A stretch of DNA of 64,000 nucleotides from the IMG/VR virus record IMGVR_UViG_3300042868_003730, positions 83,922 through 147,921 of that record; one strand, given 5' to 3'. The position numbers and the translations under genes were made by a program. Numbering within the stretch: the stretch's first letter is position 1; each line of letters starts with the position of its first letter. Origin of the DNA: a virus. Below the pieces are notes generated by a model, which ran no database searches, was not told where the DNA came from, and was given only the letters and a program-made list of their open reading frames with translations. Positions 1 through 64,000 of the stretch are shown here, one piece after another.

Positions 1-1749
1 ACAGTTGTTCAGACGTTTACTACTAATTCACTGACAGTTAGTAAGGTCGGTTCAGGATATCAACAAAATCCAACATTGACATTTAATGGTTCATGTGGTA
101 TATCTGATATTATTGTAAACGATCCAGGATACTTATTCACTGCTGGTTCTAATCCTGCATTGACATTTACTGGCGGTGGTGGAAATGGATTAGCAGCAAC
201 TGCTTACGTTAATGACTGCATTAGAAGCGTAACAATTACAAATTCTGGAACTGGTTATTATCAGGCTGGAGCATTGATTCCGACCACGACGTTTACGACG
301 ATATCTGGAGTTAAACTAACAACCGCTACTGTTAGTAGCGCAACAGTAAGACAAAAATCGTCCAGTGGTTCTGGAACTGGTGCTACTTTCACCATTACGA
401 CGACTGGTTCTGGAGCTACGTATACTGGTGTCACGACCATTACTCTTGCGATTAATGGTTCTGGATATGCTCTTACTGATACAGTAACTATTAGTGGCGC
501 TGCTCTTGGTGGTCTAGATAGCGTCAATGATTTGACATTCACAATTGCTACTGCAGTTGGTGCTTTGCCAGTAGTTACATTCGGAGGAGCTGGTGGTGCG
601 ACAGCAACAGGAACTGCAGTTGTTTCTGGTGGCGGAGTAGTAGGAATCACTATTACCAATAGAGGGACTGGATATACATCAGGTTCAGTTACAATTGCTG
701 CACCAAGCAGTGGAACTACTGCGACAGCCAATGTCTCTGTTGGTAGTGGTATTAGTCATATCAATATTACCAATCCAGGAACTGGATACACAGCATTACC
801 TACAATAACAGTAGCCAATAATGGAACTAGAGATGGTTTCCAATTAACTCCTGTGCTCGGAAAAGGAATTGGTTCCACTACAGTAACTGGCATCTTAAAA
901 ACAATTACACTGACAGGCAATGGTAGTGGGTATACTTCTGCCCCGACTGTTGTGTTGAGTGGTGGTTCACCAAGTACGGCAGCAGTTGCTTATTCGAAAG
1001 TAGTTGGAGCAGTTACATCTATTACAGTGGATGATGGCGGCGCTGGATATAGTAGTAGCCCATCAGTTATTATTTACGGTGGTGAAGGGATTGGGGCATC
1101 ATATGTGGCCAATATCAATACCAGCACTGGTACAGTTACTACTTGCACCAAAGTAAGGGGTGGGAGTAATTATGTAATTACCAAATTTGCTGATTTTACT
1201 ATCGGCACATTATTGGTTGATGAACTGTTGAATGAGTATAATGTATACTCTGCCAAAACTAATATTGATAATAGTTCACTTATCATAACATCAAATAATG
1301 GTTACCCAGTAGTCGGTAGAATGAAGATTCGTAAGAAGAATGCCTCTGACTATTTTATCACCAATACAGCACTGAGTCAGAAGTTCTTGGAATCGCGTTT
1401 TCCTGTTGCTTGTTATAAAGTTCGTGGTAATTTTACTTTAGGTAATTATCCGGCGAATACTACTGTGACATTAAGTGACCAGGTAAATGGTACTAAGACA
1501 TTCATTGTTATCTCATCAAAATACTATGATGTTGGTGTTAACGAAATGTTGTTATTGCCTATCGATGGAGGCACCCTAAATAATGGTATGACGCTAACAA
1601 ATGGGTCAAATCCTTTCTCGGTACTATCTTACGATGAGCCTGCACTGGATAGAAGAACTGGTGATGTATTAATGATAGCAAACAACTCATCTTCTTTTAC
1701 TCAGAATGCCGACCAAACTCTTTCATTCAGAACTATCATAAATTTCTAA
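1..1749 (+). CDS. Baseplate wedge subunit, gp8-like, expanded by GSGY(T) beta-repeat modules (5'-truncated by window)
   Basis: Frame is open from base 1. Many ITxxGxGYTxxPTV repeats. C-terminus EPALDRRTGDVLMIANN...QTLSFRTIINF resembles the gp8 C-terminus of large T4-like phages. Lies directly upstream of the VrlC-like gene. Confidence 0.65.
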   Translation, partial: TVVQTFTTNSLTVSKVGSGYQQNPTLTFNGSCGISDIIVNDPGYLFTAGSNPALTFTGGGGNGLAATAYVNDCIRSVTITNSGTGYYQAGALIPTTTFTTISGVKLTTATVSSATVRQKSSSGSGTGATFTITTTGSGATYTGVTTITLAINGSGYALTDTVTISGAALGGLDSVNDLTFTIATAVGALPVVTFGGAGGATATGTAVVSGGGVVGITITNRGTGYTSGSVTIAAPSSGTTATANVSVGSGISHINITNPGTGYTALPTITVANNGTRDGFQLTPVLGKGIGSTTVTGILKTITLTGNGSGYTSAPTVVLSGGSPSTAAVAYSKVVGAVTSITVDDGGAGYSSSPSVIIYGGEGIGASYVANINTSTGTVTTCTKVRGGSNYVITKFADFTIGTLLVDELLNEYNVYSAKTNIDNSSLIITSNNGYPVVGRMKIRKKNASDYFITNTALSQKFLESRFPVACYKVRGNFTLGNYPANTTVTLSDQVNGTKTFIVISSKYYDVGVNEMLLLPIDGGTLNNGMTLTNGSNPFSVLSYDEPALDRRTGDVLMIANNSSSFTQNADQTLSFRTIINF

Positions 1750-1750
1750 T

Positions 1751-4700
1751 ATGACAACATACAACCGCGACCCATACTTCGACGATTTTGACAAAACAAA
1801 GAATTTCGTCAAGATCCTGTTCAAACCTGGTGTCTCTGTTCAAGCGAGAGAGTTGACTCAGCTGCAGACAGCGATTCAGGAACAAATTAAATCGATCGGT
1901 GGTTTCCTCTTTAAGAATGAATCACTGGTCACTGGTGGTAATAGCAGAACATTCTCTGCTATTTGGATCGATGTTGCATCAACTGATCTTTCTGACTATG
2001 TGACCAAGACATTCGTCGGCGCAAGTAGTCGCGCAAAGGCACAAGTTATTTCGTATAAGAATAACGTATCTTCTGGTGTTTCTAGGCTGTATTTTGTCTA
2101 TAAGAATGGATACAGATTCCAGAAATCTGAGTCGTTGAGTGAGGATGTTCTTTCACCATCAGTTGCCCCAGTAGTAACAACGAATAGCGACACCAATACT
2201 GGTAGCGCTATGGCGTACACGATCTCTGAGTCTGTGTTTTTCGTCAAAGACTATTTCGTTGTTTGCTCTGAGCAAACTATTATTATTTCTGAGAACGCAA
2301 CTCCGAGCGTAAAGATCGGTCTTACTGTTACTGAAGATATTGTTACGTATCAGGATGATGCAACACTGTTGGACCCAGCAACTGGTTCATACAACTACGC
2401 AGCACCAGGTGCTGATCGTGTCGCTATTAGCCTTGATCTAGTTACACATGCTCTGGATCCACTGGCAGATACAGATGCTGAGTTTATGATCGAGAACACT
2501 GAAGATAACTTCATTGAACTTGCTCGATATAAAGATGGTGTACTAATTAAGAGTTTGACTAGCCCAACTCTCGGTGCTCTTGAGGGAGTTCTCGCAAGAA
2601 GAACGTATGATGAATCAGGTGATTACACTGTTCGTGCGTTTAAGACTAAAGTTACAGACAATGTCAAGAAAGATTCTTCTAAATTAAGTCTGGCCATTGA
2701 ACCAGGTAAAGCCTATGTTAAAGGCTATGAGTTCGAGACTACCTCAACTCTTTTCCTTGACTTAGAAAAAGCAAGAGACACGAATTTCATCAATAACTTC
2801 TATGGTGAAGCAGCATTCGGTGATTACTTTATTATTGAACACCCAACTGGTGCGCTTATTGATTATACTGCCAATCCAGAAATCAATTTAGTTAATTCAT
2901 CGGTGGCAGTTATTGGTACTGCCAGAGTTAGGTATGTTTCTAGACATTCTGCGAATAGATTAAAGTTATACGTTTACAATGTAAAATTCACTACGAGTTC
3001 TATTTCTGCAGTAACCACAGTTAAAAATGGATCATGGACTGCTAATGTTGATGGGGCAGCGAACGCAAATAAATTATATCGCGGAAAAAACTTACAATAT
3101 ATTGTTCCTTTCACGCGCAGTCCAATTAAATCAGTGACTGATATTAGTTATACTTCACAGGTTGCAGTCAGCAACATAGCAACGGCTACTACATTAAGTT
3201 CACCAACATCATTAAGTGCAGGTAAAACTTATTCATCTAGTAACCCAGATGATTATATTGTTGTCAAGAGTGATGGTTCCGTTGCAACTGGGTTCACAGT
3301 TACAACCAGCGGAGGTCAGACGTTCATTTTGACTGGTACATTTACCAATGCGGCGACATACTCAGTTTATGCTAAGATTGCAGTTTCTACGCCAACAGTT
3401 AAGTCTAAAGTAAAGACAGCTGCTACTGTAACTGCCACAAATAGCAACGGCAACATCTCTCTTGGTGTGGCTGATGTTTATAGAATTGTTTCCATCTACG
3501 CAAGCAGCACGGATGGAAGTTTGACATTAGATATTACTGGTAGATATAAACTGAATCGTGGTCAGAAAGATACTCATTATGATTACAGCACACTTGTTCT
3601 GACAACTGGTCAACAAGCAGCCAATTTAACTACGTATCCGCGACTTGTCATAACTCTTGAGTATTTCGTTTCTGCGCAGACCAATGGTTATTTCACAATT
3701 GACTCATACAATACTACTACAACAGATACAAGTCTGTTAGTTCCGTATGAGAAGATTCCATCATTCACAGGTTCAAATGGTGCGGTAGTTTCATTACGTG
3801 ATGTTATTGACTTCAGATCTGTGCGTGCTAATGTTTCTGGATTCCCAGGATCATTAGGGACTCCTATTCCTTCCAGCGATAACACAAGTATTGTTGGTAA
3901 TGAATTCATCACTCCATCGAGTAACATCACTTCTGACTTTGAGTACTACCTTCCTAGAGTTGATAAACTAATTATCACCAAGGAAAAGAAGTTCGACCTT
4001 ATTCAAGGCAATTCTTCAGAAATCCCGCAAATTCCATCTGATATTTCAGATGCGATGACGATCTATACAGTAGAGATTCCTGCCTATACGTTTAGTGCTG
4101 CTGAAGTTAAATTGAACTATATTGAGAATCGCCGTTATACAATGCGCGATATCGGTAAGATTGATAAACGAGTAGATCGTCTTGAGTATTACACATCGAT
4201 GAGTTTGCTTGAGAAACAAGCATCAGATGAAGTAATTGTTAATGCAACTGGTATTGACAAGTTCAAGAATGGTATTCTGGTTGATCCATTTGCTGGTCAC
4301 GGAGTTGGTGACGTTGGCTCTGCTGATTACTCCTGCTCTATTGACGTAGCGAATAGAACTCTTCGTCCGAGATTCGCATCTGATTCATTCACGTTTGACG
4401 TAAACTTATCAGAGACTAGCGGAGCAAATTATTCGAGGAAAGATGATCTAATCACTCTTCCATATTCAACGGAATTTTATGTTTCAAATAACCAGGCTAC
4501 TAACTGGCAAAACCTAAACCCATATGCAGTGTTCTCATGGGATGGTGAGATTAAGTTAATGCCTGCAACTGATACTTGGACCGATACAACTACCCGTCCA
4601 GATGTTGTTATTAACATAAATGGAGACAAAGACGCATTCACCATTATGGCTGATGACGTCGCCAACCCTGCATCAGTTGGAGTAGAATGGAATAATTGGC

Positions 4701-7700
4701 AAACTACCGTAAAGGGAGTTTCCCAAACTCCAACGTCAACTAGTAGTACTGCAACTAGCACATCTCTAAAGGGATCACAGGCTATTCAGTCAACATCAAC
4801 TACCGCTACTACTTCATTGACAACTACTGTCAATGAGACATCTACGCGTACTGGTATTGAAGTAGAAAGATCTGCGATCTCAACTGTTACTAGAGATCTT
4901 GGAAATAAAGTCGTAGATACTTCTATCGTTCCGTTTATTAGATCTAGAGTTATTGACTTTTCCGCGTCTAGACTAAAACCATCAACTCAACTATTTGCCT
5001 CATTCGATAGCGTTGATGTTACTACTTATTGCACACAGGCTCCAGTAATTTATCTGACTACGGTTGCTAATGCAAAACGTGTTCGCAAAATTGGAGCATC
5101 TAATGCTGCTAATGTGATTCTGTTAAAGACAGACAGAGCATACATTAAGATGGATGATGGGCAAACATTATTCGCAGTTGGCGATGTTGTTGAATGGTTA
5201 GTAAACAATGCCTGGGTCACTGGTACGACTATTACTGATGTAGCTGCTCCAGTCGATGATTCATTGATTACTGATGAGAATGGTGATCTGGCTGGATATT
5301 TCCTAATTCCTAATAATTCAGAAACTAAATTCCGAACTGGTGAGCGACCATTTAGATTAGCAGACACTCTCGGTAAACAACCACTCACTGCAGCAGAAAC
5401 AAAGTATGTTGCACAGGGATTGTCAATGTCTGTGCAAAGAGACATTGTAGCAACTAGAGTTGTTACTGTTGCTGTTAATCCCGTTCAACAATCAAATACT
5501 TCAACTTCTTCATCAACATCAACATCTACTGAAGTCGCAACAGTTACTAAAGATGTAACTGTCCTCTGCGGAGAAACTGCGAATGGAGCAGGAAGAACTG
5601 GTAAATTTACTTATGATCTAGAGTTCGGAACTGACATTGGAGCATGTGGTATTAACTATGCCACTGGACCAATTCCAGACTGCTATACTATTATCTGGAA
5701 TGGAAAAACAATAACTAGTGGTTTCCGTAGTCAGGGAAACAAAACGGAATATAATAGAACTCTTAATTCATTAGGATATCCTTCAGTAAATAGCGTTATT
5801 GATGCAAATAATCCTGCGTATGGACAATTACGATTCCAGAAAACATCTATCTACCCAACCAAGGCAAAACTAATTGTTGATGCTCCTCTTTCTGGCACTG
5901 GTTGGACCTGGAAATCAATTTGTCCAGGTAAGACTAATAACCTAGTAGCAGAAACTACTGCTCGTCTAGATGCATTCATTGATGTTCCTTCTACGACAAT
6001 AACGTCATTTAGGTCAGTTGGTGGCTCTCCTGCAGTTCCTGCTGCTTCTTTCGGTCTATTTAACATTCCAGCAAGACCAGCAGTAGATCCAACTATCTCT
6101 ACTACAGATACTGGAGTTCGATATAACTTCGCATTGAAGATCAACGGAAATCAGGGCGTTGCTGTTGGTACTCCAGTAATAATCACATCACTGTCTAGGT
6201 CAGAAACTACTAATGGTCGTTTCACTTCGTTCGCAACTGGAACTCGATTCTTGGTAAATGGCGCACCAATGACATTCCCTTACACGGTCAATGTCGGTGT
6301 TCCTCTTACAATTACAGCGATTTATGACTTCACAAATGACTCAAAAACAAAGGGTCTTAATTTATCCGGAAGTCTGAACAATCCTATTTCTAGGATCACA
6401 GTTAATGCTGAATTAGTAACAGCAATTGCTGGTTCTGTTTGCGCTACTACTGCAGCAGATTCAGTTACTCATACATCTTCTTATGAGCGTTGGGACCGTA
6501 GTACTTGCAAAAATGACCCACTAGCTCAGACATTCTATGTGTCTTCAGAAGAAAATCCAGATGGTATTTTCGTTGACAGTGTTGATTTGTTCTTCAAGTC
6601 AAAGGATGCATCAGGAACAGTACCAGCAGTAGTGCAGATTCGCCCAACAGTTAATGGCTATCCATCTTCAGATACTGTTCTGCCTTTCGCAAGTGGTTCT
6701 GTTATGTCAAAGGACATTGTTGTCTCAGCTGAGAATAGTTCGAGCAAAGCAGCAACCAGGTTTAATTTCCAGGCTCCGGTCTTCTTAGCACCAGATACTC
6801 AATATGCTTTGGTTGTTCTTGCCAACACTGACAAATTTGAAGTTTATACTTCAAGAATCGGTGAGTTCTTGTTGTCTAATCCTTCTGTTCGATGCACGAA
6901 ACAACCTCTGGCTGGATCATTGTTCTTGTCACAAGATGGAATGACTTGGTCAGCTGTGCAGACTGATGATCTGGTATTCAGAATGAGTAAGTGCGTGTTT
7001 GATACAAATGTCGAGAGACCAGTTGTTCTTAATGTAAGTATTCCTGCAGAAAAGAAAACCAGTCAAGATTTTAACTATGATGTTCTGTTTCTTGACGGAG
7101 AAGTTCTTGATTTTGCTAATACGAATGTTAACTATTTTTATAAAACAGCAGAGCTATCTGGTAGTTCTGTAGTTTATACAAAAGACTCTTCTTGGAATTC
7201 ATATCAATTAGGAAGTAACGTAATTCTCCCAGCAAGAAAGACTCTTGATATTCAAGATCCAACTACTCTGCGCATTAAGTGCGATATGCGGACTAATAAT
7301 AAAGATATTAGCCCTGTTATTGACTTGGATAGATTGTCTACAGTTCTTGTTCAGAATATCATCAATAATAATTCTAACAGTGAGACAGCAACAACTACAG
7401 CTACCATCTCTTCAGTTGCTGCGACTACTAATACAGTAACTATCACGGCTTCTGCTGCTCATGGATTATCTGTTGGCGATACTGTTTACGTGTACGCCAA
7501 TACTTCTACTGTAGTTAATGGATTCGTGACTGTTGCTTCTATTGGTACGACAACAGTAACGAATGACAATTTCACTTATGTGAGATTTGATGGAGGAACA
7601 ACGATTTCTAGCACAAACCAGGCAGGAACTGTAACTAGAAACCCACAGGCACTCTCAAGATATATTACGCGTAAAGTTACTCTGAATTCAGATTTTTATT

Positions 7701-8023
7701 CAACTGATATTAAGGCATATTTCCTCGCTGATATTCCTGCTGAGTGTTCAGTTATTCCGTATTATAGAGTAGCTAGTTTGACTGACAATATTCTAGAAGA
7801 TAATGACTGGATCCCGATGACTCTTGATACAGTTGGTTCTGCCAATTCTTCTGGCTTCGCTGAATATAAATACAAAGCACCGTATGTTGTATCTTCGAAT
7901 ACAGTAGCTCTTTCTACTGGTGAGACATTTGGAACCTTCAGTGTTAAATTAGTTATGTTGTCAAGTAATACTGTTAAAGTTCCGAAAATCAAAGACCTAC
8001 GAGTATTGGCTCTAGATGACTAA
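1751..8023 (+). CDS. Large virion structural protein, VrlC/DUF4815-like
   Basis: 2090 aa. N-terminal PYFDDFD...ILFKPG.SVQARELTQLQ, internal APGADR, ARRTYDESGDY, NRRYTMRDIGK.DKRV..LEYYT and DPLAQTF, C-terminal VPKIKDLRVLAL. Confidence 0.85.
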   Translation: MTTYNRDPYFDDFDKTKNFVKILFKPGVSVQARELTQLQTAIQEQIKSIGGFLFKNESLVTGGNSRTFSAIWIDVASTDLSDYVTKTFVGASSRAKAQVISYKNNVSSGVSRLYFVYKNGYRFQKSESLSEDVLSPSVAPVVTTNSDTNTGSAMAYTISESVFFVKDYFVVCSEQTIIISENATPSVKIGLTVTEDIVTYQDDATLLDPATGSYNYAAPGADRVAISLDLVTHALDPLADTDAEFMIENTEDNFIELARYKDGVLIKSLTSPTLGALEGVLARRTYDESGDYTVRAFKTKVTDNVKKDSSKLSLAIEPGKAYVKGYEFETTSTLFLDLEKARDTNFINNFYGEAAFGDYFIIEHPTGALIDYTANPEINLVNSSVAVIGTARVRYVSRHSANRLKLYVYNVKFTTSSISAVTTVKNGSWTANVDGAANANKLYRGKNLQYIVPFTRSPIKSVTDISYTSQVAVSNIATATTLSSPTSLSAGKTYSSSNPDDYIVVKSDGSVATGFTVTTSGGQTFILTGTFTNAATYSVYAKIAVSTPTVKSKVKTAATVTATNSNGNISLGVADVYRIVSIYASSTDGSLTLDITGRYKLNRGQKDTHYDYSTLVLTTGQQAANLTTYPRLVITLEYFVSAQTNGYFTIDSYNTTTTDTSLLVPYEKIPSFTGSNGAVVSLRDVIDFRSVRANVSGFPGSLGTPIPSSDNTSIVGNEFITPSSNITSDFEYYLPRVDKLIITKEKKFDLIQGNSSEIPQIPSDISDAMTIYTVEIPAYTFSAAEVKLNYIENRRYTMRDIGKIDKRVDRLEYYTSMSLLEKQASDEVIVNATGIDKFKNGILVDPFAGHGVGDVGSADYSCSIDVANRTLRPRFASDSFTFDVNLSETSGANYSRKDDLITLPYSTEFYVSNNQATNWQNLNPYAVFSWDGEIKLMPATDTWTDTTTRPDVVININGDKDAFTIMADDVANPASVGVEWNNWQTTVKGVSQTPTSTSSTATSTSLKGSQAIQSTSTTATTSLTTTVNETSTRTGIEVERSAISTVTRDLGNKVVDTSIVPFIRSRVIDFSASRLKPSTQLFASFDSVDVTTYCTQAPVIYLTTVANAKRVRKIGASNAANVILLKTDRAYIKMDDGQTLFAVGDVVEWLVNNAWVTGTTITDVAAPVDDSLITDENGDLAGYFLIPNNSETKFRTGERPFRLADTLGKQPLTAAETKYVAQGLSMSVQRDIVATRVVTVAVNPVQQSNTSTSSSTSTSTEVATVTKDVTVLCGETANGAGRTGKFTYDLEFGTDIGACGINYATGPIPDCYTIIWNGKTITSGFRSQGNKTEYNRTLNSLGYPSVNSVIDANNPAYGQLRFQKTSIYPTKAKLIVDAPLSGTGWTWKSICPGKTNNLVAETTARLDAFIDVPSTTITSFRSVGGSPAVPAASFGLFNIPARPAVDPTISTTDTGVRYNFALKINGNQGVAVGTPVIITSLSRSETTNGRFTSFATGTRFLVNGAPMTFPYTVNVGVPLTITAIYDFTNDSKTKGLNLSGSLNNPISRITVNAELVTAIAGSVCATTAADSVTHTSSYERWDRSTCKNDPLAQTFYVSSEENPDGIFVDSVDLFFKSKDASGTVPAVVQIRPTVNGYPSSDTVLPFASGSVMSKDIVVSAENSSSKAATRFNFQAPVFLAPDTQYALVVLANTDKFEVYTSRIGEFLLSNPSVRCTKQPLAGSLFLSQDGMTWSAVQTDDLVFRMSKCVFDTNVERPVVLNVSIPAEKKTSQDFNYDVLFLDGEVLDFANTNVNYFYKTAELSGSSVVYTKDSSWNSYQLGSNVILPARKTLDIQDPTTLRIKCDMRTNNKDISPVIDLDRLSTVLVQNIINNNSNSETATTTATISSVAATTNTVTITASAAHGLSVGDTVYVYANTSTVVNGFVTVASIGTTTVTNDNFTYVRFDGGTTISSTNQAGTVTRNPQALSRYITRKVTLNSDFYSTDIKAYFLADIPAECSVIPYYRVASLTDNILEDNDWIPMTLDTVGSANSSGFAEYKYKAPYVVSSNTVALSTGETFGTFSVKLVMLSSNTVKVPKIKDLRVLALDD

Positions 8024-8255
8024 TAATTATTTGAAAGTAATCGATGCTCCGGGTCTTTTACGAGACCCGTACTCGAAGGCTCTTGTAAACACAGACCTCT
8101 CTGCTCTTAATGAACATAAAAAGAAAAAGAGAGCGATGAATGCTATTCTAAATAATAGCAGAGAATTAGAAGCAAGAGTGGACGAATTATCTTCTAAGAT
8201 GGATAACATCGAAATAATGTTAACAAAATTGTTAGAGAAACAATCAAATGGCTAA
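8016..8255 (+). CDS. Small coiled-coil protein typically following the VrlC-like gene
   Basis: 79 aa, LLRDPYSKALVNTD followed by a coiled coil. Overlaps both neighbouring genes, suggesting translational coupling. Confidence 0.7.
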   Translation: MTNNYLKVIDAPGLLRDPYSKALVNTDLSALNEHKKKKRAMNAILNNSRELEARVDELSSKMDNIEIMLTKLLEKQSNG

Positions 8256-11200
8256 TTTAGTTTATCGTAAAAGTTCAACTCCTGCAGCGAATGTAAGTAC
8301 TACATTCAAGGGTTCACCATTAACGAATGATGAACTAGATAATAATCTATTTGGTATTAATGCTGAAGTTCAATTAAAAGCACCAATCAATAATGCTGTT
8401 TTCACTGGAACGACAACGATCCCAAGTATTACTGCCACTGGCGGTACAATAAACAATATCACAATTGGCGCAAGCGGTGCTTCTACTGGTGCGTTCACCA
8501 CATTAACAACTACAGGTGATGTTAACGTTGATGGTGGTGACATTACAACGGCAGCAACGACATTCAATTTACTTAACGCAACTGCTACTACAGTGAACTT
8601 TGCTGGGGCAGGTACTGCGGTTACTATCGGTGCTACGACTGGAACTGCCACAATCCGTAATGCAACTCTAGCAGTAACTAATGCAGCCACAGTAGGAACT
8701 ACATTAGGCGTTACAGGTAACGTAACAATCGGAGCATCCAAATTTGTTGTTACCGCAGCAACTGGTAATACTGCTATTGCTGGCGATGTTGCCGTCGATA
8801 CCAATAAGTTTACAGTCGCTGCAGCGACTGGTAATACTGCTGTGTTGGGTACATTTAGTTCCGGTGGACTTTCTACCCTTAATTCTTTAACAGTAACTAA
8901 CGCATCTACACTATCTGGCGGACTTAGTACAACTACTGGCTCATTTAGCGGTCAAGTTACATCAACAGTGGCAATCGGAACTGCTCCATTTGTTGTAACG
9001 TCAACAACTAAGGTCACTAACTTAAATGCAGACAGAGTCGATGACTTTACAGCAGACCAAGCAAATACTGCATCTGCTATTGTCGTGAGAGATGCGTCAA
9101 AGAATATAAACATTAGTAATGCAGTAATGTCCGGATCGACTTCTGGGACTACTACTTTACAACCAACAGCTATCTCTGGAACTAGTGTTCTGACTCTTCC
9201 AGCTGCGACTGACACTCTGGTTGGAAAAGCAACAACTGATACGTTGACAAATAAATCATTCAGCCTCGCGAGCAATACATTAACTGGAACTCTGGCTCTG
9301 TTTAATACTGCTCTCACAGATGCTGATTTTGTTTCTATTGCTGGCGCAGAGACACTGACAAGTAAGACTTTAACTAGTCCAGTAATAAACACTGCCACTA
9401 TCTCTGGTGGTACAATCAATAACACAATAATTGGCGGAACAACTAGAGCAGCTGGTTCGTTCACTACATTAAATGCGAATAGTACTCTTGATGTTACTGG
9501 AGCAACTACTCTCTCCAGCACATTGGCAGTTAATGGTGCAAGTTTAACGACTACTGCAACTACGTTTAATTTAATCAACGCAACAGCGACAACATTAAAT
9601 CTCGGAGGAGCGGCGACAACAATCACTGTTGGTGCGGTAACAGGAACAACGACTGTAAGAAATAATGCCTCTATTACCGGAACTCTTGGTGTAACAGGAA
9701 CATCTACTCTTGCTGCTGTAACAGCAACTACTGGATCATTTAGCGGTCAAGTTACATCAACAGTGGCAATCGGAACTGCTCCATTCGTAGTAACATCAAC
9801 TACCAGAGTGACGAATCTGAACGCAGATAGAGTTGATGACTTTACAGCAGACCAAGCAAATACTGCATCTACAATAGTAGTTAGAGATGCATCTAAGAAT
9901 ATAAACATCAATAACGCAGTAATGTCTGGTTCAACTTCTGGAACGACGACATTACAACCAACAGCTATCTCTGGTACTAGTGTTCTGACTCTTCCGGCAG
10001 CAACAGATACTCTTGTTGGTAAAGCAACAACTGACGTATTAACTAATAAGACAGTCAATCTAACAAGCAATACATTAACTGGAACTCTGGCTCAGTTTAA
10101 TACTGCGCTAAGTGATGCCGATTTCGCCACTACTTCTGGTGCTGATACGCTGACGAATAAGACACTCAATCTGGCGAGTAATACATTATTAGGAACTCTG
10201 GCTCAGTTTAATACTGCGCTAAGTGATGCTGATTTTGTTTCTATTGCTGGAATCGAAACAATAACCAGTAAAACATTAACTAGTCCAGTAATAAACACCG
10301 CTACTATCTCTGGTGGTACAATCAATAATGCAATCATTGGCGGAACAACTAGAGCAGCTGGTTCGTTTACTACATTAAATGCGAATAGTACTCTTGATGT
10401 TACTGGTGTGACAACTCTTTCTAGTCTTGTTGTTGGTACTTCTGCAACAATCGGAACTACTCTAGCAGTCACTGGTGATGTTTCTGTTAATACTAACAAG
10501 TTTAATGTAACTGCATTAAGTGGTAATACTGCAATCGCAGGTACATTAGGTGTTGCTGGTAATGTTGCTGTTGCTACAAATAAGTTTACTATCGCAGCAG
10601 GATCTGGTGATACTGTGGTTGCTGGAACATTAAATGTTTCCGGAACATCTACTCTTGCTGGTGTGAACGCAGGCGCATTGAGTGCTAGTTCGTTAACATC
10701 CTCCGCTGGTGTGCAAGGAACAACTCTTACGTCTACTGTTGCTATTGGTACTGCACCACTCACAGTAACATCAACTACTAGAGTAACGAATCTAAATGCA
10801 GATACTGTTGATGGAATGAATTTTGCTACAGTTAATGTCGGTGGAGTTCTGAACACTGATCAGCGAGGTGGTGTTGCGTATGCATCTGATGCATCTAATA
10901 TTACATATGTCGCGCCAGGAACATCTGGATATTTACTGCAATCAAATGGATTAAATTCTGCTCCTACCTGGGTAGCAGCAAATGCACTAACTGCTGGTAA
11001 TTCTTCTACAGCAGCAAATGTTTTGGGTGGCGCAGCTGGATCAATATTATATCAGAGCGCAGTAGATAATACTGCAAAATTAACGATTGGTTCGACAGGA
11101 CAAATCCTTACAGCTGGTGCTACGTTACCAGAATGGTCAAGCAGCATATCAGTATCAGGAACTTTGACTCATGGTGGTTTGACGCCATCTGCTGGCACGA

Positions 11201-11568
11201 ACATTGACCAATTATACACAGCTACTGATGCAACATTAGTTGTTACCACTTCTTGGGTTAGTACCAGTGTTAATTTCGCAGAGCTCGCGACTGGTTCATA
11301 TATGGTCCAAGTAAATACAGGAACAGAGTATTATACTGGTATTATGAGTTGGTATGGCGCTGATATCAATTCTGTGGTAACGGACGAAATTATTCTACAC
11401 AGAGCATCATCTGGTGCTGAAACTAGTAATCTGTTCCTTAAAGTTGAAAGAACAGATACTGACTTAGATCCAGCTGGTGCTGCTTCTCCAAATATGACAC
11501 TACAAATTAGTTCATCTGTCGCAAGAGCATCAGCCAGTTACACTTATAAATTCCGCAGAATGATCTAA
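8248..11568 (+). CDS. Tail fibre protein with large internal duplication
   Basis: 1106 aa, T/A/G-rich. N-terminal KGSPLTNDELDNN fibre-attachment motif. TLTNKT and GTAPFVVTSTT.VTNLNAD repeats. Confidence 0.75.
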   Translation: MANLVYRKSSTPAANVSTTFKGSPLTNDELDNNLFGINAEVQLKAPINNAVFTGTTTIPSITATGGTINNITIGASGASTGAFTTLTTTGDVNVDGGDITTAATTFNLLNATATTVNFAGAGTAVTIGATTGTATIRNATLAVTNAATVGTTLGVTGNVTIGASKFVVTAATGNTAIAGDVAVDTNKFTVAAATGNTAVLGTFSSGGLSTLNSLTVTNASTLSGGLSTTTGSFSGQVTSTVAIGTAPFVVTSTTKVTNLNADRVDDFTADQANTASAIVVRDASKNINISNAVMSGSTSGTTTLQPTAISGTSVLTLPAATDTLVGKATTDTLTNKSFSLASNTLTGTLALFNTALTDADFVSIAGAETLTSKTLTSPVINTATISGGTINNTIIGGTTRAAGSFTTLNANSTLDVTGATTLSSTLAVNGASLTTTATTFNLINATATTLNLGGAATTITVGAVTGTTTVRNNASITGTLGVTGTSTLAAVTATTGSFSGQVTSTVAIGTAPFVVTSTTRVTNLNADRVDDFTADQANTASTIVVRDASKNININNAVMSGSTSGTTTLQPTAISGTSVLTLPAATDTLVGKATTDVLTNKTVNLTSNTLTGTLAQFNTALSDADFATTSGADTLTNKTLNLASNTLLGTLAQFNTALSDADFVSIAGIETITSKTLTSPVINTATISGGTINNAIIGGTTRAAGSFTTLNANSTLDVTGVTTLSSLVVGTSATIGTTLAVTGDVSVNTNKFNVTALSGNTAIAGTLGVAGNVAVATNKFTIAAGSGDTVVAGTLNVSGTSTLAGVNAGALSASSLTSSAGVQGTTLTSTVAIGTAPLTVTSTTRVTNLNADTVDGMNFATVNVGGVLNTDQRGGVAYASDASNITYVAPGTSGYLLQSNGLNSAPTWVAANALTAGNSSTAANVLGGAAGSILYQSAVDNTAKLTIGSTGQILTAGATLPEWSSSISVSGTLTHGGLTPSAGTNIDQLYTATDATLVVTTSWVSTSVNFAELATGSYMVQVNTGTEYYTGIMSWYGADINSVVTDEIILHRASSGAETSNLFLKVERTDTDLDPAGAASPNMTLQISSSVARASASYTYKFRRMI
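8930..10405 (+). repeat. Intragenic duplication of about 570 bp in tail fibre gene (copy A ~8930-9500, copy B ~9725-10405)
   Basis: Both copies start near-identically with TCATTTAGCGGTCAAGTTACATCAACAGTGGCAATCGGAACTGCTCCATT and end with GCGAATAGTACTCTTGATGTTACTGG. Copy B carries one extra NTLTGTLAQFNTALSDADF unit. Confidence 0.85.
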
Positions 11569-11571
11569 CCT

Positions 11572-11578
11572 CTAAATA
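11572..11578 (+). promoter_or_regulatory. T4-type late promoter (CTAAATA)
   Basis: CTAAATA in the intergenic gap before the fibre gene. The same motif precedes most structural genes in the window. Confidence 0.7.
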
Positions 11579-11618
11579 ATAAACAACTACCTCTGATTCA
11601 TAAAGAAGGGACGAGGAA

Positions 11619-14600
11619 ATGACATTCAAAATCAAAGATGGTCTTTCTCTTGGCGCGAACACAGTAATTGACGCCACTGGAAACATAACTGTCCCTGGAA
11701 AGACTACCCTAAGTAATACAACAGCTACTGCAGCTAGTCTAAATTTAGGAACAGGAACGGCGGATCCTTCCTCACCAGTTGCTGGTGATTTTTGGAATAA
11801 TACTGGTGTTCTAAAGATTCGTCAGGCATCTGCCACTAAGACTATCGCATTCCTCGATAGCAATATTACTGGAACAGCAGCGAACGTATCTACTGGCACA
11901 GTAGCTATTGCTAATGGCGGAACAAATACCACAACCACACCAACCGCTGGTGCAGTTGCAGTGGGAAATGGAACTGCGTATGCATTTACTGCAGTTGGAA
12001 CTGCGGGACAAGTCTTAACATCAGCAGCAGGTTCTACACCAACTTGGACTAACTCGACTAGCGCAAACACATTTTCGGCTATTGTTCAGAGAGATGCCTC
12101 TGGTAATTTTTCAGCAGGAACCATTACTGCTGCTCTCACTGGTACGGCGACGAATGCAACTAATCTAGTAGTAACTGATGATACAGCGACGAACGCAACA
12201 TATTATCCTTCGTTTGCTCTTGGCACATCATCCAATCAAGCGCACAGAGTATCTAGTACAAAGTTAACATTTAATCCAAGTACTGGTATCTTAGCCTCTA
12301 CTGGGTTTTCTGGATCTGGCGCATCTATTACTGCTATCAACACAGCTAATATCAGCACAGGAACTCTGGTAGTGGCAAGAGGTGGTACAGCTGGAAGTGC
12401 AACCCCTACAGCTGGCGCCATTGCTTTTGGAGACGGAACTGCGTATGCATTTACTGCAGTCGGAACTGCAGGACAAGTCTTAACATCAGCAGCAGGTTCT
12501 ACACCAACTTGGACTTCTCAAGGCAGTTTATCAGTTGGTTCAGCTACCAATGCCACTAATTCTACTAATGCAAATAACGTCGCGATAACAGCAGACAGCG
12601 CGTCAGCTGGAACACATTATGTCCACTTTGGCGCAGTTACTACTGGAAACACCCCAGTAAAAATATCATCTAGTGGATTATATTTCCAACCAAGTACAGC
12701 AACATTGACTGTTGGTGGAGCGTTGACTGTCGGCGGAAATTTAACAGTTAATGGAACTACAACAACAGTCAACTCAACAACTACTACAGTTGACGATCCC
12801 ATCTTTACTATTGGTGGAGATACGGCTCCGGCATCAGATGATAACAAAGATCGTGGTATTGAATTCCGTTGGCATAATGGTACTACTGCCAAAGTAGGTT
12901 TCTTTGGATACGATGACTCAACAAGTAAATTTACATTCGTCCCAGACGCAACAAATACATCAGAAGTATTCAGTGGAACAAAGGGAACTATTGATGCTAA
13001 CCTAGAATGGGCAGACGTTCTTAATAAACCAGACCCTGTTGTTACAGTCACGTTAACGGGTGACGTAACTGGTACAGCAAACACAACATTAACTGATCTT
13101 GCATCAGGTACAGTTACTGTTGCAACTACAATTGCTGCTGACTCTGTTGCCCTTGGCACAGATACTACTGGTAATTACGTGGCTACTGTTGCCGCTGGAA
13201 CTCCTGGAGTAGAAACTACCAGTTCTGGATTAACAATTTCTTCTGTTGCTGGAGAAGGAACTGCTTCAACTATCGCTCACGCAGATACATCAACGTTGAC
13301 TGGTACACAAGGAAGTGCTGGAATTTCTTCAGTTACAATTGATGGTTTCGGTCACGTAACTGGAGTTACAACAGCTACTTACTTAACAGCTGAGGCAGAT
13401 ACACTTGCATCAGTAACTGGTCGTGGTGCAACTACCTCTACTGCTTCTTCTTTCACTGGTGGAATGACAGTTGGTGGAACTGGTATCGTTTATAATGGAT
13501 CTACCAGTGGTTCTACTACATTCAGAGCAAGTGCCACAGCTGGAACAACAACAATTACTCTTCCTGCTACAACTGGTACTGTTGCTCTGGCGGGAGATAC
13601 ACATTTTATCGGAACCACTTCAGTAGCATTGAATAGAGCTAGTGCCAATTTAGCCTTGACTGGTATTTCTAGTGTTACATTACCTGGCGCAACCAGTGGT
13701 ACTGTTCAGATAATTCCAACTGCTATTGCAGGAACAGGAACAGTGTTGACTCTCCCTGCTACAACTGGAACAGTAGCTCTTAGTACTGGAAATCTATCGC
13801 AGTTTGCTGCTACTACATCATCCCAGTTAGCAGGTGTTATTTCTGATGAAACTGGTTCTGGTGCTCTTGTATTCGCCACTAGTCCAACGTTAACAACTCC
13901 ATCAATTGGAGTAGCTACTGGTACAAGTTTCAATAGTATCACTGGTTTGAGTTCCACGACTCCTGTCGTAGCTGGTACTGCTGCTATTGGAACAGGAACC
14001 ACGGTAGCAAGAGCTGACCACGTGCACCCTGCACAGACTACTGTTTCTGGCACTGCTGGTGGTTTATCAGCAACGTTAAGTCCTGCTTCTGGTGGTACAG
14101 GTGTTGCAAACAATGCCGCAAGTACAATTACTATAAGTGGAAACTTTGGAACAACATTTACAGTATCAGCAGCAACAAGTGTTACATTACCAACAAGCGG
14201 TACTCTGGCAACTACCGGACAAACATTCTCTATTGGTACAACCAGTATTGCCATTAACCGCGCCAGTGCTGCGCAAAGTTTAACTGGTATTACTAGTATT
14301 GATGGATATGCTGCTGGTTTGGCTGGTGGAAATGCTACGACATTATTGGGCTCAATACCATATCAGAGCGCAGCCAATACAACAACTTTATTAGCTCCGA
14401 ACACTACTGTCACTAAGAGATTCCTACGTTCAACTGGTGATGGCACTAATGGTACTGCTCCTGTATGGGATACTATTGTTGCAGGTGATATTCCGACTCT
14501 CAATCAGAGTACAACAGGCTCAGCTGCTACATTAACGACTGCCAGAACTATCAATGGTGTTTCGTTTAATGGCTCAGCAGATATTACTGTAACTGCTGCG

Positions 14601-15332
14601 GCTGGTACATTAACAGGCGCTACATTGGCTTCTGGTGTAACAGCATCTAGTTTAACTAGCGTTGGAACATTAGCATCATTGGCTGTGACTGGTACTGTGA
14701 CTGGTACTAGTTTCAACAGCATTACAGGTCTTAGTTCTACTACTCCTGTCGTGGCTGGAACTGCTGCTATTGGAGTAGGAACCACGGCAGCAAGAGCAGA
14801 TCACGTTCACCCAGCACAGACTACAGTTAGTGGTAACGCAGGATCAGCTACAGTACTCGCGACTGCTCGCGCTATCAATGGAGTTTCGTTCGATGGTTCA
14901 GCTGCCATTACGGTGACAGCTGCTGCTGGTACATTAACAGGCGCTACATTGGCTTCTGGTGTAACAGCATCTAGTTTAACCAGTGTTGGCACGTTAGCAA
15001 GTCTTGGTGTCGGTACTGCCAATGGAGTAGCTGGTACTATTGTTGCGTCAGGAAACATTACTGCTTTTTCAGATATTCGTCTCAAGAAAGATCTTGTCCA
15101 GATTCCAAATGCTCTAGATAAAGTTCAGCAATTGACTGGGTACACGTATACACGTATTGATAGTGGAATACAAGAAACTGGTCTGGTTGCGCAAGACGTA
15201 CAGAAAATATTACCAGAAGCAATTGTTGAGGGTGAATATCTATCAGTTGCGTATGGAAATTTAGTTGGATTGCTGGTTGAGGCGATTAAAGAACTTAGAG
15301 CAGAAGTAGCTGCTCTAAAGGAAAATAAATAA
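11619..15332 (+). CDS. Long tail fibre with C-terminal peptidase S74 intramolecular chaperone
   Basis: 1237 aa. C-terminal SDIRLKKD...NALDKVQQLTGYTY...GLVAQDVQKILPEA...VAYGNLVGLLVEAIKEL is the S74 signature. Internal repeats present. Confidence 0.85.
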   Translation: MTFKIKDGLSLGANTVIDATGNITVPGKTTLSNTTATAASLNLGTGTADPSSPVAGDFWNNTGVLKIRQASATKTIAFLDSNITGTAANVSTGTVAIANGGTNTTTTPTAGAVAVGNGTAYAFTAVGTAGQVLTSAAGSTPTWTNSTSANTFSAIVQRDASGNFSAGTITAALTGTATNATNLVVTDDTATNATYYPSFALGTSSNQAHRVSSTKLTFNPSTGILASTGFSGSGASITAINTANISTGTLVVARGGTAGSATPTAGAIAFGDGTAYAFTAVGTAGQVLTSAAGSTPTWTSQGSLSVGSATNATNSTNANNVAITADSASAGTHYVHFGAVTTGNTPVKISSSGLYFQPSTATLTVGGALTVGGNLTVNGTTTTVNSTTTTVDDPIFTIGGDTAPASDDNKDRGIEFRWHNGTTAKVGFFGYDDSTSKFTFVPDATNTSEVFSGTKGTIDANLEWADVLNKPDPVVTVTLTGDVTGTANTTLTDLASGTVTVATTIAADSVALGTDTTGNYVATVAAGTPGVETTSSGLTISSVAGEGTASTIAHADTSTLTGTQGSAGISSVTIDGFGHVTGVTTATYLTAEADTLASVTGRGATTSTASSFTGGMTVGGTGIVYNGSTSGSTTFRASATAGTTTITLPATTGTVALAGDTHFIGTTSVALNRASANLALTGISSVTLPGATSGTVQIIPTAIAGTGTVLTLPATTGTVALSTGNLSQFAATTSSQLAGVISDETGSGALVFATSPTLTTPSIGVATGTSFNSITGLSSTTPVVAGTAAIGTGTTVARADHVHPAQTTVSGTAGGLSATLSPASGGTGVANNAASTITISGNFGTTFTVSAATSVTLPTSGTLATTGQTFSIGTTSIAINRASAAQSLTGITSIDGYAAGLAGGNATTLLGSIPYQSAANTTTLLAPNTTVTKRFLRSTGDGTNGTAPVWDTIVAGDIPTLNQSTTGSAATLTTARTINGVSFNGSADITVTAAAGTLTGATLASGVTASSLTSVGTLASLAVTGTVTGTSFNSITGLSSTTPVVAGTAAIGVGTTAARADHVHPAQTTVSGNAGSATVLATARAINGVSFDGSAAITVTAAAGTLTGATLASGVTASSLTSVGTLASLGVGTANGVAGTIVASGNITAFSDIRLKKDLVQIPNALDKVQQLTGYTYTRIDSGIQETGLVAQDVQKILPEAIVEGEYLSVAYGNLVGLLVEAIKELRAEVAALKENK
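11970..12515 (+). repeat. 81-bp near-identical direct repeat in fibre gene (11970-12050 and 12435-12515)
   Basis: GGAACTGCGTATGCATTTACTGCAGT...GGTTCTACACCAACTTGGACT occurs twice and encodes GTAYAFTAVGTAGQVLTSAAGSTPTWT. Further repeats lie at ~13920/14700 and ~14604/14928. Confidence 0.85.
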
Positions 15333-16918
15333 TGCCAGTACCGACATCAGGCGCGATCAGTCTCGCTAATCTTCAGACTGAATTAGAAGGTGTAACAGCA
15401 GGGGCAAATGCAGCGTCACTAAATGAGTTTTACGCTGGTGGATCATTCGTTACTGCTGGTTCTTTTGGATATCTTAGTGGTGTCCAAACAGCAATCCCTG
15501 CAAGTGGGGCTATATCACTAAATAATTTTTATGGTGCAAAATGGCTTGGTGGTGTGACATATGAGTATACAACTGCAGGAACATATACAGTCACTATTCC
15601 CAATAAAACTGGGTTTATTAGAAATTATCAGTGGAGTGTGTTTCTAGTTGGTGGTGGTGGGGGAGGCGGCGGCGCACATGGATCTACTGCACCGAATCGT
15701 GACCCCATTGGATCTGGTGGTGGGGGAGGCGGTGGGAATCACACAAATGCCTCTGGCACAAATACTACAGCAACCAGTTTGTCATTCACTGTTGTTGTTG
15801 GTGCAGGCGGCACAGGCGGCGCATCATCTACTGCTGCCAATCCTTATACACCAAAAGGAACAGCTGGTGGCACTGGTGGCACTACTTCTCTTGCTATTAA
15901 TGGTACAGTTGTAACTTCTATCGCTGGTGGAGGTGGCGGAGGTGGTGGCTCAATTGAACCAGACGTTGCTGGAACTGCTGGCACTAGTACTACTGCATAT
16001 CCTGGAACTGCAGGTACTGTATCTGAAAATGGCAACGCACCAGGTGGCAACGGTGGGCAATCTGTACTTGCGTATGGTGAGAATGGAAGTTCTAGTGCTG
16101 CCACCACCGCAGGAATCCATGGTGGCGGAGGTGCTGGCGGTGGCGGGAATGGTGGTGACATATACAGCAATGGATCTAATGGTGGTCCTGGATATGCCAG
16201 AGTAACATTTAAGAATGGGTTTAGTTTTACTACTTCACAAACATTCACAACACCAACTGCGTCAGGAACATTTACTGTACCTGCAGGAATTTATCAAATA
16301 TATACAAACTGTGTTGGTGGAGGTGGAGCACAAGGTGCTGCTGGCGGTCTGGTTGAGGCATTGATTTCCGTCACTCCAGGTGAAGTACTAACTGTTCGTG
16401 TTGGTGGGGCTGGCGCTGCGACAACTGTAGTAGGTTATACTACAGCAGCAGTTAATGGTGGGGGTAGAGGAGAAACCGCATCAACATCTTATACTGCGTG
16501 TGGCGGAGGCGGGTATTCTGGAATATTCCGCAGCACAACTCCTTTAGTAATAGCTGGTGGTGGTGGGGGAGGACAGAATGGTGCAGCTGCTGGTGGTGCC
16601 CTTCCTGCTAATACTGCATCGTCTGGCGCGACGCCAGGAACACAAAGTGCGGGCGGGTCTTCTGGCGGTGGGTATTTAGTTGGTGGTGATGGAGTTGCAA
16701 GCAAAGGTGCATGTGGCGGTGGTGGCGGTGGGTATTATGGAGGTGGTGGTGCAACTAGCGGTGCTTTGTCAAGCAGCATTGGTGGTGCAGGCGGATCAAA
16801 CTATATTATTTCCACAGCTGCTGGTCTATACAGTATGTCTGGATTTAATGGTGGTGGTAGTTGGGGCGGCACTTATGGTTCATCAAGTAATGGTGGTCGA
16901 GTAATAATTTACTATTAA
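15332..16918 (+). CDS. Glycine-rich tail-fibre tip adhesin / receptor-binding protein (gp38-like role)
   Basis: N-terminal SGAISLANL...SLNEFY...IPASGAISLNNFYG fibre-docking motif, then two poly-Gly modules. Coupled to the S74 fibre by TAATG. Confidence 0.7.
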   Translation: MPVPTSGAISLANLQTELEGVTAGANAASLNEFYAGGSFVTAGSFGYLSGVQTAIPASGAISLNNFYGAKWLGGVTYEYTTAGTYTVTIPNKTGFIRNYQWSVFLVGGGGGGGGAHGSTAPNRDPIGSGGGGGGGNHTNASGTNTTATSLSFTVVVGAGGTGGASSTAANPYTPKGTAGGTGGTTSLAINGTVVTSIAGGGGGGGGSIEPDVAGTAGTSTTAYPGTAGTVSENGNAPGGNGGQSVLAYGENGSSSAATTAGIHGGGGAGGGGNGGDIYSNGSNGGPGYARVTFKNGFSFTTSQTFTTPTASGTFTVPAGIYQIYTNCVGGGGAQGAAGGLVEALISVTPGEVLTVRVGGAGAATTVVGYTTAAVNGGGRGETASTSYTACGGGGYSGIFRSTTPLVIAGGGGGGQNGAAAGGALPANTASSGATPGTQSAGGSSGGGYLVGGDGVASKGACGGGGGGYYGGGGATSGALSSSIGGAGGSNYIISTAAGLYSMSGFNGGGSWGGTYGSSSNGGRVIIYY

Positions 16919-16928
16919 GGAAACAATA

Positions 16929-17243
16929 ATGAGTAAAGTACATGTTTGGGAAGTTCCGAGAATAGATTGTTCAGTTGATTATGAAAATGGATCGATTCCT
17001 ATTTGCAATATTCACTGGAAACTAACATCAAAAAATACAGAAGGTTTCATATATACTTCTATAAATAATGGTTTCGTTGAGGTCGATATTACTCCAACGG
17101 AAGCACTGGCTCTCACAAAAGAATCTGCGTTGACTCTTTTATTGACAACCTTGGGTACCAGAGTTGCTTCTATAGAGGAAGAGAACTCCGGTATTTTAGA
17201 TGAAATGATTGTTCCAGTTATTCCAGTTATTACAATATCATAA
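16929..17243 (+). CDS. Hypothetical protein, likely fibre accessory
   Basis: 104 aa ORF with AAGGA RBS, downstream of the adhesin. Confidence 0.55.
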   Translation: MSKVHVWEVPRIDCSVDYENGSIPICNIHWKLTSKNTEGFIYTSINNGFVEVDITPTEALALTKESALTLLLTTLGTRVASIEEENSGILDEMIVPVIPVITIS

Positions 17244-17244
17244 T

Positions 17245-17628
17245 ATGATTATTTTAACTCAAGAAATACTTGACGCTGTAGGTGTTTGTGCTGATGGTCA
17301 GCGTGTTGCCGAAGAGTTTAATTGTATTGGTATTGATCTCGCTATTGGTATACAGATTATGGAAGACAATAATACTGGATATGCCAAATGGGCCAGAGAT
17401 TTATACTCAAACAGAATAGCACTAAAGTTATCAAATCATTATGAATATATTCAATACCTGGTCTTTGACCCAGTCAATAATCACTACAAAGCCACACCAA
17501 ATGAATCTGATGTGGCAGGAATCAAACAACAAATAATTGAAGATAATCCAGGTGTGGACCAGTCGCAGATCCTCATCTACGAAGAGATCAAATCTTTAGA
17601 TGGATCAATTCAAAGATTTCTATTATAA
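17245..17628 (+). CDS. Hypothetical protein
   Basis: ATG at 17245 immediately after the previous stop. 127 aa. Confidence 0.55.
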   Translation: MIILTQEILDAVGVCADGQRVAEEFNCIGIDLAIGIQIMEDNNTGYAKWARDLYSNRIALKLSNHYEYIQYLVFDPVNNHYKATPNESDVAGIKQQIIEDNPGVDQSQILIYEEIKSLDGSIQRFLL

Positions 17629-17631
17629 ATA
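17624..17631 (+). promoter_or_regulatory. T4 late promoter TATAAATA
   Basis: Exact T4 gp55 consensus, 30 bp upstream of the membrane-protein pair. Confidence 0.7.
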
Positions 17632-17660
17632 GATAGCACCCAGACACCATAAACCGTATA

Positions 17661-18026
17661 ATGAAAACCTTAATAAGAAATCTACTGCCGCAGGATACAA
17701 GAAGCGTTGAATTTCCCTCAGCAGTGGGTCTTATTATCTGTTCAATTATGTTGTTCTTCAACCTAATTCCTAATGTTTATCATATTGGTTTCTGGTGCGT
17801 GGTGACATTTATGCTCGGAGTGGTGTATATTGTATCTCTACTTCATTTCCCTAAACTAGATTGCTGTCGTCCAGTCTTATCCTGGTTGGCAGGATCATTT
17901 TGGATCTGGTTGACATTTTCGCAGCCGTTATCTATTATGGCAATACCAGTGTTCTTTCTTGGTGTTTCTAATATTGTGGCATTCCTTATAAATACAGTAA
18001 TATTGAGTGAAACATGGAGACCATAA
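17661..18026 (+). CDS. Small multi-pass membrane protein (holin-like)
   Basis: 121 aa with about four hydrophobic segments, downstream of a late promoter. Confidence 0.5.
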   Translation: MKTLIRNLLPQDTRSVEFPSAVGLIICSIMLFFNLIPNVYHIGFWCVVTFMLGVVYIVSLLHFPKLDCCRPVLSWLAGSFWIWLTFSQPLSIMAIPVFFLGVSNIVAFLINTVILSETWRP

Positions 18027-18346
18027 TAGTTACCGCATTCAACACACTTAACGGAAGCTCCGGATTCCTGAGTTTTCTAATAAGTATATCTACATTGGCT
18101 TTCGGTGCTTGGTTGTTTTTCAAGAAAACCAAAATCGAAGAAGTTACATCAGTAGGCACATTACAACAGAAACAAATAACTAGCCTTCTCGAGCAAATTC
18201 AATTTCTCGCAGAAGAACTAACCAAGGCAAGAAGTCAAATTGCCGAAATTCATGAACAGAATGTTCATCTAATGCAACAAGTAAGAGAATCCAATCATAG
18301 AATACAGGAATTGGAACGTCTTCTTGAAATTAACAGGAGTATATAA
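18014..18346 (+). CDS. Single-TM plus coiled-coil membrane protein (possible lysis accessory)
   Basis: One TM helix (FLSFLISISTLAFGAWLFF) followed by KK and a long coiled coil. Overlaps the upstream membrane gene. Confidence 0.5.
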   Translation: METIIVTAFNTLNGSSGFLSFLISISTLAFGAWLFFKKTKIEEVTSVGTLQQKQITSLLEQIQFLAEELTKARSQIAEIHEQNVHLMQQVRESNHRIQELERLLEINRSI

Positions 18347-18348
18347 TT

Positions 18349-18789
18349 ATGGCAGCAATGTCAAACTATCTAGAAAACAAACTTGTGGATCACATCCTCA
18401 GAGCAACTGCGTTCACCGCACCAGGTACAGTGTATATTGCTCTGTATACAGCAGCCCCATCTGATGCAGGTGGTGGTACTGAGATTACTATCGGTACGAA
18501 TAACTATTCAAGAGCATCATTAGTTTCTTCGCAATCTGCTTGGAACAATACACAGGCGTCAGGAACTGCAGTTGCTTCTACTGGTACCACTGGAATTACT
18601 GCTAATACATCAGCTATTACTTTCGCGACTCCTTCTGGTTCTTGGGGAACTGTAACTCACTTTGGTATCCTAGATGCTGCTAGTGCAGGAAATCTATTAT
18701 TCCACGGAGCATTGACTGTGTCGCAAACAGTTAACACAGGAAACACCGTGTCATTCGCTGGTGGTGCACTACAAATTACTTTCGCTTAA
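18349..18789 (+). CDS. Tail-fibre-associated beta-sandwich structural protein
   Basis: MSNYLENKLVDHIL...VYIALYTAAPSDAGGGTE...WGTVTHFGILDAASAGNLLFHGAL is a widespread phage fibre-associated family. Confidence 0.7.
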   Translation: MAAMSNYLENKLVDHILRATAFTAPGTVYIALYTAAPSDAGGGTEITIGTNNYSRASLVSSQSAWNNTQASGTAVASTGTTGITANTSAITFATPSGSWGTVTHFGILDAASAGNLLFHGALTVSQTVNTGNTVSFAGGALQITFA

Positions 18790-18808
18790 TAGCATAGTAA
18801 TTTTGATT

Positions 18809-18831
18809 AGGGCTGCTTAGGCAGCTCTTTT
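18809..18831 (+). terminator. Rho-independent terminator
   Basis: AGGGCTGC-TTAG-GCAGCTCT stem-loop followed by TTT. Confidence 0.7.
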
Positions 18832-18836
18832 CATTT

Positions 18837-18843
18837 CTAAATA
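18837..18843 (+). promoter_or_regulatory. Late promoter CTAAATA
   Basis: Motif directly after the terminator and before ORF 18871. Confidence 0.65.
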
Positions 18844-18870
18844 TGATTAGTATATTACTAGAATAGAACC

Positions 18871-20076
18871 ATGGCACATATTACTGCAGATCGCGTTAGG
18901 CAAACAAGTACCTCAACTGGTACTGGCACGTTCGTTCTATCTGCGTCATTGAGTGGGTTCCGAGATTTCTCATCTGTACTCGCGACCAGTGATACTTTCT
19001 GGTATGCTATTGCTTCATTTCCTGGGTCAGAATGGGAAGTAGGACTTGGCACATACTCTGCTCTCAACACAATCACCAGAACAACTGTATTGGCGTCTAG
19101 TAATGCCGGATCCGCTGTAGTATTCTCTGCTGGTACGAAAGAAGTATTCATTACTGCAGCGGCGAGTAAGTTCCTACAGGCAGACGCAGCTGGTAGTTAT
19201 GGAAACTTTACAGCAGGAACTATTACTGCTGCGTTGACTGGTAATGCAGGTACAGCTACTACATTCTCAACTACAAGGACAAACTATAAAGGTGTCACTG
19301 ATGCCGCAGTAGCTGGCCAGTTAATGTGGAAGCATTATGGAAATAACCATACGATATTTGATGCTTCCAATAGTACAAGTCCACAAGGTGGAGCAATAAG
19401 CAACACAAATGCAGCAACTGCATGGATTGCTACTTATCCAACACTTATGGGGTGGAATGGAACAACTACTTATGGCGTTAGAGTTGATTCTGCTAGAGTA
19501 ACTGATGCGCTTTCTACTGCATCAGGTTCAGCACCAAGTTATTCTGCCAGAGCGTGGGTGAATTTCAATGGAGTAACAGTCGGAACTTTTGTAGGAGGAA
19601 CTACGACGTTTGCGAGAACATCACCAAGCACAACTGCTGTGTGTACTACTACAAATCCGCATGGGCTAATTACTGGAAATAATATATACGCAAGTTCTGG
19701 GATAATTATTTTTCCTGGAAGTTATACAGTCACAGTTACTGGGGCAAATACTTTCACAATTGTTACCAGCGCCAGTACCACTGTGAGTGGTACATTAAGT
19801 GTTTTTGTTAGTAATATTAGAGGCGATGGAAATGTAAGTACTGTCGCCGATGAAGGTGTTGGTATATATTTAATAAATTTCTCGGTAGCTATGCCAGATA
19901 CTAATTATGCGGCATTATTTGGATGGGGCATTGGGTCAAACCCGCCATCTGACACCAGTAATGATGGATTTGCTAATATAGGTGAGCAGACAGTATATTA
20001 TGTTCGTGTGTATTTTGAAGCAGCCAATGATACGTCATTAGATAGAGCGTATATGTCAGCTGCGATTTTTAGATAA
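18871..20076 (+). CDS. Tail fibre / receptor-binding protein
   Basis: N-terminal ADRVRQTSTSTGTG...EWEVGLGTY fibre domain. C-terminal ARAWVNFNG...GNVSTVADEGVGIYLINFSVAMPDTNY domain. Confidence 0.7.
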   Translation: MAHITADRVRQTSTSTGTGTFVLSASLSGFRDFSSVLATSDTFWYAIASFPGSEWEVGLGTYSALNTITRTTVLASSNAGSAVVFSAGTKEVFITAAASKFLQADAAGSYGNFTAGTITAALTGNAGTATTFSTTRTNYKGVTDAAVAGQLMWKHYGNNHTIFDASNSTSPQGGAISNTNAATAWIATYPTLMGWNGTTTYGVRVDSARVTDALSTASGSAPSYSARAWVNFNGVTVGTFVGGTTTFARTSPSTTAVCTTTNPHGLITGNNIYASSGIIIFPGSYTVTVTGANTFTIVTSASTTVSGTLSVFVSNIRGDGNVSTVADEGVGIYLINFSVAMPDTNYAALFGWGIGSNPPSDTSNDGFANIGEQTVYYVRVYFEAANDTSLDRAYMSAAIFR

Positions 20077-20084
20077 GGAAATAT

Positions 20085-20342
20085 ATGATCAATTTAAGAA
20101 TTATTTATCCACAACAAAATGGTATTGTTACCATTCTTACACCAGCATTGAATTCTGACTTAACAATTGAAGAACTGGCTCGCAAAGATGTTCCGGCGGG
20201 AATCCCTTATAAAATCATTAATGTAGAAGATATCCCAACAGATCGAACATTTCGTAATGCCTGGGAAGCTGATTTCTCATCTCCAGATGGTTATGGTATT
20301 GGGCATGCTGCCTGGTTTGCAGAAAGAGAAGGTAATGTATGA
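20085..20342 (+). CDS. Tail fibre assembly chaperone-like protein
   Basis: IEELARKDVPAGIPYKII...IPTDRTFRNAWE motif, typical of genes downstream of such fibres. Confidence 0.6.
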   Translation: MINLRIIYPQQNGIVTILTPALNSDLTIEELARKDVPAGIPYKIINVEDIPTDRTFRNAWEADFSSPDGYGIGHAAWFAEREGNV

Positions 20343-20584
20343 TTGTAATTAACATGGATAAAGCGAAAGATATTCGGCGCAAACAATTTCGAAAAGAGCG
20401 TCAACCATTACTCGATGCTCTCGATGTTCAATTCATGCGTGCAGTTGAAACTGGTGATGTTGCATTACAACAAAGTATAGTGCAAAAGAAACAACTTCTT
20501 AGAGATGCTCCTGCAAATCCAGAGATTGAATCTGCACAGACAGTTGATGATCTGAAAGCAATTACATTACCGACCGTGTTATAA
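20339..20584 (+). CDS. Tail fibre assembly chaperone-like protein
   Basis: INMDKAKDI...RKERQPLLDALDVQFMRAVE...KQLLRDAP motif. Confidence 0.6.
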   Translation: MIVINMDKAKDIRRKQFRKERQPLLDALDVQFMRAVETGDVALQQSIVQKKQLLRDAPANPEIESAQTVDDLKAITLPTVL

Positions 20585-20599
20585 TATAAAGAAAATTAA

Positions 20600-23377
20600 A
20601 TGTTAAGTTTTAACGCAATTTCATCAAATGCAATATCTGCTATAGGCAGAGTATTTGATGTTGCGTTAAATGAAAATGCCGTCACTGCGTCATCTTTAGA
20701 AACTTCTGGTGTAGTAACGGCTAGGTCAATATCAGAAACAAGAGCTACATCTTCAGCAGAAACTGCTGGTGTTGTTGCCGCAAGATCAATAGCAGAAACA
20801 AGAGCTACATCTTCTACTGAAACTTCTGGTGTTGTTGCCGCAAGATCAATAGCAGAAACAAGAGCTACATCTTCGGCAGAAACTTCTGGCGTAATAACGG
20901 CTAGGTCAATATCAGAAACAAGAGCTACTGCATCAACAGAAACTGTTTTACTGACTGCTGGCGCAACCAGAGCTGACACTAACTCCACTACGTCAACAGA
21001 AACTTCTGGCGTAATAACGGCTAGGTCAATATCAGAAACAAGAGCTACATCTTCTACTGAAACCACCTTACTGACTGCTGGCGCAACAAGAGCTGACACT
21101 AACTCTACTACGTCAACAGAAACTTCTGGCGTAATAACGGCTAGGTCAATATCAGAAACAAGAGCTACATCTTCAGCAGAAACTGCTGGTGTTGTTACTT
21201 CTGCCTCAGTATCAGAATCTAACTCTACCGCTTCGTCAGAAACCACCTTACTGACTGCTGGCGCAACAAGAGCTGACACTAACTCTACTACGTCAACAGA
21301 AACTTCTGGCGTAATAACGGCTAGGTCAATATCTGAGTCAAACTCATCTGCATCAACAGAAACTACCTTACTGACTGCTGGCGGAACAGTATCAGAAACT
21401 CGTTCTACTGCTTCCACAGAAACCACTACATTAACGGCTGGTGGAACAGTATCCGAAACAAGAGCTACTGCGTCAACAGAAACTGCTGGTGTCGTAACTT
21501 CTGCTACATTATCCGAATCAAGAGCTACTGCATCAACAGAAACTGCCGCATTAACGGCTGGTGCCAGCATAGCAGAATCAAGAGCTACTGCTTCGTCAGA
21601 AACTGCTGGTGTTGTTACTTCTGCATCAGTATCCGAAACAAGAGCTACTGCTTCCACAGAAACCACTACATTAACAGCTGGTGGTTCAGTAACAGAAACT
21701 CGTTCTACTGCTTCCACAGAAACCACTACATTAACGGCTGGTGGAACAGTATCCGAAACAAGAGCTACTGCTTCCACAGAAACCACTACATTAACGGCTG
21801 GTGGAACAGTATCCGAAACAAGAGCTACATCTTCTACTGAAACCACTACATTAACAGCTGGTGGTTCAGTAACAGAAACAAGAGCTACATCTTCTACTGA
21901 AACCACTACATTAGTAGCTGGTGGAACTTTATCTGATACTAACTCTACTGCTTCCACAGAAACCACTACATTAACAGCTGGTGGAACTTTATCTGATACT
22001 AACTCTACTGCTTCGTCAGAAACCACTACATTAACAGCTGGTGGTTCAGTAACAGAAACTCGTTCTACTGCTTCCACAGAAACCTCTGGTGTAATTACAA
22101 CTACATCGAGAGCAGAAACAACTGCCAGTTCGTCATCAGAAAATAGAACATTAGTAGCTGGTGCAACTAGATCTGATACTAACTCTACTGCAACTACAGA
22201 AGCCTCTGGTGTAATTACAACTACATCAAGAGCAGAAACAGTAGCGGCGACATCGTCAGAAAACACTTTAATAATAGATTTTGAACCAATAGCAGAAACA
22301 ACTGCTACTGCATCAACAGAAACTGTTTTACTGACTGCTGGCGCAACCAGAGCTGACACTAACTCCACTTCGTCAACAGAAGTTTCTGTTGCGTCTTTAG
22401 TTGCTTCTGTAACTGACTCAACTAGTACTTCTGAGTCATCCGCTGCGTTTGTTAGTAATTTCCAGGCTATCATCAATTGCGCAGCAACGGTAACCGCGCT
22501 GTTAGATTTAGATGGAAACACAGAAGGTTCTCCTGCCGGAAATGCTGCTCCTGGATTCACTCCACTATCTAGCGTCGTTCTTGCTCAGCACATTGAATCT
22601 GCCCCAGCCGCGACCTATACAATAACAGCTGACTTTGATCCATTATTAGAGACTGAGATTACATCGGTGTTCTTCAATGATAATCCAGCAAATGTTCTTT
22701 CGTATTCTATCATTGGACCAGATGTGTTTATTACTGCAAATACACCAGCAGAGGTGTACGCACAGGCATCTACGTTTATGGTAAACAGAAAAGTTGTTCC
22801 ACAGTTTAATGAATTCTTTAATTATAATGTTAGATTCAATACTACAGTCAAGAGAGATAGCGCAGGAAACAATTTCTATTCAAATAAATTCTACTCCGAG
22901 CAAAATGTAATCTGTTTCCTACAGGATGATGGCACTGGACTAATTGATCTTTATGAAGAGATTACTCCTGGAACTACGAAGAAACTAAAGACAATTGGTA
23001 AAATAGACTATACCACTGGGTTCGTAGAGGTTCGCGGATTAATGATTACATCTCTTTACGATCTTGAGTTGTTCTTCTTCGTAGAATCCCTCGACGCGAT
23101 CATCCCTACGAAGGATTACTTCACTGCACAGAATAATCTCTTAGTGGACAGTAAGACCATAACTTTCCCTACTGGAGAACAGGTTGAGATTAGCCAGTAT
23201 GAGAAACAAACAGATATCGTTGATCTGGAGATTTATGTAACAGCCAGATCTTATGCATTGGGCAGTCCATTGACTACAGTTGAAACAAGAACAGCAACAT
23301 ATGTTCTTAGAATTGTTCCGGATTATAATATCGGTAAGAATGCCATCAAACAACTGGTCTTAGAACAAGCAGCATAA
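20600..23377 (+). CDS. Ser/Thr/Ala-rich 20-aa repeat virion protein with non-repetitive C-terminal domain
   Basis: 925 aa. N-terminal MLSFNAISSNAIS, about 29 tandem 20-aa units, then roughly 310 aa of globular sequence. Confidence 0.7.
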   Translation: MLSFNAISSNAISAIGRVFDVALNENAVTASSLETSGVVTARSISETRATSSAETAGVVAARSIAETRATSSTETSGVVAARSIAETRATSSAETSGVITARSISETRATASTETVLLTAGATRADTNSTTSTETSGVITARSISETRATSSTETTLLTAGATRADTNSTTSTETSGVITARSISETRATSSAETAGVVTSASVSESNSTASSETTLLTAGATRADTNSTTSTETSGVITARSISESNSSASTETTLLTAGGTVSETRSTASTETTTLTAGGTVSETRATASTETAGVVTSATLSESRATASTETAALTAGASIAESRATASSETAGVVTSASVSETRATASTETTTLTAGGSVTETRSTASTETTTLTAGGTVSETRATASTETTTLTAGGTVSETRATSSTETTTLTAGGSVTETRATSSTETTTLVAGGTLSDTNSTASTETTTLTAGGTLSDTNSTASSETTTLTAGGSVTETRSTASTETSGVITTTSRAETTASSSSENRTLVAGATRSDTNSTATTEASGVITTTSRAETVAATSSENTLIIDFEPIAETTATASTETVLLTAGATRADTNSTSSTEVSVASLVASVTDSTSTSESSAAFVSNFQAIINCAATVTALLDLDGNTEGSPAGNAAPGFTPLSSVVLAQHIESAPAATYTITADFDPLLETEITSVFFNDNPANVLSYSIIGPDVFITANTPAEVYAQASTFMVNRKVVPQFNEFFNYNVRFNTTVKRDSAGNNFYSNKFYSEQNVICFLQDDGTGLIDLYEEITPGTTKKLKTIGKIDYTTGFVEVRGLMITSLYDLELFFFVESLDAIIPTKDYFTAQNNLLVDSKTITFPTGEQVEISQYEKQTDIVDLEIYVTARSYALGSPLTTVETRTATYVLRIVPDYNIGKNAIKQLVLEQAA
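20681..22440 (+). repeat. 60-bp tandem repeat array (about 29 units)
   Basis: Units align column-wise in the 60-nt lines (AAC...GCTGG...AGAAACAAGAGCTAC...CAGA), with several recombined subtypes. Confidence 0.9.
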
Positions 23378-23381
23378 CACG

Positions 23382-23388
23382 CTAAATA
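23382..23388 (+). promoter_or_regulatory. Late promoter CTAAATA
   Basis: Upstream of gp13. Confidence 0.65.
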
Positions 23389-23410
23389 CAAGATAATTAT
23401 AGGGGCTACT

Positions 23411-24157
23411 ATGGCAGTAACTAATCGCGAAGGTCTAAAGAATTACGCACTAAGGGCACTTGGTGCTCCACTAATCACAATTGATATTGCTGATGAACAG
23501 GCAGAAGATCGGATTGATGAAGCACTGGCATTCTTTCGCGAATACTACTTTGATGGTATCGAGAAAGTTTACTACAAGCATGAAGTAACTGAACAAAACG
23601 TAACGAATCAATATATCGCGCTTCCGGATACAATCTGGAGTGTTAACCGTATTTTCCCATACCCAACTAGCAGTGGCTCTAGTTCTGTTAATATCTTTGA
23701 CCTGCAATATCAGTTGAGAATGAATGACCTGAAAGATTTGACCAGCACAAGTCTAATCTATTACCAACAGGCTATGAGTCACATTGCTCTAATTGATAAC
23801 CTGCTTAATGTACAGAAGCAGTTTAGATTTAATAAACTAAATGGCAAACTATATATTGATCAGAACTGGGGTATCGCTGGATTGACAGCTGGTCAATACC
23901 TTCTGTTTGATGTGTATACTGCCTTAGACCCAAGTGCTAGTCCTAAACTTTGGGATGATCGTTTATTCAAAGAATATAACATTGCTCTGTTTAAGAAACA
24001 ATGGGGCACCAATGTCAAGAAGTATCAGGGTATTCAATTACCTGGTGGGGTGACTATTGATGGCCAGTCACTGTACGAAGAAGGCAAGGCTGAGCAGGCT
24101 GACATTGAAGATAAGATTATGAGTCAGTTGTCGCCACTAGAATTCTTTATGGGCTAA
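23411..24157 (+). CDS. 13: Neck protein gp13
   Basis: LKNYALRALGAPLITIDI...QWGTNVKKYQGIQLPGGVTIDG. Gene order 13-14-15. Confidence 0.9.
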   Translation: MAVTNREGLKNYALRALGAPLITIDIADEQAEDRIDEALAFFREYYFDGIEKVYYKHEVTEQNVTNQYIALPDTIWSVNRIFPYPTSSGSSSVNIFDLQYQLRMNDLKDLTSTSLIYYQQAMSHIALIDNLLNVQKQFRFNKLNGKLYIDQNWGIAGLTAGQYLLFDVYTALDPSASPKLWDDRLFKEYNIALFKKQWGTNVKKYQGIQLPGGVTIDGQSLYEEGKAEQADIEDKIMSQLSPLEFFMG

Positions 24158-24169
24158 ACCTCATAGTCA

Positions 24170-24212
24170 CAGTTGAATTATACCCCTTAAATCCAACTCA
24201 TAAAATAAACTT
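24170..24212 (-). promoter_or_regulatory. Minus-strand sigma70-like promoter, antisense to gp13
   Basis: On the - strand: TTTATT-TTTATG(-35)-16 bp-TATAAT (GGTATAAT). Flanks are identical to the copy at 41888-41930. Confidence 0.55.
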
Positions 24213-24863
24213 ATGACTTTACGTCTGCATAACTCCGTATATGGGAATGAGAATCTGTTGATCGAATCTATGATCACGGAAGCCATCAATATGCATGGCG
24301 TGGATTTTATGTACATCCCACGAAGTTTCGTCGGTAAAGAAGATCTGTATGGTGAAGATAGGCTTAGTCGTTTTAATAATGCGTATCCTATCGTTATGTA
24401 TATGGAGAACAGTGATGGTGGCTTCCAAGGACAGGGAGCATTCGCCTCGAAGTTTGGTTTGATGATGGAACAGTCTGCCACTCTAACTGTGGCAAGAAGA
24501 ACTTGGGTTCAGGCAGTTGGTCGCTATGGTGAAACGATTCTGCCCCAAAGACCAGCTGAAGGTGATTTACTATACTTTCCGATGACAGGTGGATTGTTTG
24601 AGATTATGTTTGTTCAGCACCAAGATGCATTCTATCAGTTAGGTCAGTTGTATACTTACAAACTGACAGTAGAACTGTTCCGATACAGCAGCGAAATTAT
24701 GGAAACTGGTGTTACTGATATCGATGCGTTTATGGAAAATAAGAGTACTGACGTAACTCTTAATGAACCAGAGAAACCAGATTCCTTCGGTGATAATAGT
24801 CTGTTACGTCAAAAGGCAGATGCTTTCGTGTTTGACGTCAATAATCCATTCGGGGAACTTTGA
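24213..24863 (+). CDS. 14: Neck protein gp14
   Basis: EAINMHGVDFMYIPR...SKFG...RPAEGDLLYFP...FYQLG...NNPFGE. Confidence 0.9.
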   Translation: MTLRLHNSVYGNENLLIESMITEAINMHGVDFMYIPRSFVGKEDLYGEDRLSRFNNAYPIVMYMENSDGGFQGQGAFASKFGLMMEQSATLTVARRTWVQAVGRYGETILPQRPAEGDLLYFPMTGGLFEIMFVQHQDAFYQLGQLYTYKLTVELFRYSSEIMETGVTDIDAFMENKSTDVTLNEPEKPDSFGDNSLLRQKADAFVFDVNNPFGEL

Positions 24864-25699
24864 TGTTTTCGACTCCATACTATCATGAACTCATCAAAAA
24901 GACCACTATTGGATTTGGTGCTCTTTTCAGTCAGATTAAAGTAATCCGTAGGAATCCTGCTTCTGGTGCTCAGGCGCAGGTAATCTCTGTACCTATTGCC
25001 TTTGGTCCAAAGGAAAAGATTCTTACAAGACTGGATCAAGATCCATCCTTAACTGGTCATACTTATATCACTCTTCCGAGAATGGCATTTGAGATTACAG
25101 GTTATAACTATGACACCAGTAGAATGGTCAATAGGAATAACAAAATCCAATGTTATAAAGACCAAACTCTATCGGCGATATATTCTCCTGTTCCGTATAA
25201 CATTGAATTCTCATTGTATGTTCTAACTAAGGGAACAGAGGATGGTCTGGCTATTATTGAGCAGATCCTACCATTGTTTACTCCTGAGTATTCATTTACA
25301 GTAAATGCTATTCCTGAGATGAATATCTCACAGGATATTCCAGTTGTGTTAAATGGTATTTCTGTGTCAGATGATTATGAAGGTGACTTTGCTACTAGGC
25401 GTCTTGTTACACACACACTTAATTTCACTGCAAAAATAAATCTCTTTGGTGATCTCAAGACTTCTGGTGTTATTACGAGGGTTGATGCTGATATTAAGAA
25501 ATTCGAGAATTATACTGCGACGATGGATGATGAAGGGAACATTGTTGTTGATGTATGGAATATGACGTCAAGAGAATCAATGCAAAATTCATTGGCAGCA
25601 TCCACATCAACTTCTGCAACTACTTCTGGCGCAGCAACAAAAGCAGATTACACTCCATTGGCAGCAAACATCACTGTCTCGGCAACTGCTACTGCTTAA
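24863..25699 (+). CDS. 15: Tail sheath stabiliser/terminator gp15 with S/T/A-rich C-terminal extension
   Basis: YYHELIKK...FGALFSQI...VPIAFGPKEK...LPRMAFEI...EQILPLFTP...DDYEGDF. Confidence 0.9.
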   Translation: MFSTPYYHELIKKTTIGFGALFSQIKVIRRNPASGAQAQVISVPIAFGPKEKILTRLDQDPSLTGHTYITLPRMAFEITGYNYDTSRMVNRNNKIQCYKDQTLSAIYSPVPYNIEFSLYVLTKGTEDGLAIIEQILPLFTPEYSFTVNAIPEMNISQDIPVVLNGISVSDDYEGDFATRRLVTHTLNFTAKINLFGDLKTSGVITRVDADIKKFENYTATMDDEGNIVVDVWNMTSRESMQNSLAASTSTSATTSGAATKADYTPLAANITVSATATA

Positions 25700-27288
25700 T
25701 GGCAACTGTCTTTTATCAGGCGAACCCGAATCTTAAGAATGTCGGAGTTCCAATTGAATATACTACTGAGCAGGTAGAAGAATACATCAAGTGTAAACTA
25801 GACCCTATCTATTTCATCAAGAAATATATTAAGATCATCTCTCTTGACCTTGGTCTGATAAATTTCGATTTGTATGATTATCAGATTCGATTCATAAATC
25901 AAATTCACGATAGTCGCCGAGTGCTTGGTATGTTTCCGCGCCAGCACGGAAAGACGACCACAGTAGCTGCCTACCTCTGCTGGTATCTGTTATTCAATGA
26001 CAGTAAGACCGTCGCTATCCTTGCCAATAAGGCAGCAGCAGCTCGAGAAATTATGTCTCGTCTTCAGTTGATGTATGAGTATATTCCGAAGTGGCTACAA
26101 CAAGGCGTGGCTGAATGGAACAAAGGATCGATCTCACTGGAGAATAACAGCAAGGCATTTACTGCTGCTACCAGCTCTAGTGGTATTCGTGGTAAATCCG
26201 TAAACTTTCTTTATGTTGACGAAGCAGCCATTATCCCGAATACAGTGGCTGATGAATTCTTTACTGCGACTTACCCAACAATTTCTGCTGGTGAGACAAC
26301 TAAGATTGTTCTGACATCAACTCCACTTGGATTGAATCACTTCTGGAAATTCTGGACAGAGGCGGTGTCGAAGATTAATGGATTTATTCCAGTAAGAGTT
26401 GAATACTGGGAACATCCCGACCATGACGATGCTTGGGCTGCTCAACAGAAACAACTTCTTGGTGATTTGAAATACCGTCAGGAGATTCTGATGGATTTCC
26501 TTGGATCAGCTGCTACTTTGATTGATCCAGCAGCTATCCAAAGAATGGCAGTTGAAGCGACAATATATAACCAAAATGGTATGTTGGTTTATGATAGACC
26601 AGAAAAGAATAAAGCGAGTTATGTTATCACAGTTGATACTGCAAGTGGAGTTGGTGGTGATGCAAGTGCATTCTCTGTGGTTCGCATTGATATACTGCCA
26701 TATAAAGTAGTAGCGAGATATAAGAATAATACGATCTCACCATTGTTATATCCATCATTGATCCATAGGTGGGCAAAAGAATATAACGATGCCTGGGTTT
26801 TAATTGAACTAAATAAGAATGAGCAAGTCCCATACATCTTACAGAATGAGTTGGAGTATGAAAATATTGTTTATGTAAATCGAGGTGCTAAGGGTCAGAC
26901 TGTTACTGGTGGTTTCGGCGGCGGAAAGACCCAATTGGGTGTTGTGACTGATAAGAAAACCAAGAGAATTGGTTGTTCTATGTTTAAGACATTGGTCGAA
27001 GAACATAAACTGATTATTCCTGACGCAGATATTATAAGTGAGATATCTACGTTTATTGAGCAGAGAGGCAGTTATGCTGCTGATGATGGAAAGAATGATG
27101 ATCTTGTAATGACTCTAGTTTTATTTGGATGGTTGACCAGCCAATCATTCTTCAAAGAACTCACTGATATTGATTTGAGAAAAGACATTTACGACGCTAG
27201 AATTAGACAAATTGACGAAGAGACATTACCTGCTGGGTTTTTCGTTGATGGGTCTGAATCTGGTATAGAAGAAATTCTAAATTTTTGA
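25699..27288 (+). CDS. 17: Terminase large subunit gp17
   Basis: ATG overlaps the gp15 stop (TAATG). Walker A PRQHGKTT, Walker B YVDEAA, nuclease DDLVM. Confidence 0.95.
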   Translation: MATVFYQANPNLKNVGVPIEYTTEQVEEYIKCKLDPIYFIKKYIKIISLDLGLINFDLYDYQIRFINQIHDSRRVLGMFPRQHGKTTTVAAYLCWYLLFNDSKTVAILANKAAAAREIMSRLQLMYEYIPKWLQQGVAEWNKGSISLENNSKAFTAATSSSGIRGKSVNFLYVDEAAIIPNTVADEFFTATYPTISAGETTKIVLTSTPLGLNHFWKFWTEAVSKINGFIPVRVEYWEHPDHDDAWAAQQKQLLGDLKYRQEILMDFLGSAATLIDPAAIQRMAVEATIYNQNGMLVYDRPEKNKASYVITVDTASGVGGDASAFSVVRIDILPYKVVARYKNNTISPLLYPSLIHRWAKEYNDAWVLIELNKNEQVPYILQNELEYENIVYVNRGAKGQTVTGGFGGGKTQLGVVTDKKTKRIGCSMFKTLVEEHKLIIPDADIISEISTFIEQRGSYAADDGKNDDLVMTLVLFGWLTSQSFFKELTDIDLRKDIYDARIRQIDEETLPAGFFVDGSESGIEEILNF

Positions 27289-27306
27289 GGCAAGCAAACG
27301 CATTTT

Positions 27307-27313
27307 CTAAATA
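27307..27313 (+). promoter_or_regulatory. Late promoter CTAAATA
   Basis: Upstream of gp18. Confidence 0.7.
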
Positions 27314-27364
27314 ATAAAGAGCTAAACCTCAACGAATTTGTAACAAATAAAAGAAGGAAATATA

Positions 27365-29317
27365 ATGGCGATTCAATTATCCCCGTCTGTAGTGGTTCAA
27401 GAACGAGATCTAACGAACGTAATTCCCGCAGTTTCTGCTTCTGCTGGCGCGACGGTCATTGATGCTGTCTGGGGTCCAGTACTAGAAGTAACGACTGTAG
27501 ACTCAGAAAACGCACTCGCAGCTCAGTTCGGTAAGCCAAATGCAGGTAATGCAGCCAGCTGGTTTACTGCAGCTAACTTCCTGTCGTACGCAGACAACCT
27601 TAAAGTTGTTCGTACTGATACCTCGGGTCAAAGAAATGCTGTTGCAGCTACAACCGGAACAGTTGATTCTTTCACTATTACGCCCGGAAGTGGTTATACG
27701 CTTGCTCCTACATTAGCCTTTGCTGCCCCTCCTGCTGGCGGAATTCAGGCTACTGCAGTTGCCGAAGTAACAGCTGGCGCCATTACTGCAGTCAGAATCA
27801 TTAATCCAGGTGCTGGTTATCTTTCTGCCCCTGCAGTGACACTTACAGTAGTTAGTGGCGGTGCGGGTGGTGCTGTTACTGCTATTCTGAATACGACTAG
27901 TGGTGTTAAATTAAATAACGAAACAGATTATGACTCTATTTATTCAGCTGGTGATAAGCCAGTTGGACAATGGGTAGCGAAATATCCAGGTCTTCTTGGC
28001 AACAGCCTTAAAGTCGTGATGGCTGATGCGTCACAATGGGCTGGTTGGGCTTCACTTGGGTATCAAAGTTATTTCTCAGCTGCTCCAGGAACAAGTACTT
28101 ATGCATCTTCACGCGGCGGTAGCGGTGATGAAATTCATATTATTGTTATTGATGAAGACGGAAGATTCACTGGAACACAGAATACCGTTCTTGAGACATA
28201 CGCTTTCCTTTCTAAAGCATCAGATGCGAAGAAGGAAGATGGATCGACTGCTTATTATAAAAATGCTATCAATACGCAATCCGCGTATATTTGGTGGGCC
28301 AATCACCCAGCAGGAATGACAGGTCCAAATTGGGGACTTTCTGCTGAGGGTCGATCATTCTCATCCCTTGCTAGTGCAAATTCGTTTTCATTAGCTGGTG
28401 GTTTAGATGATACCGCAAGCACAAATGCACAAGAAATTGCTGCTTTCAACTTGTTCGCTGATAGTGAATCGCTTGACGTTAACCTGCTTATGTGCGCCAA
28501 GGCTGACACGACTCTTGCTAACCACGTAATTCAAAATATTGCTGAAGTTAGAAAAGATTGCGTCGCTTTCGTTTCTCCACAGAACATTAACGGTGGTGAC
28601 CCTCTAATTGGGGATACTTCTGCTATTGCTGCTTCGATTATTGCTTACCGTAATGTCATCACTTCTAGCTCTTACGCTGTTATTGACTCTGGTTACAAGT
28701 ATCAATATGACCGTTACAATGACGAGTACCGTTGGGTTCCACTGAACGGCGACATTGCTGGTCTTTGCGCTCGCACGGACTTCACCAATGATCCTTGGTT
28801 CAGCCCAGCTGGTCTAAATCGTGGTCAGATTAAGAATGTTGTTAAGTTGGCATTCAACCCACGCAAGACTGATCGTGACAATCTTTACAATAATGGAGTC
28901 AACCCAGTAGCATCATTCCCAGGTCAAGGTGTTGTTCTGTTTGGTGATAAGACTGCATTGGCCAAACCAAGCGCATTCGATCGAATCAACGTTCGCCGTC
29001 TGTTCATTACGCTTGAGAAGGCAATCTCTACTGCTGCTAAGTATCAGTTGTTTGAGTTCAATGATGGATTTACTCGTGCTCAGTTCAAGAATATCGTTGA
29101 ACCTTTCCTGCGTGATGTTAAGGGGCGTCGTGGTATTACTGAATTCTTGGTTGTGTGTGATGACACTAACAACACTAGCGAAGTTATCGACACGAATCGC
29201 TTTGTTGCTGATATCTATATCAAGCCAGCGCGTAGCATCAACTTCATCCAGTTGAATTTCATCGCGACGCGCACTGGTGCATCTTTCAATGAAATCGCTG
29301 GCGGTTCAGCTGCTTAA
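27365..29317 (+). CDS. 18: Tail sheath protein gp18
   Basis: QLSPSVVVQERDLT...PWFSPAGLNRGQI...FDRINVRRLF...FEFND.FTR...IKPARSINFI. Confidence 0.95.
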   Translation: MAIQLSPSVVVQERDLTNVIPAVSASAGATVIDAVWGPVLEVTTVDSENALAAQFGKPNAGNAASWFTAANFLSYADNLKVVRTDTSGQRNAVAATTGTVDSFTITPGSGYTLAPTLAFAAPPAGGIQATAVAEVTAGAITAVRIINPGAGYLSAPAVTLTVVSGGAGGAVTAILNTTSGVKLNNETDYDSIYSAGDKPVGQWVAKYPGLLGNSLKVVMADASQWAGWASLGYQSYFSAAPGTSTYASSRGGSGDEIHIIVIDEDGRFTGTQNTVLETYAFLSKASDAKKEDGSTAYYKNAINTQSAYIWWANHPAGMTGPNWGLSAEGRSFSSLASANSFSLAGGLDDTASTNAQEIAAFNLFADSESLDVNLLMCAKADTTLANHVIQNIAEVRKDCVAFVSPQNINGGDPLIGDTSAIAASIIAYRNVITSSSYAVIDSGYKYQYDRYNDEYRWVPLNGDIAGLCARTDFTNDPWFSPAGLNRGQIKNVVKLAFNPRKTDRDNLYNNGVNPVASFPGQGVVLFGDKTALAKPSAFDRINVRRLFITLEKAISTAAKYQLFEFNDGFTRAQFKNIVEPFLRDVKGRRGITEFLVVCDDTNNTSEVIDTNRFVADIYIKPARSINFIQLNFIATRTGASFNEIAGGSAA

Positions 29318-29342
29318 TTTACAGGGGGAGTAAAATCCCCCT

Positions 29343-29349
29343 CTAAATA
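29343..29349 (+). promoter_or_regulatory. Late promoter CTAAATA, preceded by hairpin AGGGGGA-GTAAAA-TCCCCCT
   Basis: Intergenic between gp18 and gp19. Confidence 0.7.
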
Positions 29350-29375
29350 ACTTATTAGAATAAAGGAAACATATC

Positions 29376-29915
29376 GTGGCAGATATCTCGCAATTTAAAG
29401 CCCAGATGATTCAAGGCGGAGCACGTGCTAACCAGTTCCGCGTTGAAATCACATTCCCAACTTTTGTGCAGAATGGTGGTCTGGCTGGTCAGAAACTACA
29501 GTTCTTAGCAAAATCATCGACTCTTCCGCAATCTTCTGTGTCAGATGTTGCTGTTATGTATCGTGGTCGCCCAGTGCACTTTGCAGGTGAACGCGAATTC
29601 CAGCCTTGGGGCATCGAAGTATACAATGATAACGACTTCGTTATCCGAAATGCATTCGAGGCATGGATTGATAGCATCCAGAACGCAGAAAACACAAATG
29701 GTATTCAACAACCTGGTCTGTATCAAGTAGACATGAGCGTAATCCAATTGGATCGTTCAGACCGTGAAGTTAAGCGCTACAGATTCGTTGATGCATATCC
29801 AACAGAAGTTGGCTCTATTGCTCTTGATTGGGAAACCAACAATCAGATCGAAGTTTTCCCAGTGACTTTCCAGTATAATTATTTTACAAGCCCAACGTCC
29901 CAGGGCGTTCTATAA
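29376..29915 (+). CDS. 19: Tail tube protein gp19
   Basis: GGARANQFRV...YRGRPVHFAGEREFQPW...IEVFPVTFQYNY. Confidence 0.95.
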   Translation: MADISQFKAQMIQGGARANQFRVEITFPTFVQNGGLAGQKLQFLAKSSTLPQSSVSDVAVMYRGRPVHFAGEREFQPWGIEVYNDNDFVIRNAFEAWIDSIQNAENTNGIQQPGLYQVDMSVIQLDRSDREVKRYRFVDAYPTEVGSIALDWETNNQIEVFPVTFQYNYFTSPTSQGVL

Positions 29916-29930
29916 TTTATTGGTTGATTC

Positions 29931-31448
29931 ATGGAACTTAACGTATTTGGTTTTAATATTAAACGACAGAAGGGTGACGATCAACCGATCCCTTCTGTCG
30001 TTGCACCCAATCAAGATGATGGTGCTCTTATTGTCGGCTCCGATGGGGCTAATTATTATGGATACGCGTATAACCCATTAGGTGATGTAAAGACGGAGAA
30101 TGATCTTCTTCGTCGCTATAGAGAAGTATCGGCATTTGCTGAGGTCGATCAGGCGATTAATGAGATTACTGATGAGGCTATCGTCTTTGATGACGAGAAG
30201 TATCCAGTTCGCCTGCAGTTAGATGATCTAAAAGTCCCAGAAACAATCAAGAAGAAATTTAATGAATGTTTCGAAGAGATTCTACAACTTCTAAAGTTCG
30301 ATGACCGTGGTCATGATATCTTCCGTAGCTGGTACATTGATGGTAAAGTCTACTATCATATTATGTTTGATGGTGAGAACTTCAAAGATGGTATTGCGGA
30401 AGTTCGATATATTGACCCACGAAAGATCAAGAAGATCAAGAACGTCAAGAAGGGTCGGATGGCCAATGGCGTTGAGGTAGTCACAGAGGTAGAAGAATAC
30501 TATCTGTATAATGACAAAGGTATTGACGACAAGACCACGCAAGGTGTTCGTCTCACGAAAGACTCTGTTGTTCTGTGTACCAGTGGTTTAGTTGATCCAA
30601 ATAATAGTTTAGTTCTCTCTCATCTACAGAAGGCTATTAAACCAGCCAATCAGCTGAAGATGGTCGAGGATTCATTGGTTATCTATAGAATGACTCGCGC
30701 ACCTGAGCGCAGAATCTTCTATGTTGACGTTGGTAATTTACCAAAGGGTAAAGCAGAACAGTACGTCAATGAGATTATGAACAAGTTCAAGAATAAACTT
30801 GTTTATGATGCAACTACTGGTGAGATTGCTGACTCCAAGCGTCATATGTCTATGATGGAAGATTTCTGGATGCCACGTCGTGAAGGCGGGAAGGGCACAG
30901 AGATTACTACTCTGGCAGGTGGTCAGAATCTATCACAGATCGAAGACATTGAGTATTTCAGAGACAAATTACTTCGTTCATTGAATGTACCTATTGGTAG
31001 GCTAAAGCCAGACCAGACATTCAACATTGGTCGTAGTAATGAAATTACTCGCGATGAGTTGAAGTTTATGAAGTTCGTAAAGAGACTTCGTTCAAAATTC
31101 AACCAATTGTTTATGGATCTGTTGAAGGTTCAGCTCGTTTCTAAGGGTGTTATTAGGCACGAAGAATGGCCAGACATCTCCAATAAGATTATGTTGGATT
31201 ACCTTCGCGATAATCAATTCGCGGAGATGAAGGATGCTGATCTGCTGAACGCAAGAATCGCAACTCTCCAGCAAATTGATCAGTATGTTGGTAAATACTA
31301 CTCGAAGGAATGGGTCAGAAAGAACGTTCTTCGATTAACCGATGAAGATATTAAAGATATTGATAAACAAATTGAAGAGGAAGCACCTGCAGCTGAGGAA
31401 GAAGCAGCTGCAGCAATGACACCTCCACCACAAGGAGATATGAGATGA
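29931..31448 (+). CDS. 20: Portal protein gp20
   Basis: WYIDG, YRMTRAPERRIFYVDVGNLPKGKAEQY, EDFWMPRREGGKGTEITTL, EITRDELKF. Confidence 0.95.
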   Translation: MELNVFGFNIKRQKGDDQPIPSVVAPNQDDGALIVGSDGANYYGYAYNPLGDVKTENDLLRRYREVSAFAEVDQAINEITDEAIVFDDEKYPVRLQLDDLKVPETIKKKFNECFEEILQLLKFDDRGHDIFRSWYIDGKVYYHIMFDGENFKDGIAEVRYIDPRKIKKIKNVKKGRMANGVEVVTEVEEYYLYNDKGIDDKTTQGVRLTKDSVVLCTSGLVDPNNSLVLSHLQKAIKPANQLKMVEDSLVIYRMTRAPERRIFYVDVGNLPKGKAEQYVNEIMNKFKNKLVYDATTGEIADSKRHMSMMEDFWMPRREGGKGTEITTLAGGQNLSQIEDIEYFRDKLLRSLNVPIGRLKPDQTFNIGRSNEITRDELKFMKFVKRLRSKFNQLFMDLLKVQLVSKGVIRHEEWPDISNKIMLDYLRDNQFAEMKDADLLNARIATLQQIDQYVGKYYSKEWVRKNVLRLTDEDIKDIDKQIEEEAPAAEEEAAAAMTPPPQGDMR

Positions 31449-31624
31449 GTGAGAGTCTAGTTAATCTAATTGATGCTATTCAGAATGGCAAGTCCCTGGA
31501 TATTGAACAGAATTTCAATCAAGCAATGGCAGAGAAGTTACATTCTGCCATTGATCAACGTAGAGAAGAACTCAGCAGAAACCTGTTGACTACTCCTGTT
31601 GATGAAGTAGAAGAGATCGAATAA
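31445..31624 (+). CDS. 67: Prohead core protein gp67 (59 aa, below the ORF-track cutoff)
   Basis: MSESLVNLIDAIQNGKSLDIEQNFNQAMAEKL...DEVEEIE with acidic tail. AAGGAG RBS, overlaps the gp20 stop. Confidence 0.75.
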   Translation: MSESLVNLIDAIQNGKSLDIEQNFNQAMAEKLHSAIDQRREELSRNLLTTPVDEVEEIE

Positions 31625-31628
31625 TCAA

Positions 31629-32141
31629 ATGAAGTTTGACTCACTAAGAACCGAGATACTGCCTGTGCAAGAATCATCATTTTTTATTGATGGTAATGTA
31701 TGCGCGAACATCGAAGGTTCTTGGTATCTGAATGAAGAACAAGTTTATGTTGATTCTTTTGACGATGCAGTTTCAGTTATCAAAGAAAAAATTGAGAACA
31801 ATAAAGAGAAGTATAATTCGCTAATTGACGAATCTTATTCTGTTGGACAGGCAATAAAAATAGTAAGAAAATACAGCAATAAAGTATCTCAGACAATATT
31901 GGAAAACTGCATTGAAACTGCATCGTCAAAACAATTAACAAATGATCCAGCAGTATTGGAATTACGATTAGAAGATACTAATTTGATCGCTGATAAATAT
32001 ATGTTCATTCTAGACAATAAAGATGCAGTTGCTTTAAGTAGCTCTGATTTATTGATGCTAGAAAAGTTCGATGATGAATTGCTTCAGTATGGAAAGCAAT
32101 CTGCTGAAAACCTAAAACAAATTCTTAGAGGTATATACTAA
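31629..32141 (+). CDS. Hypothetical protein in head-assembly block (gp68 position)
   Basis: 170 aa acidic ORF between gp67 and gp21. No recognisable gp68 motif. Confidence 0.5.
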   Translation: MKFDSLRTEILPVQESSFFIDGNVCANIEGSWYLNEEQVYVDSFDDAVSVIKEKIENNKEKYNSLIDESYSVGQAIKIVRKYSNKVSQTILENCIETASSKQLTNDPAVLELRLEDTNLIADKYMFILDNKDAVALSSSDLLMLEKFDDELLQYGKQSAENLKQILRGIY

Positions 32142-32545
32142 TGGCAAAGACCATCATGAAACTAACCGAGACATCGGCTATCGTCAAGATTTCTGGCACA
32201 GGAGCGGAAACAATTACGCTAAACACAGATCTTCTATCGACGACACAGACTGTCAGTGGTACTCCTAAGGTAGGTATTGGCTATTTGACTTGGACTACTG
32301 GTGAAAATATCGTAATCGCCAGAAATGGCGTGACTGTTTATACCTTGTTTACAAATACTGGTGAGTTTGATCTTTCCGGTAATGGTGGAATGTTAGATAT
32401 TATTCAAGGAACTTCAAACTTGGTAGTAACGATTACTGGAGATGGCGTAATTTTCCTCACTCTTCGAAAGATTGAGGGATATGCTTCGAAGATTGAGCCA
32501 GAGAAGTTCGGTAGTTACGATAACCCTGCTGTTGTAGGATCATAA
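32141..32545 (+). CDS. Hypothetical virion protein
   Basis: 134 aa beta-rich ORF immediately before gp21. Confidence 0.55.
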   Translation: MAKTIMKLTETSAIVKISGTGAETITLNTDLLSTTQTVSGTPKVGIGYLTWTTGENIVIARNGVTVYTLFTNTGEFDLSGNGGMLDIIQGTSNLVVTITGDGVIFLTLRKIEGYASKIEPEKFGSYDNPAVVGS

Positions 32546-32546
32546 A

Positions 32547-33179
32547 ATGAAGTTCCTTAGAGAATCAGTCAATACCAGTGATATTAGAGTTATCACTGAA
32601 GGCATCCAGAAAGATCTATTCATTGAAGGCATCTTTGCGCAAGCAGAAACAAAGAATAGAAATGGCAGAGTATATCCACAGAAGATCATGGAATCTGCTG
32701 TTAAGACTTATGTCAATGAATATGTTTCTTCCAATCGTGCACTTGGTGAATTATCTCACCCAGAGAATCGCCCAACAGTAAAGCCAGAATTAGCAAGCCA
32801 CCTTGTTACTGAATTCCGTATGGATGGTAATAATGTTATGGGTAAGGCGAAGGTACTCAACACACCACAGGGACAGATCGTTAAGGGTTTGCTTGAGGGT
32901 GGAGTGAAACTTGGCGTATCTACTCGTGGTCTTGGATCAGTCACTGAGAGAGCTGGGTCGACGTATGTTGGTGATGACTATACGTTAATGGCAGTGGATG
33001 TGGTATCTGATCCATCTGGTATTGATTGCTGGGTTAACGCAATCAATGAGAGTCAAGATTGGACGATCACTGATGACGGAAGAATCGTCGAAGCGATCAG
33101 AAAAGAATTGAAGAAGCAGAAACTAACTGAAGACAAGGCTTTGGCTATGTTCAGTAAGTTTTTACGCGATATCAAATAA
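32547..33179 (+). CDS. 21: Prohead protease gp21
   Basis: FIEGIFAQAETKNRNGRVY, ALGELSHP, LGVSTRGLGS, DVVSDPS. Confidence 0.95.
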   Translation: MKFLRESVNTSDIRVITEGIQKDLFIEGIFAQAETKNRNGRVYPQKIMESAVKTYVNEYVSSNRALGELSHPENRPTVKPELASHLVTEFRMDGNNVMGKAKVLNTPQGQIVKGLLEGGVKLGVSTRGLGSVTERAGSTYVGDDYTLMAVDVVSDPSGIDCWVNAINESQDWTITDDGRIVEAIRKELKKQKLTEDKALAMFSKFLRDIK

Positions 33180-33220
33180 TCGTTGATGGAAATAGCCCAA
33201 GAGGCAAAAATTCTTAAACA

Positions 33221-33227
33221 CTAAATA
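33221..33227 (+). promoter_or_regulatory. Late promoter CTAAATA
   Basis: Upstream of gp22 and gp23. Confidence 0.7.
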
Positions 33228-33251
33228 ATATATAACACAAAGGATATTAAC

Positions 33252-34097
33252 ATGTCTATTGAACAAAAAATTGCACAACTGATGGAACAGGCTAAACAGC
33301 TCGAGTCATCGGATGAAGTTGTTTCTATTGAAGAAGAAACAACTGAAGAAGTCATTGCTGAAGAAAACAAAGAACAAGTTCAGAAGATCGACCTTGGTAC
33401 TCTTTTTGAAGGTGAAGAGTTCTCGGTAGAATTTAAGTCTAAGGCAGCTGAGTTATTTGAAGCTGCAGTAGAAGCTCGTATCAAGCAAGAAATTGCTCAG
33501 ATCGAAGAAGAAGTTTCACAGCGTTTAGTTAATGAGAGCGCTGAGTTAAAAGAGGGTCTTGTTGATAAAGTTGATGGATATCTCGACTACGTAGTCGAAC
33601 AGTGGATGCAAAAGAATGAGCTCGCCCTTGATCGTGGTATTAAAGTCGAAATCTTTGAAAGTTTCGTAAGCGGAATGAAGGATCTTTTTGAAACTCATTA
33701 TATCGAAGTTCCAGAAGAAAAGTTTGACCTAATGGAAAGTGTCGACGCAAAAGCAAAAACTCTTGAAGAACAAGTAGATTTTCTTACTGCACAAAACGTT
33801 GAATTACAGCAGAAGTTTAAGTTAGTCGCAAAAGAAAGACAAATCGAAGAAGCTGCTAAAGAGCTGACCGATTTGGAAGCAGAGCGATTCAAACAACTCG
33901 CTGAAGAATTGGCGTATGATGATGAAGAATCATTCGGAAAGAAATTAGAACTCGTAAAAGAGAACTATATTTCGAAGTCAAAACAAGTGAAGGCAGTTGT
34001 TGAGTCAGTGGTAACTGATTCGCCTGTTGAACTTAATGAAGAAAAGCAAATCGATGCATCGATGGCGCGTTATATGCATGCCTTCAAAGCACGATAA
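33252..34097 (+). CDS. 22: Prohead scaffold gp22
   Basis: Acidic coiled coil. FKSKAAELFEAAV, VDGYLDYVVEQWM, C-terminal MARY. Confidence 0.9.
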   Translation: MSIEQKIAQLMEQAKQLESSDEVVSIEEETTEEVIAEENKEQVQKIDLGTLFEGEEFSVEFKSKAAELFEAAVEARIKQEIAQIEEEVSQRLVNESAELKEGLVDKVDGYLDYVVEQWMQKNELALDRGIKVEIFESFVSGMKDLFETHYIEVPEEKFDLMESVDAKAKTLEEQVDFLTAQNVELQQKFKLVAKERQIEEAAKELTDLEAERFKQLAEELAYDDEESFGKKLELVKENYISKSKQVKAVVESVVTDSPVELNEEKQIDASMARYMHAFKAR

Positions 34098-34124
34098 TCA
34101 ACTATTATCAAAAAGGAAATAAAA

Positions 34125-35462
34125 ATGGAACAATCTCGTCCTGATCTAGTTAAGAAGTGGGCTCCTATTCTTGAGCACGCTGATCTTCCACAAATCAAAG
34201 ATAACTACCGCAAGGAAGTTACTGCTGTTCTTCTTGAGAACCAAGAACGTGCTCAGCGCGAAGAGCGTCGTGCCCTGTTCGAAGACATTCCAAACGGATC
34301 GGCTGTTAGCGGTACATTCATGCCTGACAGTGGTGGTGTTGCTAAGTTTGACCCAGTTCTGATTAGCCTGGTTCGCCGTGCTATGCCAGCAATGGTCGCT
34401 TATGACATGTGCGGCGTTCAGCCAATGACCCAGCCTACAGGTCTGATCTTCGCAATGAAGTCAACCTATATGACAAGTGCTGGTGTTCGTGGTTCAGAAG
34501 CTCTGTTCAACGAAGCTGACACTGGTTACTCGGGTGTTGCTGCTGGTGGTACTGCTGGTACTTCCAACACTGGTGCTGCTCAGTCTGCACTGAATGGTTC
34601 TACAACTCCGATCACATCGGGTACTGCTTTCCCAACGGCAACTGCTGAAAACCAAACTGGTACTGGTACTGGTACTACCCAGCAAAATAACGGCGCTGGT
34701 TTCAACCAGATGGGATTCACAATCGAAAAGACTTCAGTTACTGCGCAATCGCGTGCTCTGAAGGCTGAGTACTCTGTTGAACTCGCACAGGACTTGAAGT
34801 CGGTTCACGGTCTTGACGCTGAAGCCGAGCTGAGCAACATCCTTTCGCAAGAAATCCTGGCTGAAATTAACCGCGAAGTTATTCGTACGGTTTACAACTC
34901 AGCTAAAGTTGGTGCTCAAGTCGGTACTGCTACTGCTGGTATTTTCGACCTTGACGTTGACTCGAATGGTCGTTGGTCAGTTGAGAAGTTCAAGGGTCTG
35001 ATGTTCCAAATCGAACGCGAAGCAAATGCAATTTACCAAACGACACGTCGTGGTCGCGGTAACTTCATCGTTTGCTCAGCTGACGTTGCTTCGGCTCTGG
35101 CAATGGCTGGTGTTCTTGACTACGCTCCTGCGCTGTCAACGAACCTGAACGTTGACGAAGCAAGCAACACGTTTGCTGGTGTTCTGAATGGTAAGTACAA
35201 AGTGTATGTTGATCCATATGCTGCTAACCAATCAGCTGACCAATTCCTGTTGGTTGGTTACAAGGGTTCATCGGCATTCGACGCTGGTATCTTCTACTGC
35301 CCATACGTTCCGCTGCAACTGTACCGCGCTACAGACCCAGCAACGTTCCAGCCGAAGATCGCTTTCCGTACTCGCTACGGTATCGTTGCTAATCCGTTCA
35401 CGGCTCTGACCGCTGGCGACAACATCTACTTCCGCAAGGTTCGCGTTCAGAACCTGATGTAA
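34125..35462 (+). CDS. 23: Major capsid protein gp23
   Basis: KWAPIL, LISLVRRAMP, CGVQPMTQPTGLIFAM, SRALKAEYSVELAQDLKSVHGLDAEAEL, FYCPYVPL. Confidence 0.97.
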   Translation: MEQSRPDLVKKWAPILEHADLPQIKDNYRKEVTAVLLENQERAQREERRALFEDIPNGSAVSGTFMPDSGGVAKFDPVLISLVRRAMPAMVAYDMCGVQPMTQPTGLIFAMKSTYMTSAGVRGSEALFNEADTGYSGVAAGGTAGTSNTGAAQSALNGSTTPITSGTAFPTATAENQTGTGTGTTQQNNGAGFNQMGFTIEKTSVTAQSRALKAEYSVELAQDLKSVHGLDAEAELSNILSQEILAEINREVIRTVYNSAKVGAQVGTATAGIFDLDVDSNGRWSVEKFKGLMFQIEREANAIYQTTRRGRGNFIVCSADVASALAMAGVLDYAPALSTNLNVDEASNTFAGVLNGKYKVYVDPYAANQSADQFLLVGYKGSSAFDAGIFYCPYVPLQLYRATDPATFQPKIAFRTRYGIVANPFTALTAGDNIYFRKVRVQNLM

Positions 35463-35483
35463 TCGGAAACGATGTAGTAAACC

Positions 35484-35507
35484 AAAAGGGAGCTTCGGCT
35501 CCCTTTT
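35484..35507 (+). terminator. Rho-independent terminator after gp23
   Basis: AAAAGGGAGC-TTCG-GCTCCCTTTT. Confidence 0.9.
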
Positions 35508-35514
35508 CAGTTGT

Positions 35515-35521
35515 CTAAATA
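35515..35521 (+). promoter_or_regulatory. Late promoter CTAAATA
   Basis: Restarts transcription after the gp23 terminator. Confidence 0.7.
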
Positions 35522-35552
35522 ATGGTATTGATATATTTTTACAGAGGGCAAT

Positions 35553-37082
35553 ATGTCACAGTTAAACGAAGCAATTAGACAAAAAGATTTCGGAAGAGCA
35601 ACTGGGCTTGTTCTTAAGTATCTCCGTAAGAAAATCGGAAACAAAGTATATCTGTATCCAGTTCCAGAAAAGTTCATTCCATCTGGTGGAAGTGCAATGA
35701 CTGGAATTCGTTTCTTCCTAGAATCAAATAAATCTATTCGATTTAACTGGAAGACAACTATTGATACATCAAATGGTCTGCTATCAATGGATTATTGGGA
35801 TGGGTCAAAACTCCCACAACCAAACCCAAGTGAGCACATCAAATTCGATGAAGCGCAATCTCTGGTAAAAGTATTACCATTTGTCGTTGAGTTCTTGGAA
35901 GGTAAAGTAGATAAGTCTGGTGTCTATGTCACTGAAGATGTTTCTGCTGAATTTAATCTGGTGCTTGATTTTCGTACAGACCTAACTGAAGCAACTTATA
36001 CATCAGGCGAACTCGCAAAGACTATTTCGAATGTTATCAATGCATTCAAGAGCAATATTCAAATTGCTGACCAGTATAAGAATGGCGGGAATAAAAAGTA
36101 TGGTCCGCGCTGGGAACAAGCAATCAAAGAAATTAGAAAACAATATCCAGAATTGTTTACCAAACAAGGTGCAAAGATTAACATTGATGCTGCTAATGCA
36201 TCGAAGATTGACTCATCAAAGATTCTAGCAGCAATCTCTGGTGGTGAAGACGCAGTTGCCTTTACTGTTACTGCTGGTGGCAAAGAAGAACACATCGTTG
36301 ATGGCGCAAGCGAAGCTGACATCGATCGCATGACGTATGAAGAGCAACTGGACTCACTGAAGTCTGGTATGAAGTTGCTTATGAGTAATGCCACAAACTC
36401 TATGTGGGTCGGTGGTCGTGGTGGTACTGGTAAGACACAGACTGTTGAAGATATGCTCCACGCTGCTGGTAAAACAGATGGCGATGGTTACTTTAAGATT
36501 ACTGGCTCAGCAACTCCAACTGGTATCTATAGAATTCTTTACACGCACCGCAAAGATATCGTTCTTTTCGATGACTCGGACTCGGCTCTAAACGATCAAG
36601 AAGGTCGTAATCTCTTTAAGGCAGCGTCGGATACGAAGAAGGTTCGTAAAGTATCTTGGATGAAGGGTGGCAAGAACTTCGTTGATCCAGCTGACTTCGA
36701 TGAAGAGGATGATAACGAAGACGTTCTACCACGTTACTTTGACTTCACAGGTAAGATTATCTTCATCTCGAATATGCCATTGGCTAAACTAGATCCAGAT
36801 GGTGCTCTGCGCACTCGTGGTTTCGTTATGAACGTTGACCCGACCAATGAAGAGATCTATGATTTTATGAATAAGATTGTTGACTTTATTCCATTGGATG
36901 TTAACTATCCATTGAGCAAAGAGTCCAGAATGGAAGTCGTTGATGTTTTGAGAGCAAGAAAGATCTCTGAGAAGAGTGCCAACCTTCGCTCGCTAGTACG
37001 TGGTCTAAACGTACGCGCTGGTATTGAATCACAGGGTGGGTCAGAAGAAGAATGGCGTCGTTTCGTCAAGATGTTTGCTTAA
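35553..37082 (+). CDS. Late-expressed P-loop/AAA ATPase of unknown function
   Basis: Walker A GGRGGTGKT, Walker B VLFDDSD, FTGKIIFISN and ALRTR motifs in the C-terminal half. Confidence 0.7.
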   Translation: MSQLNEAIRQKDFGRATGLVLKYLRKKIGNKVYLYPVPEKFIPSGGSAMTGIRFFLESNKSIRFNWKTTIDTSNGLLSMDYWDGSKLPQPNPSEHIKFDEAQSLVKVLPFVVEFLEGKVDKSGVYVTEDVSAEFNLVLDFRTDLTEATYTSGELAKTISNVINAFKSNIQIADQYKNGGNKKYGPRWEQAIKEIRKQYPELFTKQGAKINIDAANASKIDSSKILAAISGGEDAVAFTVTAGGKEEHIVDGASEADIDRMTYEEQLDSLKSGMKLLMSNATNSMWVGGRGGTGKTQTVEDMLHAAGKTDGDGYFKITGSATPTGIYRILYTHRKDIVLFDDSDSALNDQEGRNLFKAASDTKKVRKVSWMKGGKNFVDPADFDEEDDNEDVLPRYFDFTGKIIFISNMPLAKLDPDGALRTRGFVMNVDPTNEEIYDFMNKIVDFIPLDVNYPLSKESRMEVVDVLRARKISEKSANLRSLVRGLNVRAGIESQGGSEEEWRRFVKMFA

Positions 37083-37083
37083 T

Positions 37084-38865
37084 ATGAAAGTAGTGCATAA
37101 AGATTTACAGGCTCTTGGTGTTGATCAGGAGTCTGTAAGAAAATTCTTGAAGTACAAAGAAGCAGATGCTAAGGTAGGGGATGACCCGTATGCTTCATCT
37201 GCTAGTGAAAAGGCAAATAAGACCAAGGCGTATCGCGAACTGCATAAAGACCTCACCGCTAAAACCAAGAATCCTAATGTTGCGATTCAAACTCTAAGTA
37301 ACATTCATGACTATAAAGGAAAAGAAGCGATGTATGAAAGTATGATGTCATTCAAATCTTTCCTCGAGATCAATGAATTGTCTAACGTCACCCTGGCTTC
37401 TTATAAAAAGAAAGCAGGAGAACAGGCAACAGCTGCTGATAAGGCAGGTGACTTCAAGAAAGGTAATAAGCGATTCTCTGGTATTACCAAAGCAACGAAG
37501 AAACAATTTGCTAATCCAGTAAAAGAAGATTTTAATATCTGTGAAACAGCAGAATCTGGACTCGCTGCCAAAGCAGAAAAATCTGGTATCTCAATCGGTA
37601 CGCTACGCAAAGTTTATAATCGCGGTATGGCAGCGTGGAACTCTGGCCATCGCCCAGGAACCACTCCACAACAATGGGGTATGGCTCGCGTAAACTCTTA
37701 CATCACCAAAGGCAAAGGTACATATCACGGAGCAGATAAAGACTTGCGTGAAGAAACCGTACAGGAGTCTGGTGGTACTGCTGTGTGGAAAAGTGGATGT
37801 TGTCATGTTGAAAAATATGGAGATGATGTATTTGCTCTATATGTTAATGATAAAAAACATAAATTTTACACTTCATTAAAAGATGCTAAAGCTGCGTCAG
37901 TTGAGTTTAATGGGAAAAATCTAGAAGAAAAAGAAGTTCCAAAAGATCCGGAGTCTGGACTGCCAAAGAAATATGTTGCTGGTCTTTCATCCTCTACTGC
38001 TAAAGCCAGGGCTGCGCACTTCAATAAAATGGATAAGAAAAGCGACAGCGACCCAACTGCATATGAACCAGCACCTGGAGACGCAACTGCTAAAACCAAA
38101 ACAAGTAAGCATACATTAAAGTATCGCGAAATGTATGGAGAAAGTATTGATGAGGAAATACTGGAAGCATGCTGGGTTGGTTATAAACAAGTTGGTGTGA
38201 AGAAAAAGGGAAATAGAATGGTTCCCAACTGCGTGGCAGAAGATGTTGATTATATGTTCCATCCTCTTATCGAAGCAGTAAATGCAATTGATAGTGGTGA
38301 GTATGACTACGAGGGCCAGATGGCCAGATTACAGTTACAAACTATCTGCCGCAACTCAAAAGATTTAGTTGACATGCTTTCTGACGATGAGAATATGCCA
38401 GAGTGGGTTCAATCTAAAATAACTTTAGCTCAAGATTATATTAGTTCAGTTAGAGATTACTTACAATCTAAAGAAGAATTGGGTGAAAATCTAGAAGAAC
38501 AATTCGATATAATCGAAGAAGTTGTTGAAGAGCTATCAGCTGAATATGGTATTGACTCTGAAGTAATTTGGGAAAACTTTGACGAGTTTACAGACGAAGA
38601 ATTACTAGAATACGCAGTTGATGCCAAAGGGCACAAATCGTCCACTGGTGGATTGACACAAAAAGGTCGAGATGCTTACAACGCCAAAGGCGGAAATTTG
38701 CAAGCACCAGTGACTACTCCGCCATCCAAACTGAAGCCAGGAAGTAAGGCAGCAAATCGTCGTAAGTCTTTCTGCGCACGTATGGGTGGTATGGAAGGTG
38801 CCATGAAAAAACCAAATGGTGAACCCACTCGCAAAGCACTAGCTCTGCGTAAATGGAATTGCTAA
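37084..38865 (+). CDS. Modular basic protein, putative capsid-internal polyprotein
   Basis: ATG at 37084. String of short modules separated by [ILV]-X-E sites, with an internal MMSFKSFLEINE motif. Confidence 0.6.
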   Translation: MKVVHKDLQALGVDQESVRKFLKYKEADAKVGDDPYASSASEKANKTKAYRELHKDLTAKTKNPNVAIQTLSNIHDYKGKEAMYESMMSFKSFLEINELSNVTLASYKKKAGEQATAADKAGDFKKGNKRFSGITKATKKQFANPVKEDFNICETAESGLAAKAEKSGISIGTLRKVYNRGMAAWNSGHRPGTTPQQWGMARVNSYITKGKGTYHGADKDLREETVQESGGTAVWKSGCCHVEKYGDDVFALYVNDKKHKFYTSLKDAKAASVEFNGKNLEEKEVPKDPESGLPKKYVAGLSSSTAKARAAHFNKMDKKSDSDPTAYEPAPGDATAKTKTSKHTLKYREMYGESIDEEILEACWVGYKQVGVKKKGNRMVPNCVAEDVDYMFHPLIEAVNAIDSGEYDYEGQMARLQLQTICRNSKDLVDMLSDDENMPEWVQSKITLAQDYISSVRDYLQSKEELGENLEEQFDIIEEVVEELSAEYGIDSEVIWENFDEFTDEELLEYAVDAKGHKSSTGGLTQKGRDAYNAKGGNLQAPVTTPPSKLKPGSKAANRRKSFCARMGGMEGAMKKPNGEPTRKALALRKWNC

Positions 38866-38877
38866 GGTAGAAGGATA

Positions 38878-39384
38878 ATGAAATCATTTAAGAGTTATCT
38901 TACTGAACAATACGCAGGAAACTACGTCTGTCTGGAAACAGAAGATATGTCGTTTTTCTTTGTAGACTGTGGAATTCCTGAGCCAACATCTGGGGTAGTT
39001 CCTCCAGATTTTCACTGTACAGTTATGTACTCTGAAATATCAGTTATTGAACCAGAAAGAGTTGCTAGCCTATTGCGTACTTCTGGATTCAATAAACCAT
39101 ACATCGGTAAGATAATTGGGTTTGATCTTTTTGATTCACCTGAAGATAATACCAAGTGTTCTCTTGTCGCTAAAATAGAATGCCCTGAATTGATGCAAGC
39201 GCATGACTATCTAAAGGGTATTGGTCTACAACATTCTTATTCAGAATATTCACCGCATATTACTCTACGATATGGAATGGATATTATTGAGGCAGCTAAA
39301 TACAAAGAATTGCTAAGTGGTTGTACTGGTTCGGTTACGATGGCAAAGTTTAGAAGTGAGCCAATAAATAAACATTACGTATGA
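38878..39384 (+). CDS. 2H phosphodiesterase, T4 gp57B / anti-CBASS Acb1 family
   Basis: Two HxT motifs (FHCTVMYS, YSPHITLRY) and C-terminal SEPI, matching the gp57B/Acb1 layout. Confidence 0.8.
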   Translation: MKSFKSYLTEQYAGNYVCLETEDMSFFFVDCGIPEPTSGVVPPDFHCTVMYSEISVIEPERVASLLRTSGFNKPYIGKIIGFDLFDSPEDNTKCSLVAKIECPELMQAHDYLKGIGLQHSYSEYSPHITLRYGMDIIEAAKYKELLSGCTGSVTMAKFRSEPINKHYV

Positions 39385-39914
39385 CTATTCTAACTTGCCC
39401 ATCGCCGAGTAACATTAACCCATTAAATCCAAATGGATTTTTGTTCTCGGTCAGTAAACTCCCGGAACTAACATTCTTCGTTCAGGACGTAGAGTTGCCT
39501 TCTCTTAGTATCGGGACTGTTATCCAGTCATCAAGTGTTCAAGATATTAAGATTCCAGGAGAGACAGCTGATTTTGGTAGTCTTAGTGTTGAGTTTCTTG
39601 TAGATGAACAGTTCGCCAACTATAAAGCAATTTATGCCTGGATGGTTGGATTGACATACCCAGAGACCCATGATATGTATAAGGCATTCTTAGCCTCTGC
39701 AAAGAATGCGAACTCATACAGTGAACTGGCGAAGGGTTACTCTGATGCATCATTGACTATTCTCGATAGCAGCAATAATCCAGTTCAGAGAATTACGTTT
39801 ATTGATGCGTTTCCAACATCGCTAAGTACATTACCATTTACCTCTCAGAGTAGTGATGTTCAATTCCTGAGAGCAACTGCTACGTTTGACTATACATATT
39901 ATAAATTATCTTAA
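39381..39914 (+). CDS. 3: Tail completion / tube terminator gp3
   Basis: NPLNPNGFLF...LPELTFFVQDVELP...FLVDE...DAFPTSLS...ATFDYTYY. Confidence 0.8.
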   Translation: MTILTCPSPSNINPLNPNGFLFSVSKLPELTFFVQDVELPSLSIGTVIQSSSVQDIKIPGETADFGSLSVEFLVDEQFANYKAIYAWMVGLTYPETHDMYKAFLASAKNANSYSELAKGYSDASLTILDSSNNPVQRITFIDAFPTSLSTLPFTSQSSDVQFLRATATFDYTYYKLS

Positions 39915-39930
39915 CTTCCTGTAATATATT

Positions 39931-40365
39931 ATGACACTCGATGAAATTCGAGAGCAGTGGGAAACTGACTGCTCAATAGACGACCTCCATCCTGACAAAG
40001 CATCAGCCACTAGTCCAAGTCTTCATGCGAAGTACCTTGGTGAGTTGATGAACTATAGACTCAAACTCACCAAAACGCAGTTTGAGTACAGCCAGCTGCG
40101 CGCCAAGAAGTCTAAGTATTTTCGTGGAGAAATGACTCGCGAAGAACTTGAAGAGAATGGCTGGGAGCAGTGGCAATACAAAACACTCAAGTCCGAAGTC
40201 GAGGCATTACTCGACGCCGACACACAGACTCAGACTATCCTTGCTCGAGTTGAGTATTTGAAATCCGTTATCTACTACTTGGAATCAGTTCTCGGTGAGA
40301 TTAGGTCAAGATCATTCCATGTGAAAAACATAATAACTTGGGCTCAGTTTAGGGCAGGCGCGTGA
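39931..40365 (+). CDS. uvsY: Recombination mediator UvsY
   Basis: WETDCSID...PSLHAKYL...SRSFHVKNII.W..F.AG. Confidence 0.9.
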   Translation: MTLDEIREQWETDCSIDDLHPDKASATSPSLHAKYLGELMNYRLKLTKTQFEYSQLRAKKSKYFRGEMTREELEENGWEQWQYKTLKSEVEALLDADTQTQTILARVEYLKSVIYYLESVLGEIRSRSFHVKNIITWAQFRAGA

Positions 40366-41876
40366 TTCGATTTATTGATTTTAATGAGACCCACATCAAG
40401 GTTCTCATCGATGATTTTGGCATTGAGCAGGAGATGTCAGACTTCTTCACGTTCTTCGCGCCTGGGTATAAGTTTCACCCGAAGGTAAAGGCGAAGATCT
40501 GGGATGGCAAAATCCGTATGCTCGATGCTCGCAGAAAGACCCTATACAAAGGGTTACTTGCGATCGCGATCAAATTTGTAAAAGATCGCGAGTATGAGTT
40601 CGAGATTGATAAGAGCCTAGACAATCGTACTGGTCTCAAAGAAGAAGATATCCGTGCCTACGTTGATTCCCTTCAACTGACTGCTCGCGGTGAGTTGCTT
40701 GAGGTAAGAGAGTACCAATACCAAGCAGTATACAAAACTCTAGAGACAAAGCGCAACCTGTTAATCTCACCGACGAGTTCTGGTAAGAGTGCGATTCTTT
40801 ACTGCAAAACTCGATACCACGTCGACAATAATCAGAGCGTGTTGCTAATTGTTCCGACGACAATGCTCGTAGAACAAATCTTCTCGGACTTCAAAGATTA
40901 CTCAACGAAAAATGGATGGGATGTTGAAGGTAATATCCAGCTGCTGTACTCCGGCAAAGAAAAGTTATTCCACAAGCCAATTATGATCAGCACGTGGCAG
41001 TCTATTACTGCTATGATGAAGAATGATCCGGATAACTTCTCGAACCTAACATCTAGCGTAGACGTAGCCCTATTCGATGAGGCGCATACTTACAAGGCAG
41101 CAGCAGTGCTAGCGACGATGGAAAAGTTTATCAAGACTGCTTGGAGAACTGGTACCACTGGAACTATTGATAACAACAAGATCAATGAACTAAGTCTTAT
41201 TGGATTGATGGGGCCAATCTATAAGGTCATCACGACGAAACAATTGATGGATGCGGGTCAGGTAACTACCCTAAAGATCAAAGCATTGATGCTACAACAC
41301 CCAGAAGAACTACGTAAGCAGCTGAAGGGTATGAAATATGCCGAAGAGATTGCGTATCTTGTTGGATGTCAGGAAAGAAATAAGTTTATTGTTAACTTAG
41401 CGAAAGCCTGCTCGGGTAACACTCTTATTCTATTCAACTTCGTGGAACGCCATGGAGCAGTTCTCAATGATATGATCTCCAAGAAACTGGATGGTTCTGG
41501 CAGGTCTATATACTTTGTACACGGTGGCACTGATGTTGAAGATCGAGAGAAGATTCGATTGACTGTTGAGAAAGAAGATGATTCGATTATTATTGCGACG
41601 TCATCTCTATTCAGCACTGGTATCAATATGCCATCGATTGCGAACATCATCTTTGCGGTGCCAACCAAGTCTACGATTAGAATTCGTCAGAGTATTGGTC
41701 GGGGATTACGCCTGAAGGATGGAAAGACTCACTGTAATTTGTTTGATATCGTGGATGACCTGAGTTGCAAGTCCTATATAAACACCACGATGCAGCATTT
41801 CCAGGAAAGAGTCAAGGTCTATGACTCAGAGCAGTTCGAATGGGAATTAGTAAAAGTTCCTCTAAAGACCCAGTAA
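40362..41876 (+). CDS. uvsW: RNA-DNA/DNA helicase UvsW
   Basis: WDGKIR, SPTSSGKS, DEAH, FSTGIN, QSIGRGLR. Confidence 0.95.
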   Translation: MIRFIDFNETHIKVLIDDFGIEQEMSDFFTFFAPGYKFHPKVKAKIWDGKIRMLDARRKTLYKGLLAIAIKFVKDREYEFEIDKSLDNRTGLKEEDIRAYVDSLQLTARGELLEVREYQYQAVYKTLETKRNLLISPTSSGKSAILYCKTRYHVDNNQSVLLIVPTTMLVEQIFSDFKDYSTKNGWDVEGNIQLLYSGKEKLFHKPIMISTWQSITAMMKNDPDNFSNLTSSVDVALFDEAHTYKAAAVLATMEKFIKTAWRTGTTGTIDNNKINELSLIGLMGPIYKVITTKQLMDAGQVTTLKIKALMLQHPEELRKQLKGMKYAEEIAYLVGCQERNKFIVNLAKACSGNTLILFNFVERHGAVLNDMISKKLDGSGRSIYFVHGGTDVEDREKIRLTVEKEDDSIIIATSSLFSTGINMPSIANIIFAVPTKSTIRIRQSIGRGLRLKDGKTHCNLFDIVDDLSCKSYINTTMQHFQERVKVYDSEQFEWELVKVPLKTQ

Positions 41877-41887
41877 TATCAACCCTG

Positions 41888-41930
41888 CAGTTGAATTATA
41901 CCTTGTAAAAAGCAAGTGTAAAATAAACTT
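41888..41930 (-). promoter_or_regulatory. Minus-strand sigma70-like promoter, antisense to uvsW
   Basis: On the - strand: TTTACA-16 bp-TATAAT (GGTATAAT), back-to-back with the gp55 promoter. Confidence 0.6.
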
Positions 41931-41948
41931 TACATCTAAACAATTTAT

Positions 41949-41976
41949 TTTACTTTCTGGCAGGAAAGGGTATACT
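41949..41976 (+). promoter_or_regulatory. Early/middle sigma70-like promoter for gp55
   Basis: TTTACT-16 bp-TATACT. Confidence 0.65.
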
Positions 41977-42002
41977 TGGTTGAGTTCCATAGGAGTACCT
42001 CA

Positions 42003-42575
42003 ATGCAAGACAATTCAATCAAGATCGTTCCACCAGTTGATGCAGACAATAAGAACCACTACGTAAACAACGTCAAGTTCTATGAAGAGATCAAGAAATA
42101 CAAAGAAGCATACGTAATCGCCAAAGAGGCAGGAACGGAACTTCCACGCATTAGTAACTACCTCGGTGAGTGTGTGTGGAAGATCGCGAAGGGTCTTGCA
42201 ATGAAACATAACTTCCGGAACTATTCATATCTTGAAGAAATGATCGGTGCAGGAGTTGAGACCTGTATCAAGAATATGCATTCATTCGACCCAGCAAAGT
42301 CTCAGAATCCTTTCTCATACTTTACTCAGGCTTGCTTCTATGCATATATCCACATTATTCAGAAAGAGAAGAAACAAAGCGCGATCAAGAAACGTCTAGT
42401 CCTTAGTTCAGCGATTGACACATATGAACTACAGAAGCATGATGAAGATGGTGAGTTCGCACTACCATTGATTGAATATCTTAATAGTCTTGGTGGTGAG
42501 GATGAACCAAAGAAGAAGTCAAAGGTAACTACGGAGGTAGGTGCTCTTGATCAATTCTTCGGAGAAAATAAATGA
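42003..42575 (+). CDS. 55: Late sigma factor gp55
   Basis: NHYVNN..F, NF.NYSYLEEMI, FDPAKSQNPFSYFTQ. AGGAG RBS before ATG 42003. Confidence 0.92.
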   Translation: MQDNSIKIVPPVDADNKNHYVNNVKFYEEIKKYKEAYVIAKEAGTELPRISNYLGECVWKIAKGLAMKHNFRNYSYLEEMIGAGVETCIKNMHSFDPAKSQNPFSYFTQACFYAYIHIIQKEKKQSAIKKRLVLSSAIDTYELQKHDEDGEFALPLIEYLNSLGGEDEPKKKSKVTTEVGALDQFFGENK

Positions 42576-43615
42576 AGTACGTACTTCTTGGTGATTGCCA
42601 CCTGGGAGCACGCAATGGCAGTTCACGATTCTCAAAGCACTTCAATAAATTCTTCACGGATGTTCTGTACCCATACATAATTCATAATGGCATTGATACG
42701 ATCATTCAGTTGGGTGATCTGTTTGATAATAGAACCAATCTTTCATACAAAGCATTCCACGCCTGTAAGGATCATTGGTTCGCTCCACTTGATAACATCG
42801 GTATTGAGATGCACGTGCTGCTAGGCAATCACGATATCTACCATAAGAACACTCTTGAGATCAATAGTCCAGAGTTACTCCTTGGTCAGTATGAGAATAT
42901 ACATGTTTACAATAAACCATTTACTATCTCTGAATTTGGTGAGCCAATTTTTGACCTAGTTCCTTGGATCTGCGCTGACAATGAAGTTGAGGTTCTTGAG
43001 TTCATTGGCAGAACAGACAGAGCCAAGTATTGCATTGGGCACTTTGAGATCGCTGGTTTCTCAATGTATCGTGGTGGCGAGATGCTATCGCATGGATTAT
43101 CTCCTGCACTCTTTGATGGCTATGACAGAATGTTCTCCGGACATTATCACCACAAATCAGAAAATGGAAATATCCTCTACACAGGAACTCCATACGAGAT
43201 CACCTGGAGTGACTTCGCTGATCCAAAGGGATTCCACGTAGTAGATACAGATAAAAATACCGTGGAGTTTATTGAAAATCCATTTACTATATTCAGTCGT
43301 GTAGTGTATAATAATGGTTGGTCAGGTGATATCTCTTCTCTTTCCGAAAAGATTGTTAAGTTAGTTGTTCAGGAGAAGAAAGATCTTTTCCTTTATGATC
43401 GTTTCGTAGACAGTCTTAAATTAGCTGGCGTATATGAGTTGGCTATCATTGAGAATCTCGATGAGTTCAAGGATGGCGAAGTAGATGAGAATATTGACCT
43501 CGAAGATTCCAATGCTATTATTGAGAATTACATCGATGGTATCACGACCAATCTCAATAAAGATAAAATCAAAACATATATGCGTTCACTATACAATGAA
43601 GCACTTACCCTATGA
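42572..43615 (+). CDS. 47: Recombination endonuclease gp47 (Mre11/SbcD-like)
   Basis: GDCHLG, LGDLFD, GNHD, SGHYH metallophosphoesterase motifs. Confidence 0.95.
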   Translation: MKYVLLGDCHLGARNGSSRFSKHFNKFFTDVLYPYIIHNGIDTIIQLGDLFDNRTNLSYKAFHACKDHWFAPLDNIGIEMHVLLGNHDIYHKNTLEINSPELLLGQYENIHVYNKPFTISEFGEPIFDLVPWICADNEVEVLEFIGRTDRAKYCIGHFEIAGFSMYRGGEMLSHGLSPALFDGYDRMFSGHYHHKSENGNILYTGTPYEITWSDFADPKGFHVVDTDKNTVEFIENPFTIFSRVVYNNGWSGDISSLSEKIVKLVVQEKKDLFLYDRFVDSLKLAGVYELAIIENLDEFKDGEVDENIDLEDSNAIIENYIDGITTNLNKDKIKTYMRSLYNEALTL

Positions 43616-45297
43616 TCGTATTCAAAACAGTTAGTGTAAAGAACTTTCTTAGTTATGGAAACTACGATACTAAGTGGTTTCTTGATAAACATAACAGCAC
43701 TCTTATCGTAGGCAGGAATGGTCATGGTAAGAGTGTTCTCTTGGACGCAGTGTGTTTCGGTCTCTTTGGTAAACCATACCGCAATATCAATAAACCGCAA
43801 TTGGTTAACTCAATCAACCAGAAAGCCTGTGTTGTTGAATTAGAGTTGATCGTCAATGGCGTTGAGTACAAGATCATTCGTGGTATGAAGCCGAATGTCT
43901 TTGACGTATACTGTCAAGGCAAGATGCTAGACCAGGAAGCAGCGATGCGAGATATGCAGACGTATCTTGAGCAGCAGGTTTTGAAACTAAACTTCAAGAC
44001 ATTCTGTCAGGTAGTTATCCTTGGCTCAGCTTCGTATACTCCATTTATGCAACTTCCTGCTTATCAGCGCCGAGAGGTAGTTGAGGATGTTCTGGATATC
44101 GGCATCTTTAGTAAGATGAATGGTTTGTTGAAGGATCGAATAGCAGGCACCAAGGAAGAACTTCGCATCATTGAAGTTAAAGTTGACGCAGCAAAAAGAG
44201 AAGCGCAGGCACAGAAACGTATTATTGAATTGATCGAGAAGAATAAGACTTCGCGTATCTCTGAGATCAATGGTGAACTAACAACACTACAGGAAGAACT
44301 GGGTGTAGTAATGAGTTCGCTATCTGATCAGCAAGTACCAGACTACGTTTCAGCGAAGGCTCTGCGCGAAAGATATATTGCCATTGTTGATAGCATCGAT
44401 GAACTAAAGGCAACTGCTACACAACTAAAGACTAGGCTTGCGAGACTTGAGAGTCTTGAAGAATGCCCTACTTGCATTCAAGGAATCTCTCATGATCACA
44501 AGACAACTATCAAGACCAAGTTTGAGGAAGAATGTGAACAGATTGATCAGAATCTCAATGAACAATATCCATCATTGAAAGAAGTCGGTGGTCTCTTGCA
44601 AGCAGCAGAAAAAGAGCAGGGTAATTATGAAACAACAAAGGAAACTCTAACTCAGAGTAAGTCTGATCTAATCAAGTCGATCAAAGGCAAACAGGATCAG
44701 ATCGAAAAGATCAAAGAAGATTCTGGTGACGTAGATACTGAGAAAGAGAAGATGAAGGCAATCGCCGCTGAGGCATTACAGTTCATCTCGCGTAAGAATG
44801 AGTTGTCAGAAGAAAAGCAACTGCAGGAAGTTTCGCAAGTTCTGCTGAAAGATAATGGTATCAAGACCGCTATCATTCGTGAGTACCTTCCTGTGCTCAA
44901 CAAACTCATCAACAAGTATCTGACTGTGTTTGACTTCTTTGTCAACTTCAATCTTGATGAATCATTCAATGAAGTAATCAAGAGTCGAGGTCGGGATGAG
45001 TTTAGTTATGCAAGTTTCTCTGAAGGTGAGAAGAAACGAATCGACCTGGCTATCCTGTTGGCTTTCCGCCAGGTCGCTGCTATGAAGAATAGCGCAAAGG
45101 TAAATCTCCTGATCTTCGACGAAGTACAGGATAGTTCTTTGGATCTGGATGCTCGTGCCAAATTCAATGATTTGTTGGACTCTATGGCTGGTTCAAATGT
45201 GTTTGTTATCTCACATACTGACACTAGCCCTGATGCCTATGATGCTGTGATCAAAGTAGAGAAACGTGGTGATTTTAGTCAATATGAATATGTTTAA
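43612..45297 (+). CDS. 46: Recombination ATPase gp46 (Rad50/SbcC-like)
   Basis: GRNGHGKS, CPTC zinc hook, FSEGEK, LIFDE. Confidence 0.95.
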   Translation: MIVFKTVSVKNFLSYGNYDTKWFLDKHNSTLIVGRNGHGKSVLLDAVCFGLFGKPYRNINKPQLVNSINQKACVVELELIVNGVEYKIIRGMKPNVFDVYCQGKMLDQEAAMRDMQTYLEQQVLKLNFKTFCQVVILGSASYTPFMQLPAYQRREVVEDVLDIGIFSKMNGLLKDRIAGTKEELRIIEVKVDAAKREAQAQKRIIELIEKNKTSRISEINGELTTLQEELGVVMSSLSDQQVPDYVSAKALRERYIAIVDSIDELKATATQLKTRLARLESLEECPTCIQGISHDHKTTIKTKFEEECEQIDQNLNEQYPSLKEVGGLLQAAEKEQGNYETTKETLTQSKSDLIKSIKGKQDQIEKIKEDSGDVDTEKEKMKAIAAEALQFISRKNELSEEKQLQEVSQVLLKDNGIKTAIIREYLPVLNKLINKYLTVFDFFVNFNLDESFNEVIKSRGRDEFSYASFSEGEKKRIDLAILLAFRQVAAMKNSAKVNLLIFDEVQDSSLDLDARAKFNDLLDSMAGSNVFVISHTDTSPDAYDAVIKVEKRGDFSQYEYV

Positions 45298-45302
45298 GGA
45301 GA

Positions 45303-45524
45303 ATGATTATGCAAGTACAAGGAAATGAAGATGGATATGCTCTGACTGGGATGAGTATGATTCATCTTGAACTTATTACTTCTTTACTTTATCGAGTTCG
45401 GCTTGGTGAGAGCGAGACTAAGATCGCTGCCTATGAACTTCTACAGGTGCTGGAAGAGTTTAAAGTACTCCCAGTGTCCTGTTCCCATGAGTGGCCAGAA
45501 GATCATTGCACTATCGAAGTCTGA
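45303..45524 (+). CDS. Hypothetical protein
   Basis: 73 aa with AAGGAG RBS. Confidence 0.5.
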   Translation: MIMQVQGNEDGYALTGMSMIHLELITSLLYRVRLGESETKIAAYELLQVLEEFKVLPVSCSHEWPEDHCTIEV

Positions 45525-45525
45525 C

Positions 45526-45554
45526 TTTACTTTTATTCAACTTCGAGGTATAAT
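45526..45554 (+). promoter_or_regulatory. Early promoter
   Basis: TTTACT-17 bp-TATAAT. Near-duplicate at 47657. Confidence 0.8.
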
Positions 45555-45581
45555 AACTTATCGAAAGTTGAAAGGAAAGAA

Positions 45582-47660
45582 TTGGAAGCGAAATCGTTAG
45601 ACCTCTTGAGCAAACTGATGGCCAACGAGAACATCACTGTTCTGCGCCAGAAAGTTCAGACAGCCTCTTTTGACCTGAAGAGCAGAACTCTCAGGTTGCC
45701 GACCCTCGTTGGAATGTCTCCTGCCGAAGAAACGGTAATGGAATTCCACGAGGTCGGGCATGCTCTGTTTACTGGCGAAGAGTACATAAATCTGGCCAAG
45801 AAACAAGAGAAAAAGAACTTCAGCTCCTACATGAACGTCCTCGAGGATGTGCGTATCGAGCGACTGATGAAGCAACAGTATCCTGGTTGCCGCAAGGACT
45901 TCTTTGCTGGCTACAAGGTGCTCAACGAGCGTGACTTCTTTGGCACTGCCAATCGCGATCTCAATGAGTATGGGATCATCGACCGCATCAACCTGCACTT
46001 CAAGGTAGGGTTCTCCTGTGGCGTAAAATTCACTAAGGAAGAGCGTGTATTCCTGACTGCTGCAGAAAACGCAGAGACTGTCGAGGACGTGTATGACCTC
46101 GCCCTGCGTATCTATGACTACGCAGCTACTGAGAAGAACAAAAAACAAGAAGAACAGGGTAACGACATCGAGTTCGGTGAAGGTGACTCAGATGAGTTCG
46201 GCGACGAAGAATATGATTTTGACTTCGACGACGATATGGTAGAGGAAGAAGACGCTGAGGACGCCGACCTGCCTCCGATGGATGATGGAGTCAATGAGGA
46301 GAAGGACGAAGAAGAAGCAGATGATGAAGACACTGCTCCTGCTCCTCAGACGCAGGACAGGTTCAATGAGAAGGTTCAGGCGAACACCAACGTTAATGGC
46401 TGGGACTTCATCTATATCGAACCAAAGAACTACTATGTGCCGAAGTTCATTGGGTACAAAGACATTGTGGCTGAATTCCGTGCTGCTGACTTCGGTGGTA
46501 TTGAGATGAGTTCATATCGGAAAGAGCAGTACGTAAAGTTCCGTGCTGCTAACCAGAAGTCTGTCTCGCACCTTGTTAAGGAATTCGAGATGCGTAAGGC
46601 TGCTCAGCGTTACTCGCGTACGCAGGTTGCCCAGACTGGTTCGTTGTCTATGAGCAAACTACACCAGTACAAGACCAGCGAAGATCTGTTCCGTAAACTG
46701 GACGTAATCACCGATGACAAGAACCACTCTTTCCTGATGCTTCTGGACTGGTCTGGTTCTATGCAGAACTACCTGCAGGATTCGTTGGGTCAGGTTATTA
46801 CTCTGGCATCATTCTGCCGCCGAGTGAACATTCCTTTCCAGGTCTGCGCATTCAGTGACTCTAGGAATGCAGATATTACCTACAATGAGAACAGCTTCGG
46901 GAAGTATAACGATGCAGTGAATGAGCCAGGTCAATTCGGTGTGATCAACGGAGATATGATCAATATTCTGAATTTCCTCGATTCGAAGATGAGCAACTCA
47001 GAATTTGATTTTGTTTGCGAAATGCTGTATACGTTTCGGTTTACGCAGTTCGCTGACTCTGCTCTGTCATTCAAGTATCGCCTCGGTGGTACTCCATTGA
47101 TCGAGTCAATTGCCTGGTTGTATGACTACATCGATGAGTTCAAGAAGAACACCAAGGCAGAGAAGATGACTGTGATTACGGTGACCGATGGCGAAGGTCA
47201 AGGTATTTCGTATAAGACTACTGATGCTACTTATTCGATGAAGAAGATGCTGCGTTGCCCTAAGACTGGTCGTGTGTATGCCTGCAATCATCGCACTGAG
47301 ACTCAGGGCAATATGATGGATATGATCAAGTATGCCAATCCAGATGTTCGATTCATTGGTTTCTTCATCGCTGGTGGTATCAAGAATGTTCGGAGCTTCA
47401 ACTATCAGAATAACATGAAAGTTTCGGATCCTGCAGTAGTTATGCGTAAAATGAACAAAGACTACTTCTTTGAGTATCCTTCGACTGGTTACCATAAAAT
47501 GTACATTATTCCCTCGCAGACTGGGAATATGGAGTTCAATACCCATGGGATTGACAAGGATATGTCTGCAGCGAGGATTGCGAAGTCTTTCAGCTCGTCT
47601 ATGACGTCGATTATCAAGAGTCGGGTCGTTCTGACGAAATTCATCTCCGAAATTGCTTGA
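45582..47660 (+). CDS. CobT-like protein: N-terminal HExxH metallopeptidase-like domain, acidic linker, VWA domain
   Basis: HEVGH, NVLEDVRIE, D/E-rich linker, MIDAS DWSGS...GGTP...TDGE. TTG start with AAGGA RBS. Confidence 0.8.
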   Translation: MEAKSLDLLSKLMANENITVLRQKVQTASFDLKSRTLRLPTLVGMSPAEETVMEFHEVGHALFTGEEYINLAKKQEKKNFSSYMNVLEDVRIERLMKQQYPGCRKDFFAGYKVLNERDFFGTANRDLNEYGIIDRINLHFKVGFSCGVKFTKEERVFLTAAENAETVEDVYDLALRIYDYAATEKNKKQEEQGNDIEFGEGDSDEFGDEEYDFDFDDDMVEEEDAEDADLPPMDDGVNEEKDEEEADDEDTAPAPQTQDRFNEKVQANTNVNGWDFIYIEPKNYYVPKFIGYKDIVAEFRAADFGGIEMSSYRKEQYVKFRAANQKSVSHLVKEFEMRKAAQRYSRTQVAQTGSLSMSKLHQYKTSEDLFRKLDVITDDKNHSFLMLLDWSGSMQNYLQDSLGQVITLASFCRRVNIPFQVCAFSDSRNADITYNENSFGKYNDAVNEPGQFGVINGDMINILNFLDSKMSNSEFDFVCEMLYTFRFTQFADSALSFKYRLGGTPLIESIAWLYDYIDEFKKNTKAEKMTVITVTDGEGQGISYKTTDATYSMKKMLRCPKTGRVYACNHRTETQGNMMDMIKYANPDVRFIGFFIAGGIKNVRSFNYQNNMKVSDPAVVMRKMNKDYFFEYPSTGYHKMYIIPSQTGNMEFNTHGIDKDMSAARIAKSFSSSMTSIIKSRVVLTKFISEIA

Positions 47661-47685
47661 CTTTTATTCAGTTTCGAGGTATAAT
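47657..47685 (+). promoter_or_regulatory. Early promoter
   Basis: TTGACT-17 bp-TATAAT. The -35 overlaps the upstream stop codon. Confidence 0.8.
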
Positions 47686-47713
47686 AACTTATCGAAACGG
47701 AAAGGAAAGAAAA

Positions 47714-47872
47714 ATGGAATACCAAGAGTTTGTTGTCTACGGTGATCATTGCTTGGCTGAGTTGGCTCTGTATGACTATAGCCTGGATCATCCAGACAGC
47801 TACAAGGATGCGAATCCTACTGCGGAACTTCATGGTTTCTTTCCTGCCTTTGTAGGCTATGACCTTGCTTGA
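47714..47872 (+). CDS. Small early protein (52 aa)
   Basis: Has its own promoter and AAGGA RBS. MEYQEFVVYGDHCLAE... Confidence 0.6.
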   Translation: MEYQEFVVYGDHCLAELALYDYSLDHPDSYKDANPTAELHGFFPAFVGYDLA

Positions 47873-47897
47873 CTTTTATTTGAAGTTCAGGTATAAT
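47869..47897 (+). promoter_or_regulatory. Early promoter
   Basis: TTGACT-17 bp-TATAAT. Confidence 0.8.
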
Positions 47898-47929
47898 ATA
47901 TTATTGTTTATTTTGTGATGGAGTTTAAT

Positions 47930-49129
47930 ATGTGGCTTTCCCGATTCAATTCTCAAGAATTTGAGATTATCCGTAAGATGCGCCAGCTGGATACGGTGTT
48001 CTCTGAGACTGGCGAGTTCAAGCCAGCTCTGATCAAGACTGCGTGCGACGCTCTGGGTGTTCCCCCGAAGTGGTCTATTCGTGACAAGAGTCAACCTGTT
48101 AGCCGTGGAGTGTATCTTATGCATGGTGATAGTTCTGAGAATGCTGTGAAGCAATCTGAGCCAGAAGCAGCTCCTGCTATGATGGCTGCGGTCGAACGTA
48201 AGGTCGTTCCGTTCAAGCAGTCAGCTGTGCGTCAAACCCTGGTCGGCGCAGTCCCTCCAGTAGATCCTAAGTATGTTCCATTCGGTAATTACAAGAATAT
48301 TGAGAAGATCATCAAGTCGCGGAAATTCTTCCCTGTCTTGGTGACTGGTCATAGCGGCAATGGTAAGTCTACTACCATTATGCAAATTCACGCTAAGAAT
48401 GATATGCCTATCATTCGGCTGAATATGACCAAGCGCACCGATGAGGAAGTACTTATCGGTAGCAAGACCCTCGTAGATGGTAACGTCGTAGTTATCGAGG
48501 GTCCGATCCTGATCGCTATGCGTCAGGGTTGCACTGTGTTGCTCGATGAGGTGGATGCCGCTGAGAGCAATACGATTATGTGCCTCCAGTCTATCCTGGA
48601 AGGTAAGCCATACTACTTCGCTGCGATCGGCGAGTATATCAAACCAGAAGTTGGTTTTAACATTATCATGACTGCTAATACCAAGGGTCAGGGTTCAGAG
48701 GATGGTCGGTACATCGGTACCCAGATCCTGAACGAAGCCTTCCTTGAGCGAATCGCCTTTACCTTCGAGCAGGAGTTTCCTTCTCCTGCTGTTGAGAAGA
48801 AGATCGTGATGAACATCATGGAGGAGAATGGATGTGTTGATGAAAAATTCGCCGAAGAACTCGTCAAGTGGGCTGATGCGATTCGTCGGTCTTTCGCTGA
48901 TGGTGCTGTTGACAGTCTTATTGCTACTCGCCGTCTTGAGCATATCGTTCGCGGGTTTTCTCTGTTCAAAGATAAGAAGAAAGCAGTCGAGCTGGCAGTG
49001 AATCGTTTTGATTCTATGACCAAGCAGGCATTCTTCGAACTCTTCGATAAGATTAGTTCTGAGGATGTGGTTCCTGTAGTTTGTGCTGCTATTGACAGTG
49101 ATGTTGACCTTGACGCTCCTCCATTCTAA
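47930..49129 (+). CDS. CobS-like / MoxR-family AAA+ ATPase
   Basis: GHSGNGKS, LLDEVD, TANTKGQGSEDGRYIGTQILNEAFLER, TRRL. Confidence 0.85.
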   Translation: MWLSRFNSQEFEIIRKMRQLDTVFSETGEFKPALIKTACDALGVPPKWSIRDKSQPVSRGVYLMHGDSSENAVKQSEPEAAPAMMAAVERKVVPFKQSAVRQTLVGAVPPVDPKYVPFGNYKNIEKIIKSRKFFPVLVTGHSGNGKSTTIMQIHAKNDMPIIRLNMTKRTDEEVLIGSKTLVDGNVVVIEGPILIAMRQGCTVLLDEVDAAESNTIMCLQSILEGKPYYFAAIGEYIKPEVGFNIIMTANTKGQGSEDGRYIGTQILNEAFLERIAFTFEQEFPSPAVEKKIVMNIMEENGCVDEKFAEELVKWADAIRRSFADGAVDSLIATRRLEHIVRGFSLFKDKKKAVELAVNRFDSMTKQAFFELFDKISSEDVVPVVCAAIDSDVDLDAPPF

Positions 49130-49131
49130 TC

Positions 49132-49455
49132 ATGCTTACATTTAACGATCTCTCCACTGCCCAAAAGAAATGGGTGTATATCGTGAATCACTTCCACCCA
49201 GAGGTGACTACTGAGATTACATTCAAGCAGATCAATGACTTCCATGAGGAGTTTATGGCTCTTCGCCAGAAAGATAAGAAGTATAAGGTCGGTCTCCCAC
49301 TCTGGTTGATTGGTCACAATACGATTCGTCGTGGTGTTTACTTCTTTCCTGCTGAGGCAAATACATTGGCTCCTGCTTCCTCGAGACCAGTTCCCGTGAA
49401 GACTGCTCTGCTCGAAGAATTTAAGCAGGAATTGATTAAATACGGTATAAAATAA
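49132..49455 (+). CDS. Hypothetical protein
   Basis: 107 aa. Its segment ending RRGVYFFP loosely resembles the N-terminus of the upstream ATPase (SRGVYLM). Confidence 0.55.
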   Translation: MLTFNDLSTAQKKWVYIVNHFHPEVTTEITFKQINDFHEEFMALRQKDKKYKVGLPLWLIGHNTIRRGVYFFPAEANTLAPASSRPVPVKTALLEEFKQELIKYGIK

Positions 49456-49456
49456 T

Positions 49457-49485
49457 TTTACTTATAAAGTAAACCACGCTATACT
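49457..49485 (+). promoter_or_regulatory. Early/middle promoter
   Basis: TTTACT-17 bp-TATACT. Confidence 0.65.
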
Positions 49486-49563
49486 ATATCTTTGGTTGAG
49501 TAAGGTGTTCGGGCTTACTCTGTTAAAACCATTATCTCCCGAAAATTTTTGATTGGAAATTTT

Positions 49564-49818
49564 ATGACTAAAGCAAAGACCCCTAAGACCAAGACCGAAC
49601 AACTCCTGACCGCACTTCGCTCGGGCAAGGAACTGTCGGCAAAGGAAATCCAAAAGAAGTTTGGTTTCGCCAACCCATACCGCGCCATTGGTTATCTGCG
49701 TGAGAAGCGTGTCGCAGTGTTCAGTGATCCTGTTCCTATGCGCGATGGCACGACTGTCACCAAGTATAGCATCGGCGTTCCAACGAAGGCAATGCTCGCT
49801 ATGGGTTTCACGCAGTAA
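49564..49818 (+). CDS. Small basic winged-HTH DNA-binding protein
   Basis: QLLTALRSGKELSAKEIQKKFGFANPYRAIGYLRE. Confidence 0.65.
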   Translation: MTKAKTPKTKTEQLLTALRSGKELSAKEIQKKFGFANPYRAIGYLREKRVAVFSDPVPMRDGTTVTKYSIGVPTKAMLAMGFTQ

Positions 49819-49834
49819 TTGAAGGGAAGCAACG

Positions 49835-50395
49835 ATGACTACAATCGGTAGAAAGTATGATAGCGGGAAGCCAGAGTTTTCGTTGCTTCCACCCTGGGCT
49901 CTTGAGTCCGTGGCGAAGGTTCTTACATTCGGTGCTGAGAAATATGATATTGACAACTGGAAGCATGTAAGCAATGGTGAATATCGGTATCGGAATGCTG
50001 CGCTCCGTCATATCAATGACTATGTCAAGGGTGAAAAGACTGATCCAGAGAGCGGATGTAATCACCTTGCTCACGCTATTTGCTGCCTTATGTTCATTCT
50101 GGATGCAGATGAATCTGGTCAAGCACTAGCACCAGCAGAGAATAAAGCAGCTGGTCCAAAGTGGTTTGATGTTTCGCAAATGAATATCAACTATGCATTC
50201 TCTACTCCTCCTGCGAAGGAAACTCTGTTTCCCTTTATTTCTGATGTATGCCTATCGCCTACTCAGGAGGTTATGAGGTATGATAGTGTAACTAGTAATA
50301 CAGATACATACAAAGCGAATTATGAGTTCCAGAATCGCAGTTCAGTTCATCTGGCTGGTATCGCTAGGCCAGTTGGCGCAGTTGGCGCAGAATGA
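49835..50395 (+). CDS. DUF5664-type dATP/dGTP diphosphohydrolase-like protein
   Basis: GRKYDSGKP...VLTFGAEKY..DNW...DPESG.NHLAHAICCLMF. Confidence 0.8.
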   Translation: MTTIGRKYDSGKPEFSLLPPWALESVAKVLTFGAEKYDIDNWKHVSNGEYRYRNAALRHINDYVKGEKTDPESGCNHLAHAICCLMFILDADESGQALAPAENKAAGPKWFDVSQMNINYAFSTPPAKETLFPFISDVCLSPTQEVMRYDSVTSNTDTYKANYEFQNRSSVHLAGIARPVGAVGAE

Positions 50396-50425
50396 AGTAA
50401 TCTGTAATTAAACAATAAGGAAAAT

Positions 50426-51085
50426 ATGAAAATTTCAAAAGAGACCGTGCAGATCCTGAAGAGTTTCAGCGGTATTAACTCAAACATTATGATTCGGCAA
50501 GGCAATCGTCTTGCTACTATTAGCCCACAGAAGAATGTGATGGCAGATGCTGCAGTTGCTGAGACTTTCCCAGCTGACTTCGGTATCTATGATCTTTCTG
50601 AGTTCCTCGGTGCGTTGTCGCTGTTCGATGATCCGGATGTTAGCTTCGAAGGTAAGACTGTCTTGTTGAGTGAAGGTAATGATAGCATTCGCTATTACGC
50701 AGCAGATACTTCTGTTCTGACCATTCCTCCGGAAAAGAAGATTACCTTTCCAACACCAGATGTTGATTTCGTTCTTCCTGCCGCTGTGCTTACGAAAGCA
50801 ATTCGTACTGCATCAGTTCTGAAGGCAGCAGATGTTAGCGTTGTTGGTGAGAATGGTGTTCTGAAGATTGTCGTCGGTGATCTGAAGAATGCGACTGCCA
50901 ACAGCTACAATGTTAATATCGGTTCTACTGATATTACTTTCCGAGCTAATCTGAAGGTCGATAACCTGAAGATGATTCATCAGGATTATGCTGTGTCAAT
51001 CTCTTCGAAGAAGATTAGTCGATGGGTCGCGACCAGTGGTGATATGACTGTGTTCGTTGCTCTGGAGAGTAGCTCGACGTTCTAA
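50426..51085 (+). CDS. 45: Sliding clamp gp45
   Basis: MKISKET..ILKSFSGINSNI, FGIYDLSEFL, FVALE. Confidence 0.95.
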   Translation: MKISKETVQILKSFSGINSNIMIRQGNRLATISPQKNVMADAAVAETFPADFGIYDLSEFLGALSLFDDPDVSFEGKTVLLSEGNDSIRYYAADTSVLTIPPEKKITFPTPDVDFVLPAAVLTKAIRTASVLKAADVSVVGENGVLKIVVGDLKNATANSYNVNIGSTDITFRANLKVDNLKMIHQDYAVSISSKKISRWVATSGDMTVFVALESSSTF

Positions 51086-51153
51086 ATTATTTTGATTTGC
51101 AGGGCGACTGGCGTATGATTGCACAGTCGCCCTTATTTATTATGGAGTATTGA

Positions 51154-52092
51154 ATGTCAGATATTAACATGATGGTTTGGTCTGAGTTCTATCGACCAAC
51201 CACTATTGAAGAGTGCATTCTTCCAGCTGAGACAAAGAAGTCTTTGATGGAAGCAATCGCATCTGGGAATGTTCCCCACATTCTTATGTATGGTCCAGCG
51301 GGTACGGGCAAGACTTCTGCCTGTCGTGCCATCGCTAATGCACTTGGTGCTGACCTAATGTATATCAATGCCTCTCTTGAGCGCAGTATTGATATTATTC
51401 GTAATCAGGTTGTTTCGTTTAGTTCCTCTGTGTCATTCTCTGGTGGTTTGAAGATCGTTCTCCTCGATGAGTTCGATGGTATGCCTCCACTTCAGCAGAA
51501 TGCATTGAAGGGTGTTATTGAAGAGTTCCCGAATGCCAGGTTCTTCTTTACTAGTAATCACGTAAATAAGATCATTGATCCGATCAAGTCTCGTTGTGTA
51601 AATATCAATTTCAAGATTGATAATGCAGAGAAGCCAAAACTTGCATCTAAATTCTTCAAGAGAGTTACGCATATCCTCAAGGAAAGGAATGTTGAGTTCC
51701 AGACGGATGTGGTCGCGGAACTAGTCACTAAATACTTTCCTGATTTCCGCCGAACTCTGAATGAACTTCAGCGTTATGCTATCAGTGGTAAGATTGATTC
51801 TGGTATTCTGTTGAATCATTCTTCTGAGACGTTCAAAGAATTGTTCAATGCGATTCGTGATAAGAACTTCAAGGATCTGCGTAAGTGGGTTGCTTCGAAT
51901 ACTGATATCGACCCACAGGTATTGTTTCGTGATATCTATGATAATGGAAATGATTTGTTCGAGCCGAACTGTCTACCATCGATCATTCTGATCTTGGCTG
52001 ACTATTCCTTTAAGGCAACCCACTCAGTTGATGCAGAGATCCTTGTTACTGCTGCGATGACTGAAATTATGATGATTGCGAAGTTCAAATGA
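51154..52092 (+). CDS. 44: Clamp loader large subunit gp44
   Basis: YRPTTIEECILP, GPAGTGKT, LLDEFD, SRC, FPDFRRTLNELQRY. Confidence 0.95.
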   Translation: MSDINMMVWSEFYRPTTIEECILPAETKKSLMEAIASGNVPHILMYGPAGTGKTSACRAIANALGADLMYINASLERSIDIIRNQVVSFSSSVSFSGGLKIVLLDEFDGMPPLQQNALKGVIEEFPNARFFFTSNHVNKIIDPIKSRCVNINFKIDNAEKPKLASKFFKRVTHILKERNVEFQTDVVAELVTKYFPDFRRTLNELQRYAISGKIDSGILLNHSSETFKELFNAIRDKNFKDLRKWVASNTDIDPQVLFRDIYDNGNDLFEPNCLPSIILILADYSFKATHSVDAEILVTAAMTEIMMIAKFK

Positions 52093-52382
52093 TGGAAGTA
52101 CTTCTTTATTCTACAATTTTTATTATTGCTGTCGTCATACTTGAACGGTATGGGCAATACTGCTATAAACTTGGTGTGATGAGTTCAAAGGGTGCTCTGA
52201 ATATTCTTTGTGAAGAGACTAAGGATGGGTTTATCTTCTATAATCTATTGACAGAAACATTCATCTGCCAGTCAACTGCATATGATGAGGGTGTTACTAT
52301 GCTTAAACTAAAGCACCCATCTATTGACATTGTTGTTAGTATGGCACCTATGCGATCCAGGATAATTGATGAAACCATTTGA
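52089..52382 (+). CDS. Hypothetical membrane-anchored protein inserted between gp44 and gp62
   Basis: 97 aa with N-terminal TM. Overlaps both neighbours. Confidence 0.55.
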   Translation: MMEVLLYSTIFIIAVVILERYGQYCYKLGVMSSKGALNILCEETKDGFIFYNLLTETFICQSTAYDEGVTMLKLKHPSIDIVVSMAPMRSRIIDETI

Positions 52383-52755
52383 ATATGTCAACGCAATATG
52401 CGCATCAAGGGATGACTACTGGGAGGATGGTGTATCTGAATCTGAGTATGAGCCATTCCTAGTCAATCGTGCTCTCTCGCATCACTATGATACTGTGATG
52501 TATGCCCAGGAAATGAATGCCAGGTCGCACATAAGTAAGAAGATGCAGTATGACTTCCTACGTATCGGTGTTCAACCAAAGAAGAAGCGATTTGCGAAGT
52601 GGGATAAACAGAAAGATGAGAACATTGAGTTGATTCAGAAGGTATACGGAGTCTCATACAAGACTGCGATCTCCTATGCAGCTATATTAAATAATGATGA
52701 TTTAGAAAAACTAAAATCATCATTATGTAAAGGCGGATTGGGAAATGCAAAATAA
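52369..52755 (+). CDS. 62: Clamp loader small subunit gp62
   Basis: PFEYVNAI, YEPFLVNRALS, QYDFL, KKRFAKW, C-terminal KGG. Confidence 0.9.
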   Translation: MKPFEYVNAICASRDDYWEDGVSESEYEPFLVNRALSHHYDTVMYAQEMNARSHISKKMQYDFLRIGVQPKKKRFAKWDKQKDENIELIQKVYGVSYKTAISYAAILNNDDLEKLKSSLCKGGLGNAK

Positions 52756-53197
52756 TTATGCGTTAGATGTGTATGTAGAATGGACTCCGGAGAAAATGCT
52801 CGAGGTGAATATCACTGACCCAGATTCGTTTCTGAAGATCAGAGAAACTCTTTCTCGTATTGGTATCGCTAGTAAAAAGGACTTCATCCTTTATCCGTCT
52901 TGTCATATTCTACACAAAAGAGGGAAGTATTATATCGTTCACTTCAAAGAGATGTTTGCGCTTGAGGGTAAGCAAAGTGACATTACTGTTGAAGATCTTG
53001 TACGAAGAAATACCATTGCTAAATTGTTAGAACAATGGGGTTTATGTAAAGTTATTCAAGAAGATATTCCAACTACCAATATGTCAAACATTAAGGTAGT
53101 TCCTTACAAAGAAAAGAGTAAGTGGACTTTCAAACCAAAATTCATGATGCTGACAGACCGAATTAAACAACGTCAGAATCAAGAATCGGATGACTAA
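52745..53197 (+). CDS. regA: Translational repressor RegA
   Basis: FLKIRETLSRIGIAS, CHILHKRGKYYIVHFKEMF, RRNTIAKLLEQWGL. Confidence 0.95.
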   Translation: MQNNYALDVYVEWTPEKMLEVNITDPDSFLKIRETLSRIGIASKKDFILYPSCHILHKRGKYYIVHFKEMFALEGKQSDITVEDLVRRNTIAKLLEQWGLCKVIQEDIPTTNMSNIKVVPYKEKSKWTFKPKFMMLTDRIKQRQNQESDD

Positions 53198-53213
53198 TAT
53201 GTTGTCCGTATGC

Positions 53214-53256
53214 GCTCGCCGAAAGGGAGCATCCTCAAACTTTGCCGAAAGGGAAG
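53214..53256 (+). promoter_or_regulatory. Tandem bulged-G hairpins in hsp20 5' UTR (ROSE-like thermometer candidate)
   Basis: GCTC-G-CC-GAAA-GG-GAGC and CTTT-G-CC-GAAA-GG-GAAG. The second hairpin covers the likely RBS. Confidence 0.5.
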
Positions 53257-53259
53257 AAA

Positions 53260-53736
53260 ATGACTGATTTACAAAAAGTGTTTGGTGATATCGTTCGTAG
53301 TAGCGTTGGTATGGAGAAGTTCATGGATGCGCATAAGCAAATTGCTGATGTTGCTTCTAAAATGAATTCTCACTTTCCAGCATACAATATCAAGAAGGTC
53401 GAAGAAAACAAATATGAAGTAGAACTTGCTATCGCTGGTTACACTATTAGTGATGTCTCGATTGAACTTGAGAAGAATGTATTGTCTATTCGTTCTGAGA
53501 AACAAGACCTAGGTGCTCTTGCTGATTCCTTTATCTACAAGGGATTCACCTACAAGGGTTTCAACCGATCATTTACTCTTGAAGATAATGTTCGTGTTGA
53601 AGATGCTGAGTTGGTTAATGGATTGCTTAAGATTTATCTTGAGCGTCTGGTACCAGAAGCACAGAAGGCGAAGAAAATTGATATTCGTCAACCTTCAGAG
53701 AAGTCTACAAAGACTGTTCTGAATGAAGATGTCTAA
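53260..53736 (+). CDS. Small heat-shock protein Hsp20 (IbpA-like)
   Basis: FPAYNIKK...YEVELAIAG...FNRSFTL...AELVNGLLKI.L...PEAQKAKKIDI. Confidence 0.92.
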   Translation: MTDLQKVFGDIVRSSVGMEKFMDAHKQIADVASKMNSHFPAYNIKKVEENKYEVELAIAGYTISDVSIELEKNVLSIRSEKQDLGALADSFIYKGFTYKGFNRSFTLEDNVRVEDAELVNGLLKIYLERLVPEAQKAKKIDIRQPSEKSTKTVLNEDV

Positions 53737-53745
53737 AGAGTGAAT

Positions 53746-53771
53746 GATGGGCTGGTTTCCAGCCCATCTTT
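53746..53771 (+). terminator. Terminator after hsp20
   Basis: GATGGGCTGG-TTT-CCAGCCCATC followed by TTT. Confidence 0.7.
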
Positions 53772-53774
53772 CCT

Positions 53775-53981
53775 ATGATCAATAAACTAACTATATTTCC
53801 TGTGCTTATGCGAGACGATTGGTTGTTTCGCATAAGCATAAGTGACAGCAGTAACATAATGCTTATTGTTCTTAATGTCAAGGATCCGAATATCTTTATG
53901 ATGCGTTACTTCTCTGATTCAGATGAAGCGATTGCATTTATTGATGAAGCAGCTGCGGGTAAGCATATAGATTATTTTTGA
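53775..53981 (+). CDS. Hypothetical protein
   Basis: 68 aa ORF filling the gap before dexA. Confidence 0.5.
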   Translation: MINKLTIFPVLMRDDWLFRISISDSSNIMLIVLNVKDPNIFMMRYFSDSDEAIAFIDEAAAGKHIDYF

Positions 53982-53990
53982 GGATTTATT

Positions 53991-54569
53991 ATGTTCTGTT
54001 TAGATATCGAAACGCTCGCGGTTGAAAGCACCGCAGTAATTCTCTCTGTTGGTATGTCTTATGTTTCTAATACAGAACCAAAGAGCTACCAAGAAATTCT
54101 TGACAATTCAATTTTCGTTAAGTTGAATGCCAAAGAGCAAGTAGCGAATAATAGATTCGTTGACAAAGATACGGTTGCGTGGTGGAATAAGCAATGCGAC
54201 TTCGCAAAGGAACGCAACTATTACCCAAAGAAAACTGACTTCTCTGTTGCAGAGGGGATTACTGTTCTTCAGAAATGGGTAAATGAACGAGCAAAGAAAG
54301 ACGATCTCTGCTGGATTCGAGGTAGTCTTGACCAGATGTGCCTTGATTCGTTGTTTAAGTCAGTTGGCGCAGAACCTCTCTTTAGGTTTAATATGTATCG
54401 AGATGTTCGGACTGCAATTGATATTATGTATCCAGAGACATCGAAGAATGGGTATGTGGATGTTGACCCAGAACTATGCCTGGGGTTTGACCGAGATCAA
54501 GTCCTTAAGCACTCACCCGAACATGACACTTCATATGATCTGGCTATGATCCTATTCGGTAAGCAGTAA
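53991..54569 (+). CDS. DEDDh 3'-5' exonuclease, DexA-like
   Basis: LDIETL, TVAWW.KQ, W.RG..D, RDVRT, H....D motifs. Confidence 0.8.
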   Translation: MFCLDIETLAVESTAVILSVGMSYVSNTEPKSYQEILDNSIFVKLNAKEQVANNRFVDKDTVAWWNKQCDFAKERNYYPKKTDFSVAEGITVLQKWVNERAKKDDLCWIRGSLDQMCLDSLFKSVGAEPLFRFNMYRDVRTAIDIMYPETSKNGYVDVDPELCLGFDRDQVLKHSPEHDTSYDLAMILFGKQ

Positions 54570-54575
54570 GTTTAT

Positions 54576-54616
54576 TTTACTTCTGACCCAACAGCAGGTA
54601 TACTTGTACCTGCTGT
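54576..54616 (+). promoter_or_regulatory. Promoter for gp43 with -10 inside a 10-bp inverted repeat
   Basis: TTTACT-17 bp-TATACT. ACAGCAGGTA-tacttg-TACCTGCTGT. Confidence 0.7.
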
Positions 54617-54638
54617 AATTATTTTATGGAGAAGAATA

Positions 54639-57143
54639 TTGAATGATTCGTTTTATACGAACGTAGAGATCTTCGGTAATACCGTTATGACACGCGAAGT
54701 GATCAATGGTGTTCGCCAGAAGTCCAAAGAACAGTGGCAGCCGACGTTGTTTCTCAAAGACAACAACAATACTGAGAGTGTGTTCAAGAGTCTGTATGGC
54801 GATCCTGTGAAGGAAATCGTCGCAGGTAATATCCGTGAGACCAAGGACTTCATCAAGCAATATGATGGAGTGGATGGGTTCTCGATCTTTGGTCAGTTGA
54901 ACTTTACTCTGCAGTATCTCAACAATCGCTACCCACAGGCGATTACTCCAGATATGAATAATCTTTCTATCTGGTCAATTGACATTGAGACGCGCACAGG
55001 CGATGAGGGATTCCCTAAGCCAGAGACAGCGAACGAAGAAGTTGTTCTCATTACGCTGCAGAACGTAAAGACCAAAACCTGCTATACATTTGGCAAGGGT
55101 ACGTATATTGGTTATGCTGGCTATGATTCTAAATTCGTAAGTTGTGCCGATGAGTATTCACTGTTGAAGCAATTCCTGATGTTCTGGGAATTTTCTGACA
55201 TTGACATCATTACTGGCTGGAACATTGAGTTCTTCGACATTCCTTATCTGATCAATCGAATCAAGCGCATCCTGGGTGAAGATGCAATGAAGAAGATGAG
55301 TCCTTGGGGATTCGTCAGCGCAGAGATGCAGTCTTATCGTGGTAAAGAAGAAATGACTGTTGACATCAAGGGTATCGCTATCCTTGACTACTTGGCTCTG
55401 TACAAGAAGTTTACGTATACGAAGCAAGAGAGTTATTCTCTGAAGTATATCGCCGCTGAAGAACTAGGTCATACGAAGGTGGATCTTCCAGGTGACACTT
55501 TCAATGATAACATCGATCATCACTGGAATGACTTTGTTCATTACAACATCGTAGATACGCAGCTGGTAACTGAACTCGAGGATAAGTTGAAATTGCTTGA
55601 GTTGATCATTACGATGGCGTATCAGGCGAAGATCAACTTTACAGATGTGTTCAGTCCAGTAAAGATGTGGGATGCTCTGATTCATAATTCGCTGTTGCGC
55701 GAAAAGATCGTTGTGCCGCAGCGTGGGCATACTGGTAGTAGAAGCATCGATGGTGCTTATGTGAAGGAACCTCTCACTGGTAAGTACAACTGGATCGTCA
55801 GTCTTGATGCTACCTCGTTGTATCCAAGTATTATGATGTCATTGAATATCAGTCCTGAGACTTTCGCTGGTCGTACTGACATAAATATGGATTCTCTGCT
55901 AAAAGATTCAAGCATTACTTCTCCTTACGTTGACTCAGGTGCTGCTATTTCTCCTATCGGCGCAATGTTTACCAAAGAAAAGATTGGTATTCTTCCTCGA
56001 TTGATTAAGGAAATGATGGCAGCGAGAAAGACAGCAAAGAGTCAGATGCTTGGGCTTGAGTCCGAGTATGAGAAGTCAAAGGATGAGTCATTGCTTCCGA
56101 AGATCTCTGCTTTGAATAATCAACAGATGGCTGCGAAGATTGCATTGAATAGTCTTTACGGTGCTACGGCGAATGAAGGTTTCCGATTCTTTAATCCAGA
56201 TGTCGCTGAGTCAATTACTATCACTGGTCAATACATTCTCAAGAAGATTGAAGTTGCATTGGACATTGCTCTGAATAAGAAGTTCAATACTGGTGATCAT
56301 AAGTATCTTGTATATGTTGATACTGACTCTGTGTATGTGAATATGAAGCCAGTTGTTGATAAGTTCTTGGAAGGCAGACCAACATCAGATATCGTTCGTG
56401 CTCTAGAGAATGTAGCGAAGGATATTCTTCAGAATGAGATCAATAAGATTTGCGCTGAGGTAGCAGATACGCTTGGGTTCTTTGAAAACAAAATCCACTT
56501 CAAACTTGAAGCAGTTGGTGACACTGCTATCTGGTGCGCAAAGAAGAAGTATATTGTTCGCGTGCATTCTTCGGAAGGTGTTACTTATGCCAAGCCAAAG
56601 TTTAAGGTAATGGGTCTTGAGATGGTTCGTTCATCGACTCCTGCATTCATTCGTGGTAAGTTACGCGAGTCTCTTGTGCAGGTATTTGATGGTACAGAGA
56701 AGACCGTGCAGTTGTTTATTAGTGATGCACGTGAAGAGTTTAATAAACTTCCTATCTCTGCCATTGCCTTTCCTCGTACTGCCAATTCCATTGATGAATA
56801 TGCGGATAGTAATTCGATTTACAAGAAGGCAACTCCTATTCACGTAAGAGGTGTTCTGTTATATAATGAGATCGTAAAGAGGAAGAAACTTCAGAGCAAG
56901 TATCCTCTGATAAATGATGGCGACAAGATTAAGTTTATGTATCTGACGATGCCAAATCCACTGAAGGAAAATATCATTGCGATTCCTGCTGATGGAATTC
57001 TTCCTCCGGATCTTGGTTTGCATGAGTATGTTGATTATGAGATGCAATTCCAAAAGAGTTTCATCAATGCAATGGATATTGTTCTCCAGCCGATCGGTTG
57101 GACTTCTGAAGAAACAAGTTCCCTTGAGAGCTTCTTCGGATAA
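54639..57143 (+). CDS. 43: Family B DNA polymerase gp43
   Basis: DIET, GWNIEFFD, SLDATSLYPS, KIALNSLYG, YVDTDS, KKKY. TTG start with GGAG RBS. Confidence 0.97.
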   Translation: MNDSFYTNVEIFGNTVMTREVINGVRQKSKEQWQPTLFLKDNNNTESVFKSLYGDPVKEIVAGNIRETKDFIKQYDGVDGFSIFGQLNFTLQYLNNRYPQAITPDMNNLSIWSIDIETRTGDEGFPKPETANEEVVLITLQNVKTKTCYTFGKGTYIGYAGYDSKFVSCADEYSLLKQFLMFWEFSDIDIITGWNIEFFDIPYLINRIKRILGEDAMKKMSPWGFVSAEMQSYRGKEEMTVDIKGIAILDYLALYKKFTYTKQESYSLKYIAAEELGHTKVDLPGDTFNDNIDHHWNDFVHYNIVDTQLVTELEDKLKLLELIITMAYQAKINFTDVFSPVKMWDALIHNSLLREKIVVPQRGHTGSRSIDGAYVKEPLTGKYNWIVSLDATSLYPSIMMSLNISPETFAGRTDINMDSLLKDSSITSPYVDSGAAISPIGAMFTKEKIGILPRLIKEMMAARKTAKSQMLGLESEYEKSKDESLLPKISALNNQQMAAKIALNSLYGATANEGFRFFNPDVAESITITGQYILKKIEVALDIALNKKFNTGDHKYLVYVDTDSVYVNMKPVVDKFLEGRPTSDIVRALENVAKDILQNEINKICAEVADTLGFFENKIHFKLEAVGDTAIWCAKKKYIVRVHSSEGVTYAKPKFKVMGLEMVRSSTPAFIRGKLRESLVQVFDGTEKTVQLFISDAREEFNKLPISAIAFPRTANSIDEYADSNSIYKKATPIHVRGVLLYNEIVKRKKLQSKYPLINDGDKIKFMYLTMPNPLKENIIAIPADGILPPDLGLHEYVDYEMQFQKSFINAMDIVLQPIGWTSEETSSLESFFG

Positions 57144-57203
57144 TTTATTTTGTTTTACCCCTGATACCAAGTATACTTGGTCATCTAATAAGGAGATATA
57201 CCT

Positions 57204-58262
57204 ATGAGTTTGCTTGAACGACTTCGCAAGAATTCAACTATTAAAGATACTGCTATTCTTTCTGATAGCAAGTATTTCACCAAGAAAGATATGATCTCTA
57301 CCTCAATCCCTGCAATGAATATCGCATTGTCAGGTGAGATTGATGGTGGATTTGTTCCTGGTCTTACTTTGTGGTGTGGACCATCAAAGCATTTTAAGTC
57401 CATGTTCTCATTGATTATGGCAAAGGCATATCTGGATAAGTATCCGGAGGCAGTGATGATCTTTTATGACTGTGAGTTCGGCACACCAGCTGCTTACTTT
57501 AAGTCACTGAACATTGATCAAGAACGCATTCTCCATGTTCCTATTATGAATATGGAAGAGTTTAAGTTTGATGTTATCAAGCAGCTTGAGGCATTGAATC
57601 GCGGAGACAAGGTTATCTTTGTTATTGATTCGCTTGGTAATATGTCATCGAAGAAAGAAATGGATGATGCCATTGAAGGTAAGTCTGTTGCGGATATGTC
57701 TCGTGCCAAGCAGATGAAGTCTATCTTCCGTATGATTACTCCATACCTGAATCGTCTGGATATTCCTATGGTTGCTGTCAATCACATCTATATGGAACAA
57801 GGTCTGTATCCAAAGGCAATCGTCTCTGGCGGTACAGGTGTTTACCTTTCAGCTGATAACATCTTTATCCTTGGTCGTCAACAAGAGAAGGAAGGTACTG
57901 AGACTATCGGATACAACTTCATTATCAATGTTGAGAAGTCCAGGTATGTTCGTGAGAAGTCAAAGATTCCTATTGAAGTGAAGTTCGAGGGTGGCGTCTC
58001 TACTTGGTCTGGTCTGCTTGATATTGCTCTTGAGTCTGGTCATGTTATCAAACCTTCAATGGGTTGGTACTCCAGAGTCAATAAAGAGACTGGAGAGATT
58101 GAAGATAAGAAGTGGCGTGCAAAGGACACTGACTCCAAGTTGTTCTGGCAGTCGATTATCTACTCGGCTTCATTCCAGGAATACATCAAGAACTCATATC
58201 AAGTATCCAATGGTGACATTATCACTGATGAAGATATTGACGCAGAACTAGAGGAAGTTTAA
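57204..58262 (+). CDS. uvsX: RecA-like recombinase UvsX
   Basis: NIALSG, GPSKHFKS, FYDCEFG, DSLGN, DMSRAK, VEKSRYVREK. Confidence 0.95.
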   Translation: MSLLERLRKNSTIKDTAILSDSKYFTKKDMISTSIPAMNIALSGEIDGGFVPGLTLWCGPSKHFKSMFSLIMAKAYLDKYPEAVMIFYDCEFGTPAAYFKSLNIDQERILHVPIMNMEEFKFDVIKQLEALNRGDKVIFVIDSLGNMSSKKEMDDAIEGKSVADMSRAKQMKSIFRMITPYLNRLDIPMVAVNHIYMEQGLYPKAIVSGGTGVYLSADNIFILGRQQEKEGTETIGYNFIINVEKSRYVREKSKIPIEVKFEGGVSTWSGLLDIALESGHVIKPSMGWYSRVNKETGEIEDKKWRAKDTDSKLFWQSIIYSASFQEYIKNSYQVSNGDIITDEDIDAELEEV

Positions 58263-58792
58263 TGATTAACATTCGAATTATCGAAAGAGGTATCAATGTC
58301 AAGCCACTGCTGGATGAGGTTCTTTCTCTTCCTCCAGAGACTTGGGTCTCTCATGCAAAAGATACAACGCATAAGATAATCCCTATGACTGTTCCTGTCA
58401 TTTATGAGGGACAAGATACTTCTATCCTTGATTCGAGTGAGACAATCAATACTCCTAATTATTTTAAGTGTCCGAAGATTTTGAATTGGATGCGGCGCAG
58501 GAATTTCTATTACCATACCTGGGCAGGAATCTATAAACTTCCACCAGGTGGTATGGTTCCACCACACAAAGATGATAGCGGTGATTACTACATTGATAAG
58601 ATGCGTTATCATCTTTGCCTTCAAGGTAAGTACCTTTACAAAGTAGAAGGCGATCCAGTTTATACAATTACACCAGGAACTCTTTTCTGGTTTGACTTAC
58701 AGACAACACATAGTGCTGAGTGTATTAGTGATGATGACAGAATTACTTTGTTGTTCGATCTACCTAGACCAGATACCCTTGTTAATCCATAA
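58262..58792 (+). CDS. Aspartyl/asparaginyl beta-hydroxylase-like 2OG-Fe(II) oxygenase
   Basis: LPPGGMVPPHKD, RYHLCL, PGTLFWFD...HSA...DRITLLFD (HxD...H...R). Confidence 0.75.
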   Translation: MINIRIIERGINVKPLLDEVLSLPPETWVSHAKDTTHKIIPMTVPVIYEGQDTSILDSSETINTPNYFKCPKILNWMRRRNFYYHTWAGIYKLPPGGMVPPHKDDSGDYYIDKMRYHLCLQGKYLYKVEGDPVYTITPGTLFWFDLQTTHSAECISDDDRITLLFDLPRPDTLVNP

Positions 58793-58803
58793 GAGAGGTG
58801 AAT

Positions 58804-59088
58804 ATGATTTTAGATCAAATTGAATTAGTACAGGATGCAGAACCAGACAAGATTAGACCGATTAGAATTATCGAAGGTGAATTTGAAGGTTTGGTAGTTA
58901 GGTTTGGGCGCGCATGGTTTCCAGAAACTGGGGAAAATAATCTTTCCTTTGAGATTGACATACTTGAGGGTACAATTGAGTCTGAGCAGGAACCTCGTTT
59001 ACACGATTTCCTTGGCCAGATCTTAATGGCATTTATCCAAGAAGAAATGAAACGCGAAGAAAGAAACAATGACAAATCTGAGAATTGA
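58804..59088 (+). CDS. Hypothetical protein at gp40 position
   Basis: Acidic protein of about 94 aa between the uvsX region and gp41. GAGG RBS. Confidence 0.5.
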   Translation: MILDQIELVQDAEPDKIRPIRIIEGEFEGLVVRFGRAWFPETGENNLSFEIDILEGTIESEQEPRLHDFLGQILMAFIQEEMKREERNNDKSEN

Positions 59089-60493
59089 AGAAACGATTCT
59101 ATCCAATTTATTGATTGATGAGGAATACTCACGTAAGGCTACGCCATTCCTCGATGCTGATTACTTTGCCGAAAAGGCAGAAAAGACTTTACTCATGGAG
59201 ATCAATGGATTCTTCATGAAGTATAACAAGTTGCCTACGAAAGAAATTATTCGTGTGCAACTTGCGCAGAGAACTGATCTGACTGATACTGATCTCAAGA
59301 ATGCCATTGAGATCGTTGATAACTTTACTGATGAGAAACCAACCAGTAAAGAGTGGCTGTTGGAACAGACTGAGAAGTTCTGTAAGGAAAAGAGTGTATA
59401 CAATGCTATCCTTCGCTCTATCAAGATTATTGATGGTAAGGATAAGGAACTGAACAAAGAAGGTATTCCGAAGATTCTTCAGGATGCTTTGGCTATTTCA
59501 TTCGATACTGCAGTTGGTCACTCATACCTTGAAGATGCAACTGCTCGTTATGAGTTCTATACTCGTAAGGAAGAAAAGGTCGCATTCGATCTGGAGATCC
59601 TTAACGATATCACCAAGGGTGGTCTGGCAAAGAAAACGCTGACTCTGTTGGCTGCTCAATCTGGTGGTGGTAAGAGTCTCGTTATGAGTCACTTCGCCGC
59701 TGCTGCTCTTCGTCAGGGTAAGAATGTTCTTTACATTACTCTGGAAATGTCCGAGGAAAGAATCGCTGAACGTATTGATGCAAACCTACTTGGTATTGAC
59801 ATTGATAAACTGGCTGATCTTTCCAAGGAAGAATTCGTCCAGAAGATTGCTACGATTAGTAAAAAGACTCAGGGCAAGCTGATCGTCAAGGAATATCCAA
59901 CTGGCTCGGCTCATTCGGGTCACTTCCGTGGGTTGCTTGAAGAGTTGAAGATCAAGAAAGACTTTAAGCCTGACTTCCTGATCGTGGATTATCTTGGTAT
60001 CTGTGCGTCCTCGCGTATGAAGATGGGTGGTAGTGTTAACAGTTATTCCTATATAAAGAGCATTGCTGAAGAGCTGCGTAGTCTGGCAGTTGAGTATGAT
60101 GTTCCATTGATCAGTGCTACTCAGGTCAATCGTAATGGCTTTGATAACTCGGATATTGAACTTACAGATACTTCTGAGTCAATGGGTCTGGTCCATACTG
60201 CGGACTTGATGCTTGCTTTGATTCGTACTGAGGAACTGGATGAGATCAATCAAATCCTGATCAAGCAGCTGAAGAATCGTTATGCTGATACTGCAATCAA
60301 TAAACGATTCGTCGTTGGTATCAATCGTTCCAGGATGAAGTTGTTTGATCTTGAGAAGTCTGCCCAGACATCTATTGCTACTGGCTCATCCTTTAGTCCG
60401 AAGGGTAAGATGAAGAAAGTTGAGGAGCCAGACGTTCCTCTGTATGATCGTTCGAAGCCAAGACCTACGGACTTCGGTGGGTTCAAATTCTAA
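59069..60493 (+). CDS. 41: Replicative helicase gp41
   Basis: IEETILSNL, AQSGGGKS, YITLEMSEE.IAERIDAN, KEYPT, VDYL, SATQVNR, QLKNRY. Confidence 0.95.
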   Translation: MTNLRIEETILSNLLIDEEYSRKATPFLDADYFAEKAEKTLLMEINGFFMKYNKLPTKEIIRVQLAQRTDLTDTDLKNAIEIVDNFTDEKPTSKEWLLEQTEKFCKEKSVYNAILRSIKIIDGKDKELNKEGIPKILQDALAISFDTAVGHSYLEDATARYEFYTRKEEKVAFDLEILNDITKGGLAKKTLTLLAAQSGGGKSLVMSHFAAAALRQGKNVLYITLEMSEERIAERIDANLLGIDIDKLADLSKEEFVQKIATISKKTQGKLIVKEYPTGSAHSGHFRGLLEELKIKKDFKPDFLIVDYLGICASSRMKMGGSVNSYSYIKSIAEELRSLAVEYDVPLISATQVNRNGFDNSDIELTDTSESMGLVHTADLMLALIRTEELDEINQILIKQLKNRYADTAINKRFVVGINRSRMKLFDLEKSAQTSIATGSSFSPKGKMKKVEEPDVPLYDRSKPRPTDFGGFKF

Positions 60494-60533
60494 AATATAT
60501 TTCAATTTCCCTGAAAAAACTCGTGCAATTACT

Positions 60534-60540
60534 CTAAATA
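60534..60540 (+). promoter_or_regulatory. Late promoter CTAAATA upstream of tRNA-operon leader
   Basis: Same motif as at the structural genes. An ATG lies 5 nt downstream, at the expected start site. Confidence 0.6.
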
Positions 60541-60544
60541 GATG

Positions 60545-60640
60545 ATGACCAAGAATTTACCAAAACCCTATTATGTAAGCGAAATTCTCGCTGGTGGAGC
60601 AACACACGAGAATGATGCGACGAAATTTGGTGCCATGTAG
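60545..60640 (+). CDS. Putative leaderless 31-aa attenuator leader peptide MTKNLPKPYYVSEILAGGATHENDATKFGAM
   Basis: Open frame from the ATG at the predicted start site to a TAG that lies within the antiterminator segment GTAGGGTT. Confidence 0.5.
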   Translation: MTKNLPKPYYVSEILAGGATHENDATKFGAM

Positions 60641-60658
60641 GGTTGGCTCTGATTAAAA

Positions 60659-60692
60659 ACAAAACCCTACTTCGGTAGGGTTTTGTCATTTT
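60659..60692 (+). terminator. Terminator / attenuator hairpin
   Basis: ACAAAACCCTAC-TTCG-GTAGGGTTTTGT followed by CATTTT. Confidence 0.8.
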
Positions 60693-60698
60693 GGGGAT

Positions 60699-60727
60699 TT
60701 TACTTTTATTCAAGTCTCAGGTATAAT
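60699..60727 (+). promoter_or_regulatory. Early promoter P1 of tRNA operon
   Basis: TTTACT-TTTATTCAAGTCTCAGG-TATAAT, same family as 45526 and 47657. Confidence 0.8.
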
Positions 60728-60781
60728 TTCTTTATGGGTTGAGTGAGGTAGGCGGTTCTGGTTAGTTTAGGTTTGAATCGC

Positions 60782-60810
60782 TTTACTTTTATTCAACTTA
60801 GCGGTATAAT
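60782..60810 (+). promoter_or_regulatory. Early promoter P2 of tRNA operon
   Basis: TTTACT-TTTATTCAACTTAGCGG-TATAAT. Confidence 0.8.
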
Positions 60811-60842
60811 ATCTTTATCGGTTAGTTGTTGAACTTGCCGAT

Positions 60843-60858
60843 TACTCTTTAAAAATTT
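60843..60858 (+). promoter_or_regulatory. rrn-type boxA antitermination element
   Basis: TACTCTTTAAAAATTT versus E. coli rrn boxA TGCTCTTTAACAATTT, about 25 nt after the P2 start and preceded by a hairpin. Confidence 0.6.
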
Positions 60859-60889
60859 GTTGTTTTATGGTTCCAGGGTTCTCCCTGGT

Positions 60890-60985
60890 GCCATATTGAA
60901 ATGCATTAGAAAACATAGATGCCTGTGGGTGAGAATCCTAGGCTGGGGTGCCTTCACCATATCCCGTAGTGCATTTCAATATGGT
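60890..60985 (+). ncRNA. Long-stem structured RNA element 1
   Basis: GCCATATTGAAATGCATTA...TAGTGCATTTCAATATGGT, about 19 bp with G-U pairs. Confidence 0.65.
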
Positions 60986-60988
60986 GAC

Positions 60989-61070
60989 ATCATAGTGAAG
61001 CATAGCACTTCACTGATAAGGAAGTCTGGTCGGCTGTATTCAACTGGCTAGTGCTATGCTTCACTATGAT
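60989..61070 (+). ncRNA. Long-stem structured RNA element 2
   Basis: Perfect 21-bp inverted repeat ATCATAGTGAAGCATAGCACT / AGTGCTATGCTTCACTATGAT. Confidence 0.65.
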
Positions 61071-61074
61071 ATTT

Positions 61075-61149
61075 GCTCGATTCGTCTATTGGTTAGGACT
61101 CCAGGTTTTCATCCTGGCAAGAGGAGTTCGACTCTCCTATCGAGTACCA
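61075..61149 (+). tRNA. tRNA-Glu(TTC)
   Basis: Cloverleaf, anticodon arm CCAGG-TT-TTC-AT-CCTGG, encoded CCA. Confidence 0.92.
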
Positions 61150-61234
61150 TAATAAGTGTGTGATAAGACGGTGCGTGATTGCCAGTATCGTAACTTCGAG
61201 AGCTCGTCGGTCGAGGGCACACTTATTATGGTAC
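61144..61234 (+). ncRNA. Long-stem structured RNA element 3 (overlaps tRNA-Glu 3' end)
   Basis: Perfect 17-bp inverted repeat GTACCATAATAAGTGTG / CACACTTATTATGGTAC. Confidence 0.65.
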
Positions 61235-61329
61235 CATATTGAAGCGCATTACGACTGACCAACTTCGGGTGTGGTTAGTTCCAGAAATAGGTCGTAATTG
61301 ATTTTACGGGCAGTGTGTTTCAATATGGT
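61233..61329 (+). ncRNA. Long-stem structured RNA element 4
   Basis: ACCATATTGAAGCGCATT...AGTGTGTTTCAATATGGT with G-U pairs. Internal UUCG hairpin. Confidence 0.65.
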
Positions 61330-61421
61330 GTGTTTCCAGTTTCACCAATCTCTCAGTTAAAAGCTGTTGATGAGTAAAGGGTGCGAGAAAATCAAATCCT
61401 TCTGGGCAGAACATGCCGCCA
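61327..61421 (+). ncRNA. Non-tRNA structured RNA with acceptor-like stem ending GCCA
   Basis: GGTGTGTTT pairs with GAACATGCC, followed by GCCA. No cloverleaf. Confidence 0.4.
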
Positions 61422-61512
61422 TATTGAAGTGCATTCAAGCAATGACAGGAGTGGTAGCCCTGTATCTTGCTGGACTAAAGACCTACTACGTCTGAGTGCA
61501 TTTCAATATGGT
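61418..61512 (+). ncRNA. Long-stem structured RNA element 5
   Basis: GCCATATTGAAGTGCATTCA...TGAGTGCATTTCAATATGGT, 20 bp with G-U pairs. Confidence 0.65.
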
Positions 61513-61519
61513 AGACAAC

Positions 61520-61595
61520 GGGACGGTAGCTCAGTTGGTAGAGCAGCGGACTTTTAATCCGTAGGTCGTGGGTTCGAGTCCCGCTCGTCCCACCA
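61520..61595 (+). tRNA. tRNA-Lys(TTT)
   Basis: Canonical 76-nt cloverleaf, GCGGA-CT-TTT-AA-TCCGT, CCA. Confidence 0.95.
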
Positions 61596-61604
61596 AAGAA
61601 TAAT

Positions 61605-61681
61605 GCGGAAGTGACGCAATTGGTAGACGTGCTTGCCTTAGAAGCAAGATTCTGAGAGTTCGAGTCTCTCCTTCCGCACCA
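61605..61681 (+). tRNA. tRNA-Leu(TAG), short variable loop
   Basis: CTTGC-CT-TAG-AA-GCAAG, 77 nt, CCA. Confidence 0.88.
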
Positions 61682-61687
61682 ATTTAT

Positions 61688-61780
61688 GGGTGTTTTGATG
61701 CTATGGCGTGTGCATCCCGAGACTGTAAATCTCGTCCTATTAGGTAAACATTCCTGGTTCGAATCCAGGAACACCCACCA
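61688..61780 (+). tRNA. tRNA-Tyr(GTA), atypical D arm
   Basis: GGGTGTT/AACACCC acceptor, CGAGA-CT-GTA-AA-TCTCG, long variable arm, CCA. Confidence 0.85.
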
Positions 61781-61788
61781 AGATATAT

Positions 61789-61864
61789 TCCTCGATAGCT
61801 CAGTTGGTAGAGTGCCGGACTGTTAATCCGTTGGTCCCTGGTTCGAGCCCAGGTCGAGGAGCCA
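61789..61864 (+). tRNA. tRNA-Asn(GTT)
   Basis: 76-nt cloverleaf, CGGA-CT-GTT-AA-TCCG, GCCA. Confidence 0.93.
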
Positions 61865-61868
61865 TTTA

Positions 61869-61951
61869 GCGAGAGTGGTGGAATGGTAGACACAGCAGAC
61901 TTAAAATCTGCCGCTCAATGCGTACGGGTTCGAGTCCCGTCTCTCGCACCA
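61869..61951 (+). tRNA. tRNA-Leu(TAA)
   Basis: GCAGA-CT-TAA-AA-TCTGC, variable arm, CCA. Confidence 0.93.
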
Positions 61952-61954
61952 AGT

Positions 61955-62035
61955 TTTAGGTGATGACCCAAGCGTAAAGTTCCGGAACTGAGAAGCTAAG
62001 AAGCGTAAGTGTACAGCTGGTTTCGTACCACCTAA
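61955..62035 (+). ncRNA. Structured spacer RNA
   Basis: Closed by TTAGGTG / CACCTAA. Contains AAGCGTAA twice. Confidence 0.4.
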
Positions 62036-62038
62036 TTT

Positions 62039-62115
62039 GCGACCGTAGCTCAGATGGATAGAGCAGCGGATTTCTACTCCGTAGGTCAGCGGTTCGAATC
62101 CGTTCGGTCGCACCA
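62039..62115 (+). tRNA. tRNA-Arg(TCT)
   Basis: GCGGA-TT-TCT-AC-TCCGT, 77 nt, CCA. Confidence 0.93.
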
Positions 62116-62121
62116 GATTTT

Positions 62122-62225
62122 TAAGACACGGATACGTAGCACCTCCCTTTCACGGAGATGTATGCTCGTGGCAATTCTATGTAATTCCGTGACTGACAGG
62201 AAAGAACCCATATACTGTCAACTTA
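62122..62225 (+). ncRNA. Structured spacer RNA (multi-stem)
   Basis: CACGGA/TCCGTG and TGACAG/CTGTCA stems, closed by TAAG/CTTA. Confidence 0.4.
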
Positions 62226-62229
62226 TTTT

Positions 62230-62304
62230 GGATCTAAAGTGTTCATGGACGCACACCTCTCTGTCTAAGAGGAAGAAGGAGATCGTTACTCCTTAGATCC
62301 GCCA
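62230..62304 (+). tRNA. tRNA-Asp(GTC), non-canonical
   Basis: GGATCTA/TAGATCC acceptor plus GCCA. CCTCT-CT-GTC-TA-AGAGG. A8/U14 and T-loop ATCGTTA. Confidence 0.8.
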
Positions 62305-62391
62305 TGATTAGGGTTTTCCTAAGTGAGAGAAAGGAGAATAAGTCTAAGTGTAATCACTGTAATAAAAATGTAATATTTTGAATGTTTTAGA

Positions 62392-62398
62392 CTAAATA
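62392..62398 (+). promoter_or_regulatory. Late promoter CTAAATA upstream of the monooxygenase gene
   Basis: Same motif as at gp13, gp18, gp19 and gp22. Followed by a 5' hairpin and an AAGGAG RBS. Confidence 0.6.
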
Positions 62399-62480
62399 CT
62401 TGTGGTGGTTGTATTAGCAGTTTCAATCCACTACGTCTCAATTTGTTAAACCGACATTAAAGGTCAAGAAGGAGTACTGA

Positions 62481-64000
62481 ATGTCAGAATTAACGCTAAA
62501 CAAAATCACCTCTCAAAAAGGTATCCCAATCGCCGAGGCAACTCGTCGCATCGCTGATCTCGGCTGGCAACCTAGCTATGTCCAGGAAGCATCAACTTTC
62601 CCTACCGACTATAAGATCGGAAAAGCACCTCGTGACCCAATGAAGCAAGTGCTGCGTTCCTACTTCCCAATGCAGGAAGAAAAGGACAGCCGTGTTTATG
62701 GTGCACTTGATGCCGCACTTCGCGGTGATATGTTCCGCAATACCCAGCCACGCTGGATCGAATGGATGAAGTTGTTCCTGGCTATCATCCCTTTCCCAGA
62801 AATTTCGGCTGCTCGCTCGATGGCAATGGTTGCTCGTCTAGCCCCAGGTGAAGAACTTCGCACTGGTTTCACCATGCAAATGGTTGACGAGTTCCGTCAC
62901 TCCACGATTCAGATGAACCTGAAGAAGTGGTATATGGAAAACTACATTGATCCAGCTGGTTTCGATATCACTGAGAAGGCATTCGGTCAATGCTATGCTA
63001 CGACTATTGGTCGTCAATTCGGTGAAGGTTTCCTGACTGGTGACTCGATCACTGCAGCAAACATCTATCTGACTGTTGTTGCTGAGACTGGCTTCACCAA
63101 CACGCTATTCGTTGCTATGCCTTCGGAAGCCGCTCGTAATGGTGACTACGCTTTGTCAACTGTATTCCTGTCGGTTCAATCTGACGAATCGCGACACATT
63201 GGCAATGGACACTCTCTTTTGATGTCCATCGTCAATGACCCAAGCAACCACCTTTTGCTCGAGCGTGATCTACGTTACGCATTCTGGCAAAACCATGCCA
63301 TCGTTGATGCTGCTATCGGTACTATCATTGAGTATGGTACGACTGACCGTGATAAGAACAAGGAGTCCTACTCTGAGTTGTGGCACCGTTGGATCTATGA
63401 GGACTACTATCGCAGCTATATGCTGCCTCTGGAAAAGTATGGTATCAAGATTCACCACGATGATGTTGGTGCTGCTTGGGATCGTATTGTTAAGAAGAAC
63501 TACGTTCACAAGACGGCTCAGTTCTTCTCAGTTGGTTGGCCTGTCAACTTCTGGCGCATCGAAGCCCAGACAGAAAAAGACTTCGAGTGGTTTGAACATA
63601 AGTATCCGGGCTGGTACGCTGAATTCGGCGACTACTGGAAGTGGTACGAAAAGCTGAGCCACCCTGGTCAGACCAACGTGCTGTTCAATCAGGAAGTTGG
63701 CTACTCGTATCCACATCGATGCTGGAGCTGCATGGTTCCTTGCTTGATTCGTGAAGACTTTGTCTATGATGAAGTTGAAGGCGAAGTGTTTACATACTGC
63801 TCGGAAGTTTGCCGTTGGACCCACAAGGTCGCTTTCTCCGGTGAATATGAAGGTCGTGCTACTCCAGCAATGGGTCGCTTTAGCGGTAAGCGCGAGTGGG
63901 AAGAGTGCTATGATGGTTGGGATCTAGCTGATGCTATTAAGGATCTAGGTTTTGTTCGTCCTGATGGCAAGACACTGATTCAGCAGCCTCACCTGCGCTT
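62481..64000 (+). CDS. prmA: Soluble di-iron monooxygenase hydroxylase alpha subunit, group 5 (propane monooxygenase PrmA-like), 3'-truncated by window
   Basis: Not in the ORF track because there is no stop before the window end. Translates to MSELTLNKITSQKGI...KQVLRSYFPMQEEKD...IIPFPEISAARSM...QMVDEFRHSTIQMNLKK...TVVAETGFTNTLFVAMP...SVQSDESRHIGNG...HRCWSCMVPC...YCSEVC...GFVRPDGKTLIQQPHL. Two DExRH di-iron motifs lie 99 residues apart. Confidence 0.93.
   Translation, partial: MSELTLNKITSQKGIPIAEATRRIADLGWQPSYVQEASTFPTDYKIGKAPRDPMKQVLRSYFPMQEEKDSRVYGALDAALRGDMFRNTQPRWIEWMKLFLAIIPFPEISAARSMAMVARLAPGEELRTGFTMQMVDEFRHSTIQMNLKKWYMENYIDPAGFDITEKAFGQCYATTIGRQFGEGFLTGDSITAANIYLTVVAETGFTNTLFVAMPSEAARNGDYALSTVFLSVQSDESRHIGNGHSLLMSIVNDPSNHLLLERDLRYAFWQNHAIVDAAIGTIIEYGTTDRDKNKESYSELWHRWIYEDYYRSYMLPLEKYGIKIHHDDVGAAWDRIVKKNYVHKTAQFFSVGWPVNFWRIEAQTEKDFEWFEHKYPGWYAEFGDYWKWYEKLSHPGQTNVLFNQEVGYSYPHRCWSCMVPCLIREDFVYDEVEGEVFTYCSEVCRWTHKVAFSGEYEGRATPAMGRFSGKREWEECYDGWDLADAIKDLGFVRPDGKTLIQQPHLR

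Follow-up and report, generated by a model that had tools for sequence, protein, structure and literature searches.

A putative ribosome-operated transcription attenuator on a late transcript preceding the tRNA array of a T4-like phage

Why phages carry tRNA genes, and how such genes are controlled, is an active question, the roles proposed for them being codon compensation and escape from tRNA-targeting defences. The locus considered here poses the question of control in specific terms: a short promoter-to-terminator unit lies between the gene for a replicative helicase and a block of eight tRNA genes (Table 1), and was originally predicted to be a tRNA-sensing leader-peptide attenuator controlling the tRNA operon. 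That prediction invoked a leader open reading frame (ORF) and four mutually exclusive segments of RNA, of which segments 3 and 4 would form a terminator (3:4), segments 2 and 3 an antiterminator (2:3), and segments 1 and 2 an anti-antiterminator (1:2). The window, by which is meant the whole 64,000-nucleotide stretch of DNA analysed, forms the final 64 kb of an IMG/VR virus record that is 147.9 kb long and bears terminal repeats. The phage is a T4-like lake myovirus with 19 tRNAs in its whole genome; it encodes UvsX and a gp41-type helicase, and has genes for sheath, tube, major head, scaffold and fibre. All coordinates originally assigned to the box, ATG, ORF and segments 1-4 proved correct when checked against the sequence.

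Scanning positions 60300-62500 with Rfam returned tRNAs only, plus sub-threshold noise across the element, and no Rfam leader or attenuator family was matched at 60534-60692 (istR scored 20.5 bits against 45, with BSnc120 and mir-454 far under threshold). In blastn comparisons with GenBank phages, similarity ended within gp41, the block being common to no cultured phage, and no published description of such control of phage tRNA genes was found in the literature.

Table 1. Features of the element and its surroundings (positions in the window).
Feature	Positions	Strand	Remarks
gp41-type DnaB-like replicative helicase gene	59069-60493	+	ORF; DnaB_C/AAA_25 Pfam matches on identical product; homologues; upstream neighbour (stop 60493)
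T4-type late promoter box CTAAATA (predicted)	60534-60540	+	Copies before late genes; T4 position rule
Leader ORF, probably leaderless (31 codons + TAG)	60545-60640	+	In-frame ATG also at 60542; TAG at 60638-60640
Mid-ORF hairpin	60579-60618	+	Putative; candidate RNA polymerase pause/timing hairpin
Segment 2, antiterminator 5' strand	60637-60644	+	Overlaps TAG stop; 8 bp with segment 3
Segment 3, terminator 5' arm	60661-60670	+	Common to both alternative helices
Segment 4 (3' arm, 60675-60684) and T-rich tail	60675-60692	+	Intrinsic terminator
Early (sigma-70-like) promoter P1	60699-60727	+	10/12 consensus match; downstream of terminator
Early promoter P2, tandem copy	60782-60810	+	Sole copy kept in blockless relatives
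Eight tRNA genes (Glu, Lys, Leu, Tyr, Asn, Leu, Arg, Asp)	61075-62304	+	ARAGORN and Rfam; downstream target region

The same architecture was found in seven distinct variants, not fully independent of one another, from five diverged lineages whose gp41 proteins are 61-100% identical; these variants are designated window/L109, L235, L002, L194, L184, L112 and L006. The close relatives compared were seven contigs from IMG/VR, JGI and ENA with helicase proteins 98-99% identical, and the diverged set consisted of contigs fetched for helicase proteins 61-88% identical, the downstream DNA of which was then read. L109 is identical to the window, L235 and L236 differ from it at a few positions, and L002, which is 84% identical across the block, retains the ORF in frame despite a 3-nt deletion, together with a 7-bp 2:3 helix, and has segment 1 destroyed. 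The diverged lineages are represented by the L194 group (gp41 88% identical), L184/L196/L197 (75%), L006/L111 (62%) and L112 (61%), the last of which has CTATATA as its late box where the others have CTAAATA. A single layout is shared by these diverged lineages: the late box is followed after exactly 5 nt by the ATG of an ORF of 21-37 codons, the stop codon of which lies on segment 2, and thereafter by a terminator, one or more early promoters and, where the contig reaches that far, structured RNAs and tRNAs. The element stands upstream of a tRNA array in the window, L002, L194 and L006; in the other variants the contig stops short of any tRNA gene.

When 2.9 Mb of fetched related loci were scanned on both strands for the combination of box, ATG, short ORF and terminator, only these units were recovered, all of them at the same locus. 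A gp41-based metagenome scan added one close relative devoid of the block, together with the diverged L184, L112 and L111. The exact terminator-plus-tail pattern gave no matches in metagenome contigs, and the structural pattern (segment 2, gap, hairpin) gave, besides L002, four unrelated loci only in IMG/VR. In three lineages gp41 and the element are separated by other genes. A small, conserved membrane protein of some 90 amino acids, with an invariant RSTRRKIV stretch, is encoded between helicase and element at L184:360-629, L006:4395-4673 and L112:3896-4186, and is absent from the window; a search conducted with this small membrane ORF, which precedes the element in three lineages, yielded no new variants.

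The unit opens with a predicted promoter of T4 late type: an AT-rich TATAAATA-type box is situated about one helical turn before the predicted start, and the same box stands before late genes. Sixteen copies of CTAAATA occur in the window, all except one on the + strand, and seven of them lie 22-51 nt before late-region genes (sheath, tube, scaffold, head-tail adaptor and tail fibre among them), each of which has a clear Shine-Dalgarno site; the leader ORF is without one. Since the T4 late box covers -13 to -6 (PMC2988020), the start site is expected 6 nt past the box. The box-to-ATG spacing is 4 nt in the window group and 5 nt in the four other lineages, and by the T4 rule the A of the leader ATG consequently falls at +1 or -1, so that the placing of the ATG at or next to the transcription start, as originally predicted, is upheld by a spacing conserved in relatives. 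Taken together, the fixed spacing of 4-5 nt and the missing Shine-Dalgarno site point to a probably leaderless mRNA, on which transcription would start at or next to the AUG and translation of the leader ORF would follow. The window group has 4 rather than 5 nt, and initiation one base later could there miss the AUG.

The short leader ORF likewise proved to be conserved, as a frame and not as a product. In all five lineages the ATG frame is open and both other frames contain 1-4 stops; the chance of an open frame ranges from 0.14 to 0.34 per lineage, giving a joint chance of 2.6e-4, which becomes about 1e-6 (approximately 240-fold lower) if an assumed 1-in-3 chance per lineage of a same-frame stop at segment 2 is included. 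Comparison of the window with L002 gave a leader dN/dS of about 0.9, with 9, 8 and 6 differences at the three successive codon positions, and all three substitutions within the ORF that separate the window from L235 are non-synonymous. Leader peptides of different lineages cannot be aligned past their first residues. Judged from the sequences, a pattern of this kind marks an ORF for which translation would matter and the product would not.

One short feature of the peptides does recur: five of the six share an N-terminal pattern M-T/N-K...K-P, which may be an aid to leaderless initiation or an early slow step. The K-P pair falls within the first eight residues of otherwise unrelated leader peptides (window 60545-60570, and from L194:4480, L184:666 and L112:4494 onwards), and the same pattern is visible in the nucleotides as an A-rich start followed by AAACC. 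Further into the ORF, each variant is predicted to form a central hairpin, unrelated in sequence from one variant to another (z -1.8 to -2.3; 2-10 of 200 shuffles fold as well). These hairpins do not involve segment 2, and may serve in the timing of polymerase and ribosome. Pairing of the 5' AUG region with spacer or tail was not significant (P 0.09-1.0).

At the distal end of the unit, the competition originally proposed between a 2:3 antiterminator and a 3:4 terminator was sustained by both energetics and covariation. The terminator hairpin of the window lies 167 nt past the gp41 stop and has a stem of 10-12 bp, a UUCG loop and a predicted energy of -13.6 kcal/mol; across all variants the terminators have stems of 9-13 bp, a GC-rich core and a T tract, with energies of -12.1 to -17.2 kcal/mol, and are kept in relatives with compensatory changes. 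The 154-nt stretch as a whole folds better than its shuffles (z = -3.9). As regards the 8-bp 2:3 helix of the window, none of 2000 dinucleotide shuffles of the last 45 nt reached it, and 0.2% did so anywhere in the leader. Moreover, among 24 terminator-like hairpins detected genome-wide, an upstream complement of at least 7 nt was present at the element only, the other 23 having complements of 2-6 nt.

Pairs in the relatives were tabulated by script, MAFFT alignments of the 3' parts having put homologous pairs in different columns on account of variable loops and spacers. In all seven variants segment 2 co-varies with segment 3, the paired lengths being 8 in window/L109, 8 in L235, 7 in L002, 6 in L194, 12 in L184, 8 in L112, and 4+4 bp in L006. 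L194 and L184 each carry one double change from T-A to C-G in the 2:3/terminator stem, and L112 and L006 have wholly different stems in which segment 2 still tracks segment 3. The case of L194 is instructive in that segment 2 is there a perfect complement of segment 3, with which segment 4 pairs by way of a G-U wobble; because segment 2 fits segment 3 better than segment 4 does, it cannot be merely a duplicated 3' arm. In shuffling tests of 2:3, five variants had P values no higher than 0.004; L194 had 0.04 and L006 0.09.

A comparison of the fold energies of the alternative structures, proposed at the outset as a check, gave -9.6 to -17.4 kcal/mol for the local 2:3 hairpins, comparable with the values already quoted for the terminators. 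When the RNA was made to end at segment 3, 2:3 formed part of the minimum-energy fold in six of the seven variants, L235 preferring another hairpin. The full-length transcript folds into 3:4, and since 3:4 wins in the complete transcript, 2:3 can matter only during transcription. On the predicted pairings 2:3 is short in L194, interrupted in L006, and outcompeted in the nascent fold of L235. The stop codon of every variant falls on segment 2, overlapping the 5' end of the segment in six of them and the 3' end in L006; the 3' end of segment 3 follows 32-46 nt later.

The proposed anti-antiterminator and the proposed match between leader codons and downstream tRNAs were not borne out. A duplex at least as good as 1:2 arises in 30% of shuffles, and 1:2 is absent in the diverged variants. 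Segment 1 (60564-60571, + strand), the counterpart of which is missing in L002, L194 and L184 (P 0.67-0.96), is accordingly regarded as a chance match and not as part of the element, so that the conservation expected in relatives held for the short ORF and segment 2 and failed for segment 1. Codons read by the eight downstream tRNAs account for 11 of the 31 in the window leader (35%) against 33.6% genome-wide (P = 0.48), and for 22-41% in four variants against the same background (P 0.25-0.96). If all 19 phage tRNAs are considered, the corresponding values are 71% for the window leader and 59-77% for four variants, with a background of 65%.

A group of close relatives (L001, L003-L005, L110 and L229-L234) lacks the entire block, some 285 bp in length: the late box there overlaps the stop codon of the helicase gene, and directly after it come a single early promoter, a copy of P2, and the tRNA region. 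This blockless type was the most often recovered, its gp41 being present on 22 contigs. Since the closest and most abundant relatives are without it, the block is dispensable; and since those relatives keep the late box directly before the tRNA region, its late transcription seems to be the purpose that is conserved. These comparisons suggest that the block serves as an optional governor and that one abundant lineage has lost it recently.

The extent of any control is further limited by the two early promoters listed in Table 1, which belong to a motif of about 40 nt with a conserved upstream part that recurs at no fewer than 12 other genome sites, mostly in the early region. Because P1 and P2 lie between the terminator and the tRNAs, only transcription from the late promoter, or read-through from upstream, would be gated, and most tRNA synthesis may bypass the element by way of P1 and P2. 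To describe the element as controlling the tRNA operon was therefore an overstatement: late and upstream transcripts could be gated by it, but early promoters lie past the terminator and blockless relatives dispense with it altogether. The likeness to trp and his attenuators is similarly partial, holding for the terminator, the 2:3 pairing and the placement of the stop codon, but not for 1:2, cognate codons or a role as sole gate. A terminator-plus-early-promoter pattern was also encountered at 28 loci in related phages (L198-L223), at other genes and without segment 2 or a leader ORF. In this module, seen at window 60661-60727 and in L198-L223, the stem sequence is nearly invariant and the loops vary; it occurs once only in the window's genome.

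Several other observations were made in the tRNA region. Between the early promoters and the tRNAs, window 60860-61520 contains a succession of hairpins with long stems, each about 80-130 nt in length, several with near-identical arms; the same arms enclose tRNA-like T-arm sequences in L001:4530-4790 and L194:4960-5060, and ARAGORN and Rfam call none of these structures. An ORF of more than 506 amino acids, preceded by a CTAAATA box and running off the contig end (window 62481-63998), is inserted in the tRNA array, and has the look of a soluble di-iron monooxygenase alpha-subunit, judged from translation only. L001 and L002 have further tRNA genes where the window has this ORF, the remaining tRNAs of the window's genome being located at the start of the record. 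On the L002 contig, a copy (82% identical) of the roughly 50 nt that precede the late box recurs past the last tRNA gene (L089:4907-4956 versus window 60491-60539), this copy ending in CTAAATA and having after it an ordinary gene with a Shine-Dalgarno site; such direct repeats of the late-promoter region bracket the tRNA array and could drive its gain or loss. ARAGORN identified a tmRNA-like gene (permuted form, with tag peptide) in the extended tRNA region (G000:C1:7458-7825) and in a close relative (L005:6884-7363). Finally, a 231-aa ORF after the first tRNAs of L194 (L194:5532-6227) gave a faint Pfam match to SegE-like GIY-YIG homing endonucleases which, if real, fits the region as an insertion/deletion hot spot.

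On balance it appears probable that the element is a ribosome-mediated, leader-peptide type of transcription attenuator, trp-like but pared down to three segments, with no anti-antiterminator, that senses general translation. According to this mechanism, the late promoter would start the RNA at or next to the AUG, thereby generating a leaderless mRNA, and the ORF of 21-37 codons would be translated into a product that is itself irrelevant. The stop codon overlaps segment 2, which would be able to pair with segment 3. A ribosome positioned at the last codons or the stop as segment 3 emerges would cover segment 2, allowing 3:4 to form and late transcription to end at about 60692; a lagging, stalled or unloaded ribosome would permit 2:3 to form first, with resultant read-through into the structured-RNA and tRNA region. 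That relatives keep the layout with matching base changes argues that late read-through is probably set by how well ribosomes translate, and the lack of both a conserved 1:2 and a regulatory codon run argues for a sensor of general translation rather than of one amino acid. It also follows that the off state would need efficient leaderless initiation, because without 1:2 untranslated transcripts should read through. We infer both the direction of the response and its physiological signal, for which the general rate of elongation, the supply of tRNA and the capacity for leaderless initiation may be candidates.

A more specific proposition, put forward tentatively as possible rather than probable, is that a freshwater T4-like clade deploys the leaderless leader as a 'test ORF', a sensor of general translation capacity through which ribosome lag promotes late read-through into the phage's own tRNA and small-RNA array. 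If true, ribosome lag arising from tRNA shortage, a tRNA-cleaving defence or ribosome damage would exert a homeostatic feedback on the decoding machinery.

Closest to the preferred reading is the narrower claim of the original prediction, in which the attenuator is a feedback sensor of tRNA supply, and stalling on codons of the downstream phage tRNAs, for example after cleavage by an anticodon nuclease of the host, would raise the late transcription of those tRNAs. Phage tRNAs are indeed known to counter tRNA-targeting defences (PMC10264068, PMC11464382), the leader has a mixed codon set, the element precedes a tRNA array in the four variants named above, and a blockless relative keeps its late box before the array. 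It is nonetheless considered unlikely, since phage-tRNA codons occur in the leaders at background frequency, segment 1, at which the 'sensor codons' had been placed, is not conserved, and the downstream early promoters supply tRNAs independently. Were the unit instead a small gene expressed late, or a short late mRNA furnished with a terminator of its own, that encodes a fast-evolving micro-protein, and were 2:3 to serve 3'-end structure, mRNA stability or the like, then the maintained ORF, its recurrent N-terminal pattern and the provision of both promoter and terminator would all be accounted for. However, a dN/dS close to 0.9 and peptides unalignable between lineages past the first residues sit poorly with a selected product, 2:3 would be absent from the mature RNA, in which 3:4 wins, and a plain gene needs no conserved overlap between stop codon and segment 2; this explanation is judged improbable.

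The competition between 2:3 and 3:4 is in itself no proof of a role for the ribosome, and the choice might instead be set by a trans-acting factor, the unit being a late RNA of non-coding type, or an antiterminator that depends on a protein or small-molecule factor, with an incidental ORF. The reuse of the stem sequence in terminator-plus-early-promoter modules at many related-phage loci could hint at a sequence-specific factor, but those other modules are without segment 2, no Rfam family was matched, and an incidental ORF would hardly be the sole open ATG frame in five lineages, at a fixed spacing from the box and with its stop always on segment 2, so that such an arrangement seems very improbable. 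Still less credence is given to a plain terminator of the gp41 transcription unit in which ORF and repeated arm are coincidental. The hairpin is an ordinary intrinsic one at a short distance from the gp41 stop, and in related phages other genes too end in this terminator-plus-promoter module. Set against this are the conservation of architecture, frame and covariation in five lineages, an upstream complement unique among the hairpins of the genome, and the genes that separate gp41 from the element in three lineages, which together make coincidence extremely improbable.

A conserved ribosome-operated switch before a phage tRNA array, should the preferred reading of an attenuator responsive to general translation be correct, would be the first regulatory logic to have been described for arrays of this kind, and would exemplify classical attenuation on a leaderless T4-type late mRNA in which neither an amino-acid-specific codon run nor 1:2 is deployed. 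The natural variants constitute ready-made compensatory mutants and the blockless relatives natural deletions.

Comparison with known systems places the element between several of them. It resembles the leader-peptide attenuators of enterobacteria (trpL, hisL, pheL, thrL and ilv) in having a short leader ORF, a stop codon at segment 2 and a choice between 2:3 and 3:4, with similar spacing and relative helix energies. Unlike them, it is without a conserved 1:2 and a run of codons for a single amino acid, begins at a late promoter of T4 type with neither a 5' UTR nor a Shine-Dalgarno site, and is followed by phage tRNAs and structured RNAs rather than biosynthetic enzymes as targets, with independent promoters between terminator and targets. 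A response to general rather than amino-acid-specific conditions is precedented by BmrB-bmrCD of Bacillus subtilis, for which translation of the leader is required and which responds to general translation impairment (PMC4191407); there too the leader ORF contains or overlaps alternative stem-loops and an intrinsic terminator, the equivalent response of the present element being a proposal. BmrB-bmrCD differs in being bacterial and antibiotic-induced, and in having a normal ribosome-binding site and a transporter as its target.

The mycobacterial polycysteine sORFs, which are leaderless, sense cysteine via runs of Cys codons and unmask the following gene's ribosome-binding site (10.1101/834739), likewise place a sensory ORF at the 5' end of the transcript and let ribosome position select the RNA structure, as is proposed for the element. 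They act on translation, whereas the output of the element is an intrinsic terminator and it contains no codon run. With the late transcription units of T4, dependent on gp55, gp33 and gp45 (PMC2988020), the element has in common a box of the same type and position, used before phage structural genes; yet, unlike the ordinary late genes of this phage, with their 5' UTRs of 22-51 nt and Shine-Dalgarno sites, it has its start codon at the predicted start site, and the unit ends after about 145 nt.

What the first reader, a model, noticed from the sequence alone, without database searches (positions are those of the whole stretch)
60890..61512. Array of five non-tRNA RNAs with a shared long closing stem and variable cargo inside the tRNA operon
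Seen in sequence: five elements of 82-97 nt (60890-60985, 60989-61070, 61144-61234, 61233-61329, 61418-61512). Each is closed by a 17-21 bp stem with consensus CCATAnTrAR...YTyAnTATGG, and three share CCATATTGAARyGCATT almost exactly. Differences between arms are G-U wobble or compensatory, which argues for selection on RNA structure. The enclosed 40-60 nt differ completely, but each has its own hairpins (a UUCG loop in 4, a T-loop-like GGGTGAGAATCCT in 1). Four stems begin at a CCA that is the 3' end of the preceding tRNA or element. Established knowledge: T4 has two stable non-tRNA RNAs in its tRNA cluster, and long stems are RNase III substrates. Inference: a cassette system for processing and releasing several small RNAs (decoys, antitoxins or anti-defence RNAs) from the tRNA transcript.
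Basis: partly seen in the sequence, partly recalled or inferred. Interest (0 to 1): 0.8.

Follow-up and report, generated by a model that had tools for sequence, protein, structure and literature searches.

The report
Hairpin-closed RNA cassettes in phage tRNA operons
An uncultured T4-like freshwater phage carries, between its tRNA genes, five small RNA modules that share a long conserved closing helix but differ inside; they belong to an undescribed family found in many related phages and also in the excised spacer of phage tmRNA genes.

Summary
Five 82-97 nt elements on the + strand each fold into a 16-21 bp closing helix around a structured interior (z -5 to -8.8) and keep that fold in the full precursor.

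They are not chance and not DNA repeats. The same helix (CCAUAUUGAA..GCAUU / AGUG..UUCAAUAUGG) occurs in at least 43 IMG/VR phage contigs. It always lies inside tRNA arrays and on the tRNA strand.
- About 60 unrelated interiors occur among 80 unique copies.
- 97% of pair cells are paired, and 14 of 18 pairs show compensatory changes.
- About 140 G.U/U.G wobbles stand against about 5 A/C mismatches.
- 40 of 99 copies start exactly at the upstream tRNA's NCCA.
- Nine interior classes carry a true T-arm.

Element 2's interior recurs with at least five different closing stems. In at least 19 contigs it is the intervening sequence of a permuted tmRNA.

No Rfam family, cultured phage or genuine bacterial chromosome holds these elements.

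Best reading (about 0.55): spacer-encoded RNAs cut out of the tRNA transcript by ordinary tRNA end-processing, with the helix as a stabilising, insulating and recombination handle and the interior as the functional part. The function of the interiors is unknown. RNase III involvement and decoy roles are untested.

The parts
60699..60810 (+). Two tandem sigma-70-like promoters (TTTACT-17-TATAAT, 83 bp apart) upstream of the array.
   Evidence: Each matches 10 of 12 positions. They form a direct repeat, D2. No + strand terminator-like site lies between them and the tRNAs.
60873..60888 (+). Leader hairpin CCAGGG-UUCU-CCCUGG, followed by UG and then the CCA that opens E1.
   Evidence: Read from the sequence and kept in the precursor fold. 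L045 has an equivalent UUCG hairpin at the same place.
60890..60985 (+). Element E1: canonical closing helix (60890-60908 with 60967-60985) and a 58-nt cargo with two hairpins.
   Evidence: z -4.97. Model R1 scores 67.9 bits on + against 40.7 on -. Cargo orthologues in L019, L036, L041 and L139 include a compensatory GCCU/AGGC to GUCU/AGAC change.
60989..61070 (+). Element E2: divergent 21-bp closing helix (AUCAUAGUGAAGCAUAGCACU) and a 40-nt cargo forming two hairpins on a three-way junction. This is the widely conserved cargo.
   Evidence: z -8.83. It is 82/82 nt identical in phages whose uvsX and gp41 genes are 67-68% identical. The cargo occurs in about 40 IMG/VR contigs with at least five different closing stems, and as the tmRNA intervening sequence in at least 19.
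61075..61149 (+). tRNA-Glu(UUC). Its A73-CCA (61146-61149) forms the first four pairs of the E3 closing helix.
   Evidence: ARAGORN and Rfam. This tRNA is absent between E2 and E3 in L041 and L045.
61146..61232 (+). Element E3: divergent closing helix (ACCAUAAUAAGUGUG / CACACUUAUUAUGGU) and a 55-nt cargo.
   Evidence: z -5.05. It is 94-100% identical in L019, L041, L045 and L127. L041 carries an A-to-G change in the 5' arm that gives G.U. Model R1 does not detect it.
61233..61329 (+). Element E4: canonical closing helix with two G.U and one U.G pairs, and a 61-nt cargo including a C(UUCG)G hairpin.
   Evidence: z -6.27. R1 scores 65.2 bits on + against 28.6 on -. No cargo homologue in IMG/VR by exact 18-mer; the hits were coding-region chance matches.
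61330..61417 (+). Unstructured 88-nt spacer between E4 and E5. It is part of the E4-spacer-E5 block that L019, L041 and L045 lack.
   Evidence: z 0.15. The indel is bounded by the direct repeat TATGGTA at the 3' arms of E3 and E5.
61418..61512 (+). Element E5: canonical closing helix and a 55-nt cargo. tRNA-Lys follows after 7 nt.
   Evidence: z -6.96. R1 scores 53.8 bits on + against 30.2 on -. No cargo homologue found.
61520..62304 (+). Seven further co-oriented tRNA genes (Lys, Leu, Tyr, Asn, Leu, Arg, Asp), all with encoded CCA.

Best explanation
The five elements belong to an undescribed, phage-specific family of spacer-encoded small RNAs. They are co-transcribed with the tRNAs from the tandem promoters. 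Each folds on its own into a 17-22 bp closing helix that holds a structured cargo. Because the helix starts at (or right after) an NCCA and ends a few nucleotides before the next tRNA, the two cuts that mature the neighbours would release it. Those cuts are RNase P at the downstream 5' end, and endonuclease plus 3' exonuclease trimming at the upstream CCA. This is how the intervening sequence of a permuted tmRNA is removed. The long helix then leaves a blunt-ended, exonuclease-resistant RNA and keeps cargo folding apart from tRNA folding. At the DNA level the conserved arms serve as short homologies through which cassettes are gained, lost and swapped between phages. The cargo is the functional part. 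Some cargos mimic tRNA (a T-arm stacked on the helix), and one (E2) is conserved across very divergent phages and contexts. Shown: structure, strand, family, context, modular exchange and the tmRNA link. Inferred: co-transcription, the processing route, RNA stability and any trans-acting role.
For: RNA-level helix: 97.4% of 1420 pair cells are paired. 14 of 18 pairs carry double changes, and there are 73 compensatory cells against 7.5 in shuffles, with 0 of 500 shuffles reaching any measure. On the tRNA strand the four strongest wobble positions carry G.U or U.G in 23, 34, 55 and 20 of 80 copies, against 0-2 A/C mismatches at each of those positions. Family and context: 43 IMG/VR contigs hold the exact helix. 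99 copies (80 unique) all lie in tRNA arrays on the tRNA strand. 40 of 99 share their CCA with the upstream tRNA, and 22 end 4-9 nt before the next tRNA. In complete genomes the copies cluster in a single region, and none lies elsewhere in G000's 148 kb. A 596-Gb scan of bacterial genomes gave only three real hits, all phage-like tRNA-array contigs binned into MAGs. Cargo under selection: E2 is 82/82 identical where flanking genes are 67% identical. E2 hairpin B shows compensatory changes (G-C to A-U, G-C to C-G) across contexts. Two hairpins of the tRNA-like cargo class in L009, L022 and L029 covary. tmRNA link: in at least 19 contigs the E2 cargo in a 14-bp helix fills the CCA-to-G1 gap of a permuted tmRNA (ARAGORN tmRNA*; Rfam beta_tmRNA and tmRNA_permuted at 94-126 bits). 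G000's own tmRNA (137.5 bits) has a hairpin intervening sequence with a different cargo. Such intervening sequences are absent from mature tmRNA and removed by tRNA-processing enzymes (PMC11915505). Modularity: indels and a cargo replacement between window, L019, L041 and L045 fall exactly at arm ends. Independent folding in the precursor.
Against: Processing, stability and trans action are therefore inferred. In the canonical form the NCCA is base-paired inside the helix, which should hinder RNase E and exonuclease access. How the upstream tRNA 3' end is freed is therefore unexplained without a duplex-cutting or unwinding step. 59 of 99 copies do not abut a tRNA. E4 and E5 cargos have no homologues, so some cargos may be neutral filler. 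The near-invariance of the lower 10 bp is more than stability alone requires and hints at an unidentified sequence-specific reader. Pair statistics come from copies selected for having a stem, and the copies are related by descent.
Confidence: 0.55

Rival explanations
1. The elements act only in cis. The helices are folding insulators or processing guides for the long untranslated tRNA precursor. They keep tRNAs from mispairing, reduce Rho loading and position the cuts. The cargos are tolerated filler with no function of their own.
For: The elements sit only in inter-tRNA spacers. They incorporate the upstream CCA in 40 of 99 cases. E4 and E5 cargos have no homologues. Cargo length and sequence vary enormously, 34-92 nt in about 60 classes. 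Most tRNA junctions in the same arrays do without them.
Against: E2 cargo is invariant across phages with 67% identical core genes and survives replacement of its closing stem by at least five others, including a 5-bp one. Several cargo classes show compensatory changes in inner hairpins. Nine classes keep a canonical T-arm. Filler would not be conserved in this way.
Confidence: 0.2
2. The elements are RNase III cassettes. The roughly 20-bp helix is cleaved by host RNase III with a 2-nt stagger, which frees the tRNA precursor ends and a short-stemmed cargo hairpin. The products might serve as dsRNA-like anti-defence decoys.
For: Helix length of 17-22 bp, about two turns, is constant across the family. 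Because the NCCA is sequestered in duplex, a duplex-specific nuclease is an attractive way to open it. rRNA processing stalks and T7 early RNA sites work this way (established knowledge).
Against: This was not tested. The phage encodes no RNase III. RNase III has little sequence specificity, so it does not explain the near-invariant lower 10 bp. The same E2 cargo functions with 5-, 8- and 14-bp stems, which are too short for RNase III. tmRNA intervening sequences are attributed to tRNA-processing enzymes (PMC11915505).
Confidence: 0.1
3. The elements are DNA-level features: terminal inverted repeats of a small mobile element, or hairpin recombination sites (attC-like or PeSL-like), that shuffle tRNA genes and other cassettes. 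Any RNA structure is incidental.
For: Indels and a cargo replacement between related phages break exactly at arm ends, with a TATGGTA direct repeat. Identical E2 sits in divergent genomes. T4-type phages are known to shuffle modules through repeated stem-loop cassettes (PeSLs; PMC2839356, PMC4122927). GIY-YIG Seg-like genes lie inside some arrays.
Against: Wobble pairs outnumber A/C mismatches by roughly 140 to 5 on the tRNA strand, which symmetric DNA repeats would not give. Model scores are 20-35 bits higher on the tRNA strand for three of the four detected window elements, and 5 bits higher for E2, whose stem has no wobble pairs. Copies within one genome have different interiors, unlike a MITE family. 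The stems carry no extrahelical bases or R-box as attC sites do. The elements contain no promoter-like or terminator-like site, unlike PeSLs. The same design forms a transcribed tmRNA intervening sequence. Presence of a recombinase gene in G000 was not tested. The recombination role of the arms is compatible with, and included in, the best explanation.
Confidence: 0.07
4. The elements are Y-RNA-like (YrlA-type) RNAs. The long terminal helix binds a Ro60/Rsr ring and the tRNA-like module tethers an exonuclease.
For: Size is 80-130 nt, the terminal helix is long, and some copies have a T-arm-containing tRNA-like domain. All three are features of bacterial Y RNAs (PMC4201824).
Against: G000 has no TROVE/Rsr and no RtcB gene. 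No Rfam Y RNA or YrlA match appears even at E<=10 or E<=1. The helix is a perfect duplex without the bulged Ro-binding site or the GNCGAAN0-1G motif. Most cargos lack any tRNA-like module.
Confidence: 0.03

Closest known systems
Intervening sequence (IVS) of circularly permuted, two-piece tmRNA genes (Keiler, Shapiro and Williams 2000, as cited in PMC9004378; PMC11915505)
   Same: A transcribed spacer that begins at an encoded CCA, ends just before a tRNA-type 5' end, caps the acceptor helix as a hairpin and is removed by tRNA-processing enzymes. In related phages the IVS has the same closing-helix-plus-variable-cargo design. In at least 19 contigs it carries the very cargo of window element E2.
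   Different: The window elements lie between ordinary tRNAs or stand alone, not inside a tmRNA. Their helix is longer and includes the NCCA itself. Bacterial IVSs are regarded as discarded, and the Rfam consensus is a short AU-rich loop. Here the cargos are conserved and diverse.
Phage T4 stable RNAs species 1 and 2 (rnaC, rnaD) in the T4 tRNA cluster
   Same: Non-tRNA small RNAs encoded within and co-oriented with a T4-type phage tRNA cluster. rnaC carries a canonical T-arm next to its 3' end, like nine of the cargo classes here. Their function is also unknown.
   Different: There is no sequence similarity. T4 rnaC and rnaD have no 17-22 bp conserved closing helix and are not a multi-member modular family. 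rnaD is not significantly structured (z -0.83).
Spacer-derived sRNAs of bacterial tRNA operons, e.g. 3'ETS-leuZ acting as a sponge for RyhB/RybB (named from my own knowledge; only shows that such papers exist)
   Same: A functional RNA liberated from a tRNA operon spacer as a by-product of tRNA maturation.
   Different: 3'ETS-leuZ is a single-stranded, Hfq-dependent base-pairing sponge ending at a terminator. It is not a hairpin-closed structured module, and no complementary targets were found here.
PeSL mobile regulatory cassettes of T4-type phages (PMC2839356, PMC4122927)
   Same: Short repeated stem-loop-containing motifs in T4-type genomes at which insertion, deletion and replacement events occur.
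   Different: PeSLs are a promoter plus a terminator flanking protein genes and act as DNA and transcription signals. The present elements have no promoter or terminator, enclose RNA cargos and show RNA-strand-specific wobble pairing.
Bacterial Y RNAs (YrlA) (PMC4201824)
   Same: 80-130 nt RNAs with a long terminal helix and, in some copies, a tRNA-like domain with a T-arm.
   Different: See the membership test. There is no Rsr gene, no Ro-binding motif or bulge, and no model match.

Membership tests
Any Rfam 15 family | A covariance-model match at or near the gathering score | tested here: not met
   Only tRNAs reach gathering score in the window. Nothing overlaps E1-E5 in a credible way at E<=10. 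Seven related loci show only tRNAs at E<=1.
tRNA | Cloverleaf with 7-bp acceptor, D, anticodon and T arms, and a 3' NCCA or a site for its addition | tested here: not met
   ARAGORN and the Rfam tRNA model do not call E1-E5. Nine of 60 cargo classes have a canonical T-arm abutting the 3' arm, and a few are called as odd tRNAs by ARAGORN (L029:1120-1207, L032:656-739). The acceptor-equivalent helix is 17-22 bp and the 3' strand reads UUCA, not NCCA.
Permuted-tmRNA intervening sequence | Lies between the encoded CCA of the acceptor piece and G1 of the coding piece of one tmRNA gene | tested here: not met
   No tmRNA lies in the window, and E1-E5 are flanked by tRNAs or other elements. The feature is met for E2-cargo homologues in at least 19 other contigs. 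It is also met for a sixth, shorter hairpin in G000's own tmRNA at G000:C1:7489-7734, outside the window.
Permuted-tmRNA intervening sequence | Hairpin that starts at or after CCA and ends a few nt before an RNase P site | tested here: met
   E3 starts at the tRNA-Glu A73-CCA. E2 ends 4 nt before tRNA-Glu and E5 ends 7 nt before tRNA-Lys. Family-wide, 40 of 99 copies start at a tRNA CCA and 22 end 4-9 nt before the next tRNA.
T4 rnaC/rnaD-type stable RNAs | Discrete stable RNA species detected in infected cells | not testable with these tools
T4 rnaC/rnaD-type stable RNAs | Sequence or structure homology to T4 rnaC or rnaD | tested here: not met
   blastn of E1+E2 against 50,697 phage records gave only chance hits at E of 2 or more. 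The T4 RNAs fold differently and lack the closing helix.
Y RNA / YrlA | Adjacent or co-resident Ro60/Rsr (TROVE) gene | tested here: not met
   No PF05731 match in G000.
Y RNA / YrlA | Ro-binding helix with the conserved GNCGAAN0-1G motif and a bulge | tested here: not met
   The helix is a continuous duplex, and the nearest string is UUGAAG.
MITE / DNA terminal inverted repeats | Copies share their interior, and arm mismatches are symmetric with respect to strand | tested here: not met
   There are about 60 interior classes among 80 unique copies. Wobble pairs outnumber A/C mismatches by about 140 to 5 on the tRNA strand.
Integron attC site | R''/R' boxes (RYYYAAC / GTTRRRY), extrahelical bases, and an integron integrase | tested here: not met
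   The arms read CCATATTGAA / TTCAATATGG with no bulges. The integrase was not specifically searched.
RNase III substrate | Cleavage by RNase III in vitro or rnc-dependent ends in vivo | not testable with these tools
   Only the length criterion (17-22 bp duplex) is met. The phage has no RNase III gene.
CRISPR array / retron ncRNA | Direct repeats with cas genes, or a reverse transcriptase next to the a1/a2-closed ncRNA | tested here: not met
   The repeats are inverted pairs around each cargo, and E2 and E3 stems pair only with their own partner. Neighbouring genes are T4 replication genes.

The most novel reading that the evidence does not exclude
The closing helix may consist of two parts. 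The upper part is a variable, covarying 7-bp acceptor-like segment. It begins with R (G in 45 of 80 copies), has G.U at the 3:70-equivalent pair in 36 of 79 copies, and has the T-arm stacked directly on it in about six of the nine T-arm cargo classes. The lower part is an almost invariant 10-11 bp leader-trailer duplex. On this reading the elements are precursors of a large, diversifying library of tRNA-like or minihelix-like RNAs. RNase P would cut 7 bp below the junction and the 3' end would be trimmed, and perhaps given CCA or even alanylated. The products would act as mimics that soak up tRNA-directed host factors such as anticodon or acceptor-end nucleases, modification enzymes and synthetases. 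The conserved duplex would be the common maturation and recombination handle that lets phages swap mimics.
Probability: 0.12. Interest if true: 0.9.

Novelty: new variant of a known kind. Interest (0 to 1): 0.7.

Why it matters
Phage tRNA clusters have been known for fifty years to hide non-tRNA stable RNAs of unknown function (T4 species 1 and 2). tRNA arrays are now seen as counter-measures against host tRNA-targeting defences. This family gives that old puzzle a comparative handle. It offers dozens of phages and about 60 cargo types on one recognisable scaffold. It shows clear RNA-level selection and cassette-like exchange. It also links directly to the supposedly discarded intervening sequence of two-piece tmRNAs. 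If the cargos act in trans, phages would have a plug-and-play way to express small structured RNAs by borrowing the host's tRNA-processing machinery. The design would also be usable in synthetic biology. At minimum, the family should be added to RNA family databases so that these spacers are no longer left unannotated.

Tried and rejected
- **Rfam.** Searches at gathering score and at E<=10 on the window, and at E<=1 on seven related loci, found no family.
- **Isolate phages.** blastn of E1+E2 against 50,697 isolate phage genomes gave only chance hits. blastn of a phage tmRNA with the E2 intervening sequence matched isolates only over the acceptor piece.
- **Candidate protein partners.** G000 has no TROVE/Rsr, RtcB, Rnl2-type RNA ligase, RNase III or CCA-adding enzyme. 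Clustering ORFs from the 43 loci gave only T4 core genes (dCMP deaminase, RNase H, clamp loader, DUF6433, Seg-like GIY-YIG) and no family-specific partner.
- **Antisense targets.** The best matches of the five cargos to the rest of the window do not exceed shuffles. The other 84 kb of G000 was not searched this way.
- **Shared cargo motif.** Only the T-loop word GGTTCGA is enriched, in 7 classes against a shuffle maximum of 5.
- **Exact cargo words in IMG/VR.** For E1, E3, E4 and E5 these returned only close relatives (L139, L127) or chance matches inside coding regions.
- **Bacterial genome scan.** 42 of 45 hits were chance 10-16 bp palindromes without tRNAs, which serves as a negative control.
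- **Hammerhead reading of E2.** The CUGAUAA..GAA string has the wrong topology and gives no Rfam hit.
- **CRISPR-like reading.** Treating 3' arm plus next 5' arm as a repeat fails because E2 and E3 stems pair only with their own partners.
- **RNase P measuring model.** The idea of a cut 7 bp below the T-arm fits about six T-arm classes but not L014:58-154. It is kept only as the novel case.
Full report
**Context.** The window is the right-hand 64 kb of a complete 147,921-bp IMG/VR virus record with direct terminal repeats. Its genes are T4-type: gp43 family B polymerase, UvsX, a gp41-like helicase and the gp44 clamp loader. The helicase is at most 55-57% identical to those of cyanomyoviruses and of the Methylophilales phage Melnitz, so no close cultured relative exists. 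Downstream of the helicase gene lie two tandem sigma-70-like promoters. After them come the five elements interleaved with tRNA-Glu, and then seven more tRNAs, all on the + strand and all with encoded CCA.

**Checking the observation.**
- Each element folds into a long closing helix around two inner hairpins, with z-scores from -5.0 to -8.8.
- The neighbouring spacers 61330-61417 and 61952-62038 are not significantly structured.
- All five hairpins and the tRNA-Glu cloverleaf survive as separate domains when the 783-nt precursor is folded as a whole.
- One detail is wrong. Only E3 begins at the CCA of a real tRNA. E4 begins at a CCA that follows E3, the CCAs of E1 and E5 follow no tRNA, and E2 lacks the CCA.

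**A family, not a local oddity.**
- An exact-pattern scan of IMG/VR for the canonical helix with a 45-75 nt interior found 43 viral contigs.
- A wobble-tolerant scan of those loci found 99 copies, 80 of them unique, with one to seven per locus.
- Every copy lies inside a tRNA array and on the tRNA strand.
- In 40 of 99 copies the element's CCA is the 3' CCA of the upstream tRNA. 22 copies end 4-9 nt before the next tRNA.
- A covariance model built from 79 copies finds E1, E2, E4 and E5 and nothing else in the whole 148-kb genome. In five further phage records the 1-7 copies of each record lie together in one region.
- A looser palindrome scan of 596 Gb of bacterial and archaeal genomes gave 45 hits. 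Only three have long stems and tRNA neighbours. All three are tRNA-dense, phage-like contigs binned into freshwater MAGs (Planktophila, Aquiluna, Crocinitomicaceae). The other 42 are chance 10-16 bp palindromes.
- No Rfam family matches, and no isolate phage in INPHARED carries the elements.

**RNA or DNA?**
- On the alignment of 79 copies, the 18-bp helix is paired in 97.4% of cells.
- 14 of 18 pairs show changes on both sides. There are 73 compensatory cells against 7.5 in column shuffles, and sliding the partner by one to three columns destroys the signal.
- The copies were chosen for having a stem and are related by descent, so the percentage paired is partly built in. The strand asymmetry is not, because orientation was set by the tRNA genes alone.
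- At the four strongest wobble positions the copies carry G.U or U.G in 23, 34, 55 and 20 of 80 cases. A/C, which is what the opposite strand would show, occurs 0-2 times at each of those positions. Over all positions of the helix the totals are about 140 wobbles against about 5 A/C mismatches.
- One U.G, two pairs below the top of the helix, is present in 62 of 79 copies.
- This excludes symmetric DNA repeats such as MITE ends and places the selected structure on the transcript.

**The cargos.**
- The 80 unique copies fall into about 60 unrelated interior classes of 34-92 nt.
- Nine classes carry a canonical T-loop (GGTTCGA), usually with the T-stem abutting the 3' arm exactly as in a tRNA.
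- In the class shared by L009, L022 and L029, two further hairpins covary.
- E1 has orthologues with a compensatory change. E3 occurs only in close relatives. E4 and E5 have no detectable homologues.

**E2 is different.**
- Its 82 nt are identical in four phages, one of which (L041) shares only 67-68% nucleotide identity with the window in uvsX and gp41.
- Its 46-nt core is a three-way junction of a 4-bp hairpin with a 9-nt loop and an 11-bp hairpin with a conserved C.A mismatch.
- That core occurs in about 40 IMG/VR contigs with at least five different closing stems, ranging from 5 to 21 bp, and with compensatory changes in the second hairpin.

**The tmRNA link.** In at least 19 of those contigs the E2 hairpin fills the gap between the encoded CCA of the acceptor piece and G1 of the coding piece of a circularly permuted tmRNA.
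- ARAGORN calls these genes tmRNA* with tags such as ANDEVFALAA. Rfam beta_tmRNA and tmRNA_permuted score 94-126 bits.
- The window's own genome has such a tmRNA at G000:C1:7489-7734 (137.5 bits). Its intervening hairpin has a 10-bp stem with the same AUAUU/AGUAU U.G top and a different 32-nt cargo.
- L015 and L123 carry yet other cargos on the same stem.
- The intervening sequence of permuted tmRNAs is absent from the mature RNA and is removed by tRNA-processing enzymes (PMC11915505). Two-piece tmRNAs are common in aquatic T4-like phages (PMC9004378).
- An earlier first-stage note of this scan (e1-5833936) described such a phage tmRNA with a 74-nt hairpin spacer on other DNA. I reached the same reading independently on other loci.
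- The closing-helix-plus-variable-cargo design is therefore one solution used in two places: between tRNAs, and inside tmRNA genes.

**Modular exchange.** Alignment of the window with L019, L041 and L045 shows three kinds of event.
- tRNA-Glu is present or absent between E2 and E3.
- The block E4-spacer-E5 is present only in the window and is bounded by the direct repeat TATGGTA at the 3' arms of E3 and E5.
- The E1 position in L045 holds a different, T-arm-bearing cargo between identical arms.

The arms are thus also the break points of cassette gain, loss and replacement. This recalls the PeSL cassettes of T4-type phages (PMC2839356), although the present elements contain neither promoter nor terminator.

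**Mechanism.**
- Shown: an RNA-level helix, restriction to tRNA operons, the strand, modularity, conserved and covarying cargos, and identity of design with tmRNA intervening sequences.
- Inferred: the elements are transcribed with the tRNAs. The cuts that mature their neighbours release them. The helix makes them exonuclease-resistant and insulates folding. The cargos act in trans.

I give this reading about 0.55.

Its weak point is that the canonical helix buries the upstream NCCA, so a duplex-opening step is needed. RNase III is one candidate (0.1 as a separate reading). However, the phage has no RNase III gene, and E2 works with stems too short for that enzyme.

A purely cis-acting insulator role (0.2) does not explain cargo conservation. 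A DNA-level role alone (0.07) is contradicted by the wobble asymmetry. A Y-RNA reading (0.03) fails on the Rsr gene, the binding motif and model matches.

No phage-encoded partner was found, and no antisense target within the window.

**A bolder reading, not excluded.** The variable upper seven pairs of the helix, with the T-arm stacked on them in several classes, look like an acceptor stem. Their first base is usually G, and the third pair is G.U in 36 of 79 copies. The invariant lower 10-11 bp would then be a leader-trailer duplex. The elements could therefore be precursors of a library of tRNA or minihelix mimics. One T-arm class (L014) does not fit the 7-bp spacing, so I rate this reading at about 0.12.

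**Novelty.** The nearest known things are the tmRNA intervening sequence, the T4 rnaC/rnaD RNAs, spacer-derived sRNAs of tRNA operons, and PeSL cassettes. None of them combines a conserved long closing helix, dozens of cargos, tRNA-array restriction and cassette exchange. I class the family as a new variant of a known kind, namely spacer-encoded small RNAs of phage tRNA operons, with high interest because it is broad, clean and experimentally tractable.

Noticed in passing
G000:C1:7489-7734 (locus L165:1470-1837), outside the window: The window's own genome encodes a circularly permuted two-piece tmRNA (tag ANDSVYDVALAA). Its 56-nt intervening sequence is a hairpin cassette with a 10-bp stem and a 32-nt cargo. 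The tRNA region continues across the genome terminus, with more tRNAs at G000:1-2106 and around 7060-7870.
   Followed up: partly
window:62481-63998 (+, runs off the window end): An open frame of more than 506 aa matches Pfam Phenol_Hydrox (E 4e-61), the alpha subunit family of soluble di-iron monooxygenases. This is an unusual auxiliary gene for a T4-like phage.
   Followed up: partly
window:62116-62229 (+): The spacer between tRNA-Arg and tRNA-Asp folds moderately well (z -2.28). A hairpin is closed by CACGGAU.../...AUUCCGUG. The spacer is about 90% conserved in L045, so it may be a further spacer RNA with an unrelated stem.
   Followed up: partly
window:61010-61026 (E2 hairpin A): The loop of E2 hairpin A contains CUGAUAA, which is identical to the anticodon loop of tRNA-Ile(GAU). 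The 31:39-equivalent pair is mismatched, and one homologue has G instead of U at the position equivalent to U33 (L136). The match may be coincidental.
   Followed up: no
L032:644-753 (- strand): The only tRNA-Asn(GUU) of that phage array is embedded in a perfect 21-bp extension of its acceptor stem. It has GCAU in place of NCCA, so it needs unusual 5' and 3' processing and CCA addition.
   Followed up: no
L009:10652-10726 and L009:1589-1684; L038:7063-7143: Related phage arrays carry a tRNA with anticodon UUA, a predicted ochre suppressor. They also carry tRNA-Tyr-like genes with anticodon AUA.
   Followed up: no
window:58262-58792 (+): A 176-aa cupin-type Asp/Asn beta-hydroxylase-like protein (Pfam Asp_Arg_Hydrox, E 1e-9) is encoded between uvsX and the gp41-like helicase gene.
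   Followed up: no
L123:5049-5528 and L132:2409-2888: These phage permuted tmRNAs have a 175-nt intervening sequence on the same AAAGUAUAUU / AGUAUACUUU stem. It is the largest cargo seen.
   Followed up: no

Follow-up and report, generated by a model that had tools for sequence, protein, structure and literature searches.

Does a gene for a soluble di-iron monooxygenase (SDIMO) subunit at the very end of a viral contig really belong to the phage, and if so, what is a catalytic subunit good for that is encoded without its partners? The gene lies in a stretch of 64,000 nucleotides, in the following called the window, which is the last 64 kb of the 147,921-bp virus record IMGVR_UViG_3300042868_003730. 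IMG/VR rates this record as 100% complete (class direct terminal repeats), its PHROGs matches comprise a major head protein, portal, sheath, DNA polymerase, UvsX and DnaB, and its capsid protein shares about 60% identity with the capsids of T4-like cyanophages. The record is the complete 147.8-kb genome of a T4-like freshwater phage. Its terminal repeat most likely stems from a circular or circularly permuted assembly, and as 127 is the largest k-mer used by SPAdes, the exact 127-bp overlap would suggest a single circular path that runs through the prmA-like gene.

On the plus strand, a frame is open from the ATG at 62481 through the window end (506 codons), and if it is read over the repeat, it ends without any frameshift at 554 aa, which is the length of a full-size alpha subunit (about 500-560 aa), whereas beta subunits have about 360 aa. 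The earlier note, which was made from the window alone, had described an uninterrupted frame of more than 500 codons and had asked how the gene ends beyond the window; it closes intact across the repeat. The protein matches PF02332 (Phenol_Hydrox), a Pfam family of ferritin-like di-iron carboxylate proteins, over the four-helix-bundle domain with 4.1e-61 and 206.9 bits (cut-off 24.4), with residues 29-253 covering positions 1-229 of the 230 positions of the profile, and it aligns with the MmoX structures (PDB 6d7k, 1fyz, 1mhy) over residues 19-506 at E = 2e-59. Its motifs are FPE (E107), DEFRH (at 62886), VAE (E202) and DESRH (at 63183), followed by CWSC...C...C...C, and the full di-iron ligand set and the C-terminal Cys motifs that had been claimed are therefore all in place. 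The six di-iron ligands, which are invariant across 92 aligned sequences, align with the ligands of MmoX, which we take to be E114, E144, H147, E209, E243 and H246, and T206/N207 align with what are presumably its active-site residues T213/N214. The phage protein thus has the ligand set and the Thr/Asn pair of MmoX and belongs to the same fold family with a near full-length alignment, but the two are distant in sequence, and MmoX lacks the C-terminal Cys motif. The methane enzyme also has a gamma subunit, for which no gene is known from prm operons. Within the Cys motif, C414 and C417 are invariant among the 92 sequences and C421, C440 and C444 are kept in 84-90 of them, and the motif may bind a metal, for which we take the presumed zinc site of the phenol hydroxylase alpha subunit as the model.

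Homologues with 85-88% identity carry the name propane monooxygenase large subunit, and a copy with 80% identity comes from Beijerinckia indica, presumably a member of the family that includes Methylocella. These names and the operon order of the relatives support that the phage protein is probably a PrmA-type (Group V, K18223) SDIMO alpha subunit, an assignment that goes indirectly through these relatives. The PrmA-like identity proposed in the earlier note is thereby upheld by the Pfam and PDB matches, by named homologues and by the operonic nearest relatives. The prmABCD systems of Methylocella and Gordonia have been placed in Group V (PMC9213486). Like the Group V enzymes of Gordonia sp. 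TY-5, Methylocella silvestris BL2 and Rhodococcus, the nearest bacterial relatives of the phage protein have the PrmABCD operon architecture, but the phage possesses the alpha subunit only, and the substrate of the Burkholderiales enzymes is putative.

Table 1. Positions of the prmA-like gene, its functional motifs and its surroundings; numbers are those of the window unless the contig is named
Feature	Position	Strand	Remarks and basis
Upstream part of the tRNA array (Glu, Lys, Leu, Tyr, Asn, Leu, Arg, Asp)	61075..62304	+	ARAGORN
tRNA-Asp, left edge of the prmA cassette	62230-62304	+	ARAGORN
prmA cassette, ~1.9 kb, between tRNA-Asp and tRNA-Ile	62305..64000, on to ~346 at contig start	+	sibling blastn and junction reading
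CTAAATA late-promoter-like motif	62392..62398	+	89 nt upstream of the ATG; placement statistics
AAGGAG ribosome-binding site	62469..62474	+	6-nt spacer to the ATG; read from the sequence
prmA-like gene, SDIMO hydroxylase alpha subunit	62481..64000	+	codons 1-506 inside the window; codons 507-554 and stop are contig 126-272
Di-iron centre coding region	62799..63200	+	E107, E137/H140 (DEFRH), E202 with T206/N207, E236/H239 (DESRH); MmoX alignment
Cys motif coding region	63720..63815	+	C414, C417, C421, C440, C444
127-bp terminal direct repeat	63874..64000	.	identical to contig 1-127; inside the prmA-like gene

The surroundings of the gene are those of a phage. Five sibling phages (L099-L103, about 90% nucleotide identity) lack the cassette and are collinear on both sides of it, and in one of them (L100) the tRNA-Ile follows 14 nt after the tRNA-Asp with no cassette in between. 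By this collinearity both flanks of prmA belong to one phage, and the gene sits on a bona fide phage genome with a sibling-shared tRNA array on each side. Of the objections considered in the earlier note, a run of host housekeeping genes was not encountered and a chimeric junction is improbable, and where the note had left a choice between prmB/C/D, host genes and phage genes as neighbours, it is phage tRNA genes that follow prmA. None of the neighbours encodes a beta subunit, a coupling protein, a reductase or a GroEL-like protein, and in the phage genome no second PF02332 match, MmoB, reductase, amidohydrolase, DUF59 or GroEL has been found.

The cassette carries its own putative expression signals. 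The AAGGAG site had been recognised before and is present 6 nt in front of the start. The CTAAATA motif had been said to precede structural genes of this phage, and while its count within the window (16 versus 10.9 expected) is not above chance, its placement in the whole genome is far from random, as 19 of 34 copies are intergenic (6.5% of the genome) and 18 of 34 are found at most 150 nt upstream of a start on the same strand (binomial p = 2e-14). The motif thus appears to behave like the late promoter of the phage, and the copy in front of prmA would act as promoter; a scan for sigma-70 promoters upstream of the gene gave none above chance. Downstream of the gene, a terminator scan with strict rules found none, and folding of the region 3' of the stop codon gave two strong hairpins followed by a U-run (-40.4 kcal/mol, z = -6.9). 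The non-coding flanks of the cassette are AT-rich and of the phage type, not bacterial, and they occur nowhere else in the phage genome or in 80 related phage loci.

Where does the gene come from? In the tree, phage PrmA is nested in the operonic 554-aa PrmA proteins as sister to L180/L183 (support 95/94), inside a clade with 100/100 support. Together with L182, these closest bacterial copies share with the phage protein the 554 aa, the N-terminus MSELTLNKITSQ, the ligands and the Cys motif, the amino acid identity is 97.8%, and residues 1-321 are identical. Each of the three has a full prm operon, which is headed by prmA and comprises genes of the reductase, the beta subunit, the coupling protein and GroEL as well as a sigma-54 activator, whereas phage prmA stands alone between tRNA genes, and the promoter, ribosome-binding site and hairpin regions are unrelated. 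The order alpha, reductase, beta, coupling protein, together with a GroEL-like gene in the vicinity, is found in these three and in 78 of 80 GTDB loci. The contig of L182 (LNFM01000541.1) also encodes an AceE with about 80% identity to its counterparts in Piscinibacter, Aquabacterium, Rhizobacter and Methylibium. The tree shows that the gene was captured from a prmABCD-groEL operon, the donor being an uncultured lineage of Sphaerotilaceae-like Burkholderiales. In a collection of 5.8 billion proteins, the best match has about 97-98% identity; another protein (P0001, from two contigs) is 96-97% identical, and its 90% cluster also contains lone bacterial copies. A first tree had grouped the phage copy with the lone copies, which was due to missing taxa, and when the addition of operonic 554-aa sequences moved it to the operonic ones, membership in the lone-copy lineage, or a seeding of that lineage by the phage, was given up. 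Also shared A/T third positions were considered as an indicator of the transfer direction, but the odds ratio of 2.9 was matched by 2.8 in a control with a bacterial sequence and therefore tells nothing about the direction. The phage tmRNA is of the betaproteobacterial two-piece type (RF01850, 112 bits versus a cut-off of 84), which points to the Burkholderiales as host group independently of the PrmA tree, and a betaproteobacterium of the Sphaerotilaceae-like Burkholderiales is thus the likely host that we infer for the phage.

GC3 of phage prmA is 0.51, in contrast to 0.77-0.79 in the closest bacterial copies with available DNA (0.79 in L180, L182 and L183), and bacterial prmA genes range from 0.59 to 0.97, following the GC content of their genomes. 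The earlier note had likened the codon choice to that of gp23 rather than to that of a GC-rich host, and in agreement with this the synonymous codon usage correlates with r = 0.85 with that of the capsid, sheath and portal genes of the phage, as compared to 0.25-0.46 for the closest bacterial copies and 0.71 for the lowest-GC copy tested (L051). In comparison to L183, dN is 0.018 and dS is 1.10 (NG86, the dS of which is unreliable once base composition shifts), which gives an omega of 0.016. Codons 1-321 contain 121 synonymous and no non-synonymous differences to the nearest bacterial copy, and all eight phage-only substitutions are C-terminal and inside the normal variation of the family. What the alignment shows is a protein that is almost unchanged while its codons have apparently drifted to the usage of the phage. 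The shift in GC3 and codon usage together with the low omega and the 121:0 ratio argues that the gene is real, under selection and a long-term resident of AT-rich genomes, and the dS of about 1.1, several times higher than the 0.22-0.37 found among the sibling phages, implies a long retention. Being nested in the operonic clade and having this omega, the gene has the host origin and the purifying selection that are expected of an auxiliary metabolic gene (AMG).

The explanation that we consider the best, and that we hold with moderate confidence, is a genuine and selected phage gene for a PrmA-type catalytic subunit, which derives from an operon, has been made a self-contained cassette of promoter motif, ribosome-binding site, gene and hairpins, and supplies the hydroxylase of the host. 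Late in infection, the CTAAATA motif would drive transcription of phage prmA, the product would join the beta subunit of the host with the aid of a GroEL-like chaperonin of the host, and the resulting hydroxylase would work with the reductase and the coupling protein of the host, so that the oxidation of small substrates like propane or acetone could be sustained or raised at a time when the genes of the host are being shut down. Against this, late transcription would be unusual for a gene that is to sustain metabolism. By analogy to phage pmoC, amoC and psbA, the role would be a supply of alpha subunits to the host hydroxylase, and again by analogy the alpha subunit might be prone to damage and be replenished in infection. 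Stand-alone pmoC genes have been found in large freshwater phages (PMC7674155), and also amoC is phage-borne (bioRxiv 10.64898/2026.06.18.733297). Likewise in these cases, one subunit of a multi-subunit hydrocarbon or ammonia monooxygenase of the host is encoded alone in a freshwater phage, the phage sequence is near to that of the host, as it is for prmA, and stand-alone bacterial copies of the subunit also exist. On the other hand, PmoC and AmoC are membrane subunits of copper enzymes and phage PrmA is the soluble catalytic subunit of an unrelated di-iron class, and pmoC recurs in many phages, whereas prmA has been found in one.

It may be asked whether the alpha subunit needs the host enzyme at all, as it could also be a stand-alone di-iron protein that acts by itself or with partners other than the canonical ones, and lone bacterial copies may do likewise. 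Such copies exist, since lone 554-aa prmA cassettes (L004, L019, L020, L093-L098) occupy at least three unrelated places in Burkholderiales chromosomes, where they are under purifying selection with an omega of 0.04-0.09. In two MAGs with a lone prmA, no beta subunit or coupling protein was detected by a search that finds alpha and beta in three operon-bearing sister MAGs, and a lone alpha subunit may thus have a role that is independent of the canonical partners, but these two MAGs have just 2.6-2.8 Mb and may be incomplete. Some lone copies adjoin genes of an FAD-dependent oxidoreductase and a MerR-type regulator, which would fit such a role. SDIMO alpha subunits are not known to reach a folded and soluble state without a beta subunit and a chaperonin, which speaks against it, and the phage copy does not belong to the lone type. 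The lone bacterial genes are of the same 554-aa lineage (the 100/100 clade) and are single-gene units without prmBCD, but they form a separate derived sub-clade, whereas the phage copy lies outside of it and clusters with the operonic copies. In the lone copies, about 25 residues are changed that are at least 97% conserved elsewhere, such as T206S, VAE to VSE, DESRH to DETRH and C421A, while phage PrmA retains T206, A201, S237, P214, G221 and others. Also their codon usage (GC3 0.75-0.78) and their common flanks are of the bacterial type, unlike those of the phage copy. A stand-alone function of the phage protein is for these reasons unlikely, and it is slightly more doubtful still that the lone PrmA-type alpha subunits of phage and bacteria in general are self-sufficient units, for example together with the FAD oxidoreductase or in oxygen or metal handling.

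Quite improbable is a neutral or selfish passenger that came to lie in a hypervariable tRNA region and brings no metabolic gain to the phage. The tRNA region does contain differing small ORFs in differing sibling strains, and prmA is strain-specific, as neither the five sibling contigs nor 75 remoter relatives that were fetched around DnaB contain it. The scan of IMG/VR with PrmA peptides returned only the record of the window itself, and no second prmA-bearing phage came up in IMG/VR, the 80 related phage loci or the JGI metagenome scan. The sole IMG/VR match to a DNA pattern of the N-terminus (L092) is a chance match to an RNA virus, inside its large polymerase ORF, and the sole candidate among GenBank phages, a tmoA with 23% identity in two records of 'Acinetobacter phage MD-2021a', is unrelated. 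With one phage genome in IMG/VR and the GenBank phages, the recurrence that is usual for AMGs is not seen, and just as the earlier note knew of no characterised phage with a soluble alkane monooxygenase subunit, no earlier report of a phage SDIMO was found. A mere passenger, however, is difficult to reconcile with the low omega and the absence of amino acid changes over 321 codons, with codons that resemble those of the highly expressed phage genes, with a cassette that has its own signals, and with the long retention implied by dS.

About equally improbable is a recent pick-up of an AT-rich prmA from an unsampled low-GC bacterium, by which the long residence would become a sampling artefact. 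The host of the phage is inferred, GC3 of bacterial prmA indeed tracks genome GC, and the NG86 estimate suffers from the shift in base composition, but nothing closer than the above-mentioned best match turned up among the 5.8 billion proteins, the close copies with DNA are GC-rich at third positions, a conserved stretch of 14 codons, looked for in JGI metagenomes in its AT-third-position versions, gave no match, and the flanks of the cassette are phage-like. An assembly chimera, in which a fragment of a bacterial prmA was fused into the phage contig, might be suspected because the contig ends inside prmA, the GC content of the gene (48.9%) exceeds that of the genome (41.7%) and the siblings lack it, but it is highly improbable in view of the low GC3 and phage-like codons that match no bacterial copy found, a GC3 that is surpassed by 6 of 131 phage genes, the exact insertion between two tRNA genes with phage-type flanks and signals, and the k-mer-sized overlap.

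Substrates of soluble di-iron monooxygenases include propane, other short alkanes and acetone, and pollutants such as 1,4-dioxane are co-metabolised by them. Phage psbA, pmoC and amoC have reshaped the views of how viruses act on photosynthesis, methane oxidation and nitrification. With no amino acid change as opposed to 121 synonymous changes, the catalytic domain argues with unusual clarity that a phage depends on the working protein, and the case poses the question whether the phage alpha subunit enters the alpha2-beta2 hydroxylase of the host. A further result is a lineage of lone alpha subunits in bacteria in which residues of the active site are altered, and if alpha subunits did function alone, there would be a new single-subunit SDIMO branch that moves between phages and Burkholderiales. 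If the supply of the host hydroxylase, which we prefer, is true, the single-subunit AMG pattern would be extended to the soluble di-iron monooxygenases and to freshwater Burkholderiales hosts.

The gene at the end of the window, prmA in the following, appears to be an intact phage gene for the catalytic (hydroxylase alpha) subunit of a propane-type soluble di-iron monooxygenase (SDIMO). The long frame claimed in the earlier note is open throughout its 506 codons in the window, and when it is read over the 127-bp direct terminal repeat of the source record, of which the window is bases 83,922-147,921 (record length 147,921 bp) and which is rated 100% complete in IMG/VR and gives a circle of 147,794 bp, it closes after 554 codons without a frameshift. 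Also the protein motifs described in that note were found where it had placed them, as were the AAGGAG ribosome-binding site, 6 nt 5' of the ATG, and the CTAAATA motif ahead of the gene. That note had asked what follows beyond the window: prmA is intact and lies inside a phage tRNA array, with eight tRNAs upstream and seven more downstream within 1.2 kb. By PHROGs matches the phage itself has a major head protein of T4 type as well as portal, tail sheath, DNA polymerase, UvsX, SbcC-like nuclease and DnaB. Its capsid protein shares about 60% identity with the capsid proteins of T4-like cyanophages; comparison of the capsid protein found no close cultured relative.

Locations of prmA, its surroundings and related loci (window coordinates unless a contig is named; L003 is the start of the phage contig)
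Feature	Location	Strand	Remark
prmA frame	62481 to window end	+	
prmA cassette, ~1.9 kb	62305 to about contig position 346	+	exactly between tRNA-Asp and tRNA-Ile, by comparison with sibling L100
CTAAATA ahead of prmA	62392		
CTAAATA 3' of dnaB	60534-60540		
tmRNA, prmA phage	L003:7444-7804		
tmRNA, sibling	L103:11876-12347		
Deletion, sibling	L099:10540-10700		
Small ORFs, siblings	L100:11226-11755; L103:10170-10740		between tRNAs
Five-protein block	L003:1121-6111	-	
Lone prmA, bacterial contigs	L004:3246-4910; L019:361-2025; L020:6001-7665; L093:10001-11665; L095:2535-4199		
Truncated lone-type prmA	L098:1505-2578		
Chance match (IMG/VR)	L092:2-5287		

The protein matches Pfam Phenol_Hydrox (PF02332, 4e-61) and aligns nearly full-length with solved structures of MmoX, the soluble methane monooxygenase alpha subunit (2e-59), where E107, E137, H140, E202, E236 and H239 take the six iron-ligand positions and T206/N207 those of the active-site Thr/Asn. 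In an alignment of 92 sequences the six ligands as well as C414 and C417 are invariant, and the remaining three cysteines of the motif are kept in 84-90. A search of 5.8 billion proteins returned only proteobacterial sequences as named close homologues, which JGI calls 'propane monooxygenase large subunit'. SDIMO Group V includes prmABCD of Gordonia TY-5 and Methylocella (PMC9213486), and membership of PrmA in this group is likely, as judged from homologue names and operon architecture. No other SDIMO component is present on the phage genome: prmA is the sole PF02332 match, MmoB/DmpM has no match, and in tblastn searches the best E-value was 0.6 or worse for each of reductase, beta subunit, coupling protein, amidohydrolase, DUF59, GroEL, alcohol dehydrogenase and MimR-like regulator.

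How the gene is inserted can be seen from five sibling contigs from other metagenomes (IMG/VR), whose DnaB is 98-99% identical to that of the phage and which are collinear with it on both sides of prmA at about 90% nucleotide identity. In L100, tRNA-Ile follows 14 nt after tRNA-Asp. In L099 a deletion between two GGATC microhomologies took out both tRNAs and anything between them. The tRNA array is a hotspot of strain differences among these phages; in L100 and L103 it holds two small ORFs that are absent from the prmA phage, one of them about 78 aa long (MARGYVIQVL...). The cassette has a 176-nt AT-rich leader, which holds CTAAATA and the ribosome-binding site, and 3' of the stop two hairpins precede a U-run (-40.4 kcal/mol, z = -6.9). 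No further copy of the cassette flanks was found in the phage genome or in 80 related phage loci, none of which has prmA. By count CTAAATA is not over-represented, but the copies are placed in a clearly non-random way: 19 of the 34 are intergenic, with intergenic DNA making up 6.5% of the genome, and 18 lie at most 150 nt upstream of a start on the same strand (p = 2e-14). A further copy directly 3' of dnaB, where it heads the tRNA array, is consistent with a late-type promoter that transcribes the whole array. Elsewhere on the contig a block encodes five proteins, a putative membrane-anchored nucleotide cyclase (686 aa), a putative secreted protein (341 aa), a repeat-rich one (239 aa), and two that look CsgG- and CsgF-like (257 and 145 aa).

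As to the bacterial origin, 80 prmA loci were found in the GTDB species genomes. In 78 of them the operon is complete, with reductase, beta subunit and coupling protein after prmA and, in most cases, amidohydrolase, DUF59 and GroEL next. In a first tree the phage copy grouped with a few lone bacterial copies, a sampling artefact that disappeared once closer sequences were added from a search of JGI metagenomes with the N-terminal signature of the clade. Four such sequences were found (L179, L180 and L183 with 97.3-97.8% identity, L182 with 95.5%), and where the contigs are long enough, prmA is followed there by reductase, beta subunit, coupling protein, GroEL and a sigma-54 activator. The phage copy is now sister to L180/L183 (support 95/94) within a 100/100 clade, and the lone copies form a separate, derived sub-clade. 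On the 322-kb contig of L182, aceE is about 80% identical to that of Piscinibacter, Aquabacterium, Rhizobacter, Methylibium and Ideonella, its nearest named relatives, so that the source lineage is probably an uncultured Burkholderiales bacterium, Sphaerotilaceae-like. In independent agreement with this, the phage tmRNA is of the two-piece (permuted) betaproteobacterial type (RF01850, scoring 112 bits where the cut-off is 84), like that of L103, although the tag peptides differ (ANDSVYDVALAA in the prmA phage, ANDNAFLMAA in L103). We infer that the host belongs to the Burkholderiales group.

The lone 554-aa cassettes are found in at least three unrelated chromosomal contexts in Burkholderiales. 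In the first, tamB and a tRNA gene flank the cassette on one side and mntP on the other; in the second, ompA and a gene of the PA14_33160 family are on one side and a metallophosphatase gene is on the other; the third is an island with integrase, MerR-type regulator and FAD oxidoreductase. L004, L019 and L020 have about 150 nt upstream and 100 nt downstream of prmA in common. Purifying selection acts on the lone copies (omega 0.04-0.09), yet about 25 residues otherwise at least 97% conserved are altered in them, among these the active-site-proximal changes T206S, A201S (VAE to VSE), S237T (DESRH to DETRH), P214V, G221D and C421A; the phage PrmA, in contrast, has none of these changes. A family search found no beta subunit or coupling protein in two metagenome-assembled genomes with lone copies, whereas alpha and beta subunits were found in three sister genomes with the operon, but as the two are small (2.6-2.8 Mb) this absence is only suggestive. 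A stand-alone role of lone alpha subunits is possible. In L098, a lone-type prmA directly after a gene for an FAD oxidoreductase and an ORF of 82 aa is truncated at 357 aa and may be a decaying copy.

The phage gene is, by its sequence, under strong selection and adapted in codon usage to the phage, which is evidence that a working protein matters to the phage. Compared with L183, the whole gene has dN 0.018, dS 1.10 and omega 0.016, and codons 1-321, the entire di-iron domain, have 121 synonymous codon differences and no amino-acid difference (dN 0, dS 1.05, omega 0); for DnaB, UvsX and DNA polymerase, phage against siblings, the values are dN 0.007-0.035, dS 0.22-0.37 and omega 0.03-0.11. 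All eight phage-only substitutions are C-terminal, and each residue is present in other operonic PrmA. GC3 is 0.51 as compared to 0.79 in the nearest bacterial copies (phage genes: mean 0.38, SD 0.08, with 6 of 131 above prmA). Synonymous codon usage correlates with that of the capsid, sheath and portal genes at r = 0.85; for the closest bacterial copies r is 0.25-0.46, and for L051, which has the lowest GC of the copies tested, it is 0.71. As no bacterial copy found matches the phage usage, a chimeric assembly is argued against. The dS and the codon shift imply that prmA has been in an AT-rich genome several times longer than the age of the split from the prmA-less siblings, so that either the gene was lost in these or the cassette is mobile between phages.

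In the likely function, the alpha subunit would be made late in infection, join the host beta subunit with the help of a host GroEL-like chaperonin, and work via the host reductase and coupling protein, whereby the infected cell could maintain or increase its oxidation of small substrates such as propane or acetone. The closest precedent are freshwater phages with stand-alone pmoC, for which stand-alone bacterial copies were also noted (PMC7674155), and a second one are phages with amoC (bioRxiv 10.64898/2026.06.18.733297). A search of 8.4 million papers and preprints yielded these pmoC and amoC reports and none of an SDIMO gene in a phage, and IMG/VR and GenBank phages contained no other prmA. 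Two records labelled 'Acinetobacter phage MD-2021a' (CAKLQH020000032.1, CAKLQF020000006.1) carry tmoA, the toluene-4-monooxygenase alpha subunit, which is only 23% identical to the phage PrmA. L092 matched the DNA pattern of the prmA N-terminus by chance; this contig consists of a single open frame (more than 1,750 aa) that resembles an RNA-virus large polymerase. Phage prmA is known from one genome. A single-subunit auxiliary metabolic gene is an already known kind in phages; what would be new for them is the enzyme class, the SDIMO, and the host group.
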